Shown here: positions 1 through 47,489 of the stretch, piece by piece | Position numbering within the stretch: position 1 is the stretch's first letter | How the letters are laid out: every line of letters starts with the position of its first letter | NCBI GenBank assembly: GCA_041500865.1 | Contig: JBGQMY010000007.1 | Location: forward strand, 1 to 47,489 | DNA: 47,489 bases | Direction of reading: 5' to 3' | Source of the DNA: Candidatus Micrarchaeia archaeon | GTDB lineage: Archaea > Micrarchaeota > Micrarchaeia > Anstonellales > J096 | Notes under the pieces: generated by a model | What the model was told of the DNA's origin: nothing | What the model saw: the letters and a program-made list of their open reading frames with translations, nothing else | Databases searched by the model: none | Position numbers and translations under genes: made by a program

Positions 1-332
1 ACCGTGTTTACCGGGGTTGAAAACGAGTACTGCTTCCCGTCAAGGGCGTAATTGGTTGTTATCAACGCCCTTTCCCCCGCCTTTGAGAACGTCACATTGT
101 CAAGCACGGCCGGATAGTATATTGAGACGATACTTTCGCTCGGGCAGAAGACATAGGCTTCCTCTATGTTCCTCTTCAGCACGTCAGTGTCCTCGTAAAG
201 CTGCCTCTGGTAGAAGTCGCTGCTGTGGGTCGCTGAGACGCTGAACACGAAGATTATGAGCGGTATCATGATGACCATAAACGATGAGACCATGGCTATG
301 TTCTCTATGGAGGATTGGCCTTTTTTGTGCAT
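1..332 (-). CDS. Class III signal peptide (pilin-like) protein, partial; runs off the window start and is missing from the ORF track
   Basis: Manual translation from ATG at 332: MHKKG|QSSIENIAMVSSFMVIMIPLIILVFSVS..., open to the window edge. KG|Q-x-x-x-E followed by a hydrophobic stretch fits an archaeal prepilin peptidase site. Confidence 0.75.
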   Translation of the reverse strand, partial: MHKKGQSSIENIAMVSSFMVIMIPLIIFVFSVSATHSSDFYQRQLYEDTDVLKRNIEEAYVFCPSESIVSIYYPAVLDNVTFSKAGERALITTNYALDGKQYSFSTPVNT

Positions 333-333
333 T

Positions 334-1971
334 TCATTCAACCCCCGTGCAGAGCGCATCGTTGAGGCCGCAGTAAAGGTAGTCTGGCATGGCGAACTCG
401 TCAACCATGACGGTTTTGGAGCCTATTACCCTCCTCGTGACCGCGTCTGTTGCGCACATCTCCCTGGTCTTGCATCCGGGCATGCCCCTTATGACGTAGA
501 GGCTGGAAGACGCCGGGGAGCCGGCTATGAACTCGGAGTCAACGCTGCTCCTGTCCCTGTACTCGCCGTTTGGCCCCAGGAACTCCTTCTCTACCAATAT
601 TGTCGCAATCCCGTTGTCGCTGTCTTTCATGGAATATGCGTTGCTGAACATCCTTTGGAAGAAGTTCGGGCCGTTTGCCGACTTGTAGTAGTAGGCGCAG
701 ATGAACTGGTCCCTTATGCTCTCTATCCCGTAAAGGGTCATCTGGGACATGCGCTTGGCATTCAGGTTCGTGTTATACTGGTCCTTTCCTGTGTTGAAGT
801 AGGCTGCGATGCTTGGGGAGTCGCCGGTCTGCGACGCCTGGTCATCGATGTAATAATTGTAGTTTTGGTCTCCTGTTATCGTGCCCCTGTTGAACCCTGG
901 CAGCACCAGGAAAGGCTTTTTCATGTGCGCCCCGGTCGCCTCGTCCGGGCTCTCGCTTGCGACGCAGGCCGCGCTGTATACAACGGGGTTGAAGACCGTT
1001 GCCGGGTCCTCGTCTTCCTTGCCCGCGCCGCAGCCCTGGTTGTCAGTCCCTATTATGCTGTTGTTGATTATGTAAGCGCCGTAGCTGGTCCAGTTTTCCG
1101 TATTCAATATGTCAGAAAGGTTTCCATAGAGTATGTAAAGGTCGGGCATGTCGGGCGTGCTCTTGTTGGCGTTGCCAACAGATATCAGCGGCCCGTAGAA
1201 CCAGCCCTGGCCTGCGAGCGTGCCTGAAAGCTTTATGCTGCCCGCGGCGCTGCTGAAGTCGTCTATTGTGTTTCCGGAATTGTCGTGCATGAACATGAAC
1301 CAGCTGAAGTTCTGCTTTTCATTTATGCCCCCATCATAAAGGTACCTGTTCAGCATCGGGTCAGGGAGCCCCTCTATGCTCACGTTCGCCCCAAGGTCCC
1401 TGTAAACCACGCGGTATTCCGACCTTCCGAGAGCGTCGGAGACGTTGATTATGATGTCTGCCGTAAGCATCACGCTGTGCGGCGAGGCCATCTCTATCCT
1501 TGTGTTGTTGAACCTCAATTCGTTCATCCTGTACCCTATCGGCGCAAGGCTCTCGTTGAGCAGGAATGCAAAATTGTTAAGAGTGTAGTTCATCTCCGCG
1601 CCAGAATAGGCCAGCTTTGCCTTGCCTTGGTCCTCGAAGAGCGACGCGTCCGACGTCCCGTTGTTTATCAGGCTCTGGAATATCAGCGCGGAATTGTTCA
1701 TGTTCTTCTCGTCGTCCCCCGTGTCCTTTATGGGGTTGTAGGTTGTGTAGTTTGCCATCTTGTATAGCGCAAACTTGCCAGTCGCCCCCAATGTGGCTGA
1801 CATGGACCCGTTGTTGAAGTTGGAGAAGACCGTCTGGTATGAAAGCAAATTCATGAGGTCCGCGTAGAATATCTCGTTCTCCCTTATCGCGGAGAGGTGC
1901 TGCGTTACCGATGAGACGGCAAAGACGAGGAAAACGAGCGCTGACAGCGAAAGGAAGAACCCCTTGTTCAT
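334..1971 (-). CDS. Secreted pilin-associated protein with class III-like signal peptide (545 aa)
   Basis: Likely start MNKG|FFLSLSALVFLVFAVSS overlaps the upstream stop (ATGA). The body is Asn/Gly/Ser-rich with several Cys, as expected for an extracellular protein. Confidence 0.7.
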   Translation of the reverse strand: MNKGFFLSLSALVFLVFAVSSVTQHLSAIRENEIFYADLMNLLSYQTVFSNFNNGSMSATLGATGKFALYKMANYTTYNPIKDTGDDEKNMNNSALIFQSLINNGTSDASLFEDQGKAKLAYSGAEMNYTLNNFAFLLNESLAPIGYRMNELRFNNTRIEMASPHSVMLTADIIINVSDALGRSEYRVVYRDLGANVSIEGLPDPMLNRYLYDGGINEKQNFSWFMFMHDNSGNTIDDFSSAAGSIKLSGTLAGQGWFYGPLISVGNANKSTPDMPDLYILYGNLSDILNTENWTSYGAYIINNSIIGTDNQGCGAGKEDEDPATVFNPVVYSAACVASESPDEATGAHMKKPFLVLPGFNRGTITGDQNYNYYIDDQASQTGDSPSIAAYFNTGKDQYNTNLNAKRMSQMTLYGIESIRDQFICAYYYKSANGPNFFQRMFSNAYSMKDSDNGIATILVEKEFLGPNGEYRDRSSVDSEFIAGSPASSSLYVIRGMPGCKTREMCATDAVTRRVIGSKTVMVDEFAMPDYLYCGLNDALCTGVE

Positions 1972-2498
1972 ATGAACACCACCAGCCTCATGATTGTTGA
2001 GTTCAAGCCCCATTCAGGCGTGTAGTTCTGCAGGTTGCACGGAACCCCTTTTCCGCCCCTGCATGTTATGTAATCATATGGGTCGTATGTGCCTTCCTTC
2101 ATCCCTGCTACTATCGTGTGCGTTGAGACCGTCACTATCGCGTCGCTGCTCTGGACGCCTATGCCGGCATTGGAGGAGCTGCCCTCAAAGCAGTCCTTTA
2201 TTTCGGACCACTTGCCGCTGTCCTTGTCATAGGCAAGCAGCTCATAGCCGTATCCTGGCGGCAGGTTGTCCCTTATGATGATTTCACACGCGGCCGCCCT
2301 GTCGATGTTGTTGACTATGTTGTCAAGGTAGGGCGAAGCGGCCAGCGCCTTTATGCCGTCCGAGGAAAGCAGCTTGAGCTGGTATGCCGCCGCATACTGG
2401 TACGTTGAAAGGCCCAGGCCGAAGACCAGCATGTTGAGCGCCATCGCGATAATCATCAGCGAGATGAATGCGTCCAGCGAGTATATAAATGCCTTCAT
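1968..2498 (-). CDS. Pilin-like protein with class III-like signal peptide
   Basis: Likely start MKA|FIYSLDAFISLMIIAMAL; TTAAATA TATA-like box upstream; first gene of a three-gene run. Confidence 0.7.
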   Translation of the reverse strand: MKAFIYSLDAFISLMIIAMALNMLVFGLGLSTYQYAAAYQLKLLSSDGIKALAASPYLDNIVNNIDRAAACEIIIRDNLPPGYGYELLAYDKDSGKWSEIKDCFEGSSSNAGIGVQSSDAIVTVSTHTIVAGMKEGTYDPYDYITCRGGKGVPCNLQNYTPEWGLNSTIMRLVVFI

Positions 2499-2621
2499 CG
2501 GTATATTTTGGCCATGAAAGGTATTTAAGACTATGCCCAAACAGCACAATGTTACAACCGTATCGCAATCCTGCCGGAACCGTTTGGTTTTTAAGGATTT
2601 ATGAGAACGTTGTTCTTACGT

Positions 2622-2696
2622 GGGCCTGTAGCTCAGCCTGGCTAGAGCACTCGACTCTTAATCGAGGTGTCGGGGGTTCAAATCCCCTCAGGCCCG
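2622..2696 (+). tRNA. tRNA-Lys (CTT)
   Basis: Acceptor stem GGGCCTG/CAGGCCC, anticodon arm CTCGA-CT CTT AA-TCGAG, T-loop GTTCAAATC; CCA not encoded. Confidence 0.95.
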
Positions 2697-2771
2697 CATC
2701 GCACCTGCTTCAGCGCAGGGCCTGTGGCAGATGGACGCGCACGGCCATGGCTGCCTTGGGCCCGCTCATTT

Positions 2772-3779
2772 TTACATGTCCCTATTAACGATAAAGTTGG
2801 ACAGTTCAATCATCTTGGAGCTGAACTCGTTCCTCGGGAGGAGCGACGAAATCTCGTTCTTCTCCTTTTCCACCAGCTTTGACGCCACCTTCCTGGCATG
2901 GGCGATGGAATCCGTCTTGCCCATGAGCGCTATCGCCTCTGCTATCAGCTTTTCCTCGGTGGTGTGCATGGTCAGTATGGCCTTGAGCCTTGACGCATCG
3001 TCCTTCTGCAGGTTGGCAAGCGCGTGTATGACCATCAGCGTCCTCTTGCCTTCGGTTATGTCGTCGCCTATCTTCTTCTTGTATTTTTCCTCATCCCCGA
3101 CAAGGTTCAGCACGTCATCCTGTATCTGGAACGCTATGCCTATGGACTTGCCGAATGCGTACAGCGGGGAAAACAGCGAGGGCTTGTCAAGCATGATTGA
3201 CGGAAGCGCGGCGGATATGCCAATCAAAGCGCCGGTCTTCTTGCTGACCATGGTGAAATAGTCCTGCTCCGTCTGGTCGAAGATGTTGTTGTGCTCCCAG
3301 AAAAGGTCGTATGCCTGGCCCTCCACCACTTCCTTGTACGTTTCGCCCATGGCCTTTGCCATCTTTATCTTCTTCTCCGTGTCAAAATTCATGTCCAGCA
3401 TCTTGTTCCATATGAACGTGTACAGACTGTCCCCTGAATTAAGGGCTACCGGCATTCCGTTCGTGACGTGAAGCGTGGGCTTGCCCCTCCTGAGGACCGA
3501 GCCGTCCTCTATGTCGTCATGTATGAGCGAAAACGCGTGGAAGCACTCTATGAGAGCAGACGGCAGGAGCGCCCTTTTGTATGTCTCCTCCCTCTTCTTC
3601 TGGTCCTCCTCTATTGCCTGCGCAACTGTCAGGAGGATTGCCGGCCTTATCCTCTTGCCGCCCCTCATTATGTACTCATAGAGCATGCCGTAGGCTTCCT
3701 TGGGCTCCTTTGGGAGTATTTCGGCTATCACGGCGTCAACGTCCCTTATCTCTTTTTCAAATGCCTTTCCCAGGTCCAT
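2772..3779 (-). CDS. idsA: Polyprenyl diphosphate synthase (GGPP synthase, IdsA family)
   Basis: GGKRIRP, first Asp-rich motif LIHDDIED..RRG, second Asp-rich motif AFQIQDDVL, KT motif. Confidence 0.9.
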   Translation of the reverse strand: MDLGKAFEKEIRDVDAVIAEILPKEPKEAYGMLYEYIMRGGKRIRPAILLTVAQAIEEDQKKREETYKRALLPSALIECFHAFSLIHDDIEDGSVLRRGKPTLHVTNGMPVALNSGDSLYTFIWNKMLDMNFDTEKKIKMAKAMGETYKEVVEGQAYDLFWEHNNIFDQTEQDYFTMVSKKTGALIGISAALPSIMLDKPSLFSPLYAFGKSIGIAFQIQDDVLNLVGDEEKYKKKIGDDITEGKRTLMVIHALANLQKDDASRLKAILTMHTTEEKLIAEAIALMGKTDSIAHARKVASKLVEKEKNEISSLLPRNEFSSKMIELSNFIVNRDM

Positions 3780-3826
3780 ACATCTGAAATGGCTTATGAG
3801 CCTTTTTAACTGTTTCGCAGGCTCGG

Positions 3827-4780
3827 CTATTGGCCGATGCATTCGCTGAATGCGGAGATAAACAGCTTTCCGGTTTCTTTCTCTATCAGGATTGCGCCGT
3901 TCTCTATCAATAAAGCGCAGGCTTCTGCATTCTCTGAATGTGCGGCAAGCATGAACGCGGTTCTGCCGCCATTGTCCTTGGCGTTGATGTCCGCGCCTTT
4001 TTTAATCAACAATCTGCATGTGTCGGCGTGCCCCATCTTCGCGGCAATCATGAGCGCGGTCTTGCCTTCTTCGTCTTTTTCCTCTATGTTTGCGCCCATT
4101 TTGATTAGTAGAGCGCACGTTTCAGTGCTCCCATTTTCTGCGGCAATCATGAGCGCGGTCTTGCCATCACGATCCTTTGTGTCGATTTTTGCGCCTTTTT
4201 CAACCAGTAATTTGCATATGTCAGTGTGCCTTCTTTCCGCAGCCCACATCAGCGCGGTCTTTCCCCAGCTGTCCTTATCTTCCATTCTTGCCCCGTTGTT
4301 TAATAGAACCCTGCATTTGCCAGTGGCGCCTGACAATGCGGCATTGATGAGCGGGGTCATATTCTGCTTGTCCTTTGCGTTCACCTTTGCGCCGTGCTTT
4401 ATCAGCAGCTCAGCGTTTTCCTGGGAAAATATCTGCATCAGCGGCGTCCAGCCATATTTATTGCTCGCATTAACATCTGCGCCATGGTTTATGAGAAGCT
4501 TAAGCTCGTCTATTTCCGCATGCCCTTCTGACGAAACTAGCAAAGGCGTATTGCCGTTCTCATCCTTTGAGTTCACGTTTGCGCCCCTTTTAATCAGCCT
4601 TTCTAGGTAATCTGTGCTGTGCCAGAGAAGCCGCAACTCGAAACGGAGCTCGCCGTCCAGCCGCTTCTGCTCTTCCTCGGAAAGCCTTGGGCTTTCGGTC
4701 TTGGGGCCGTATCTGCTGAGTGATTTGGATATGCCTGGCTGGTTTTTTATTTTGATTTCGGTTTTCGGCTTTTCCTGCAT
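3827..4780 (-). CDS. Ankyrin repeat protein with C-terminal F-x3-F-x2-C-x3 tail
   Basis: About 8 ankyrin repeats (GKTALMxAA...LLIxxGAxIxxKD); start MQEKPK; ends LFISAFSECIGQ. Confidence 0.9.
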   Translation of the reverse strand: MQEKPKTEIKIKNQPGISKSLSRYGPKTESPRLSEEEQKRLDGELRFELRLLWHSTDYLERLIKRGANVNSKDENGNTPLLVSSEGHAEIDELKLLINHGADVNASNKYGWTPLMQIFSQENAELLIKHGAKVNAKDKQNMTPLINAALSGATGKCRVLLNNGARMEDKDSWGKTALMWAAERRHTDICKLLVEKGAKIDTKDRDGKTALMIAAENGSTETCALLIKMGANIEEKDEEGKTALMIAAKMGHADTCRLLIKKGADINAKDNGGRTAFMLAAHSENAEACALLIENGAILIEKETGKLFISAFSECIGQ

Positions 4781-4862
4781 GCGTTTATTGTGCGGCAAAG
4801 GGAATAAAAATAGCGCAGCAGCGCCAAATAAAAGGAAGGTTGAGCGTCAAGTCGTTTTTCGC

Positions 4863-4948
4863 TGAAGCCTTTTCCTAAAAGGCTTCAAGGGAACCTTGGT
4901 TCCCTTACGGAGGGATGAGCCCTTAAGGGGGCCTTCCCTTAGGGAAAG
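4863..4948. repeat. Cluster of short inverted repeats (hairpins)
   Basis: TGAAGCCTTTT-CCT-AAAAGGCTTCA; AAGGGAACC-TT-GGTTCCCTT; CCCTTAAGGG; TTCCCT-T-AGGGAA. Confidence 0.7.
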
Positions 4949-4949
4949 A

Positions 4950-5246
4950 CTACTTGTACTTGAAAGCCCGCGCGTGCCCGCATTCCTTGCACCTGTATAC
5001 GGCCCTTTTGTTCATCCTGTCAAACGAGATGTCAACCGTTGAGGACGGAATCCAGGGCGCGAAGCATTTCCCGCAGAAACTGAACCTTTGCTCCCGCGTC
5101 AATCCAATGGTGAACCGCTTGCCTATGCCAACGGCCCTTTGCGCGTATCTGCGGGCCAGTTCCCTGTCAATTTTCCATTCGGAAACAGAAAGCCCGAGCA
5201 GTATGGCTATGCGCTCTTTGGCTATTTCCTCCCTCAGCTTCGCCAT
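4950..5246 (-). CDS. rnp4: Ribonuclease P protein component 4 (Rpp21)
   Basis: IAKERIAIL, LARRY, and Zn ribbon FCGKC...YRCKECG. Confidence 0.9.
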   Translation of the reverse strand: MAKLREEIAKERIAILLGLSVSEWKIDRELARRYAQRAVGIGKRFTIGLTREQRFSFCGKCFAPWIPSSTVDISFDRMNKRAVYRCKECGHARAFKYK

Positions 5247-5300
5247 CGGTTGAAGATGGGGGCGATTGATTTTTAATTGTTGACTAAAAAGAAAGGGCTC

Positions 5301-6119
5301 ATGCACATAGGCGTTTTTGTCCGCAACCTGATGCCGCAGATGCTTGGGATGAAGGCCGAGCGGCCGACCGTTTTCGTGGACGGGAGGGGCAACATAATAG
5401 AGGCCGTCAACATGGAGGGCGGCAAGGCCCTGGGGCGCATGGCCTCTGACGACAGCATGGACATCGTAAACGTAGATGACGTTGAGGGAAGGACGTCAAG
5501 GTTCACGGAAAGGCTGAAGCGGGGCCTTTCCAAGTTCGGCGAGGTTTACGCGGCCTCGGACAGGCTGTTCATAGTGGAAAGCAGGGCAGAGGACCCGGAA
5601 GGCATCCCGAAAAGCATAAGGGAGGACATTGACATAGACTGCATAATCTGCATATCAGACAGCGCAAGGGTGCTGAAGGCGGTGTGCCCCTTTGCCGACA
5701 AGGACATAATGTTCAACGAGAAGGACTTCAGGGAGGGGAAGCTGGAAACGCTTGACCTGCCGGACGACGCAAAGGAGAAGATAGAGTTCGCGCTTTACGA
5801 CGAGGACGACGTTTTGGATTCGCTTTGCGGGAAGGTCGTTGAGGTTGACGGGAAAAACAGGAAGGAAAGCATGGGCAGCATGCTTGACAGCCTTGTGAAG
5901 GACGAGGGCCTCGTGTACCCGATATCCGGGGACATCTACGTGCTTGTCATAAGGGAAGGGGCGCAGTTCATAAAAAAAGTGGTCTTGAAGCAGGACTCAA
6001 GGGAATCCATAATAGAGAAGATGGGCAAGGTCGCCCGCTTTGCGGAGAAGATAGGCGTGTTCATCTACAGCAGCAAGAGCGGCAAGGAAAAAAGGCTCAC
6101 GAGGTTCTTCGGGCTCTAG
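5301..6119 (+). CDS. Hypothetical acidic protein
   Basis: Long ORF with host-like codon usage; TTTTTAA box ~25-30 nt upstream of ATG 5301. Confidence 0.7.
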   Translation: MHIGVFVRNLMPQMLGMKAERPTVFVDGRGNIIEAVNMEGGKALGRMASDDSMDIVNVDDVEGRTSRFTERLKRGLSKFGEVYAASDRLFIVESRAEDPEGIPKSIREDIDIDCIICISDSARVLKAVCPFADKDIMFNEKDFREGKLETLDLPDDAKEKIEFALYDEDDVLDSLCGKVVEVDGKNRKESMGSMLDSLVKDEGLVYPISGDIYVLVIREGAQFIKKVVLKQDSRESIIEKMGKVARFAEKIGVFIYSSKSGKEKRLTRFFGL

Positions 6120-6164
6120 CGGACAGGCAAAAATCTTTTAAAGCGTTCCAGGCAACCTTTGACC

Positions 6165-6740
6165 ATGATAAGCATTCCGCTGATTCTCCAGCTGTTCGTG
6201 CTGATAAACCCCCTCTCGTCCTTTCCTGTGCTGGTGTCAGCGTTCAAGAAGAAGATGGATGTCAAGAAGATAGCGCTGATGTCAACGCTGGTGGCGTTCG
6301 CCATAGCCATAGCCGTCGTTTTCGTTGGCCCGCTGCTCTTCACGATGTTCGGCGTCGGCATAGACTCGCTCATGATAGCTGGCGGCGTCATACTGCTGCT
6401 GCTCGGAATAGACACGGTACGGCAGGATGGCGAAACCGGCGGAAACGTGAACGAGGTTGACGGGTTCATATCCCTCATAGCGACCCCGCTGCTGACCGGC
6501 CCGGCGACCATATCCTTCATAATACTGAAGGCGTATGAGATGGGCCAGATGGACCTTGTCGTGGACATAACAATAACGTTCGCCGCGATAGGCGCGCTGT
6601 TCGTGCTCTTCGCGTTCATGGTGCCGAAAATAAACGCAAAAGTCGTAGGGATACTCTCAAAGATATTCGGGCTTTTCCTGACTGCGATAGGCATTGAGAT
6701 GGTGGCGACTGGCATAAGGGCGATTATGCTAGTCCCCTGA
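6165..6740 (+). CDS. MarC family integral membrane protein
   Basis: LFVLINP, IAGGVILLLLG, IATPLLTGPATIS, KIFGLFLTAIGIEM. Confidence 0.9.
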   Translation: MISIPLILQLFVLINPLSSFPVLVSAFKKKMDVKKIALMSTLVAFAIAIAVVFVGPLLFTMFGVGIDSLMIAGGVILLLLGIDTVRQDGETGGNVNEVDGFISLIATPLLTGPATISFIILKAYEMGQMDLVVDITITFAAIGALFVLFAFMVPKINAKVVGILSKIFGLFLTAIGIEMVATGIRAIMLVP

Positions 6741-7301
6741 TTTTTTGAAGCTGGCAAGCGCCAGCTCCTCAAAGAAGTACCTTTCCTTTTCAACAATCCC
6801 AAATCCATCCATTTTCTCAAGCCTTTCCATGTATCCGGCAAAGCCGGCGTTCTGCGAGCTGAGGACAAGGTATGCCCTGCCCTGTGCATTCAGGAAGGAC
6901 GGATAAGAGCCAAGGAACGAGGATATCTGGCCTTCGTCAACGAAACTGAGGTCGTCGCGCGTCCTTGTATCGTCTTTTCCAAGATAGGGCGGGTTGAACG
7001 CTATCGTGTCAAACGTTCCGCTTATGTTTGAAAACAAATTGGAAACGACGAATTCCGCATTCGCTATGCCGTTAAGCCCCGCATTCAGCCTGGCGTTTTC
7101 AACGGCCAGCGGATTTATGTCGGCGCCAAGCACTCGGTTTTTCTTGTTGAGCAGGGCGTTTGCAAGCGCGACGAAGCCGGTCCCGCAGCCCAGCTCAAGG
7201 AATGAGCCCTTGCGGTGCATGGTGTTGCGCGCCAGCAGCAGCGTGTCCTCCGAGGGCGGGTAGACGCCGTCTGAAACGCCTATGCTCAGGTCGATGCCCA
7301 G
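6729..7301 (-). CDS. HemK2/PrmC-family N5-glutamine methyltransferase; likely CTG start at 7301
   Basis: LELGCGTG SAM motif and FNPPY. The conserved VYPPSEDT motif is in frame upstream of the first ATG (7220). Confidence 0.85.
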   Translation of the reverse strand: MGIDLSIGVSDGVYPPSEDTLLLARNTMHRKGSFLELGCGTGFVALANALLNKKNRVLGADINPLAVENARLNAGLNGIANAEFVVSNLFSNISGTFDTIAFNPPYLGKDDTRTRDDLSFVDEGQISSFLGSYPSFLNAQGRAYLVLSSQNAGFAGYMERLEKMDGFGIVEKERYFFEELALASFKKSGD

Positions 7302-9814
7302 ATGCCCAGCGATTTTCTCACCTCGTCAAAGAACAGGATTGCTGAAGACAGGAGCATGACCATGAGCAAGTCGCCTATGGACATCGGAACCACATTGAAG
7401 AACTCGGAGGACAGCAGCGGTATGTAGTTTATTGACACCTGTATTATGAACATGGCCGCGACTATCGTGAGTAGCGCCTTGTTGGAAAGCAGGTTCTCCC
7501 AAAAATGCGAAAGCGGGGAACGGACCGCGAACGCGTTGAACAGCTGCATGAACACGAAGAGGTTGAAGGCCCACGTCGTTGCGACGTTGTCGCCGCGGCC
7601 CAGGTTCTGCTGGAATATGTAGAACGTGAAAAGGGAGATGAACACGCCGGAAACCAGTATCGTCAGCATCGTGGGCATCGAAAGGAGCGGCACGGACTTC
7701 CTTGGCTTTTCCGTCTCTATATCCTTGCCAGGGCGCTCAAAAGCCTGCGCGACCGCAGGCGGCCCGTCCATTATTATGTTTATCCAAAGCAGCTGTATCG
7801 CGCCCAATGCAAGCGGAAAGTCCATCGCGAACGCGTAAACGGTCAGCAGTATGGCAGAAAGGTTGGTCGTGAGCTGGAACCTCACGAAGTTGACGATGTT
7901 GCGGAATATTGAGCGCCCGTACATTATGGCGCCGAAAAGCGTTGAAAAATTATCATCCAGCAGGACTATGTCGGCAATCTCCCTGCTCGCGTCCGTGCCC
8001 CTGATGCCCATTGCAACGCCCACGTTGGCGCTCTTCAGCGCAGGGGCGTCGTTTATGCCGTCGCCGGTAACAGCGACAATGTGGCCGTTTGCCTTCAGCG
8101 CCTCCACGATTTTGAGCTTGCTTTCCGGGGTTGCCCTTGCAATGACCCTGTGCAGCATCACTTTTTTGTACATCTCCCCATTCGTGAGGCCCTCAAGGCT
8201 CTCCCAGCTGGCTGGCTCCTCCTTCTGCCCTATTATGCCCACTGACCTCGCTATGGACCTTGCCGTGTACTTGTTGTCGCCAGTTATCATTATGATGGAG
8301 ATTCCTGCATCTTTCATCTTTTGGACTGTTTCAGCGACGCCATCCTTGGGCGGGTCCCTGAACAGCATCAGCGCGCTGAATATCCATGCGCCCCTTCCGC
8401 TTGAGAACGCGAGCGCCACTGCCTTGCAGCCGTCCTTGGAGAAATCGTTGGCGGAGTCTAGCAGCTCGGGCTTCATGTCGTCGTCCAGCCCCGTTATGCC
8501 TTCGTCCGTCTCCATGCGCGAGCACGCCTTTATGACGACCTCCGGGGCGCCCTTCATCACCCTCAGCCCGTTGCGCTCCGCCACCATCCTTCTAGAGTTG
8601 GACGAGAACGGCTCAATTATCCTCCCGTCTTCCGCCTTTATGCCCATGGCCTGCGCCGCCTTCACGACCTCAACGTCCAATTCGTCGCCGTACACCCTGC
8701 CCTCGAAATCCGTAACGTTGGTGCAGACAACGGCCTTTGAAAGAATGTCCTTCCATTCGCCCTTCCCAAGCATCCTGAATGGCGCGAATATGCCGTCAAG
8801 CACGAACTTGCCTTCCGTTATCGTGCCGGTCTTGTCGGTCGCTATGACGTCAATGGAGCCTATGGTCTCTATTGATGAGAGGCGCCTGACCACGGCCTTT
8901 GCCTTCGCCATTTCCCTGACGCCAAGTGCAAGCAGTATGACAAGCGTGGTCGGAAGGCCCTCCGGTATCGCGGCAACCGCAAGCGCAACGGAAAAGATGA
9001 ACAGCTGCACCATGTCCCTTCCGCCCATTACGCCAAAGGCAAGCAGCGCAAGTATCACGAACGTTGAGACGATGCTTATCTTCCTGCCAAGGTCCTCAAC
9101 GCGCAGCGAAAGCGTGGACTGGCCCTTCTCTATCATTTCCAGGCTGCCTGCTATCCTGCCGAACTCGGAATCCATGCCTGTTTTGATTGCCATGGCCTTG
9201 CATATGCCGCTGACGATGCTTGTTCCTGAAAAGAGCATGGCCTTCTGCCTATGCACAGGAAGCCCAAGGCTCAGTATGGCGGATTCTTTTTTATCAATTG
9301 GCAGCGACTCCCCTGTGAGCACGGACTCATTGGCCGTCAAATCCTTTGAGTCTATGATGACGCAGTCTGCAGGCACTATTTGGCCCGCCTCGAGTATGAT
9401 GATATCCCCCGGAACGATGTTCTCCGTGTCTATCACTATCTTTTTGCCGTCCCTGAGCGCCACGGCCTTCCTTTCCCTGTATTTCGAGAGCTGCTCCATG
9501 GCGTCATCGGCCTTGTATTCAAGGAACGAGCTGAAAAGCACGGACAGCAGGACTGAGGCGAGGATGGCCGCCCCTTCTATGTAATGGCTCAGGACGAGGC
9601 TTATCGCGGCTGCGAAAACCAAGAGAAGGATAAGGCTGTTTGACGCCTGGGCCGCCATTATCCCAAGCAGCGGCCTCCTCTTTTTCTTTGCGAACGCGTT
9701 TGGCCCGTGGCTCTTCAGCTTCGCCGCTGCATCGCTATTGGAAAGCCCCTTGGAGACGCTGGAGCCCTGCTCCCTTATGAGGTCTGTTATCCTTGCGGAT
9801 GGCTTTTTGTCCAT
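7286..9814 (-). CDS. Cation-transporting P-type ATPase (type II, Ca2+-ATPase-like)
   Basis: TGES, PEGL, DKTGT phosphorylation site, KGAPE, TGDGINDAPAL. Confidence 0.92.
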   Translation of the reverse strand: MDKKPSARITDLIREQGSSVSKGLSNSDAAAKLKSHGPNAFAKKKRRPLLGIMAAQASNSLILLLVFAAAISLVLSHYIEGAAILASVLLSVLFSSFLEYKADDAMEQLSKYRERKAVALRDGKKIVIDTENIVPGDIIILEAGQIVPADCVIIDSKDLTANESVLTGESLPIDKKESAILSLGLPVHRQKAMLFSGTSIVSGICKAMAIKTGMDSEFGRIAGSLEMIEKGQSTLSLRVEDLGRKISIVSTFVILALLAFGVMGGRDMVQLFIFSVALAVAAIPEGLPTTLVILLALGVREMAKAKAVVRRLSSIETIGSIDVIATDKTGTITEGKFVLDGIFAPFRMLGKGEWKDILSKAVVCTNVTDFEGRVYGDELDVEVVKAAQAMGIKAEDGRIIEPFSSNSRRMVAERNGLRVMKGAPEVVIKACSRMETDEGITGLDDDMKPELLDSANDFSKDGCKAVALAFSSGRGAWIFSALMLFRDPPKDGVAETVQKMKDAGISIIMITGDNKYTARSIARSVGIIGQKEEPASWESLEGLTNGEMYKKVMLHRVIARATPESKLKIVEALKANGHIVAVTGDGINDAPALKSANVGVAMGIRGTDASREIADIVLLDDNFSTLFGAIMYGRSIFRNIVNFVRFQLTTNLSAILLTVYAFAMDFPLALGAIQLLWINIIMDGPPAVAQAFERPGKDIETEKPRKSVPLLSMPTMLTILVSGVFISLFTFYIFQQNLGRGDNVATTWAFNLFVFMQLFNAFAVRSPLSHFWENLLSNKALLTIVAAMFIIQVSINYIPLLSSEFFNVVPMSIGDLLMVMLLSSAILFFDEVRKSLGIWAST

Positions 9815-10129
9815 ATATAAAATGTGCGTTGCACCGAACCATTAAAAAATGTTGCCAGGGCGCTGCCGCTTCATTGCTAGCTTTTGAATCGGGCGTTTTT
9901 TGGAAAGCAACTCCATGCGGAATGCATTTTTGCATGCTGCGCGGGCGCTTTGGCTGTTGTATTGGGCGCGGAAACCGTTTTAAACATGCAAGATTACTAA
10001 AAACCACATAAAAACAAAGGCAAAATGCCCTTTTTGCTGACGTCTATGCGCCATTTGCGGTACGCCCGCAGATGCACACCATTAGATTTTTAAATCTTAT
10101 AATACTAATGGGTATCCAAGGTGAATGTT

Positions 10130-10387
10130 ATGGCGAGATACATGCTTGCAAGGCAGCTCTCAGGGAAGAAAGTCATATCCAACGAAGGCGAGGATTTGGG
10201 AAGGGTTGTGGACGTAGCTGTGAATGAGATCAGCGGCGCGATGGAATACATGGTGCTTGACCCGAATCACGACAGCACGACTGTTTCAAAGCTCAAGAAG
10301 GTAAACGCAAAGGCGTACCTGCCGTTTGAGACCGTAATGGCCGTTTCGGATTATGTGATAATCGACAAAAGGCACATTGGCGAATGA
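10130..10387 (+). CDS. PRC-barrel domain protein
   Basis: LSGKKVISNEGEDLGRVVDV...PFETVMAVSDYVII. Confidence 0.85.
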   Translation: MARYMLARQLSGKKVISNEGEDLGRVVDVAVNEISGAMEYMVLDPNHDSTTVSKLKKVNAKAYLPFETVMAVSDYVIIDKRHIGE

Positions 10388-11010
10388 TTTGCGGCGTTGA
10401 TGAAGCCGGAAGGGGCGCCCTGATAGGGCCCCTAGTAATCTCTTTCGTCTGCTTTGACCCCCCGTCTCTGAACAAGATAAGTGAAATCGTAAAAAAGGAC
10501 TCCAAGCAGCTTACGCCAAGCCAGAGGGAGGCTCTTTTTCCGAAGATAGAGGAATTAGCGGCTAGCATAGAGACGCACAAGGTCCTGCCGCGCCAGATAG
10601 ACGCTGAGAACATAAACAAGATGGAAAGGAAGATGATTGCTGATTTTGTTGAAAGGAAGAAGCCCAATGAGATGTTCATAGACCTGTTTGACCATGACGG
10701 GACCAAGATGACCAACGAGCTGAAGTCAAAGGGCGCAGGCAAAGTGGTTGCGGAGCACAAGGCTGACGAGAACTATTCTGTCGTCGCTTGCGCAAGCATC
10801 ATAGCAAAGGTGACAAGGGACGCGGAGATAGCGAAGATTCACAAGGTGTGCGGGTTTTTCGGAAGCGGTTATCCGGCTGACGAAAGGACCGTTGAGTTTG
10901 TCAAGAACCCGGACAACTACGCGAAAGTCGAGCCCTATGTGAGAAAGAAATGGGCCACGCTGAAGAATTTGGGCATTGGGCCGAAGAGCGTCAGGCAAAA
11001 GAAACTTTGA
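10384..11010 (+). CDS. rnhB: Ribonuclease HII
   Basis: GVDEAGRG, KDSKQL, EHKAD, ASIIAKV.RD, GSGYP.D. Confidence 0.95.
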   Translation: MICGVDEAGRGALIGPLVISFVCFDPPSLNKISEIVKKDSKQLTPSQREALFPKIEELAASIETHKVLPRQIDAENINKMERKMIADFVERKKPNEMFIDLFDHDGTKMTNELKSKGAGKVVAEHKADENYSVVACASIIAKVTRDAEIAKIHKVCGFFGSGYPADERTVEFVKNPDNYAKVEPYVRKKWATLKNLGIGPKSVRQKKL

Positions 11011-11015
11011 ATAGA

Positions 11016-11825
11016 TTACTCGTCACAAACAGTACTGCCAAGCCCGGCTTGTATCTCTTTCCTTATCTTTTCTGCGATTTTTGCCAGAACAAGATTATTT
11101 GCCGCAGCGTCCATTAGCTCCTTGTTTGCGGATTCAACGGCTTCTGTTGCATTGAGATTTGCAATGGTCTCGAGCATTATTCTGTTTCTTTCATTGGTTT
11201 TGTCGGCTATGCGCCTGCTAAATGCTTTGGTGCTTACGAGGCTGACCAGCGTTTCTACGGCAAGCATCTGGTTCCTGTTGCCATAGCCCGGGTTAGGCTC
11301 CAAAATTTCGCTGATTAATTTCTTTGCCATCATTGTATTGCGGTAGCCCACGCATTTTATACGCACGATTTCAAATACATTGATTGTGCAGCATATGTGG
11401 TCACGAATCTCTATACTGTGAAGCTCTATTACCTTTTTACTTTTTTTCAGATGAAATTCAATGCGGTTGCCCTTTTTGAATCTTTTAGTCGGAACTGTTT
11501 CCGATAGTGCATCTATCAATTCAAGGCATTGCCGGCAGAAATCGCCGTTTTTGCCATCGCGGCTCCACCCGTCTAACGCAGAGTCGTTTGTTTTGTCTTG
11601 TCTGCCAAGTTCTTTCCGATACCTTTCAAGCGCCGTTTTCAACGATTCCGGGAGGCTCTTTGCGCTATCGTTTATGTCAAGAAGCATTGCGACTGTCTCA
11701 ATCTTGTCCTTTAATGCCTTGATTGTTTTGCACCTTTCCGCTCCATTGCTTCTTCCGGAAAAAGCCTTGACGTATTTCTGCACTTTCCTTGCGGCCTTTT
11801 CTGTCAGGTAAGCGCTCGTCTGCAT
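11016..11825 (-). CDS. Hypothetical basic helical protein
   Basis: Long ORF, more AT-rich than its neighbours; start uncertain. Confidence 0.6.
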   Translation of the reverse strand: MQTSAYLTEKAARKVQKYVKAFSGRSNGAERCKTIKALKDKIETVAMLLDINDSAKSLPESLKTALERYRKELGRQDKTNDSALDGWSRDGKNGDFCRQCLELIDALSETVPTKRFKKGNRIEFHLKKSKKVIELHSIEIRDHICCTINVFEIVRIKCVGYRNTMMAKKLISEILEPNPGYGNRNQMLAVETLVSLVSTKAFSRRIADKTNERNRIMLETIANLNATEAVESANKELMDAAANNLVLAKIAEKIRKEIQAGLGSTVCDE

Positions 11826-11893
11826 AATGTGCATTATTGTGTAAATATTTGTTTTTAAATGCATCCAATAGACAACGGAGACAGGGCTGACGG

Positions 11894-13120
11894 TCATCCC
11901 ATCAGCGCGCCAAGCACCTTTATCAGCTGCGGCCTTCCTGCAATGACCTTTGCTGCCGGCTCGGCGTACTTGTTCTTGTTGACAATGTCCGCCAAATCGT
12001 CCTGCGTTATGGTGTTGAAAATGTGGTTCAAATCGTCGTCGTCAAGCTTCTCCATCACCTTGCGGAGCAAAAGCCTTTTCGCCATCTTCTTCCCTGCCGT
12101 GTCCCTCCACGGCTTCTCATAAAGCGAAAACAGCAGCTTCTCGGAAAAGTCCCTCTTTTTGGAACACTCGACAACCGCATTGGCGGCAAGAATCCCTGAT
12201 TCCATCGCAAGCGCAATGCCGCCGCCGTGTATCGGGTCAACCTGCTTCGCAGCAGTCCCGACGACCAAAGCGTTGTCCATCGTGAACTTGCTTATCGGCT
12301 CGCACACGCTTATCACGCCGCCAAAATCCATCAAGGTTGAGGCGTCTTTCAGCTGCGCATTGTCCTTTACGAACGCGTCAAGGAAGGGCTTGGGGTCCGC
12401 GCCTTTCATGTTTCCCCTCTTGAGACCGGTCTCAAGGTGCGCGCCTATGCCGATGCCGACGTTCGCCCTCCTGTTTTCCTTCGGGAATATCCAGACATAG
12501 CCGCGCGGGGCTGTCTTGTTTCCGAAATAAAGCTCAATAAGATTTTCATGCTTGTACGGCTGCATCTCGTATTGGTAACAGGTGTCCACGTCGTAAAGCT
12601 TATGCACCGTGGGAAAGCCCATTTTCCGCGCAGTAAGGCTTTCCATGCCCTCGGCAGAGATGACCATATCGGCATTTATGTCATAAACATCCTCGTCCCC
12701 GCCGTTCCTTACCTTGACGCCCCTTATCTTGCCATTGTCCCTTATGACGTCAACGACGCGCCTGTTGACCTTCACCTCGGCGCCTTTCGCTATCGCAAGC
12801 TGAGCCAGCCAGCTGTCAAACAGCTTCCGCTCAAGTATCCAGCCGCTGGTCTCCTTCGACTCCCAGACAAGCTCCTTGCCGTTGGGCGCAACGACCTTTG
12901 CGCCCTTGACCTCAGTTGAGTAGACCCAGCGCGGCAGCTCAAGGCCCTGGGCAACAATCTCCCGGGCGCCAAGCCCCTCCCCGCAGCGCACGGGGTTGCC
13001 TACGGATTTCCTCTTGTCAAGCACAAGGACCGAAAGGCCGCCCTGCGCGGCATACCTGGCAAGCGTCGAGCCTGCCGGCCCGGCCCCGACTATTATTATG
13101 TCATAATCCTTCTTTTCCAT
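11894..13120 (-). CDS. Digeranylgeranylglycerophospholipid reductase (GGR family)
   Basis: GAGPAG FAD motif, PVRCGEG, APRGYVWIFPK, VDPIHGGGI. Confidence 0.9.
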   Translation of the reverse strand: MEKKDYDIIIVGAGPAGSTLARYAAQGGLSVLVLDKRKSVGNPVRCGEGLGAREIVAQGLELPRWVYSTEVKGAKVVAPNGKELVWESKETSGWILERKLFDSWLAQLAIAKGAEVKVNRRVVDVIRDNGKIRGVKVRNGGDEDVYDINADMVISAEGMESLTARKMGFPTVHKLYDVDTCYQYEMQPYKHENLIELYFGNKTAPRGYVWIFPKENRRANVGIGIGAHLETGLKRGNMKGADPKPFLDAFVKDNAQLKDASTLMDFGGVISVCEPISKFTMDNALVVGTAAKQVDPIHGGGIALAMESGILAANAVVECSKKRDFSEKLLFSLYEKPWRDTAGKKMAKRLLLRKVMEKLDDDDLNHIFNTITQDDLADIVNKNKYAEPAAKVIAGRPQLIKVLGALMG

Positions 13121-13129
13121 GAAAAGCAC

Positions 13130-13357
13130 CTACAGCCCGTACCTCTTCCTGGCCTCTATGGGAAGCTTTTCCGCATCCTTCACTTTCGGAAAAAGCTCTA
13201 TCACGTTGGCCGGGCAAGCCTTGACGCAAAGCCCGCAGTCTATGCACTTCTCCGGATACGTCTTCATCCGCTCGCCTACGTACTCTATGGCGTTGGCGGG
13301 GCATACGGACGAGCATCCCACGCACTTTATGCATCCTTCGTGCTCGATTATTATCAT
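13130..13357 (-). CDS. 2x[4Fe-4S] ferredoxin
   Basis: Two CxxCxxCxxxCP motifs; directly upstream of GGR, a plausible electron donor. Confidence 0.9.
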   Translation of the reverse strand: MIIIEHEGCIKCVGCSSVCPANAIEYVGERMKTYPEKCIDCGLCVKACPANVIELFPKVKDAEKLPIEARKRYGL

Positions 13358-13456
13358 AAGGCACCTGGATGGGCTATTTTTCGCATTCTTTTAAAAAGGT
13401 ATCCCACCAATCATGCTTTAAAACCTTTTTCAGGTATTCACAAGGAAGGTGTCCGC

Positions 13457-14059
13457 ATGTACAGCATCATAAAAGCAGAAGAGAAAATCAGGGTCAGCCC
13501 TTCGCTTGCCAAGAGGGACATAAACGAGGCCATAAAGGAAGTGCTGAAAGAGAAGTACGAAGGCAGGCTGCTGAGGGACATGGGGCTGGTCGTAAAGATA
13601 ATGTCGGCTGAGCCGAAGAGCAAGGGCATCGTCGTTTCCGGAGACCCCAACATATACTTCAACACGGAGTTTGAGATGGCGGCATTCACCGTTGAAGTCA
13701 ACGAGGTATTCCGCGGGGTCATAAAGGACGTCATGGACTTCGGCGCATTCGTCGTAATAGGGCCCATAGAGGCGCTGCTGCACATATCGCAGATATCAAA
13801 GGAAAAATTCACGATAAACAAGAAGGACAGGATACTTGAGGGCGCGGACGGCAGGAAGCTGAAGAAGGGCGACATAATATTCGCCAAAGCGTCGACAGTC
13901 AGCATGAAGGGCGCCTCGTCCAACATCAAAATCAGCCTGACGATGAGGGGCGACGGCCTCGGGAAGGACGAGTGGCTGAAGGAAACGGGGCAGAAGAAGG
14001 AGGAAAAGCCTGCTGAAAGGAAGGAAGAGAAAAAGGAAAAAAAGGGTGAGAAGAAATGA
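13457..14059 (+). CDS. rpoE1: RNA polymerase subunit E' (Rpo7)
   Basis: KYEG, GD...Y, S1 domain FGAFVVIGPIEALLHISQI, LTMRGDGLGK.EW. Confidence 0.92.
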   Translation: MYSIIKAEEKIRVSPSLAKRDINEAIKEVLKEKYEGRLLRDMGLVVKIMSAEPKSKGIVVSGDPNIYFNTEFEMAAFTVEVNEVFRGVIKDVMDFGAFVVIGPIEALLHISQISKEKFTINKKDRILEGADGRKLKKGDIIFAKASTVSMKGASSNIKISLTMRGDGLGKDEWLKETGQKKEEKPAERKEEKKEKKGEKK

Positions 14060-14238
14060 AGGCTTGCAAGAACTGCAACCTCATCGTAAAGGTGGACAAC
14101 AAGTGCCCGGCGTGCGGCTCAACGGAGCTGTCCGAGAAGTTCCAGGGCATCGTCATCATATTTGACGCTGAAAAAAGCGAGGTCGCGAAGTACCTTGGCA
14201 AGAAGGCGCCTGGGGAATACGCGCTTAAGGTTGACTGA
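14056..14238 (+). CDS. spt4: Transcription elongation factor Spt4 (RpoE2)
   Basis: KACKNC...CPACGS...SEVAK..PGEYALKV. Confidence 0.92.
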   Translation: MKACKNCNLIVKVDNKCPACGSTELSEKFQGIVIIFDAEKSEVAKYLGKKAPGEYALKVD

Positions 14239-14255
14239 TTGGAGGGTGTGTTGAA

Positions 14256-14513
14256 ATGGGAATGGGGAAAAAAAGCAGGGGAAGGGAGCCTCTTGTAAGG
14301 TGCGAGGCCTGCGGAAGAAGGGTCCCAAGGGACAAGACCGTTGACATAATCAAGGGAAGCAGGTATGACATAGGCGACCAGAAGGACGTCATAATAGACA
14401 CCAGCATAAGGAGGGTCTATTACTGCATAAGCTGCGGGAAGCACAGACATATTTTTGAGATAAAGAAGAACCAGGCAATCAGGAACAAGGAAAGGAAGGA
14501 AGGGGGCTACTGA
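14256..14513 (+). CDS. rps26e: 30S ribosomal protein S26e
   Basis: RGREPLVRCEACGRRVPRDK...YYCISCGKHRHI. Confidence 0.85.
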   Translation: MGMGKKSRGREPLVRCEACGRRVPRDKTVDIIKGSRYDIGDQKDVIIDTSIRRVYYCISCGKHRHIFEIKKNQAIRNKERKEGGY

Positions 14514-14801
14514 ATGTACCACCAAAAATACCCCCCTGACACGTTCTTCTATGAGCTTGGAAGCCTGCCGCTTGTCATAGTGAAATGCAAGCGAGGATAC
14601 ATAGCGACGACATACATAAGCAAGGACATGGCGGAAAAAGTGGGAGACGTTGCCGGCTTCGTGAAAGGAGTCAAGACGCTCGACGATTTCATGAAGTCAA
14701 AGCTCAAGGAAGTGACCTCCTGGGGGGACAATGCGGGCCTCAGGGACGGCATGACTGTCAAAAGGGCCATAGAAATCCTGAATTCCGAGGAAAAGGAGTA
14801 G
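14514..14801 (+). CDS. YunC/DUF1805 family protein
   Basis: LVIVKCKRGYI...AGFVKGVKTLDD...VT..G...GM...AI pattern. Confidence 0.75.
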   Translation: MYHQKYPPDTFFYELGSLPLVIVKCKRGYIATTYISKDMAEKVGDVAGFVKGVKTLDDFMKSKLKEVTSWGDNAGLRDGMTVKRAIEILNSEEKE

Positions 14802-14806
14802 GCGCG

Positions 14807-15361
14807 TTATTTGCCGAACCTGTCTATGTTGGGCGCAACCGTCATAAGGTAAGTGAAATTGGACATCAGGTTGGGCATGCTGTTCGCCCTCTGCCTGGCG
14901 AAGTTGACGCTGTCCTTGCAGCTGCTTACATAGCTTGCGTCCGCGTCCCCTGACGATATGGGCGTCGGTATGGCGTCAAAGACGCTTTGTATGGACGCGA
15001 ACACGTTGGGGTATATCTTCTTTACGCAGTAGCTTTCGTCAAGCGACTGGACCGCCGTGTCCTCCACGCAGGTGTTGTACATCTCAACCTCGTGGTTGAC
15101 GCCTATCCAGTTTGAGGCCGTGCCGAGCAAGTCTGGGGATATTAGGCCCTTTATGGCATCGCACTGCGCAAGCGCGTCGGTTGGGTCGCCGAAAGCCGCA
15201 AAATAATGGGATTTCTTGAGCATGCACTCCGACTGATAGTGCGCTGACGGATACTTTGAGGCATCCATGCAGTTCTCCCTTACGGCATCAGAATACATGT
15301 TGACGCAGCCGGAAAGGAATATGGTTGCCATAAGGAGAAAAAAGGCTATGGAGAGCCTCAT
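14807..15361 (-). CDS. Hypothetical lipoprotein with spaced Cys
   Basis: Signal peptide with lipobox IFLSG|C; translationally coupled to the cdc6 stop. Confidence 0.7.
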   Translation of the reverse strand: MRLSIAFFLLMATIFLSGCVNMYSDAVRENCMDASKYPSAHYQSECMLKKSHYFAAFGDPTDALAQCDAIKGLISPDLLGTASNWIGVNHEVEMYNTCVEDTAVQSLDESYCVKKIYPNVFASIQSVFDAIPTPISSGDADASYVSSCKDSVNFARQRANSMPNLMSNFTYLMTVAPNIDRFGK

Positions 15362-16554
15362 GCCCTCATCCCCACCCTCTTCTCCACTATATTTATTATG
15401 TCGGATGGGTTGTGGCCCGCCTTTATCAGCCTCGTGTGCCCCCTTATGCCCTTGCTCGTGAAAACCGTGGATATCAGGCCAAGCGCCTCAAGCTCGTTTA
15501 TGTACTCCCTGTACCATCTGGCGCTTTTCGGGCTGTTGCCCATCCTTTTCGCGATTTTGGTGTACTGGTCATAGACGTCCCCTGAAAAGAGGTATGCGTC
15601 GTCGCCTTCAGTCAGTTTCTGCTTGTTCAGGAGCGTCATCTTGGCTATTGTATAAAGGACTATTTGGTGGTTCATCGGCAGCGTGGATATGCCTTCAGCG
15701 GCGAAGTCGTACTCGACCAGGTTCCGCGCGTCGTTGACGTGCTTCTCCTCAACGCGGGGCGCGCCCTGCGACTGCGCAACGTCGCCGGCTTTGACCAGCA
15801 GCTTGAGCGCATACCGCGCATCCCCGTTCTCGGCGGCCGTTATCGCGGATATGAGGCTGAGCGCCGCATCCGAAACTGTGCCCTTCTCAAAGCCCTGCTC
15901 CACCCTTTGCGAGAGTATGTTCTTCAGCTGGGACGCATCATAGGGCGGGAATATTACCTCGTTCTCGTAAAGGCTGCTTCTGCTCCTCTGGTCCAGCACA
16001 TTCTTGAAGCTAAGCCTGTTGGATATGCCGACCAGCGTCAGGCTTCCGCCCTTGACCTCGTCGTTGCACCTCGTGAACATGCACACCAAATCGCTCAAGT
16101 CCTTGACCATGTCCAGCTCGTCCAGGGCAAGCACTATGTGCGCGCCCTTGGACATCCGCTCAATCAGCTTCTCATATATATAGGATATGCCATAGCCGGA
16201 CTTCTCGAGCTCCTGGAAGTGCGGCTTCATGAGCTTCTGCAGTATCCTGTAGCGGGAATCGTCTATCCTGCAGTTGAGATAGACCATCTCCGTAGTAGAG
16301 CCGGCCTTCTGCGCCATCCTGTTGAACTGGTTCATGACGTACTTTATTGAGGCGGTCTTGCCTGTCCCGTTCTTGCCGTATAACAATAGGTTGCGCGGCT
16401 TCTGCCCCTTCAGCGCCGGCGCCAGCGTGGCCATCATGTCGCCAAGCTGGCTTTCCCTGAAAAGTATGATGTCCGGGACATAGTGCGGAGACAGAACGGT
16501 AAGGTTGGAGAAGATGGAGCTCTTGCCTAATATCTCCTCAAAAGTCGTTACCAT
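15358..16554 (-). CDS. cdc6: Orc1/Cdc6 replication initiator
   Basis: LSPHYVP, Walker A GKNGTGKT, Walker B LDELD, GDARYAL, C-terminal winged helix with RGHTR. Confidence 0.92.
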   Translation of the reverse strand: MVTTFEEILGKSSIFSNLTVLSPHYVPDIILFRESQLGDMMATLAPALKGQKPRNLLLYGKNGTGKTASIKYVMNQFNRMAQKAGSTTEMVYLNCRIDDSRYRILQKLMKPHFQELEKSGYGISYIYEKLIERMSKGAHIVLALDELDMVKDLSDLVCMFTRCNDEVKGGSLTLVGISNRLSFKNVLDQRSRSSLYENEVIFPPYDASQLKNILSQRVEQGFEKGTVSDAALSLISAITAAENGDARYALKLLVKAGDVAQSQGAPRVEEKHVNDARNLVEYDFAAEGISTLPMNHQIVLYTIAKMTLLNKQKLTEGDDAYLFSGDVYDQYTKIAKRMGNSPKSARWYREYINELEALGLISTVFTSKGIRGHTRLIKAGHNPSDIINIVEKRVGMRA

Positions 16555-16643
16555 GGAATTATACTTCGCCAGCATAATATTTTTAAACTGGACGGATTAA
16601 GGTTTAAAACAAAGAAACGGATATAGAGAAAAAGGTGAATTGT

Positions 16644-17015
16644 ATGGGCATTATGGACAAAGTGTTTGGCAAAAAAGAAGAGGGCGAGGGAAAGGAGAAT
16701 CTTGATGAACTGCTTTCAGGCGCGACGCAGGATGTCGGAGACGCTGTCAATCCTCCGGCAAAGATGTATATCAAGAAGAAGGAACTCAGGAACGACGGGG
16801 ACGTTGAGCTTATAGCAAAGGAGCTGCAGCAGGGCAACATCATGATTATTGACATAACGCCCCTTGCGAACCAGCCCAACAGGCTGAAGGTCATGATTGA
16901 GAAGATAAAGCAGATAATCGGCAAGCTGAACGGGGACCTTGCGGCGCTCACCGACAAGGTGATAATCGCGACCCCTACGGCGATAAAGATAGTTAAGTCG
17001 AAAAAGGCGGAGTAA
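16644..17015 (+). CDS. sepF: Cell division protein SepF
   Basis: N-terminal amphipathic MGIMDKVFG; GNIMIIDITPL...GDLA...IIATP. Confidence 0.85.
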   Translation: MGIMDKVFGKKEEGEGKENLDELLSGATQDVGDAVNPPAKMYIKKKELRNDGDVELIAKELQQGNIMIIDITPLANQPNRLKVMIEKIKQIIGKLNGDLAALTDKVIIATPTAIKIVKSKKAE

Positions 17016-17038
17016 TCTCCGCATAATTCATTTTTTGT

Positions 17039-18175
17039 TTATTTCTTGACCGATTTTGGCTCCATCTCAGACACCATCTTGGCAAGCTCTTTCTCCCCTG
17101 CGCGCTCGAAAAGGAATTTCGCGGCATGATGATACTGTTTTGCAAGCAGGTCCCTTGCCATTATGATGCAATCGTCCTTTATCACATTGGCTTTTGAAAG
17201 ATATGACTCAACGTCTTTGAGCGGCATCCCTGTCATAAGGCCCACATAGCCGGACATCCTGCCGTCGTTAGCCTTTATATAGCACCTCAGCGCCTCCCTC
17301 AAGTAGCGCGAGTCGTTGCCATTGGCCGAAGCCATGGCGAGATAGTCGTCGCCTGCTTTTTTCCATGCTGATTCCGCCATTTTCTCCTGGTTTGCGTTTT
17401 CGTAGGATTCCGCAGCCTTTTCATACAGCGAGACCGTTATCCTTCCTTTTTTCTTTTCCTCCTTTTTGCCTTCCTCTGGCGCCTTTCTTGCATTTGGTTC
17501 TTTTTCCTCCTTTTCCAGCCTTGCTCCGGACTTCTCCTCCTTGCCTTCCTCTGGCCCCTTTTTTGCATTGGCTTCTTTCTCCTTTTCCTGGTTTGTTGAG
17601 GGCTTTTGTGCCTTGCCTTCTTTTGGCTTTTCTGATGGAGGAGCGCGCATGGCTTCGCCCGGGCGGCTGCCTTCGTGGCGCTCTACTGGCCCATGCCCCT
17701 GCGCCGCCTGGATTGCTTGCATGGCAGCCTCTTCGCCCCCCCTGTGCCCTTTCCCGGCCTCTTCCATATAGGCGTCTCCTGCGAGCTTCCAGGCCCCGCC
17801 TGCAAGCCCGTCTTCGCCTGCCTTTGAGTAGGATTCGGCTGCAGACACGAAATCCTTGGCCCCCATGCACTCGTCGCCGAAGAAACGGTATGACTCCTTC
17901 CTTATGGTGTCCAGGTTGGCCATCGTGTCGTTTGGAAGGCTTGGCGCCTTCCTTGAAAGCAGGCCTTCCAGGAACCTTATCCTGTCGTAATGGGATTTTT
18001 CAGCAAGCCTCTTGCGCATTTCTTCCAGGCTTAGGCCCTTTTTGATGTCCTCTTCGATGGGATCCCTTGCAAGAACCAGCTTTTCCTTTTTCTTGTGCGC
18101 CTTGTCCTCATCAGTCACCAAGGCCCCGTAAGCTATGTGCTCCATGAGCGCATCAGGATTCCGATGCAGGCGCAA
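17039..18175 (-). CDS. Hypothetical alpha-helical (SNAP/TPR-like) repeat protein with a charged linker
   Basis: Repeated AAESY..A.....A..AWKxAGDxY; duplicated E/K-rich linker EKEKEANAKKGPEEGK / EKEEKEPNARKAPEEGK. Confidence 0.7.
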   Translation of the reverse strand: MRLHRNPDALMEHIAYGALVTDEDKAHKKKEKLVLARDPIEEDIKKGLSLEEMRKRLAEKSHYDRIRFLEGLLSRKAPSLPNDTMANLDTIRKESYRFFGDECMGAKDFVSAAESYSKAGEDGLAGGAWKLAGDAYMEEAGKGHRGGEEAAMQAIQAAQGHGPVERHEGSRPGEAMRAPPSEKPKEGKAQKPSTNQEKEKEANAKKGPEEGKEEKSGARLEKEEKEPNARKAPEEGKKEEKKKGRITVSLYEKAAESYENANQEKMAESAWKKAGDDYLAMASANGNDSRYLREALRCYIKANDGRMSGYVGLMTGMPLKDVESYLSKANVIKDDCIIMARDLLAKQYHHAAKFLFERAGEKELAKMVSEMEPKSVKK

Positions 18176-18893
18176 GGTAGTATCTTATGAATGCGCCTTC
18201 CAGGTTGAATTCAAGCCTGAGCGGCTTCTCGGTTTCCATGAATATAGTGATTATGTCGCTCTTCCTCGTAGCCTTCAGCACGTCGGAAAGGTACTGCGTC
18301 GGGTAAAGCGCCCTTGCCCCGCTCTCCGCGGTTATCTCCATGACCTCTTCCCCGTCCACCTTGAAGTCCTCCTTGATTTCCCCTGTCTCGCTCTTGATGT
18401 CTATGGAAACCCTGTCTGGCTCTACGACGAACTTCACGTAGTTGGAGACTATGCTCGTGTCGTCCACTATGTTCTTCAGCGTGTCAGCCGAAAGCTTGAA
18501 TGAGTTGCTGTATTCTATGGGCGGCTCCTTGCTCACGCCCTCCGTCAGGTCAAGCAGCGGCATCCTGAACTCCCTTTTTGACTTTTCCGTCTCAAACGTC
18601 ATGATGAGCTTGCCCTTTTCCACGCCTATCCTTATCTGCTCATTCGCTTTCGCCCTCTTGAGTATCTTCTTTGCATAGTCTATGTCAATGCCTACGGAAA
18701 GGGGCTCGCTGACCTCATACTCCAAAAACGTCTCTTTCGGGAGCCTGAATATTATCATTGATATCTGGCTGGGATCCATTGCGATAAGGCTGATTTGGTC
18801 CTTGCTTATCTTGAATACGCCCTCGTCTATGATATTCCAGACCGCCTCCATGGCCTTTGCGAATCCGCGAGCGGAAGGATACAGTAGGTTCAT
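18153..18893 (-). CDS. pcn: DNA polymerase sliding clamp PCNA
   Basis: IIDEG, AMDPSQISM, FLEYEV, KPLRL, YYLAP. Confidence 0.93.
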   Translation of the reverse strand: MNLLYPSARGFAKAMEAVWNIIDEGVFKISKDQISLIAMDPSQISMIIFRLPKETFLEYEVSEPLSVGIDIDYAKKILKRAKANEQIRIGVEKGKLIMTFETEKSKREFRMPLLDLTEGVSKEPPIEYSNSFKLSADTLKNIVDDTSIVSNYVKFVVEPDRVSIDIKSETGEIKEDFKVDGEEVMEITAESGARALYPTQYLSDVLKATRKSDIITIFMETEKPLRLEFNLEGAFIRYYLAPASES

Positions 18894-18939
18894 GTTATTA
18901 CACCCAGTTGCCTTTCAATGGCTAACTTTAAATAGATTG

Positions 18940-19551
18940 CTATGCGCCGTTGCCAGGCCAATTTACTGATAAGGGGGCACACCGGCGCTTACTCTTTTGT
19001 TTTTCAGTTGAGAACCGCACGGCGAAACCAAAGTCCTTTTCCGCCTGCCCAAACGCGCTTATGCTCAGGCTCACAATTGCCTCGCCAATGGGGACATACG
19101 CTATGTGCTGGACATCGCCTGCCGGGCTTTCGCGCCTCATGTCGATATAGTCAGTTACCGAGCTATAGTCCAGCTGGAGTATGCCATGGTTTTCTTTACT
19201 TGACATTTTCCTTGCTGTTTCAACGGCCTTGCGGAATTCGGTTTCAGCCATGCCCGCCATGCCCGAGTCCATATACAGCATGCCCTTGATTACTGTTGCC
19301 TGCATATCATTGGGCTCATGCCCAAGCGCCTTGCCCGCCATTTCCAGGGCGGCGTCAAGGTTCATCATGCCTGCTTCCTCTATGGCCTTTTTCAGCGCGA
19401 TTTTGCAAAGCTCTCCGGAGGTTGGCTCAGGCTTAATGAGGTGGTATTTTCTCAGCAGGTTGGCAAGGCGCCGCCTTGGCGTTTGCCCAGCTGCCCTGCT
19501 GATGTTGGCTGCAAACTGCCTTCTGGAAATGGTTGCTTCTGCTGTTCCCAT
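18940..19551 (-). CDS. Hypothetical TPR-like protein
   Basis: TPR-like AL.HEPND..A...KG..Y...G....A...FRKA; Arg-rich N-terminus. Confidence 0.6.
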   Translation of the reverse strand: MGTAEATISRRQFAANISRAAGQTPRRRLANLLRKYHLIKPEPTSGELCKIALKKAIEEAGMMNLDAALEMAGKALGHEPNDMQATVIKGMLYMDSGMAGMAETEFRKAVETARKMSSKENHGILQLDYSSVTDYIDMRRESPAGDVQHIAYVPIGEAIVSLSISAFGQAEKDFGFAVRFSTEKQKSKRRCAPLSVNWPGNGA

Positions 19552-19617
19552 ATGGATATTTTTATGCCTGGAAGGGTTTAAAAAGCCCACTTCACTGATC
19601 CTTTTTTTGCGAAGAAA

Positions 19618-19631
19618 AAGCCCCGAGTGGA
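19618..19631. repeat. att-like direct repeat duplicating the tRNA-Thr 3' end
   Basis: AAGCCCCGAGTGGA is identical to 20360-20373. Confidence 0.75.
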
Positions 19632-19711
19632 CAGTTCTTGCCATCTCCGACAGAAGCCTTCAGATAGCTCTACTTTCTGAACCAAAAGGATGCGCCCGAG
19701 TAAAATATTTA

Positions 19712-20245
19712 TCACTTTCTCAGTTTCAAGGTAATTTTTTCTTTCTCTGCTAATTCTTGAATTAATTTCTTGAATGATTCTGCTTTGTCTTTTTTAACGC
19801 TCTCAATCTGTTTTTCTGCCTTTTTTAATGATTCGATGCTCATAAGGGCTGAAGCCAGACAATAAAGGCTCATGCATTGCCCGGGATTATATTTCTCCAG
19901 CATTATCTCAAGAATCCTCTTTCTCTCTTCTTGTTCTTTTAAGAATCCCTTAATTCCTACTTTTTTTATTTTTTGAATGTTTGGAAGACATTTTTGGTGT
20001 GTAACAAAACTATCTGCATCAAACCATTTGTCAAATTTCTCGCATGGGAATTCAGGACAATCCCCACAGGTTTCATAGTTCCGTTTCATTACACCACACC
20101 TAAAAATAGAGCAGTATGAACAATGGGCATCCGGTCCACAACCTAAACATCTAGATTTTGCTTTGGATTGAAATCTGGGGCATAATCCACAAGATATACC
20201 ACAACAACCTATCAAATCGTATTTTTTCTTTTCCAATTCTTCCAA
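19712..20245 (-). CDS. DUF3795-like Cys-rich protein (AT-rich, probably acquired)
   Basis: IGCCGISCGLCP...CLGC...C.IF.C......TCGDCPEFPC; TTG start after a GGAG SD. Confidence 0.8.
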   Translation of the reverse strand: MEELEKKKYDLIGCCGISCGLCPRFQSKAKSRCLGCGPDAHCSYCSIFRCGVMKRNYETCGDCPEFPCEKFDKWFDADSFVTHQKCLPNIQKIKKVGIKGFLKEQEERKRILEIMLEKYNPGQCMSLYCLASALMSIESLKKAEKQIESVKKDKAESFKKLIQELAEKEKITLKLRK

Positions 20246-20360
20246 CTCCTTTCAAGCCGTTAAAATAGCTTTATTTGAAAGGGTTTAAATCTGTAATTCT
20301 CCCATTTTGTTGGAGCGCTCCACCGTCTAAAACAGGGTGGGGTATATACCAAATCTGCCA

Positions 20361-20434
20361 AGCCCCGAGTGGAGTTTGAATCCACGGCCTTTCGATTACC
20401 AATCGAACGCTCTACCAGGCTGAGCTATCGGGGC
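20361..20434 (-). tRNA. tRNA-Thr (GGT)
   Basis: Reverse complement gives acceptor stem GCCCCGA/TCGGGGC and anticodon arm TTCGA-TT GGT AA-TCGAA. Confidence 0.93.
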
Positions 20435-20613
20435 CTGAGCAAATAAATCCACTAATTGGGGCAAAAACCTTTTAAATGTGCCAACCGTTTCCGGACTTAA
20501 CCCTGCGGCACTGCCGCCAAATCAAGTATTGCCTTTCCAGTTAAATTGCCTATAATGCATCATATGGCCTACGGAGAATAAATGCTATAAAAATTAAATA
20601 AAATGATTGGAAA

Positions 20614-21852
20614 TCAGTCATGCCTGAACCATATCTCGCCTGGCTTCAGGGAAGTGTCAAATTTGAACGCCAGATACTGCGGATCCATGAACTTTGGGAT
20701 CTCGAAGTAGAGATATCCCTCGACAGTATCTCCTCCAACAAGGGAATCATAGGAGTCAAAGGCATTGTCATTGTAGCATGATGAGGTTGATGATGAAATC
20801 TTGTTGGACTTGCTTGGGCATATTGGGTTATATGTGATGTTATCTTCGTCTATAAGATAAAACGAGGACTGCGAAACCTCAAAGTCATAGTCATGGATAG
20901 CATCTATCGTTACTGAAACCTCAATGAATTTCTTGGAGCTTGAGCCTGAGGAGAGTATCATGTCAGTTCCGTTTCTAGACGTATATGACAAATTCCTTCC
21001 TATGTCATCAAAGCTGTCTATGCTGAATTTCAGGTCATGCATCTTTGGATTTAGGTCACTGTCATATATTACTTCGGCAGGATACTCGTTTGAGCATGTT
21101 GCGTTGCATATTCCCGGGCTTAGGCACTTGTCCTGGGTCAAGGAGCTTCCGTCGTCGCAGTCGCTGTTGTATTTGCAAACGGGGGTTTTGCAAGAATTGT
21201 TGCATGATATCTGGCCTGTCGGGCACGAGCATTTGTTAAGATCGGTCACCAAGTTTCCGTTTGAGCATAATTTGGTGATGTCCTCGGTTGAGCATTTTCC
21301 TTCCAACGTGCCGTCAGCGCAGTTCTTCCAGCAATCGCCGCTGTATAATGAATATCCTGGTTCGCATCCGCATTTCGCAGGATTCCGGGACAATGTGCCT
21401 TCTGGTGTGCATAAGGAGGTGGCGTTTGTCTTTGAGCAGCTGTTTATCTCTGTTCCGTCAAGGCATCTTTTGATAACGCAACTGTTGTTGACAAGGTCAT
21501 GCCTTGAATCTGTGCATCCGCATTTCGCAGGGTCGCTTACCAGCGCCCCGTCAAGGCAGAAGTTTGGCTTTGTCATTCCGCATTTGCCTGCTTCCGTCCC
21601 GTCAGGGCAGAGTTTCAGGCATGCGCCGTTCGACATGGTATAGTTGGCAGGGCATCCGCACTTCTCCGCGTTTTTCAGAAGCTCGCCCCCTGCGCAGTAC
21701 ATCGGCTTTGTGGCTGAGCAGGCCTTCTCCAAAGTCCCGTCGGAGCAGTTTGCCACGGAAGGCGCTTGCGTTGAAGGCTGGGCAGGCTGGCCTGTGCAGC
21801 CCATAAGCAGCATTATCCCAAACATCATGGCAATTATTGCAATTCCTTTCAT
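20614..21852 (-). CDS. Cys-rich repeat surface lipoprotein with DUF4352-like C-terminal beta domain
   Basis: Lipobox LLMG|C; four C-x-DGT-x4-C...C...KC(G/S)C repeats; C-terminal F.L.D.....Y...G..V.GYLYFEIP. Confidence 0.8.
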   Translation of the reverse strand: MKGIAIIAMMFGIMLLMGCTGQPAQPSTQAPSVANCSDGTLEKACSATKPMYCAGGELLKNAEKCGCPANYTMSNGACLKLCPDGTEAGKCGMTKPNFCLDGALVSDPAKCGCTDSRHDLVNNSCVIKRCLDGTEINSCSKTNATSLCTPEGTLSRNPAKCGCEPGYSLYSGDCWKNCADGTLEGKCSTEDITKLCSNGNLVTDLNKCSCPTGQISCNNSCKTPVCKYNSDCDDGSSLTQDKCLSPGICNATCSNEYPAEVIYDSDLNPKMHDLKFSIDSFDDIGRNLSYTSRNGTDMILSSGSSSKKFIEVSVTIDAIHDYDFEVSQSSFYLIDEDNITYNPICPSKSNKISSSTSSCYNDNAFDSYDSLVGGDTVEGYLYFEIPKFMDPQYLAFKFDTSLKPGEIWFRHD

Positions 21853-21927
21853 AAGATAGAATTCAAGCAATGCTTTTATAAATCTGAACTGTGGGGGGCG
21901 GCGCTCCCTTGTACGGTAAAGAAAACT

Positions 21928-22404
21928 TTAAACACCGGCTATTTTCCCTCTTATCTTGTCCAAGGCTTCCTTAATCCTCTGCCAGTGCGAGCCATGCCAG
22001 TAAACCTTGTTACAGGAGGCGCACATCAGGAAATCGTCAAACTTGTCCAGAATCGCGTCCGGGACCTTGCCGCGGACCCCCTCTTTTGAGGCCTTTTTCA
22101 GTGTGCCGTTGCAGGACGTGCAAACCGTTTCGGGGAATATCTCCTTGACGCCTGCCCCGGAAAGCGCCATTGCCAGCTTTTCCTCATGCGGGCTCCATAC
22201 AGGCAGCAGGATTGCCTTTGCGCCCTTGCTTGGGCACCGCGAGGCCAGCTCCCTGTCGGAAGTAAGGACGATTGAGCCTGATTTCAGCGCTTCGGAGATT
22301 ATCTCGCCGTCAGAGCCCCATTTTTTATAGACAGCGACAAAGCCGCAGAGCCTGAGCCAGATTGCGACGTCATTGAGCATCTCGTCGACAACAAAGGAAA
22401 CCAT
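21928..22404 (-). CDS. Mut7-C RNase domain protein
   Basis: FVVDEML..VA.WLR.CG, LTSD, CTSCN, C.SCNKVYW.GSH. Confidence 0.88.
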   Translation of the reverse strand: MVSFVVDEMLNDVAIWLRLCGFVAVYKKWGSDGEIISEALKSGSIVLTSDRELASRCPSKGAKAILLPVWSPHEEKLAMALSGAGVKEIFPETVCTSCNGTLKKASKEGVRGKVPDAILDKFDDFLMCASCNKVYWHGSHWQRIKEALDKIRGKIAGV

Positions 22405-22413
22405 AAGCAGGAA

Positions 22414-22722
22414 TCAGTTCGGGAGGTTTATCTTCACGTATACGTTTTCAGGCACCTTTATCCTTAGGATTTGCCTTATTGATTTTTCGTCGCCCTCTAT
22501 CTCTATTATCCTTTTTGATATCCTCTTGTGCCAGTGCTCATAGGTGTCGCTGCCGTCGCCGCAAGGCGTGCGCCTGCACGTGACAGTCAGCTTCTTCGTA
22601 GGCAGCGGAATGGGCCCCAAGACCTTCATGCCCAAAGCCGCGGAGATAGTCCTTATCTGGTTTACTACGTAGTCTATGCTCTCAGCCTTGTCAGATTCCA
22701 GGTTTATTCTTGCTTTGGACAT
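22414..22722 (-). CDS. rps10: 30S ribosomal protein S10
   Basis: GPIPLPTK, RRTPCGDGS.T.E.W. Confidence 0.95.
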   Translation of the reverse strand: MSKARINLESDKAESIDYVVNQIRTISAALGMKVLGPIPLPTKKLTVTCRRTPCGDGSDTYEHWHKRISKRIIEIEGDEKSIRQILRIKVPENVYVKINLPN

Positions 22723-22757
22723 TCAAACACCATGTATTAAATTAAAAAAGAAAGGAG

Positions 22758-24026
22758 TCACATCTCCTTCTTCTTGACGGTCATCACTACGCCAGCCGCG
22801 ACGGTCATGTTCATGTCCCTTATCGCAAACCTTCCGAGCCCGGGAAAGTCCTTGAATGTCTCAATCACGGTCGGCTTCAGAACCTTTACCCTAATCAATG
22901 CAGACTCTCCGGTCTTTACGAAGTCGGCCTTTCCTGTGCTCTGGCCTGTCTTCGGGTCCTTCTTGTCCATTATCTCAAGAATCTTGCCCGGGAAGTGCGT
23001 CTCGTGTATGTGGAAGACTGGCGTGTAGCCGACCGGCATCGCCGTCGGGTGGCTTATGACCACTATCTGCGCCGTGAACTCGTCAGCAACCGTTGGCGGG
23101 TTGTCAAACGGGCCTGCGACGTCGCCCCTTTTTATGTCCCCCTTCTCTATGCCCTTTAGGTTGAACCCGATGTTGTCTCCGGGCCCTGCCTCCTGGATTT
23201 CCTGGTGGTGCATCTCTATCTTCTTCACTTCGCCCACCTTGTTGCTGGGCATCACGACAAGCTTCATGCCCAGTTTCATTATTCCGGAGTCCACCTTTCC
23301 GACCGGCACGACTCCGTATCCGGTTATTGTGTAAACGTCCTGTATCGGCACCCTGAGCGGCTTGTCAGTCGGCTTGGCCGGCACTGAAAGCTCGTCAAGC
23401 TGCTCAAACAGCGTCTTGCCCGTAAACCACGGCATGTTCGTGCTCCTGTTCTTCAGGTTGTCGCCGTGGTATGCAGAGGCCGGTATGAACGGCACCTTTG
23501 CAGGGTCGTAGCCTATGCCCTTCAGCAGCGTTGAAACCTCTGCCTTGAGCTTGTTGTACGTGTCCTGCGAGTAGTTGATTGCGTCCATCTTCGAGAACAG
23601 CACTATGAACTGGTTTATGCCAAGCACTTTCGCAAGGAACGCGTGCTCCTTGGTCTGCGGCTGTATCCCGTCCTTTGCGGAAATGACGAGGACCGCTGCA
23701 TCCGCCTGCGAAGCGCCGCTTATCATGTTCTTGATGAAGTCCCTGTGCCCCGGCGCGTCGATAATCGTGAAGTAGTACTTCGCGGTCTCGAAGTCCTGGT
23801 GCGAAATCTCAATCGTCACGCCCCTTTCCCTCTCCTCCTTCAGGGAGTCCATGACGAACGCGAATTCAAAGGTCGCCTTTCCGAGCTTGTCGGCCTCCTC
23901 CTTGAGCTTCTTTATCGTCTGCTCCGAGACCCTGCCGCTGTCGTAAAGGATCCTTCCGACTGTTGTCGACTTTCCTGCGTCGACGTGCCCTATAAAAACT
24001 ATATTCAAGTGTTCCTTTTTTGCCAT
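22758..24026 (-). CDS. tuf: Elongation factor 1-alpha
   Basis: GHVDAGKST, ERERGVTI, DAPGHRDF, LGRFAIRDM. Confidence 0.97.
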   Translation of the reverse strand: MAKKEHLNIVFIGHVDAGKSTTVGRILYDSGRVSEQTIKKLKEEADKLGKATFEFAFVMDSLKEERERGVTIEISHQDFETAKYYFTIIDAPGHRDFIKNMISGASQADAAVLVISAKDGIQPQTKEHAFLAKVLGINQFIVLFSKMDAINYSQDTYNKLKAEVSTLLKGIGYDPAKVPFIPASAYHGDNLKNRSTNMPWFTGKTLFEQLDELSVPAKPTDKPLRVPIQDVYTITGYGVVPVGKVDSGIMKLGMKLVVMPSNKVGEVKKIEMHHQEIQEAGPGDNIGFNLKGIEKGDIKRGDVAGPFDNPPTVADEFTAQIVVISHPTAMPVGYTPVFHIHETHFPGKILEIMDKKDPKTGQSTGKADFVKTGESALIRVKVLKPTVIETFKDFPGLGRFAIRDMNMTVAAGVVMTVKKKEM

Positions 24027-24086
24027 ACATAACACCTCATAAGCGTTTTGACAAAGGGGTTTTGAGGATAAAGGTTTTTAAAGCCT

Positions 24087-24731
24087 TTACTCCTCGCCCT
24101 CCTCCTCACCTATCTCAAGCCTCTCAAACATCGAAACCGGGACCTTGAAGTCGTCGTAGGACTTGGCCTTGCCGGATTTCACTGAAAGCTCCCTTGCCAG
24201 CACCCAGAAGAAGAGCGCGAGGCTCTTCCTTCCCTTGTTGTTCATCGGAACCGGCACGTCTATGCCCTGCAGCACGTTGTCCGTGTCAACCAGCCCTATC
24301 ACCTCTATGCCCATGGCGTTGGCCTCCTTTATGGCCTCCTTCTCCGCCCTAGGGTCGGTAACAACCACAACCTTTGGCTCCATGAAATGGCTGGACTTCA
24401 CGTTTGTCAATGTCCCTGGTATGAAGCGCTTCTCAATGACGTTGATGTCGCTAAGGACGGATTTCAGCTTGTTGGCAGCGTTTGCCGTGTACATCCTTGT
24501 CGCGATGACAAGCACGTCTTTAGGCTCATAGTTCTTTATGGCCTTCATGGCCGCCCTTATGCCCTCGTCTATCCTTTGGACGTCTATTATGAATATCCCG
24601 TCCTTCCTTTTCTTGAACACGAAAACCTTTGCGTCCCCTGTCCTCAGCTTTGTCCCGATGTGGATGCCTGACTCAAGGTACGCGTCGCTGGAAACCAGCA
24701 GGTTTGCCTCGTTTGACTTTTCTCCCTCCAT
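24087..24731 (-). CDS. rps2: 30S ribosomal protein S2
   Basis: YLESGIHIGT, RFIPGTLTN, VTDP, PMNNKG. Confidence 0.95.
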   Translation of the reverse strand: MEGEKSNEANLLVSSDAYLESGIHIGTKLRTGDAKVFVFKKRKDGIFIIDVQRIDEGIRAAMKAIKNYEPKDVLVIATRMYTANAANKLKSVLSDINVIEKRFIPGTLTNVKSSHFMEPKVVVVTDPRAEKEAIKEANAMGIEVIGLVDTDNVLQGIDVPVPMNNKGRKSLALFFWVLARELSVKSGKAKSYDDFKVPVSMFERLEIGEEEGEE

Positions 24732-24752
24732 ACAATCACCATAAACCCAAAA

Positions 24753-24826
24753 TGGGGCCGCCGAGATTTGAACTCGGATCACAAGCACCCCAAGCTTGCA
24801 GGCTAACCAGGTTGCCCCACGGCCCC
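24753..24826 (-). tRNA. tRNA-Pro (GGG)
   Basis: Reverse complement gives acceptor stem GGGGCCG/CGGCCCC and anticodon arm CAAGC-TT GGG GT-GCTTG. Confidence 0.95.
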
Positions 24827-24833
24827 GCGAACA

Positions 24834-25031
24834 TCAGCTCCTCCTGAAAAGCACGGCCTCCTTGGCCACGTCCGTGTAGCTGAGGAACATCCTGCTGCAG
24901 CAGTACCTGTCTATGCCAAGGGACTCAAGCACCTTCTTTGGCTCCTCCCCGGCGTCAACCCTGTCCTTGTAGGCCTTGTGCATATGGCCTATGACCTTTC
25001 CGCACGTGAAACACCTTACAGGAAACTCCAT
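24834..25031 (-). CDS. rpoN: RNA polymerase subunit N (Rpo10)
   Basis: PVRCFTCGK...LGI.RYCC.RM. Confidence 0.95.
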   Translation of the reverse strand: MEFPVRCFTCGKVIGHMHKAYKDRVDAGEEPKKVLESLGIDRYCCSRMFLSYTDVAKEAVLFRRS

Positions 25032-25035
25032 GCCA

Positions 25036-25539
25036 TCACCTGTACGATTTCTGGTACCTTGCCCTTGCCTTGGGCCCCCTGTACTTCTTCGGCTCCACCC
25101 TTCTCGTGTCGCTGACTATCATCGTCCTTCCGCCGTGCTCGACAAGCGCCCTTTCCAGCGACTCGTCGTTGAAATGCTCAACCAGTCCGCTTGCTATCGC
25201 GGTCCTGATTGCCTGCATCTGGCCTGACGCGCCGCCCCCGCGGACGTCAGCTTCTATGTCCAGCTTCTCCGTCCTGGGCCCTGCTATGTCAAGGACCTCC
25301 CGTATCAATTGCTTGTGGTACTTGTTTGGCAGCGTGGCAAGCGCCATGCCGTTTACCCTGATTATGCCCTTGCCGTCCCTTATGAAGACCCTTGCTATGG
25401 CCCTTTTCCTTTTTCCGCTTGAGACTGTTATCTTTTCCCTTTTTGCCTTCCTTGCCTTTGGCGCGATGTGGACCTTCTTCGGTTCTTCATGCTCCTTTCC
25501 GGCCTTCTCGGCCTTTTCCTTCTTTGCTGCCATAAGCAT
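25036..25539 (-). CDS. rps9: 30S ribosomal protein S9
   Basis: GKRKRAIAR, GGG..GQ, D.RR.EPKK..GPKARARYQKSYR. Confidence 0.95.
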   Translation of the reverse strand: MLMAAKKEKAEKAGKEHEEPKKVHIAPKARKAKREKITVSSGKRKRAIARVFIRDGKGIIRVNGMALATLPNKYHKQLIREVLDIAGPRTEKLDIEADVRGGGASGQMQAIRTAIASGLVEHFNDESLERALVEHGGRTMIVSDTRRVEPKKYRGPKARARYQKSYR

Positions 25540-25955
25540 CACTGCCTCCATCCAAGCTGTTTGCACAGGTCCCCGATGACCATGTATTTCACGAGGTTTT
25601 TCGGCTTGGCTACATCCATGCCCTCAAAGTCCTTTAGCGCTTCAGGGTTCCCTACGAACACCTTGAGCCTCCTGAACGCATCCTTTCCCCTTGTAGTCTT
25701 CCATGGGAGCATGCCCCTTATCAGCCTTCTGACGAACAAATTCGGAACGTTCGGAAACTTCGGGCTCTTTTCCGGGTTCTGCTTGTTCTGCATGTTCCTC
25801 TTTGTCACGTAGTCCTCAACCAGCATTCTCTTCTTGCCTGTCATGAGCGCCTTCTCCGCATTCACCACTACCACGTTTTCCTTGTTGAGGATTTTTTTCG
25901 CTACTATGCTCGCCATCCTTCCGACGATAAGCCCTTCGGCGTTTATGTTGGACAT
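25539..25955 (-). CDS. rpl13: 50S ribosomal protein L13
   Basis: GRMAS.VAK, VVNAEK, RR.IRGMLP. Confidence 0.95.
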   Translation of the reverse strand: MSNINAEGLIVGRMASIVAKKILNKENVVVVNAEKALMTGKKRMLVEDYVTKRNMQNKQNPEKSPKFPNVPNLFVRRLIRGMLPWKTTRGKDAFRRLKVFVGNPEALKDFEGMDVAKPKNLVKYMVIGDLCKQLGWRQ

Positions 25956-25965
25956 CGTTGGCACC

Positions 25966-26316
25966 TCAGCTGATTATAATCATGTCCTTGACCCTGTCCT
26001 TGCTGGACTCGTAAAGCTCTCCTATCGAGATGGCCTTGCCGCCTGCGTTGGATATGCTTTCCGACGCCGTCTTGCTGAACCTGTATGCTGCAACGACGAC
26101 CGGCTTGTCCAATTCACCTGCCCCCAGGACCTTGCCCGGAACTATCACTGTGATGCCTTCCTTGGCGTACCTCGCGATTTTTGATACGTTGACCTCGACC
26201 TTTGCCCTTTTCGGCTTGTCGAGGAGCTCGCTGACCCTTTTCCATATCGCTTTCTTGTCGCTCCTAAGCTTGCCTATCAGATTCACTAGGTTTTTGTCTT
26301 CAGGGTTTGGCTTCAT
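25966..26316 (-). CDS. rpl18e: 50S ribosomal protein L18e
   Basis: IWKRV..LL.KP.R...VN..KI, VPGKVLG.G, FSK.A...I..AGG. Confidence 0.93.
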   Translation of the reverse strand: MKPNPEDKNLVNLIGKLRSDKKAIWKRVSELLDKPKRAKVEVNVSKIARYAKEGITVIVPGKVLGAGELDKPVVVAAYRFSKTASESISNAGGKAISIGELYESSKDRVKDMIIIS

Positions 26317-26433
26317 CTTCACACCTTCGCCTTGCGGCTCGCCCCGTGTCAAGGGACTTGAAATCTTACACGTTAGTCTTTGGAAGGTTTTTTAAAGGTT
26401 GCCTTATCGGGGCTTTGCACATTTGTTTGCCGC

Positions 26434-27375
26434 TTATCTTGCAGAAGCCGCCGACCTGAGCAAATCTGCGGTCTTGCTGTGCCCGTTTTCCATGGCATAC
26501 GTGAGCGCATTCCTGCCGGCCTGGTCCCTTGCATTCACGTCCGCTCCCTTCTCGAGCAGCAACGATACAATCCCGTATTGGCCTTCCCTTGCCGCAAACA
26601 TGAGCGGGGTCCAGCCGTTGATGTCTCTCGCATTCACATAGGCCTTGTTTCTGACAAGGAGCGCAGCGACTTCATTCTGGTCTTCGATGATGGCCCGCAT
26701 CAGCGCGGTTATGCCGTATTCGTCCATTGCATTGATTTTGGCGCCATGCCTCAGCAGCAGTACGGCCATTTCGGCGTTTCCGCTCATGGCAGCCAGCATG
26801 AGCGGGGTTTGCTCCCTGAGATTGAGCAGCTTGACGTTGCCGTGTTTGTTGGGGTCGGCTCCCCTTTCCAGCAGAAGCTCCACGGTTTTGCAATAATATT
26901 TGTTGTCAAATGCGGCCAGTATGAGCGGGGTGTTACCGTCGGCGTTTGTTGCGTTTACGTCTGCGCCGCTGTCAATAAGCAAGGCGCACGTTTCCGTATT
27001 GATGGCAGAGCAGGCCGCATGATGCAGCGGGGTCCAGCCGTTGGCGTCCTTTGCGTTCACGTCTGCGCCGTTTTTCAGCAGCGAATCCACAACTTCTGTT
27101 TTGCCAAATGCGGCTGCATTCATCAGGGCGCTGTCGCAAGCCGGCTGCTCCGAATATGTATCGGCCTTGCGCGTGTCGGGTTTGTCGCGCGGAGCTGCGC
27201 AGCCTTGGATAATAAGCACTGCGGAAAGTGCCAAGGCCGCATAAAGAGTTGGTACATGCACCCTGCGCCTTATCCTTCCGACAAGGGGCTCCATTGCACT
27301 GAACGAACGGGCCTTTTGTGAAGCATCGAGTTTGTCCTTTACGGACGATGGCTTAAGCCCTAATGCCAGATTCAT
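26434..27375 (-). CDS. Ankyrin repeat protein with an Arg-rich signal-like segment and lipobox
   Basis: About 7 ankyrin repeats; RIRRR followed by hydrophobic LYAALALSAVLIIQG|C; lacks the C-terminal Cys tail of the other ankyrin proteins. Confidence 0.88.
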   Translation of the reverse strand: MNLALGLKPSSVKDKLDASQKARSFSAMEPLVGRIRRRVHVPTLYAALALSAVLIIQGCAAPRDKPDTRKADTYSEQPACDSALMNAAAFGKTEVVDSLLKNGADVNAKDANGWTPLHHAACSAINTETCALLIDSGADVNATNADGNTPLILAAFDNKYYCKTVELLLERGADPNKHGNVKLLNLREQTPLMLAAMSGNAEMAVLLLRHGAKINAMDEYGITALMRAIIEDQNEVAALLVRNKAYVNARDINGWTPLMFAAREGQYGIVSLLLEKGADVNARDQAGRNALTYAMENGHSKTADLLRSAASAR

Positions 27376-27428
27376 ACGCTTATTATAAGCAAAAGAGGTT
27401 AAAAATGCTTGTGCATTGGCTCAGATTA

Positions 27429-27907
27429 TTAAAACGGCATCAATGCATTGCCGATTATGATGGAAATCCAAGGTACTGCCATGGCGCAAGCCTCTCCTTG
27501 TAAACGAATTTGCCGTAAAGCGCGGCTATGGCCGGGCTTGACATGGATATCGGGGCGACTATGCTGACGCTGCCTGTTGATATGCCGAGGTTGTATGCCA
27601 GGCCTGCTATGGCTATCAGCACTGCGGACGCGATTATGTATTTCATCATGCCCCTTTCCGGCATTGCAAAAGCCTCCTTGCCCATCCTCATGTGCAGGCC
27701 TGCGAACAGCATCTGGAAAAATTCCAGGAGGAAAGACGTCAAAACAGGGCCTATTGCAACTGCAGGAATCTTTAGCAGGAAGAATACCGCGCCCCAGAGC
27801 ACGCAGACGATGAAGGCGAGCCCTGCACCCTTCGCAAATTCTTTTCTTCCTTTGCCAAGCAGGGAAAACGGGTTGCCTGAAATCAGAAAAATGCCTTTTG
27901 CCAGCAC
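27429..27907 (-). pseudogene. EamA/DMT transporter remnant (single EamA half, frameshifted near the 3' end)
   Basis: VLWG, VSIVAPI..SSP, KERL...QYLG; the last helix (ISIIIGNALMPF) continues in another frame. Confidence 0.6.
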
Positions 27908-27948
27908 TGTGCCTAGAATTTAAAACAGCATCCCCAAAACTTAATCTT

Positions 27949-28512
27949 ATGGATTCATGGCCGCAGTTCAGGAAATCCGCCCTTGCGGGGCTTGAAGAGG
28001 CAAAAAAGGAGGGCAAGGCCGACAAAAGGGCCTTTCTGCTCATGGATGCGATAAACTCAATGCCGGAATTTGCCACCACGTCGTCATGCTCAGGCAGGGT
28101 CATGCTGCTTTCTCTAAAAAAGCACAAGAAGGACGCGAAAATGGAAAGCAGGTGGCACGGCAAGGTCAAGCCAGGCGACATAAGGAAGGCCGTTGAGGGA
28201 TACGGGGGCAGGAACAGGCTTTGGCTCAAGGCAGAGCCGTTCATACTGCACGTGGCCTGCAGAGACGTCGAAGCTGGAATGAAACTGCTCAGGGCATGCA
28301 AGGACGCGGGCGTGAAAAGGTTCGGGCTGCAGGCCATGAAGGGCGGAAAAAGGTGCCTTGTCGAGATAATCGGGACAGGAAGGATGGACATCCCGCTTGA
28401 GGCATGCTCAGTCAATTATGGAAAGTTCGCCAAGCTGGCCAACTCAATCATGGAACAGAATTGGAAAAGGATGGAGACGCTGAGGAAGGAGATTCAACGC
28501 CTTCCAGAATAA
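27949..28512 (+). CDS. taw3: tRNA wybutosine-pathway methyltransferase Taw3/Tyw3
   Basis: G.AD......IN....TTSSCSGR, EPFILHVAC. Confidence 0.9.
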   Translation: MDSWPQFRKSALAGLEEAKKEGKADKRAFLLMDAINSMPEFATTSSCSGRVMLLSLKKHKKDAKMESRWHGKVKPGDIRKAVEGYGGRNRLWLKAEPFILHVACRDVEAGMKLLRACKDAGVKRFGLQAMKGGKRCLVEIIGTGRMDIPLEACSVNYGKFAKLANSIMEQNWKRMETLRKEIQRLPE

Positions 28513-29126
28513 TATCTGCATATCCTGCTCAATTTGCATATGCCGCAGAGCGGATTTACCGGCCTGCATATCGTCTGCCCGTATGAGACAAAGGAGATGT
28601 TGACTTTTTTACGGAGCGTTTTCGGGAAAACGCGCATAAGGGCGCGCTCCGTCTGTTCCGGCTTTTTTGTTTTTACAAGGCCGAGCCTGTTGGCTATCCT
28701 GTGCAAATGGACGTCTACGCCTATAGTGTCCTTGTTGAACGCTGCCGCAAGAACGACGTTGGCGGTTTTGCGTCCCACGCCAGGAAGCTTGACCATGGAT
28801 TCAAACGTTTTTGGGACGCCATTTTTGGAAACGTAATCTGCGATTTCAATGACGCGTTTTGCTTTCTGCCTGAAGAACGCAACTCCGTAAATGAGCTTTT
28901 TGACTTCGGCGGTGCTTGCATTTGCAAGCGCACGCGCGTTTTTGTATCTTGAAAACAGCCTCTTGGTCGCCTTCATCGTCGCCTCGTCCCTTGTGCGGGA
29001 AGAGAGCATCGTGAAAATGAGTATTTTGAACGGGCTCTTGCCAATGGCTTTCCCTATCATGAAAACGGGCGCATGCCTCTTTCTGGCGTCTTTCCGCATT
29101 ATATTCAATATGGATGAAAGCCTCAT
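28494..29126 (-). CDS. nth: Endonuclease III
   Basis: HhH motif LPGVGRKTANVV, VDVH, and C-x6-C-x2-C-x5-C Fe-S motif. Confidence 0.92.
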   Translation of the reverse strand: MRLSSILNIMRKDARKRHAPVFMIGKAIGKSPFKILIFTMLSSRTRDEATMKATKRLFSRYKNARALANASTAEVKKLIYGVAFFRQKAKRVIEIADYVSKNGVPKTFESMVKLPGVGRKTANVVLAAAFNKDTIGVDVHLHRIANRLGLVKTKKPEQTERALMRVFPKTLRKKVNISFVSYGQTICRPVNPLCGICKLSRICRYYSGRR

Positions 29127-29578
29127 GCCTTTGTAAGATTCCAAATCCCGTCGCCCATGTGATGGATGTTCTTTATTGCCTTTCCTTTTGCCATCGCCAT
29201 CATTTCCTCTGAAGAATAAAGCGCTATGCCTATGCAGACTGCGACGTTGTTGTCCTCGCCCCTCACGGCAACGGCAGCATCCTTCTGGAAAGCATCGGTT
29301 TTCCTTATGCCCGGCCTCATGACGTCAGCGCCTGAAACAAGGAACCTCAGCGCGCCCTTGTCCACGTAGACGGAAGGGAGATTTTCCGCGTTGGAAAGCG
29401 TCTCTATCCACCTTTCCCCATGCTCAAAGAATATTGGCCTGTCTGAGCAGAGCAGGAGCCTCGTCTTTTTCGCCTCGGCAATGCACGGCCTCTGGCATGC
29501 CGCGAAGTCAAACCCCGTCTTTGCGGAAAATTCCCTTATGCCCTTGTTGGAGAGAAATTCCGTTATCTTGAGCGCCAT
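29123..29578 (-). CDS. PUA domain RNA-binding protein (MCT-1/Tma20-like)
   Basis: VYVDKGALRFLVSGADVMRPGI...KGKAIKNIHHMGD.IW. Confidence 0.88.
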   Translation of the reverse strand: MALKITEFLSNKGIREFSAKTGFDFAACQRPCIAEAKKTRLLLCSDRPIFFEHGERWIETLSNAENLPSVYVDKGALRFLVSGADVMRPGIRKTDAFQKDAAVAVRGEDNNVAVCIGIALYSSEEMMAMAKGKAIKNIHHMGDGIWNLTKA

Positions 29579-29607
29579 TAAGGAAGGATTGGATGCAAGC
29601 GTTTAAA

Positions 29608-29958
29608 TTAGTTCTTGGGGAGAGGATGCGCTTTCCTGCCCGCCCTCAGTGCAAGGTTAACGCACCTTTGTTCCTTGGTTATGCTGTAAAGCATAAGATA
29701 CACTGCCTCTGCAACGTCATGCCTGCCTTCCATGTTTGCTTTCTTTGCAAGGGAATTTATTTTCTTCAGCCAGGTGGCGTTTCCGGTTTCGTGATACAGA
29801 TGTACCCATATTTCGGCTGCCGGGGTGTATCTTCTCATAAGCACGTAGCCGTCCGCGAGATGGCTTCTTGTACCTATTGCGTCCTTCATCCTGTCAAGTG
29901 ACGTATGCGCCGTAAAGGCCCCTTTTCCTTTTGTTTTTGCAACATGTATGCTGTTCAT
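29608..29958 (-). CDS. Hypothetical protein, paralog of 29998-30423
   Basis: Shares EG..D.AEA.YL.LY..TK..R with its neighbour. Confidence 0.65.
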   Translation of the reverse strand: MNSIHVAKTKGKGAFTAHTSLDRMKDAIGTRSHLADGYVLMRRYTPAAEIWVHLYHETGNATWLKKINSLAKKANMEGRHDVAEAVYLMLYSITKEQRCVNLALRAGRKAHPLPKN

Positions 29959-29997
29959 ATGATTGCCTTATGTGTGTTTAAGTGTTTAAAATGGTTC

Positions 29998-30423
29998 CTA
30001 TTGGCCTTTGTCCCTCTTATGGCCTCCGTCAGATACAGGCTCGGGGAGCTCCCACCTGTATATCGGAACAATCGTCTCGGATATGGAAACAGCGGCCTTG
30101 GCATACCTTATGTCCTTGGTCATGCCATATAATATCAAATAGATTGCCTCTGCTATGTCTGGGCTGCCTTCCGCCATTGCATTCCTTGCAAGGCGTTTGG
30201 CCCTGTCCACGAGCCACGGATTTTTGGATTCCCCGTATGCATCGCGGCATTCCATGGCCGCCTCCAGCTCCCTGAACCTGTTCACTGAGCGCAAGACCTG
30301 CGCCTTTGCGGCTTCTGCGCGATTGGCGCAGTCCGGCCCAAGCTTAAGGTTAAGCATGAGTGCATCAAATGCGCCTATGCGCCTTTTGGCTGCCGCCCTG
30401 GGGGATGCGCTTGTGCTGTTCAT
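29998..30423 (-). CDS. Hypothetical protein, paralog of 29608-29958
   Basis: EGSPDIAEAIYLILYGMTKDIR versus EGRHDVAEAVYLMLYSITKEQR. Confidence 0.65.
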   Translation of the reverse strand: MNSTSASPRAAAKRRIGAFDALMLNLKLGPDCANRAEAAKAQVLRSVNRFRELEAAMECRDAYGESKNPWLVDRAKRLARNAMAEGSPDIAEAIYLILYGMTKDIRYAKAAVSISETIVPIYRWELPEPVSDGGHKRDKGQ

Positions 30424-30495
30424 TCAATCGCCTTTTGACTGGGGATGGAAACATTCATTTGAAAGGTTTAAAAAGCCGGCGGCAAAGACAGCAGT

Positions 30496-30909
30496 ATGGA
30501 TGCATTCAGGATAGCGGTCAAATCCTTCATCGTCAATAAAAACAATGAGGTGCTGCTCGTCAGGAGAAGGGACAACGACCCGCACAAGCCTGGCGTCTGG
30601 GAGGTTCCGGGCGGCAGGCTGGAGCTTGGCGAAGACCCGTTTGAGGGCCTGAAAAGGGAGACGCTGGAGGAGGCGGGCATCGGCATAGAGATACTCAACC
30701 CTCTCAAAATACACCACTTCACCAGGGATGACGGGCAGAAAATAACGATGATAACGTTCCTTTGCAGGCCTGATTCGCACGCCGTTTCAATCAGCAATGA
30801 GCATACACACCACGAGTGGGTTAAACTGGACAAGGCCGAATCAGAGATATGCCCGGAATTCCGGGAAGAGATAGGCATAATAAGGAGATATTTTATTACA
30901 GCAACATGA
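30496..30909 (+). CDS. NUDIX hydrolase (MutT-like)
   Basis: Nudix box GGRLELGEDPFEGLKRETLEEAG. Confidence 0.9.
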   Translation: MDAFRIAVKSFIVNKNNEVLLVRRRDNDPHKPGVWEVPGGRLELGEDPFEGLKRETLEEAGIGIEILNPLKIHHFTRDDGQKITMITFLCRPDSHAVSISNEHTHHEWVKLDKAESEICPEFREEIGIIRRYFITAT

Positions 30910-30950
30910 CGCGCGCCGAGGTTTAAAACCGTTTCCTCCAATATGCAACA

Positions 30951-31583
30951 ATGGACAGGCGCTTCGCGGAGCTCATCCTTGACGCAAAGGCAGACAAGGA
31001 AAGAGACGTTAAGGCAAAGCTTGCGGAATTCGCGAAAAACGCGGAGCTTGACGCCGACGGAAAGTTCATCGAGCTGTGCTTCTGCATACTTGTCGCGAAC
31101 TCAAACCTCGAGAAAACAAAGGCGGCTTGGGAAAAAATAGGGGATGGATTCCTGTACCTGGACAAGGCGGAGCTGGGCAAAAGGCTCAAGAGCCACGGCT
31201 ACCGCTTCTACAACGTAAGGGCAGAATACATCGTCGAGGCAAGGGACAAAAAGGACGAGATAGAGCGCAACTTCAGGAAGATGGGCGAATACGAGCTGAG
31301 GCAGTGGCTGCATGACAGCATAAGGGGCCTTGGGTGGAAGGAGTCCTCGCATTTTCTCAGGAACATGGGATATACGGATTTCGCGATACTTGACACGCAC
31401 GTCGTAAGCTTCATGCACAAACATGGAATCATCGAGAAAGCCCCGAAAACCTTGTCGTCGAAAAAGACCTATTTCGCGCTTGAGGGGACGTTGACGAAAA
31501 TTTCAAAAACGATTAAAATCAGCATGGCCGAGCTGGACTGCTACATGTTTTACCTTGACGCGGGGAAAATCCCGCAAAAATGA
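30951..31583 (+). CDS. ogg: 8-oxoguanine N-glycosylase/DNA lyase (Ogg2 type)
   Basis: F.ELCFCIL.AN, YRFYN.RAEYIV, GLGWKESSHFLRN.G, AILD.H, C-terminal Lys. Confidence 0.9.
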   Translation: MDRRFAELILDAKADKERDVKAKLAEFAKNAELDADGKFIELCFCILVANSNLEKTKAAWEKIGDGFLYLDKAELGKRLKSHGYRFYNVRAEYIVEARDKKDEIERNFRKMGEYELRQWLHDSIRGLGWKESSHFLRNMGYTDFAILDTHVVSFMHKHGIIEKAPKTLSSKKTYFALEGTLTKISKTIKISMAELDCYMFYLDAGKIPQK

Positions 31584-31591
31584 GCCAAAAA

Positions 31592-31981
31592 TCATCTGTC
31601 GCCGTATTTGGCACGATTGCGCCTCTGCCTTTCCCTTTTCGCAGTTTCCTTCCTTTTGCCTGTGTTGGAATATACCAAAGCGCCTGCAAAAGCAAAGGAA
31701 AACAAAGCGAGCGCGCCGCCCAGCTTTGCCAGAGACGCTTTCTCCCCATCGGTCATTTTGGCGGCATTGTGCACCGCTATGGACTTTCTGTCAGGATGAT
31801 AGGCCAGGGCGGCATTGGCTGCCATCGGGGCGGCGCAGGGATACAGCGAAAGCAATGAAACGAATGCCGCCTTCCTGGCGAATTCCGCTATTGACTTGAA
31901 CCTGCGGATTTCCATTGAAACCGACGCATTTTTGGCTGGCTTTGCGCCTTGCTTCGGCTTCGGAATCTGAAAACCCATCAT
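31592..31981 (-). CDS. Hypothetical membrane protein
   Basis: Basic N-terminus and two hydrophobic segments; upstream TTTTATA...TTTGCCCACAAT resembles the ankyrin-gene promoter. Confidence 0.55.
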   Translation of the reverse strand: MMGFQIPKPKQGAKPAKNASVSMEIRRFKSIAEFARKAAFVSLLSLYPCAAPMAANAALAYHPDRKSIAVHNAAKMTDGEKASLAKLGGALALFSFAFAGALVYSNTGKRKETAKRERQRRNRAKYGDR

Positions 31982-32104
31982 ACTGCCATTGTGGGCAAAA
32001 GAGTATAAAAAAGCATGCCTTCGGCTAAGCCGGAATAAAAATAAAAAAATACCCGATGAACTAGCTGTTCATACGAAATGCAGGCAGCAAGAGCAAGAAA
32101 CACA

Positions 32105-35100
32105 GGTAGTTTAATCTTTTAGTATTTGCCGGCTGAACACCTCGGTTGCCCTTAGTGCTTACACCGCAAACCTATCTAACCCATCTGCTATGGGCAGACT
32201 GCTTCCTAGTCTTGGGATGCGCTTCGGCCTTAGATGCTTTCAGGCCTTATCGCAGTGAGGCGTGGCTGCCCAGCGATGCCATTACGACAACTGGTCCACC
32301 AGAGGCCCCGAGTCCATGTTCCTCTCGTACTAATGGATCCTTACCCTCAAGAAGCGACGCTTCCAGTAGATACTACCGTACTGTCTCGCGACGTACTGAA
32401 CCCAGCTCATGTGAGTCTTTAATGGATGAACAACCCAACCCTTGGCGGCTCCTGCACCGCCAGGATGACCCAAGCCGACAGCGATGTACCAAACCGCGGG
32501 GTCGATGTGTACTCTCTCCCGCGACGAGCCTGTTACCCCCGGGGTAGCTTGTCTGACAGAAAGGAGCCCCACTAAGAGGCTACCTTTGTTCGTTAAGCCC
32601 TGCTTTCGCACCTGCTTTCCACGCTTTTAGGAAAACAGTCAGGCCGGCATATGTCTTTAACCCTCTCCAGCGGATTTCTGACCCGCCTGAGCCGACCATT
32701 GGGCACTCATGTTTCTTTTTCGTGAGTGTACCGCCCCAGCCAAACTATCCACCAGATGCTGTCCCCGTTGGGGTAAGCCGTACTAACAAGACTAGGTGGT
32801 GTGACATTGTCGCCTCCACAACCCCCGAAAGGGTTGCTTCGAAGGCTCCCACCTACGCTTTGTAGTCCCATCAATACAGCAGCATCTGGCTATAGTAAAG
32901 CTCCACGGGGTCTTCGTTTCCCACTGGAAGTCCCCGGCATCTTCACCGGGCAGTGAGTTCACAGGGTTCCAAGCAGGGACAGTGGGGGAGTCGTTACGCC
33001 ATTCATGCAAGCCGCCAATTAAGCGGCGAGGTATTACGCTACCTTAAGCTTTTTCAGTTTTTCCCACATTACTGCGGGTGTCGGACTATATCATCATCTT
33101 TTTCATTTCTAACTTCAAAAGACGTCTCGCGTATAGTCTCTGAGGATCCTACTCCCGCGCTCGCGGTTTGGTTTCCTGCTGATTGCCCTCATCGGTTTGG
33201 ACATTTTCACATATAAGAATATGTAGCCCAAACCATCTGGGTTTCCAGCATACAGCGAGATTTATTAGCACTCCCAATCTCGGCGTAGAGATTGTCTTGT
33301 GTTGCGACCCCCTTAGTTGAGGGTCAGAGTTACCCCCGCTCTTTACCAGCCCTTCTTCCGGTTGAACCCGATATTCAGGTACTGGCAGTGAGCAGGCGTC
33401 GGCCACCATACACGGCGTTTCCGCTTTGCGGTGACCTGTGTTTTTGATAAACAGTCGCTCCCCCCTGGTTTCTGAGACCTGCCCTTTACTCAAAGGCAGG
33501 CACTCCTTTTACCGAAGATACGGAGCTAACTTGCCGAGTTCCCTTGCCTGGATTCTCCCTACAGGACTGAGCTTTTTCAGCTAGGGGCACCTGTACTAGT
33601 TCTAGGTACGAGCATGGAGGATCGTTCCACTCTCTCTTTTCATGGGCCCAAGGCATTGATTCCCTTACGCATTCAAAGTTTCGCTTCCTTCTCCTCATAA
33701 TGAGACTCCGGAAACGTATACTTCTTAGACTCCTTGCGGAGCGGAACCTAGCCCCAGGCGTTAAGAGGGTGGCGTTCATTGCTGAAGACCTACCTCCATG
33801 GGACGGGAATATTAACCCGTTTCCCATTCGTCCGCGACGAGTTGCGTGCGGACTTAGGATCGCCTAACTCTTGGCTGACGAACATGGCCAAGAAAACCGT
33901 GCCCTATCAGTCCCCTGGGATTCCCACCCAGGTATGCTGCTACTAATGCCAGGATATTCATTCCAGACCGCTCCATCGGACCTCACGGCCCGACTTCTCA
34001 GCAATCCGGACGCCTCCTTACTCAACGAGCTTTCGCTCTGGATGGGTATCGGAAACCAGTTTAGTCCCGTCAATTTATGATAACTGCTCCCTCGGCTGGT
34101 CCGCTTTTACGCGTTGCTTAGAGGGTGGCTGCTTCTAAGCCTACCTTCCAGCTGTCTAAGGGAAGAGCTATCTCTCTGATTAACACTTAACTGGTATTTA
34201 GGGTCCTTAACCCAACGTACGGTCGTTCCCGTAAGGGCTATCGGGCTTACCCCGGATAAACCCCACTGCGGCTGTCTACAGAGCCTAAGGATTCGGAGTT
34301 TGATAAGGAAGAGAAGGGTTTCCCCTCCTGATTTCCTATTCAGTGCTCTACCCCTTAGGTATCCTCGAGCCACGCTGGCCTGATGGCCATTTCAGAAGGA
34401 ACCCGCTATCTCCCGGTTCGAATGGACTATCACCCCTAGGGCCGAATCACCCGAATGGATATACCAATAACGGTTGAAGTCCTCCACCAACATTCCTGCT
34501 GGCTTCGACTTGTTCGGCTCTAGATCACACGGGCTTCGGGTCGCCAGATAGTGACTGGACCCCCATTAAGAGGTCGCCCCTGACGGATTGCTCCGCTGCG
34601 GGCTCTTGCTTTCGCTTCGGCTTTCGCCTTGCCACTACCAGGAACTCCCTGGCTCTTGCTTCGAGAAGAACGCCACAACGCTGATGACCCGCTTGGCTTC
34701 CAGCCTTGCGACTGGTCGCTTCGGCGGGTTTACTTTAACGCCGTGGCCGCCTGTCCCCATATAGTTTCAGGTTCTTTTGACACCCCTCCCGGGGTCCTTT
34801 TCAGCTTTCGATCACTCTACTTATTCGCTATCGGTCTGAGGATGCTATTTAGACTTGGGAGTTAGTACTCCCGCATTCGCGCCTCCAGCCGGGAGACGCT
34901 ACTCAATCGGTTCACGCCCATGCCCTTCCCCTACGGGACTTTCACCCCCTACGGTGCATCTTTCCAGATGACTTCGGGTCGGTTACGGGCTGTTCCCCCA
35001 CACATCCGCGCCGCTATTGCTAACGGCGCATTCGTGACGGTCTGACCAGGGTTCAGTCGCCCTTACTACCTGGATCACTCTTGTTTTCTTTTCCTTCCGG

Positions 35101-35272
35101 TACTTAGATGCTTCAATTCCCGGAGTGCTTCCCGCACAACTTTTAAGGGTCGTGCGTGCGGCCCAATCCTAGGATTAACGCCTGCGTGCGGCTTCCCTAG
35201 GCTTATCGCAGCTTGCTACGGGGCTTCGCTAACCTCAGCCAAGCCATCCACTAAATGGGTTGCAACATACCT
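32105..35272 (-). rRNA. rrl: 23S rRNA (ends approximate), interrupted by one group I intron; no adjacent 16S or 5S
   Basis: Reverse complement contains AGTACGAGAGGAAC (sarcin-ricin loop), GAAGACCCCGTGGAGCT, GGTAACTCTGACCCT/CTTAAGGTAGC and AGTGGATGGCTTGGCT; complementary flanks. Confidence 0.97.
33049..33319 (-). ncRNA. Group I self-splicing intron in 23S rRNA at L1923 (271 nt, no homing endonuclease)
   Basis: 5' exon ends in U and intron ends in G. Core elements P ATGCTGGAAA, Q AATCAGCAGG, R TCAGAGACTA, S GATATAGTCC. IGS TAAGGGGGTC can form P1 and P10. Confidence 0.92.
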
Positions 35273-35547
35273 GTGTTTCTTACTGACTGATTTTACTTCC
35301 ATTTTGCTTTACTATTTTACTACACAGTTTTTGCTTTCGCTTCTTGCTGCCTGCACTTCATACTCATAACCTATCCTGCAAAGAGCAGGATAGCGCTAAT
35401 ATCATTAGGTAACCCTAATTACTATTCACATAGTTTTTTAAAGATATTCCCAAGCCCCTATACCGTAAAATCAAGGTTTTTTCCGGCTTTTTTCAGTTTT
35501 AAACACTTTTGAACACGTTTTTAAATTGTTTGCGCCAAAAAAGAGGC

Positions 35548-36087
35548 ATGGACAAAGAACAGGAAGTGCTCATGGAATCCGGGAAACGAAGGCTTATGGC
35601 ACCTTCGAAAGGCATGGACAGGCATGCCGAGCGCGGGCACATGAGAGTCGAGGCCCTTTCCAGGCTGAATGCCCGGCAGTATGCCACGCTTTGCGACGAA
35701 ATGGGCATAACGCCGGAGGACGGCGAGCTTTACAAAGAGGGCATCGCAGCCCTAAACCACGAAAAGGAACAGAACGAAATGACAGAGCTTGTTGAGAAGC
35801 AGCGCGAGTTTGAGAGGACGATTGCAACGAAGATTCCAAAAGAAAGGTATGCGGCGTTCCTTGCCCAGGCCGCAAAGGAAAAAATCAATGCACATGACCT
35901 GTGTTCCGGCACGATACATAAAAGGAGCCTGCTGTTCAAGTTCTTCCCAGAGGATTTTGCGCCAGGCAAGCCCAGGGACATAAGGTTCACTGGACAGCGC
36001 GACGTTGGAATCATGTTCAGGGAAGTATCTGATTATGCGGAAGGGAAAGCCAAGGGGCGCGGACAAAGAAGTATGAAATCGGTTTAG
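35548..36087 (+). CDS. Hypothetical protein
   Basis: ORF with host-like codon usage; TTTTTAAA box and AAGAGGC-ATG context. Confidence 0.65.
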   Translation: MDKEQEVLMESGKRRLMAPSKGMDRHAERGHMRVEALSRLNARQYATLCDEMGITPEDGELYKEGIAALNHEKEQNEMTELVEKQREFERTIATKIPKERYAAFLAQAAKEKINAHDLCSGTIHKRSLLFKFFPEDFAPGKPRDIRFTGQRDVGIMFREVSDYAEGKAKGRGQRSMKSV

Positions 36088-36776
36088 GCAAAAGTGCTTT
36101 TCACTTTTTCAAGATAGCGCGGTATCTGGAAACCGTTATTAAATCCCGAAAGCTCGGCCTCCAGATACGGCATTGTTCCAAGCGAGAACGAATTCTTCGA
36201 AAAAAGCGCCGCAAGCATGGATATCGAGCTTTCGGAGGTGCCGTTGCATTTTGACACTATCAGGTTGACCAGCCTGCACAGGACATCCACGTCTGCTTGT
36301 GTTATGACTTCCGATTCAGGCAGCGCGCGCCTGGCGCCCCACTGGCTGTTCATGTTATGCATCTTGCCTGATATGAATCTGTTGAAAAGGAAAAGGCCGT
36401 AATGGGAATGCGCGCTGCCGATTGACGAAAGCATGCGCTCAATATGGTCCAGGTGATTGAGTTCGAAGCTGTTTGTGTCAACCGCATCCGAAAAATAGCA
36501 AAACAGGCATTTGCGCTGTTCAGGCTTACGGGAGCTTATATCTGAGATTATTGAGCAGTATTTGTCGAACCATTGCCTGGTGCCCTTTGCGCCCGCAATC
36601 CTGAGCGCTCCCCTGACAAGGTACGCAGCGGATTCGTATGAGCATCCTTTTTTCAGGCATTTCCTGAGCTCTTCCACCTTGCCATTTACGTGGTCATCAT
36701 AGAAATAGATGCTCGTTGGCCTGCGGGCAGCTTTTGCTCTGTTTTGGACGAAACTTAGGGGGGCTAGACTGGGCAT
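36084..36776 (-). CDS. Hypothetical protein
   Basis: 230-aa ORF with TTTAAATA upstream and a basic N-terminus. Confidence 0.6.
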   Translation of the reverse strand: MPSLAPLSFVQNRAKAARRPTSIYFYDDHVNGKVEELRKCLKKGCSYESAAYLVRGALRIAGAKGTRQWFDKYCSIISDISSRKPEQRKCLFCYFSDAVDTNSFELNHLDHIERMLSSIGSAHSHYGLFLFNRFISGKMHNMNSQWGARRALPESEVITQADVDVLCRLVNLIVSKCNGTSESSISMLAALFSKNSFSLGTMPYLEAELSGFNNGFQIPRYLEKVKSTFA

Positions 36777-36826
36777 GTTATTATTACTCTTTAAGTATTT
36801 AAATTCTTTTCGTATGACAGCGAAGC

Positions 36827-37159
36827 ATGTTTAAAAAGCTTGTTTTAGTGTCGGTAGCCCTTATCCCCAAGGGCAGCGTTTCGACGTACGGGGACATTGC
36901 CGGGTCTATCGGAAACCCTGGGCTGGCAAGGGCCGTGGGAAACGCCCTTCATGGAAACCCGTATCCCAAAAAGGTGCCGTGCCACCGCGTTGTGCATTCG
37001 GACGGCTCCCTGGCCCGTAATTTCGCGTTTGGCGGCAAAAAACGCCAAATGGAAATGCTGGAAAAGGAGGGCGTGCCGTTCATGGGAAACGGAAAAGTCG
37101 ACATGAAAAGGGCGCAAAGGCACTTTTATAAACCGTTTATTGCCAAAATGCACATATGA
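36827..37159 (+). CDS. ogt: Methylated-DNA--protein-cysteine methyltransferase (single-domain MGMT)
   Basis: IPKG.V.TYGDIA, ARAVG.AL..NP, active-site PCHRV. Confidence 0.9.
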   Translation: MFKKLVLVSVALIPKGSVSTYGDIAGSIGNPGLARAVGNALHGNPYPKKVPCHRVVHSDGSLARNFAFGGKKRQMEMLEKEGVPFMGNGKVDMKRAQRHFYKPFIAKMHI

Positions 37160-39792
37160 CAAACGGTGAGAAGCTCGCAAAGACCAAGGCTGAAGCACAA
37201 CAGCAGAAGCCTGTTGAGATAAAGCCAACAACCGTTGCGCAGAGCACAAACCTCAGCCAGACAAACATAAACCTCATTCAAGTACTCAAGGAAACGTCAA
37301 AGACCGAGCTGGAGGTTATCCGCGCAATAACAAAGGTGCCGCTCTGGAACATGATGTTAAAGGAAATGTCAGGCCTCGGACTGGTGACAAGCGCCTTCAC
37401 GGGACCGAAGAAATACAATGAGATTCTGAAGGAATCCGACCACGTCCAAGAATTATACAAGAACTTCGCGAACGATTTGCTTTATTTGAACAAGTACCTC
37501 ATAGAGTCCCGCTCCGGAAAAATTAAGTTGGACGGCGAGGAACTTTCCAAGAGGATGGAGAACTATTTCAACTCATACAATGCATATACCGAAGGGCTTT
37601 TGAAAATAAGGGAAAGGGTTGAGGCATATACGATAAACACCAAGAGCGATTATGCCCTGGCTGCTGTTGACGCTGCGCTAACCCTTTCCACTGTTATCGG
37701 CGTCGGAGCCCTTGTCGGCGCAGGCGCAAAGGCGGTCGGCGGCCTTGCGCTGAAGGAAGGCGCGGAGATAAGCGCAAAGGCGCTTGCCAAGGAAGCCGCA
37801 AAGAACGCATTCAAGAGCGCAATCAACAGGAACGCATTTGCGATAAACGTGTTCGCATCTTCCGCAACCGCAGGGGTTGAGGTATGGAACCAGAGCGAAA
37901 TGAACGACGCCATAAGGAAGTTTGAGGCAAACCCGCGCGAAGGCATAAACAGCATGGACAAGTTCCTTTCAGGAGTGGAATCCAGCGTGGCAAATGCCGG
38001 CAACAAAAACAAGGAAGAGATAATGAAGATGATAAAGGAGGAGCATATTCACCTTGATGAGATGAAAGCCAAGCTCGACGAACCGGGCCACAAGATAGAG
38101 TTTGTGGACGCTGCCAAGATGTTCGCCACGACTTTCGCAGTGTCCATGCTCATCGAGACCGGCCTCGGCGCGGCCAAGACGGTGAAGGGCGTATTCAAGG
38201 CAAAGGCGCCAAGGGCCAAGGTTGAGGTTGCAAAGACCGAGACCAAAATTGAAAGGGCTCCTGAAGAAGCCGCCAAGGAGACAAAGGCTAAAATAACGGC
38301 AAAGGAGCATAGCGACCAGATCAGGTCCGAGTTCGACAGGAAATCCAAGGAGACTGAGGCAGGGCAACTGCACCAGTATCTAACCAATACCACGATGCCG
38401 GCAGAAGCCCTTGCCAAGTTCCAGGAAGGGAAGTTTGGAAAGGCGCTGGCTGAGGTCGGCGAGAATTACTCCGGAAAAATCGGCGAAGTTGGAATAGGAC
38501 AAGCAGCCTTGACCAAAGGCGTGTCAATTGATTTCAAACTAATAATTCTGGACATGAAGAATACCTGGTTCTTTGGCGGCATGGGCAAGCAGAACGCCGA
38601 CGTCGCAATAAATATATACCTAAGAACGCTCAGGGAAACCGCAAAGCAGTACGACGTCACCATAAGCATGGCCAAGGGTTCGGACGAGGTGTATGTTTTT
38701 CTGGCAAAGGACCAGAACCCAAAGCTTTTCTTAGACACTGTCAAGGAAAGGCTGGATGCGCTGGTTAGCAGGGTTGAGGTAATCGGGGCCAGTGCCGCGG
38801 AAAAGACGAAGATAACGTCGAACCTCGGCAAGATAGGCTACGAGACAAAGGATGTGATGATGTCGCTCAACAGCAATCCCAAGGGGGAGGTCTCGTACTC
38901 GATGCAGGTAAGCGTCAAGCAGGAGGGCAAGACTGTCGTCAAGAGCGGGCTCAACTTCGATTCGACGATGACTGAGATCGAGCTTGAAACTATGTTTTCA
39001 AAGTTGAACAACAAGGAGCTTGAGGTTGACGTGCGCTCCTTCATATCAAGGTTCGACGCCATGAAAGGCGAGAAGGTTATGGAAATAGACAAATCCCAAT
39101 ACGTAACCCAGGCAAGGCTTTCCTTTGACAAGAACACCATGGGGGCACTCAGCGAGCTGACCGACAAGCTTGGCAAGGGCAAGATGCAGGTGGAGTCTGG
39201 GGAGATAGGCCCCAGTGTGCTCAACCTGCTCAGCTATCCAGTTGTGAATAGAGTCGAATACGCGTATTACTCCGCGCTGATGAAGGCAATCAAGGACAAC
39301 AACATAATCATAGGAAGGGAAAAGGATGCAGGGCCGCTGTCATACGCATTCAAGACAAGGGACGGCTCTGCGATAGACGCAAAGAAGATAGAGAAGGCGA
39401 TACTTGAGGCTAGGAAGTCGTTCGAGGCCGAGATGAAAGGCAGGGGTATAGAAGTTTCATCAAAGAACTACAGCGGCACGACCCATGCCGAAGCATCCTC
39501 AAAGGTCATGGGAGGGATGTCGCAGGACCAGATAGACCTGGAAAACAAGGGTGTTGTCCTGATGCATCTGAGCCCGTCGTACTGGCGGACGATTATAGCC
39601 GACAGCAAGGTAATGGACGTGGTTTTGAGGGGGGAAGGCCTGCCGAGGTCCGTGAGGAACATAAGCGACTTCATGAAATATCTCAAGATGAACAACGTTG
39701 AGGTCGACCCAGGAGCGGTGTTTAACGCCGCGGAGCTTCAGAAGGTGAATATAATATGCAAACTACCAGAGATAACAGTAAAAGTAATGTGA
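37156..39792 (+). CDS. 878-aa hypothetical protein: coiled coil, Gly/Ala-rich hydrophobic region and degenerate GGDEF-like domain
   Basis: Hydrophobic ALAAVDAALTLSTVIGVGALVGAGAKAVGG; GGDEF-like LIILDMKN...G...AD......GSDEVYVFL. Confidence 0.75.
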   Translation: MTNGEKLAKTKAEAQQQKPVEIKPTTVAQSTNLSQTNINLIQVLKETSKTELEVIRAITKVPLWNMMLKEMSGLGLVTSAFTGPKKYNEILKESDHVQELYKNFANDLLYLNKYLIESRSGKIKLDGEELSKRMENYFNSYNAYTEGLLKIRERVEAYTINTKSDYALAAVDAALTLSTVIGVGALVGAGAKAVGGLALKEGAEISAKALAKEAAKNAFKSAINRNAFAINVFASSATAGVEVWNQSEMNDAIRKFEANPREGINSMDKFLSGVESSVANAGNKNKEEIMKMIKEEHIHLDEMKAKLDEPGHKIEFVDAAKMFATTFAVSMLIETGLGAAKTVKGVFKAKAPRAKVEVAKTETKIERAPEEAAKETKAKITAKEHSDQIRSEFDRKSKETEAGQLHQYLTNTTMPAEALAKFQEGKFGKALAEVGENYSGKIGEVGIGQAALTKGVSIDFKLIILDMKNTWFFGGMGKQNADVAINIYLRTLRETAKQYDVTISMAKGSDEVYVFLAKDQNPKLFLDTVKERLDALVSRVEVIGASAAEKTKITSNLGKIGYETKDVMMSLNSNPKGEVSYSMQVSVKQEGKTVVKSGLNFDSTMTEIELETMFSKLNNKELEVDVRSFISRFDAMKGEKVMEIDKSQYVTQARLSFDKNTMGALSELTDKLGKGKMQVESGEIGPSVLNLLSYPVVNRVEYAYYSALMKAIKDNNIIIGREKDAGPLSYAFKTRDGSAIDAKKIEKAILEARKSFEAEMKGRGIEVSSKNYSGTTHAEASSKVMGGMSQDQIDLENKGVVLMHLSPSYWRTIIADSKVMDVVLRGEGLPRSVRNISDFMKYLKMNNVEVDPGAVFNAAELQKVNIICKLPEITVKVM

Positions 39793-39809
39793 ATTCAAAG
39801 GGTCCTTTC

Positions 39810-40376
39810 ATGGACGGAAATGCGATAATAATAGACAGCGAGAGCAGGCCTTTCGCGATAACTTTCATGAAGAAAGTATATTCCAGCGGGCCTGCCGGCG
39901 AGGAAAGGCTTAAGAATATGATTGAGTTTTCCAAGGACTCTGGCGTTATTAGTCATCTCGGAAATGATGCGCAGAGGATAGCCAAGCTGGGCTCAAAGAC
40001 CCAGATGTCGTGCGGGCTGGCGATGATGCTGTTTGAGGAAATAAAGGCCGGGAATAAAAGAGATGTGGGCATGCTTATCAAGTTCCTGGAGTCCATAGCC
40101 GAAGGAACCGTCAAGGATTTCGTGACTGACGCCGCCAGGAAGATAATGCTGATGGATAAGTTCGGCTACGATGAAAGGGAGGCGGTCACAAAGCTTCTCA
40201 TGAAGGCGGTTGAAAACGTTGAAGACGAAACGGGCGCGGCATATGCGTTCGGGCTTGCGATAAGGTATTTTGACCTTAACCTCGCGTTTTCGGCAGAGCG
40301 GTTTGCGGAAAAAGGAAGGAAGGAAGGCCGCCTGAAGCAAATATCAAAATGCTCTAGTGACCTCGACTACTGGTAA
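39810..40376 (+). CDS. Hypothetical helical protein directly downstream of the 878-aa gene
   Basis: Starts 17 nt after the upstream stop; host-like codon usage. Confidence 0.7.
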   Translation: MDGNAIIIDSESRPFAITFMKKVYSSGPAGEERLKNMIEFSKDSGVISHLGNDAQRIAKLGSKTQMSCGLAMMLFEEIKAGNKRDVGMLIKFLESIAEGTVKDFVTDAARKIMLMDKFGYDEREAVTKLLMKAVENVEDETGAAYAFGLAIRYFDLNLAFSAERFAEKGRKEGRLKQISKCSSDLDYW

Positions 40377-40399
40377 AAAATAAAAAAAGTGTTGGTGAG

Positions 40400-41365
40400 T
40401 CAGTCCCTCACGCCTTCCGGCATCACCCTGAATATGGCCTCTCCTTCCGGCAGGTTCGGGCTGTCCACCATCCTCGCAATCCTCTTGCTCTCCTTGCCCT
40501 TCCTTAAGTAAATCCTGTATGTCGCGGCATGGGCTATTATGTGGCCCCCTATCGGCGTCGTCGGGTCGCCGAACAGTATGGCCGGGTTGTCCATGACCTG
40601 GTTGGTAAAATACACCGCAAGGTTAAACCTGTCTGACAGCCTCTGGAGCAAGTGGATGTGCTTATTCAGCCTTTGCTGCCTCTCGCCAAGCGCCCCTCTT
40701 CCAATATAATCTGCCCTGAATTGGCTTGTCAAAGAGTCTATCACTATCAGCTTGACGTTTTCCTTCTCTAGTATGTTCTCAAGCTTGTCAACAATCAGCA
40801 CCTGGTGGTCGCTGTTCTCAGCCCTCATCACCAGTATGTTGCCCAGCGCCTCCTTTGGGTCCATCTTCGCGGCCTCTGCCATCTGCTTTATCCTGTCAGG
40901 ACGGAACGTGCCTTCGGTGTCTATGAATACGGCCTTTCCTTCAAGCCCGCCTTTGTCCTTTGGCAGCTGAACGTTCAGCGAAAGTTGAAAACCTACTTGG
41001 CTTTTTCCGCTTGAGAATTTTCCATAACATTCGGTCAAAGCCTGGGTTTCAACCCCTCCCCCCATAAGGTCATCAAGGTTCTTTGACCCTGTTGTTATCC
41101 TTCCTATATTTTTCCTTCTTTCAAGTATGTCCCATCCTGTTGAATATTCCAAAGTGATGGAATCCTTGGCCTTGTTGATTATTTTTCCAGCGGCGTCAAG
41201 CGAGATGTCAGCCACTTCGGATAATTCCGCAGGTATGGCGGCGGCTATGGTGGTCATGTCGCCGTATCCAGCCGCCCTTAGCTTCTCTGCCGTGGCCTCC
41301 CCGACTCCGGGGAGGTCCTCAAGGTCCTTCGGGATGCTTGGCTCATTGAGTTTTGACATGGTCAT
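40400..41365 (-). CDS. radA: DNA repair and recombination protein RadA
   Basis: N-terminal HhH LPGVG, Walker A GKFSSGKS, IDTEGTFRP, FRADYIGRG.L.ERQQ; no intein. Confidence 0.96.
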   Translation of the reverse strand: MTMSKLNEPSIPKDLEDLPGVGEATAEKLRAAGYGDMTTIAAAIPAELSEVADISLDAAGKIINKAKDSITLEYSTGWDILERRKNIGRITTGSKNLDDLMGGGVETQALTECYGKFSSGKSQVGFQLSLNVQLPKDKGGLEGKAVFIDTEGTFRPDRIKQMAEAAKMDPKEALGNILVMRAENSDHQVLIVDKLENILEKENVKLIVIDSLTSQFRADYIGRGALGERQQRLNKHIHLLQRLSDRFNLAVYFTNQVMDNPAILFGDPTTPIGGHIIAHAATYRIYLRKGKESKRIARMVDSPNLPEGEAIFRVMPEGVRD

Positions 41366-41639
41366 CGCCCCTTGGCTCGTTCGGGAACGCCAGTAGCCTC
41401 AGCTCCCCTATTTTTAGAGTATAGAATTCCCTTCCGTTCTTGCTTACGGACTTCCACATCGCGCCCACAGAGCGGTATGCCTTGCTTCCGTCCTGGTTGG
41501 TTTCCGGCTGGACTATCCTCAAGTCCGGCCTCCTGCCCTTCCGCTGTTCTGCGGTGTCCTGCTGTTCGGGCTTCTTGCCTGCGCTAACCTCCTCGTATTC
41601 CTCGAGGTCCTTCACGTCTTCTCCTACAATTTCTTCCAT
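41343..41639 (-). CDS. Small protein upstream of radA, DUF736-like (putative ssDNA-binding)
   Basis: Acidic N-terminus, then RPDLRIV...VGAMWKSVSKNGREFYTLKIG...LAFPN; overlaps the radA start. Confidence 0.65.
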   Translation of the reverse strand: MEEIVGEDVKDLEEYEEVSAGKKPEQQDTAEQRKGRRPDLRIVQPETNQDGSKAYRSVGAMWKSVSKNGREFYTLKIGELRLLAFPNEPRGDDHVKTQ

Positions 41640-41764
41640 GTTTTTCCTCTCCGGGTCTTCCCCTCGGCCCAAAGGGTTGCGGCTCTTCGCCCCAACAATA
41701 TGGCTTGCTGTCGGGCTGTTTAAAAACGTTGGGAGACCCCGTTGCCAAGGGTTAAAAACCGCTT

Positions 41765-42376
41765 TCAGTTCCCGTATATGCAGCTGAAAAATGAGTCGGT
41801 AAATGGCTTGGCTGATGCTCCCAAGGACTGGAACATCATTTCCTTGGATTCTGCAAGATTGACAAGGTCGCTTGTGTTGGGGATGTTTGGCCAGAACGAA
41901 TAGCCGAGGTTGTCTGCCGTCCATTCCCTTTCCTTGACTATTGGGCTGGGGCCCATGAAAGCCAATGCAAAGCATGTTGCAATCCTGTGCCTGGCGCTTT
42001 TTCCCCCGGCAGTGGGATTTTCCTTTGCCGCATATGTGAATGCGTTGATGCCGCTGTAATTCAGCTTTTCCGCATCAGCCCCGTTCTGCATAAGGAAGCG
42101 GCACATTTTCGGATTAGAGTCAAAAGCTGCATACATCAACGGGGTCATGTTGAGCCCAGGGTCTATTCCGTTGACATCAGCGCCTGCCCTGATGGCAAGC
42201 CCAGCCTTCCTTTCATCTCCCATTATCACTGCCTTTTTCAGCATTTCAAAAAGTTCGTGCTTCCTTCTTGCCTCCAGCGCTTCCGGCTTTTCCTCCACCT
42301 TCGGCTGCCTTTTGCTGAATAGCCTTTTCTTTATTGTTGTAAACGCATGCCTTATCTTGCCCTTGCTCTTTTCCAT
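41765..42376 (-). CDS. Ankyrin repeat protein with C-terminal F-x3-F-x2-C tail
   Basis: AGADVN...MTPLMYAA...FLMQNGAD; ends PFTDSFFSCIYGN. Confidence 0.85.
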   Translation of the reverse strand: MEKSKGKIRHAFTTIKKRLFSKRQPKVEEKPEALEARRKHELFEMLKKAVIMGDERKAGLAIRAGADVNGIDPGLNMTPLMYAAFDSNPKMCRFLMQNGADAEKLNYSGINAFTYAAKENPTAGGKSARHRIATCFALAFMGPSPIVKEREWTADNLGYSFWPNIPNTSDLVNLAESKEMMFQSLGASAKPFTDSFFSCIYGN

Positions 42377-42384
42377 TATGTGGT

Positions 42385-42431
42385 TTGTGCGGCAAAGGTG
42401 TTAAAAATCATCCTGCGAGGCACTCGCCGAA
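42385..42431. repeat. 47-bp direct repeat, copy 1 (ankyrin gene 3' end plus the next gene's promoter)
   Basis: 44/47 identical to 43159-43205. Confidence 0.85.
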
Positions 42432-43151
42432 GGATTTTGTGAAGCCAGGCGCCATCTCATTTCCGACTATTGATTCAATCAATTTAGCTGCAAGGAAATT
42501 CAGGACTTCGGTGTCTTCGGCATGTACGGCCCATTGTATGGCTGTCCATCCGTCGTTCTTTTTTCTCATGGTAATTAATTTCCCTGCGCTTCCGCCTGCT
42601 TCTGCGTATTTTTCCAGCAAAAAGGCGCAGGTTCCGATGTGTTCGTTGAATGCGGCCTCGATTAAGGCCGTCTCGCCGTCTTTGCTCCTTGCGGAGATGA
42701 ATTCCCTTATTTTTCTTTTGTCATTCCCGACTGATTCTGCGTATTCTTGTATCAGCAGGGCGCAGGTCTTTGCATATCCGTTGAATGCCGCCCAAACCAG
42801 GGCTGTCTTGCCGTCTTTTGCCTTTGCTGCGATGAACTCCTTTATGTTTCCGCCTGATTTCTTATATTCTTCAATAAGCAGGGCGCAAGTTTCAGTGCGC
42901 CCCTGCACCGCGGCCTCGTGCAGGGCCGTCCAGCCCTTGTCATCTTTTGTAGCGACATCCGCGCCGGCCTTGATAAGCTTCCTTATCTCTCTATTTTCCC
43001 CTTTTTCGGCTGAAAAAAGAAGGCTGCGGTTAAGGCTCTCCTGCTCCCGTTGCCGCATCATGCTGAAAAAATTCTCTGGCTTCGGCTTGTGGAACGGCGC
43101 TTTTTTCGCCTTGACAGCGGTTTTCGTTGTCCTGCCTTTCCTTTCCTGCAT
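42408..43151 (-). CDS. Ankyrin repeat protein with C-terminal F-x3-F-x2-C-x3 tail
   Basis: GWTALHEAA, GKTALVWAA, GETALIEAA; ends GFTKSFGECLAG. Confidence 0.88.
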   Translation of the reverse strand: MQERKGRTTKTAVKAKKAPFHKPKPENFFSMMRQREQESLNRSLLFSAEKGENREIRKLIKAGADVATKDDKGWTALHEAAVQGRTETCALLIEEYKKSGGNIKEFIAAKAKDGKTALVWAAFNGYAKTCALLIQEYAESVGNDKRKIREFISARSKDGETALIEAAFNEHIGTCAFLLEKYAEAGGSAGKLITMRKKNDGWTAIQWAVHAEDTEVLNFLAAKLIESIVGNEMAPGFTKSFGECLAG

Positions 43152-43158
43152 GCCTTTA

Positions 43159-43205
43159 TTGTGCGGCGAAGGTGTTAAAAATCATCCTGCAACGCACTCG
43201 CCGAA
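43159..43205. repeat. 47-bp direct repeat, copy 2
   Basis: TTGTGCGGCGAAGGTGTTAAAAATCATCCTGCAACGCACTCGCCGAA. Confidence 0.85.
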
Positions 43206-43730
43206 CGGTTTCATAAACGCATTTCCAGTTATGCCCGCAAGCCATTCCATGTGCTTGAGGAATGCAGCCGTTTCCTTCCTTTCCATTAGTTTGGCCCACA
43301 TAAAAGAAGTCCTTTTCGGGAAGAGCTCGTCTTTTTGATTTAAATCTGCGCCTTTTTCAACCAACAGCATGCATACGTCAGTATATCCTTCCCGTGCGGC
43401 ATGCATGAGCGCAGTCCTGCCGTTGTTGTCCTTCGCCTCGATGCTTGCGCCTTTTTCAAGCAATAACGCGCAGGTTGGGGTGTGTCCCCAATATGCGGCC
43501 CACATGAGCGCAGTCCAGCCGTTATTATTCTTTACCTCGATGCTTGCGCCAACCTTCAGCAGTCTTTCCGCCCTTTTTGTTCTGCCATTTTTAGCAGCAT
43601 CCAACAGCATGCCATTGAGCTGTTCCTGCTTTTTCTCTGATAATGCCTTCTTTTGGCTTTCTATTATGCCAGCTTTGGGTTTGGCTGGCGCCTTTGCCTG
43701 CGCATTCCCTTGGAGCCTCTTTTCCTGCAT
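43182..43730 (-). CDS. Ankyrin repeat protein with C-terminal F-x3-F-x2-C-x3 tail
   Basis: Start MQEKR; GWTALMWAA, GRTALMHAA; ends AFMKPFGECVAG. Confidence 0.88.
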   Translation of the reverse strand: MQEKRLQGNAQAKAPAKPKAGIIESQKKALSEKKQEQLNGMLLDAAKNGRTKRAERLLKVGASIEVKNNNGWTALMWAAYWGHTPTCALLLEKGASIEAKDNNGRTALMHAAREGYTDVCMLLVEKGADLNQKDELFPKRTSFMWAKLMERKETAAFLKHMEWLAGITGNAFMKPFGECVAG

Positions 43731-43766
43731 GCCTCTATTGTGCAGCAACGAGTTTTTAACGTTATT

Positions 43767-44843
43767 TTAGATTTCCTTGAACTTTGCCTTGCCTGCGCTG
43801 CCTTTCATCATCCCTGAAAGCTCGGCAAAAAGGGGCCCTTTTATCCTTACCCTAGGCCTGCTTGACACCTTGCACATCTCAGGCAGGCATGCGCTGAGCC
43901 TGTATGTGCCGATTTTCATCGCTATTGTTATTATGTCATTCTTTGTCATGCCGATGAGCGGCCTTAGCACGAACTTGTCTGTTGACGAGTCCAAAAGCGC
44001 CAAATTATCCAATGTCTGCGTTGATACCTGGCCTATGCTTTCCCCTGTTGCGAGAACCTGGATTCCAAGCTCATCCGCAATCTTGGACGCTGCGATGTAC
44101 ATCCCTGCCTTCAGCCCCATCTGCCTGAACTCGTTGTCCAGCCTGGACAGCTCCTCCATGATTGCTCCGTTGTCAGCAAAATAGAACTTGCCCCTTATGC
44201 GGTATTCCTTTTGGAGATGCTCCCAAATTTTCTTGACCTGCCTTGCGCTTATCTCGTTGCCAAAATGCAGGGCGTCAAGGTGCAGCCCTCTTCTTGCAAG
44301 CATGTATGCCGCAACCGGAGAGTCTATGCCGCCTGAGAAAAGCATGAGCGCCCTTCCGCCAGAGCCGTATGGGAGCCCTGTGACGCCCTCAATCCTCTTG
44401 AAAAGGCAGAGCGCCTTTTTCTCCTCTATCTCAATGTAGACGATTTCGTCATAGCCCCTTACGCTCATTTTGACGCCTTTTTTGTCAAGCAGCCCTGAAA
44501 CCTTTATGGCAAGCTCCGTTGAGTTCATGGGATAGGCCTTGAACCTCCTTTTGCCCTCTATCTTGTATTTTTTGGATTTGTCCGCGTTTTTTGCTATGGT
44601 TTCCGCGATTTCCTCAGGGGAATTTCCGCACTCGAAGCACACGCAGACGTTGGAGATTCCGAAAATCCTGGAAAGCCCTTCGGATACATCCGTTTCTGAC
44701 TCAATCTCAACAATGCCGTTTGTCAATGATATTTTTATGTCCGGGAAGGCCGCCATTATGTTGGATTTCAGTATGCGCTCCAGCCTCTTTCTTTCCTTTG
44801 GGCCCTTTATTATTGGTTCGGCATACTTGGCGATTAATTTCAT
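43767..44843 (-). CDS. thiI: tRNA 4-thiouridine synthase ThiI
   Basis: THUMP domain, PP-loop SGGIDSPVA, TGESIGQVSTQTL, RPLIG. Confidence 0.92.
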   Translation of the reverse strand: MKLIAKYAEPIIKGPKERKRLERILKSNIMAAFPDIKISLTNGIVEIESETDVSEGLSRIFGISNVCVCFECGNSPEEIAETIAKNADKSKKYKIEGKRRFKAYPMNSTELAIKVSGLLDKKGVKMSVRGYDEIVYIEIEEKKALCLFKRIEGVTGLPYGSGGRALMLFSGGIDSPVAAYMLARRGLHLDALHFGNEISARQVKKIWEHLQKEYRIRGKFYFADNGAIMEELSRLDNEFRQMGLKAGMYIAASKIADELGIQVLATGESIGQVSTQTLDNLALLDSSTDKFVLRPLIGMTKNDIITIAMKIGTYRLSACLPEMCKVSSRPRVRIKGPLFAELSGMMKGSAGKAKFKEI

Positions 44844-44889
44844 AATATTGGGTTTAGGATGCCCATTGTTTTAATCCTTTTGGAATAGA

Positions 44890-45474
44890 CTATTGGGCTG
44901 TGCACGCGTTGAAACTGGAAAAGAACCTGCCCGCTTCTTCTTTGCTCAATAACCTATCTCTTACCAAATAAGCCCCAAGAAACCTTCCTGTTGTTTTGGC
45001 TTTTCCGAACTGCATGGCCCACGCGAGCGGGGTCCTGCCGTCCTTGTTCCTTGCCTCGATATCTGCTCCGTTTTCAAGCAATAGGGCGCAGGTTTGGATG
45101 TGCCCGCCCCCCGCGGCCCAGTGAAGGGCAGTTATCTTGAGGCTATCTGCCGCATTGATAAATTTCCTTGCGTTTCCGCCGGACTTTGCGTATTCCGCCA
45201 AGAGAAAGGCGCAGATTTGGATGTACCCGTTCATTGCAGCAAAAATGAACGCTGTATGGCCGGCCCAGCCTCTTGCCTCTATGTCCGCGCCTGCTTTCAA
45301 AAGCCGCTTGCATTCATCCAGCCGGTTGTTCCGGGCCGCCTCCAGAAACCCATCGTTGAGCTGATTCTGCTTTTTAGGATTGGGCTTTCTTTTTTCAGAT
45401 TCTGGCTTGTGGACGAGGTTATTCAGCCTAAGCAAAACTTTGTGAATTTTTGACTCCTTGAGCCTCTGCGCCAT
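44890..45474 (-). CDS. Ankyrin repeat protein with C-terminal F-x3-F-x2-C-x3 tail
   Basis: [10 protein letters not shown]...[18 protein letters not shown]; ends [12 protein letters not shown]. Confidence 0.88.
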
Positions 45475-45526
45475 GCCTCTTTTATGCGCAAAAGGGATTA
45501 AAAGTTGCTCGGGTTGGCCAAAAACA

Positions 45527-45642
45527 TACCCTCAGTGCTCCAGGTTGTCTTCATAGGCCTCTTTCTTTGCGAAGAAAGACCCCTGGGAGAAAGAATCTCT
45601 TTGGGGCTTAGCCTCGGCAAACCTGTTTGTCATCATTGGATA
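45527..45642 (-). ncRNA. Box C/D guide sRNA with an extended D'-C' insert
   Basis: Box C ATGATGA, 12-nt guide, D' CCGA, structured insert, C' ATGAAGA, 12-nt guide, D CTGA; terminal stem TATCC/GGGTA. Confidence 0.75.
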
Positions 45643-45661
45643 AAACAACAAAAGACAAAGG

Positions 45662-46213
45662 TTATTTTATGCTTATCGGCTTCTTGCCTTCCTCTTTCTT
45701 CGCATGCTTTGCCTTCATAGTTATCTCAAGCACGCCGTTGTTGTACTTCGCGTCAATCGTCCCTTCGTCCGGCTCTTCCTCCAAATCAACGACCTTGTAG
45801 TACTGCCTTTCAGACGTTTTGACCTTTATCTCAATCTTGTCCTTGCCGACAATCGCCAGCTTTATGTCCTCTTTTTTGACTCCCGGCATCTCGGCAACCA
45901 CCCGTATGGTGTCTTTATCAGCTATGACATCAGTGAACGGGACCCTCTCGTTTCCCTTTTCCTCTTTCGGCGCTTCCTCAAACGGCTTTGCCTGCTTGAC
46001 GTTCCCGAATTCCTCTATGATGGGCTTGCCGTCAGGCCCAATCTTTATGCTTACGCCGTAAACCTTTGCGTTGGGACCTGGCTTCATGCCCCTCATGCGC
46101 TCAAAGTCCTCCATCATCTCCTTTTCCATGCCTGCGAAGATGGAGCTGAAGTCTGAAAAGAATGCGTCGCTAAACCCAAACCCGAACGGCCTCCTCTTTT
46201 TTGCGTCTGCCAT
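45662..46213 (-). CDS. hsp20: Small heat shock protein Hsp20
   Basis: VYGVSIKIGPDGKPIIEEFGN, VVAEMPGV.KEDI, AKYNNGVLEI. Confidence 0.92.
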   Translation of the reverse strand: MADAKKRRPFGFGFSDAFFSDFSSIFAGMEKEMMEDFERMRGMKPGPNAKVYGVSIKIGPDGKPIIEEFGNVKQAKPFEEAPKEEKGNERVPFTDVIADKDTIRVVAEMPGVKKEDIKLAIVGKDKIEIKVKTSERQYYKVVDLEEEPDEGTIDAKYNNGVLEITMKAKHAKKEEGKKPISIK

Positions 46214-46310
46214 GCCAACCACCAATAGGCAAATGCGGCAAAAGGGATTTAAGCCTTTTGCAGACCCCGGCCCAACCTCATTTTTAAACATATACGGACA
46301 CAATAAACCC

Positions 46311-47489
46311 ATGGCAAGGAAGGTCATGAAGGGCCTGTTTCCGCTGGTCCACAGGCAGCTTTCAGCAGAAACCGCGCTGATGCTTTGCAGGAGCGGCATA
46401 GTCTTCGAGCCGATTGGCTCAAAGGTTTTTGATGTGATGAAGAGATTGGAAAAGGCGAAATACGACAAAAGGCAGGCGCGTAGCCTGACTAGGGGCTTGG
46501 AGCCATGGCAGGCAGAAAGGATAATGGAAGGCCTGGACGCAAGGAAAAGGTGGATTGGCCGCGCGAAAAAGGTGAGTGAAAGCGTTAACAGGGCCTTGGA
46601 CAGTATCACTAAGGGCCTGAACGAAGACGACCTCAAACTGCCTGTGAAGTTCATCACGATGACCGAAAGGTGCAACAGGCATTGCCTGCACTGCATGGTG
46701 TCAGCAGACATGAAAGGGACGGTCATGCCGTTCAATGACTTTGAAAGGTACATCAACGGCCTTGTGAGGCTAAGCCCGGACACGGTAATGACAGGCGCAG
46801 GGGAGCAGTTCCTTTACGACGACAGCGGAAAGGACCTTGGCGACGTCGTCAAAATCATGCTGGAAAGATGCAAGTACGTGTTCATAAGGATAGTGACGTC
46901 GGGTATAGAGATGGGCAACGGTAACTCTCCATGGGCAAGGGCCGCGCACAAGCTTGCAAACCTGGGCGAAATGGGCAAGGAAAGGGTGTCATTATCACTG
47001 AGCGTGAGGAGCTTCGCGAACCGCAGGATGAAGGCGGCAAGTGAAACGCTTAAGTTTTTCATTGAAAACGGCATGCGCGTGTTCCCCAACCTTGAAGGCA
47101 TCACGTGCCACAAAGGCGATGACGGAAAGTTCCACGGCAGCCTGGAAGAACGGGACATGATGGTGAACGACCTGCTTGCCGGCTTCGGCATTGGCAGGCT
47201 GGAAAACATACGGACCAGCGTCGGATGCGACCCGGTTTTCGCATACATGGGCAACATGGTCGCGAATTACGGGCGCATTATAAACAACATAAAAGGGTAT
47301 TTCGGCAAGGAGAAGGCCGGAAAAATCATCATACGCAGCTGGGACAACTGCAGCGGCTCATTGGGGGACGCATGCAAAAGGAAGTGGTTAGGGCTTATGC
47401 CTGACGGAATCGTGACCCCGGGATGCTGCAGCTACTCATTCCCGTTCATGAGGCTCGGTTCAATGAAGGATGCCACGCTGGAGGACAGG
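46311..47489 (+). CDS. Radical SAM protein, partial; runs off the window end and is missing from the ORF track
   Basis: Manual translation from ATG 46311 (MARKVMKG...) reaches MTERCNRHCLHC (CxxxCxxC), then TGAGEQF and IVTSG; open to the window end. Confidence 0.8.
   Translation, partial: MARKVMKGLFPLVHRQLSAETALMLCRSGIVFEPIGSKVFDVMKRLEKAKYDKRQARSLTRGLEPWQAERIMEGLDARKRWIGRAKKVSESVNRALDSITKGLNEDDLKLPVKFITMTERCNRHCLHCMVSADMKGTVMPFNDFERYINGLVRLSPDTVMTGAGEQFLYDDSGKDLGDVVKIMLERCKYVFIRIVTSGIEMGNGNSPWARAAHKLANLGEMGKERVSLSLSVRSFANRRMKAASETLKFFIENGMRVFPNLEGITCHKGDDGKFHGSLEERDMMVNDLLAGFGIGRLENIRTSVGCDPVFAYMGNMVANYGRIINNIKGYFGKEKAGKIIIRSWDNCSGSLGDACKRKWLGLMPDGIVTPGCCSYSFPFMRLGSMKDATLEDR

What the first reader, a model, noticed from the sequence alone, without database searches (positions are those of the whole stretch)
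41765..45474. Ankyrin protein family with a conserved C-terminal F-x3-F-x2-C-xxx (CaaX-like) tail: candidate lipidation or export system
Seen: five ankyrin proteins (3827-4780, 41765-42376, 42408-43151, 43182-43730, 44890-45474) differ in repeat number but end alike: [56 protein letters not shown]. In four of the five, Cys is exactly fourth from the end. All five also have a K/R-rich N-terminal leader (three start MQE-K/R), and four share a Q-x-x-L-N/D helix before the repeats. The sixth ankyrin protein (26434-27375) has an N-terminal lipobox instead and lacks the tail. Known: Cys at -4 is the eukaryotic CaaX prenylation position, and some intracellular bacteria use CaaX-bearing ankyrin effectors; I know of no characterised archaeal CaaX prenylation. 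Inference: F(i), F(i+4) and C(i+7) lie on one helix face. The tail may be a lipidation or membrane anchor, or a C-terminal secretion signal for host-directed effectors of a DPANN symbiont. One copy sits just upstream of the GGPP synthase, which may be coincidence.
Basis: partly seen in the sequence, partly recalled or inferred. Interest (0 to 1): 0.8.

Follow-up and report, generated by a model that had tools for sequence, protein, structure and literature searches.

The report
Archaeal ankyrin library with shared tail
A small symbiont-type archaeon spends about a tenth of its genes on some 97 small ankyrin proteins that all end in the same short cysteine-bearing segment, which is predicted to be a projecting helix and likely docks on one shared partner protein rather than serving as a classical prenylation tag.

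Summary
In this 1.04-Mb Micrarchaeota genome 97 ORFs (roughly 9-10% of genes) end in F-x3-F-x2-C; 78 of 105 complete ankyrin ORFs match the strict motif. The tail is restricted to one genus (3 genomes), under strong protein-level selection, and portable: a non-ankyrin protein and its three orthologues carry it. AlphaFold puts it at the tip of a helix beyond the ankyrin cap.

Family-wide CaaX is not supported. Cys is at -4 in only 57 of 97 (18 of 40 in two congeners), a2 is aliphatic in 1 of 57, and no prenyltransferase or Rce1 was found. It is not excluded for a subset: many endings are predicted FTase-compatible.

Best reading (0.45): a library of variable binders on a constant docking helix, like poxvirus ANK/F-box adaptors but failing their motifs. 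Rivals are Cys lipidation (0.22) and an export signal (0.18). Two other lineages carry different constant tails on their own ankyrin expansions. Partner and host are unknown. Earlier scan notes covered this genome's ankyrin promoter and arrays; none listed described the tail.

The parts
43182..43730 (-). Tailed ankyrin gene, 182 aa: basic leader 1-31, ankyrin stack about 32-165, tail helix 173-181, Cys at -4
43185..43292 (-). Tail module (last 36 codons): extended last ankyrin helix, Gly, then the F-x3-F-x2-C-V face
42408..43151 (-). Tailed ankyrin gene, 247 aa, Cys at -4
41765..42376 (-). Tailed, diverged ankyrin gene, 203 aa, Cys at -5
44890..45474 (-). Tailed ankyrin gene, 194 aa, Cys at -4
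3827..4780 (-). Tailed ankyrin gene, 317 aa, Cys at -4, directly upstream of the polyprenyl synthase gene
26434..27375 (-). Tail-less ankyrin gene with hydrophobic signal and lipobox-like Cys; uses the same promoter type
43152..43181 (-). Family promoter (TTTTTAA at -30 to -24, CACAAT at -12 to -7) filling the whole gap between the 43182 stop and the 43151 start; transcript probably leaderless
42377..42407 (-). Second copy of the family promoter between the 42408 stop and the 42376 start
43767..44843 (-). ThiI-family gene lying inside the ankyrin cluster; no link to the tail shown

Best explanation
About 97 small ankyrin proteins of this archaeon end in the same F-x3-F-x2-C segment, which is predicted to be a helix projecting from the ankyrin stack and likely docks on one shared partner protein, so the family would act as a library of adaptors whose variable ankyrin faces likely pick different targets. 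Shown: the size of the family, the invariant face (F-7, F-3, C0, V/I+1), protein-level selection on it, its presence on a non-ankyrin protein, and the absence of signal peptides. Predicted: the helix and its place beyond the cap. Inferred: a protein partner (not lipid alone), adaptor function, and foreign targets (host or invader proteins), since about 100 binders are hard to explain with only some 900 own proteins. The partner is unidentified; a rare tandem-AAA+/zincin-VWA machine is a weak lead.
For: Invariance: F-7 98%, F-3 94%, V/I at +1 75% among 97. With the Cys column masked, 105 of 106 hits have Cys and the exception is a broken 82-aa fragment (the seed had Cys, so partly circular). 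In the two congeners, not in the seed, 40 of 40 have Cys and 39 of 40 have each Phe. Selection is on protein, not DNA: tail-face codons dN/dS 0.10 with dS 2.0 in 16 pairs; identity 69% on the tail face, 65% on the ankyrin framework, 36% on the ankyrin binding face (tail-face columns were chosen for conservation). Structure: the full model has the stack at pLDDT about 98 and a tail helix 173-181 at 72-74; the last 55 residues alone fold as one 33-residue helix with Cys at its tip, mean pLDDT 94; solved ankyrins cover model residues 31-169. Portability: non-ankyrin ORF C13:15918-16910 scores 21.3 bits on a profile that excluded it, against 11.1 for the best non-member of 5007 ends; its three orthologues (56-62% identity) keep F, F and C. 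Parallel cases: 16 of 32 ankyrin ORFs in the 841 kb read of G008 end in L-x3-L-x2-C plus one more helix, and 10 of 14 seen in G083 share a different, Cys-free C-terminal domain. The last helix is net neutral (mean -0.2), unlike basic membrane-targeting helices (recalled).
Against: No partner was identified. BC-box and F-box patterns fail (0 of 97 with the invariant Cys, 1 of 97). No Cys-to-Ala variant was seen, which fits thiol chemistry better than packing alone (the BC box allows C, S or A: PMC6232478). The Cys stays within 6 residues of the end in 94 of 97, 40 of 40 and 74 of 74, which suggests the free C-terminus is read, as an enzyme or export machine would. The G008 tail does not align significantly to this one (hhalign probability 1.8%). 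The AAA+/VWA lead is weak: three genomes with the cassette have few ankyrins and three ankyrin-rich genomes lack it. Ankyrin expansions without any constant tail also exist (G431, G313).
Confidence: 0.45

Rival explanations
1. The helix is the recognition site of an enzyme that lipidates the Cys and anchors the binders in a membrane. The classical version, CaaX prenylation by a eukaryotic host after delivery as for Legionella AnkB, takes about 0.08 of this; an unknown archaeal transferase takes the rest.
For: Cys is invariant and near the end. Farnesyltransferase tolerates CaX and CaaaX lengths (PMC11152559, passages), matching offsets -3 to -5 (89 of 97). Of the 57 endings at -4, 32 are predicted prenylated by SVM-ESM-1b (background 33%) and 48 by Freq (background 42%); the commonest, CVAA, was prenylated on a yeast reporter (PMC9231725 supplement 7 and passages). 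Tail and lipobox are mutually exclusive (0 of 97 against 4 of 21). An ICMT/PEMT-like gene is present and, within the family, only in this genus.
Against: PrePS predicts 12 of 57 (background 20%) and FlexPepBind 3 of 57 (17%); SVM predicts cleavage for 2 of 57. a2 is G, K or D in 18 of 57, residues absent from the top hits of the yeast screen (10.1101/2023.02.06.527295). Only 18 of 40 are at -4 in congeners. Residues after the Cys are 41% identical and partly encode a ribosome-binding site or abut the next promoter. The strongest constraint lies upstream of the Cys. No match to PF00432, PF01239, PF13243 or PF02517 in a 92% complete genome (the PF00432 control did not ring). The ICMT-like gene scores 49 against a cut-off of 160 and occurs in 70 of 176 genomes of the order. 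No eukaryotic host is known.
Confidence: 0.22
2. The tail is a C-terminal export signal read by a receptor of the archaeon's own transfer machinery, which would move ankyrin effectors into the host cell.
For: Always at the extreme C-terminus (95 of 95 library hits); portable; no Sec signal; paired with a basic low-confidence leader (K+R 26%). In G083 a basic terminal segment is shared by ankyrin and non-ankyrin proteins.
Against: Only 1 clear and 1 weak non-ankyrin carrier in the genome; a general export signal should mark varied cargo. No dedicated secretion machine was identified (not searched systematically). The basic leader also occurs on tail-less ankyrins and on enzymes.
Confidence: 0.18
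3. The tail is an unmodified amphipathic helix that binds the membrane directly, like the MinD or FtsA targeting sequences (recalled).
For: Gly break followed by a terminal Phe-rich amphipathic helix; mean hydrophobic moment 1.3; predicted to project.
Against: Net neutral with Glu/Asp at -1 in 72%; Phe is hardly ever exchanged for other hydrophobic residues; the invariant Cys is unexplained.
Confidence: 0.07
4. The tail is a structural extension or capping helix inherited from the founder gene, with no partner.
For: One model breaks the helix at the Gly, which would allow fold-back; the family arose by duplication, so shared ends are expected.
Against: Tail-less ankyrins of the same genome end at the normal cap; the tail is kept on a non-ankyrin protein; the module model is one straight helix; dN/dS on the face is lower than on the ankyrin framework (0.10 against 0.38).
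Confidence: 0.08

Closest known systems
Poxvirus ANK/F-box (PRANC) and ANK/BC proteins; cellular ankyrin-SOCS-box (ASB) adaptors
   Same: Expanded family with N-terminal ankyrin repeats and a short constant C-terminal helical module with a key Cys and hydrophobic residues, portable to another protein (PMC6232478, passages).
   Different: BC-box pattern 0 of 97 with the invariant Cys and F-box pattern 1 of 97; no SOCS, F-box or PRANC family among the 25 of 27 Pfam families shown for 94 tails; proteins are much smaller; archaeal; no E2 found in the genome (control silent).
Legionella AnkB, ankyrin effector farnesylated by the host on a CaaX motif
   Same: Ankyrin repeats plus a Cys near the C-terminus in a host-dependent prokaryote (PMC2916131, passages).
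   Different: AnkB ends in canonical CVLC, and 4-12 terminal residues were tested as a sufficient signal; here a2 is small or charged, the offset drifts, and conservation lies upstream of the Cys; no eukaryotic host is known.
Ankyrin immunity proteins (Imm-ank) of polymorphic toxin systems
   Same: Small stand-alone ankyrin proteins in prokaryotes, found in poly-immunity arrays (PMC3482391, table passages).
   Different: No constant C-terminal module is described in the passages seen; no neighbouring toxin was looked for systematically here.
Archaeal lipobox lipoproteins (AliA/AliB pathway)
   Same: Cys lipidation exists in archaea (PMC12462473, search listing and start of abstract only).
   Different: That Cys follows an N-terminal signal peptide; the tailed proteins have none. 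It fits the sixth, tail-less protein only.

Membership tests
Ankyrin repeat proteins | Ankyrin repeats by profile and fold | tested here: met
   Pfam Ank_2 above cut-off in all five; Z 23.1, rmsd 0.8 over 122 residues to 4tum_A
CaaX prenylation substrates | Cys fourth from the C-terminus | tested here: not met
   57 of 97 in G000, 18 of 40 in congeners, 50 of 74 non-own library hits: met by a subset, not by the family
CaaX prenylation substrates | Aliphatic a2 residue | tested here: not met
   1 of 57 aliphatic; 18 of 57 G, K or D
CaaX prenylation substrates | Accepted by farnesyltransferase, non-canonical sequences included | tested here: inconclusive
   Four published predictors give 32, 48, 12 and 3 of 57 against backgrounds of 33, 42, 20 and 17%
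CaaX prenylation substrates | Own protein prenyltransferase alpha/beta | tested here: inconclusive
   No match to PF00432, PF01239 or PF13243; controls silent or weak for the first two; genome 92% complete
CaaX prenylation substrates | Own Rce1-like CaaX protease | tested here: not met
   PF02517 0 of 1, control rang in 11 of 14; Ste24-type protease not searched
CaaX prenylation substrates | Own isoprenylcysteine methyltransferase | tested here: inconclusive
   ICMT/PEMT-like gene present but 49 bits against a cut-off of 160 and found in 70 of 176 genomes
CaaX prenylation substrates | Prenyl group on the Cys, or a eukaryotic host | not testable with these tools
   needs mass spectrometry or a culture
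ANK/BC, ANK/F-box and ASB adaptors | Variable ankyrin head plus constant C-terminal module | tested here: met
   binding face 36% against tail face 69% identity; portable tail
ANK/BC, ANK/F-box and ASB adaptors | BC-box [TSP]-L-x3-[CSA]-x3-hydrophobic, or F-box consensus | tested here: not met
   0 of 97 and 1 of 97 (patterns from PMC6232478)
ANK/BC, ANK/F-box and ASB adaptors | Binding to a cullin ligase complex | not testable with these tools
   host unknown; PF00179 not found in G000, control silent
Ordinary ankyrin C-cap | Terminal helix packs on the repeat stack as part of the ankyrin fold | tested here: not met
   predicted tail lies beyond the cap helix and occurs on a non-ankyrin protein; atomic contacts were not available, so burial was not measured
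Archaeal lipobox lipoproteins | N-terminal signal peptide with lipobox Cys | tested here: not met
   0 of 97 tailed ORFs after start correction (1 flagged at an upstream start); 4 of 21 tail-less ORFs have a hydrophobic N-region

The most novel reading that the evidence does not exclude
Micrarchaeota of this genus carry a natural DARPin-like effector library of about 100 binders that pass into a host cell by a non-Sec route, where the invariant terminal Cys, presented by a constant helix, is lipidated or docks on a protein-destroying machine. This would be an archaeal counterpart of poxvirus and Legionella ankyrin effector families, rebuilt with a different constant tail in at least three lineages.
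Probability: 0.2. Interest if true: 0.9.

Novelty: new variant of a known kind. Interest (0 to 1): 0.68.

Why it matters
How DPANN archaea control or survive their hosts is largely open. A streamlined 1-Mb genome that spends about a tenth of its genes on variable binders with one constant handle points to a major host- or invader-directed system. The constant tail makes it testable without a culture: one short peptide can serve as bait for the partner (in sediment lysate or candidate hosts) and can be tested for lipidation, and the partner would point to the host. Different constant tails in two other lineages suggest a recurring design in this order.

Tried and rejected
Homodimer prediction of residues 28-182: no verdict, score 0.09 against a mark of 0.42; not used as evidence. 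No RNA holder listed among sequencing runs. Protein Atlas: tail region gave only short hypothetical clusters and ankyrins, the non-ankyrin carrier gave no usable hit. Sequence search of solved structures with both tail profiles: best E 0.28 and 3.3. Fold searches returned ankyrins only, and none of the 50 VIA rows aligned beyond residue 177; the module model was not searched alone, so no claim of a new fold is made. Tree of 134 ankyrin cores: 2 of 131 branches supported, so gain or loss of the tail and the relation to G008 are unresolved. DNA-level origin of the motif (recombination site, ribosome-binding site): rejected for the F/F/C face, since Cys codons match background (TGC 89 of 97 against 281 of 316) and dS is saturated; Phe codons lean to TTC (74 of 96 against 251 of 452). 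GGPP synthase link: rejected (a tail-less ankyrin-like ORF lies at that place in G002). ICMT link: not specific. Partner hunt by gene content, G000 against G008 and G007: 87 genes shared with G008 only; only the AAA+/VWA cassette was followed and it is inconclusive. One weak tail match outside the genus (G199, E 3e-4, stop inside) was not followed. Paper searches for Micrarchaeota + ankyrin, DPANN + ankyrin repeat, ankyrin repeat + archaea + expansion + symbiont + Micrarchae, CaaX + prenylation + archaea + ankyrin, and DPANN + effector terms listed nothing on this family by title or abstract start (listings only; open-licence library only).
Full report
OBSERVATION. The window is the whole contig C7 of a 1,043,478-base, 92% complete genome whose EF-1-alpha is nearest to Micrarchaeota records (91% and 83%). 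The stretch occurs in sediment metagenomes: leaving out the possible source run, one further study holds 0.70 and another 0.43 of its words.

THE FAMILY IS GENOME-WIDE. A six-frame scan found 108 ankyrin-positive ORFs and 97 complete ORFs with the tail. A rough gene call gives 1008 genes, 86 of them family members, so the family is about 9-10% of the genes. The strict motif ends 78 of 105 complete ankyrin ORFs, 7 of 893 other genes and 2 of 4006 shadow ORFs. Paralogues are old: median best-paralogue identity is 47%. 55 of the 97 start directly behind one promoter type with TTTTTAA at -30 to -24.

DISTRIBUTION. A 36-position tail profile from 73 of these tails matches only the genus: 94, 27 and 36 places in G000, G001 and G002, and none in the other 16 of 19 genomes of the family. 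In 401 genomes of the phylum there was one weak extra match with a stop inside. Among 1.84 billion representatives it found 95 proteins, all matched at the extreme C-terminus. Of these 20 are this genome's own, 89 have ankyrin hits, and the other 6 are 4 short fragments and 2 proteins similar to family members.

ANATOMY. Counting from the Cys: G at -14 (50%), F at -7 (98%), L/M/I at -6, S or another small residue at -4, F at -3 (94%), E/D at -1 (72%), V/I at +1 (75%). This i, i+4, i+7, i+8 spacing is one helix face, which accounts for the aliphatic residue after the Cys without CaaX. AlphaFold with 83 rows gives a low-confidence leader, a stack at pLDDT about 98, a long last helix 152-168 and a tail helix 173-181 at 72-74. 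The last 55 residues of another member, with 94 rows, fold as one 33-residue helix with the Cys at its tip. The two models differ on whether the helix breaks at the Gly, and contacts were not available. Solved ankyrins cover residues 31-169.

SELECTION. In 16 independent pairs the seven tail-face codons have dN/dS 0.10 with saturated dS, against 0.38 for the ankyrin framework. Identity is 69% on the tail face, 65% on the framework, 36% on the binding face and 41% after the +1 residue (face columns were picked for conservation, so the contrast is partly built in). A Cys-blind profile finds Cys in 105 of 106 hits among 159 ends, the exception being a broken fragment, and in 40 of 40 hits among 2333 ends from fetched congener DNA.

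PORTABILITY. C13:15918-16910 is a 330-residue protein with no Pfam or NCBIfam match. It ends in the tail (21.3 bits on a profile that excluded it; best non-member 11.1), and three orthologues keep both Phe and the Cys at -3. A second candidate (C13:5095-5736) matches the pattern but not the leave-out profile. No tailed ORF has a signal peptide after start correction, whereas 4 of 21 tail-less ones have a hydrophobic N-region.

THE CAAX READING. Against: offsets are -3 (21), -4 (57), -5 (11), -6 (5) and further (3); 13, 18, 4 and 5 in congeners; 3 of 6 reciprocal best pairs differ. a2 is aliphatic in 1 of 57 and G, K or D in 18; the yeast screen's top hits lack D, E, G, K and R at a2 (10.1101/2023.02.06.527295, one of six parts read). 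Five of 12 genes coupled to a next gene have longer Gly-rich ends that carry a ribosome-binding site (one of the 12 is a false call), and 23 stops run straight into the next promoter. No prenyltransferase or Rce1 family matched. For: farnesyltransferase also takes CaX and CaaaX (PMC11152559, passages); two of four predictors score the 57 endings above background (32 and 48 of 57) and two do not (12 and 3 of 57); CVAA was modified on a reporter (PMC9231725, supplement 7 rows and passages). In the window, SVM calls CIGQ and CTAQ positive and CLAG and CVAG negative. The endings are thus partly compatible with a eukaryotic enzyme but were not selected as canonical CaaX.

PARALLEL EXPANSIONS. Ankyrin matches number 113, 93 and 95 in the genus and 73 in G008, but 0-19 in the other 15 family members. 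In G008, 16 of 32 ankyrin ORFs end in L-x3-L-x2-C-[ND]-K plus a further helix, with the Cys 13-18 residues from the end. The spacing is the same but the profiles do not align significantly, and that tail was found in 1 of 176 genomes plus one weak match. In G083, of another family, 10 of 14 ankyrin ORFs seen in about 98 kb share a Cys-free domain of about 105 residues and a basic end also found on 2-3 non-ankyrin ORFs. G431 and G313 have many ankyrins and no constant tail in the 21 ORFs seen. So a constant module behind variable ankyrins recurs, while a Cys at -4 does not.

PARTNER LEAD. A tandem-AAA+ and zincin-VWA cassette, noted earlier by the scan, occurs in 8 of 176 genomes of the order: all four genomes with Cys tails, plus G020 and three ankyrin-poor genomes. 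A tailed ankyrin gene is coupled behind the VWA gene in G000 and a tail-less one lies 33 bases behind it in G020. G001 has a tailed gene convergent on it, and the fetched stretches of G002, G008, G011, G014 and G016 show none directly coupled. Ankyrin-rich G083, G431 and G313 lack it. Kinship could explain the overlap; I put this lead at about 0.1.

MECHANISM. Near-invariant Phe residues on an exposed, neutral helix face kept across old paralogues and moved to another fold are best explained by one stereospecific protein partner (inference). With variable binding faces in front, the family works like ANK/F-box or ANK/BC adaptor families (PMC6232478, passages) without being a member. Whether the partner is an effector machine (0.45), a Cys-modifying enzyme (0.22) or an export receptor (0.18) is not settled, and these can combine. 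Direct membrane binding (0.07) and a plain cap (0.08) are less likely.

NOVELTY. No Pfam family describes the tail, and five paper searches listed nothing on it (listings only). Earlier notes of this scan on the same genome dealt with the promoter, the arrays and the AAA+ cassette; word and sequence look-ups showed no note on this tail. Verdict: real, genus-specific and undescribed in what I could search; a new variant of the ankyrin adaptor or effector design; interest 0.68.

Noticed in passing
G000:C11:21395-32391 and C35:195-1796: Tandem array of seven roughly 535-aa paralogues (one more on C35); seven of the eight end in a Cys at -3 or -4. The last array member lacks it, so these codons may be a ribosome-binding site for the next coupled gene.
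   Followed up: no
G000:C13:22697-23536 (+); window 46311-47489 (+); C17:6451, C12:25008, C1:25195, C2:17453: The ankyrin-type promoter also precedes non-ankyrin genes, several with a basic leader: a cupin-like protein with an ankyrin-family leader, methyltransferase-like and HisG-like proteins (labels by eye) and the window's radical SAM gene.
   Followed up: partly
L270-L277 (G083): Independent ankyrin expansion with a conserved C-terminal domain of about 105 residues and a basic terminal segment shared with non-ankyrin proteins; a candidate portable signal in its own right.
   Followed up: partly
L117, L118, L120, L148, L149, L160, L163 (G008): The G008 tail resembles an ankyrin helix-turn-helix with Cys at the place of the turn Gly (by eye; not tested).
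   Followed up: no
G000:C4:21340-24057; L148:8295-10937 and L156:737-2200 (G008): A Cdc48-like ATPase with a hydrophobic N-terminus has a tailed ankyrin gene directly upstream in G000 and tailed genes or a tail next to both G008 copies; it is also present in ankyrin-poor G007.
   Followed up: partly
G000:C1:17371-17994, C13:3605-4088, C11:280, C26:10447: Broken or truncated family members with intact promoters, including the only Cys-less tail; the family turns over by birth and death.
   Followed up: no
window 37156-39792 (+): 878-aa protein without a Pfam match, with a Gly/Ala-rich hydrophobic hairpin near residue 170-200.
   Followed up: no
window 45662-46783 (-): The listed 373-aa ORF over-reads upstream; the Hsp20-family protein probably starts near residue 192, and the extra part overlaps the radical SAM gene on the other strand.
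   Followed up: no
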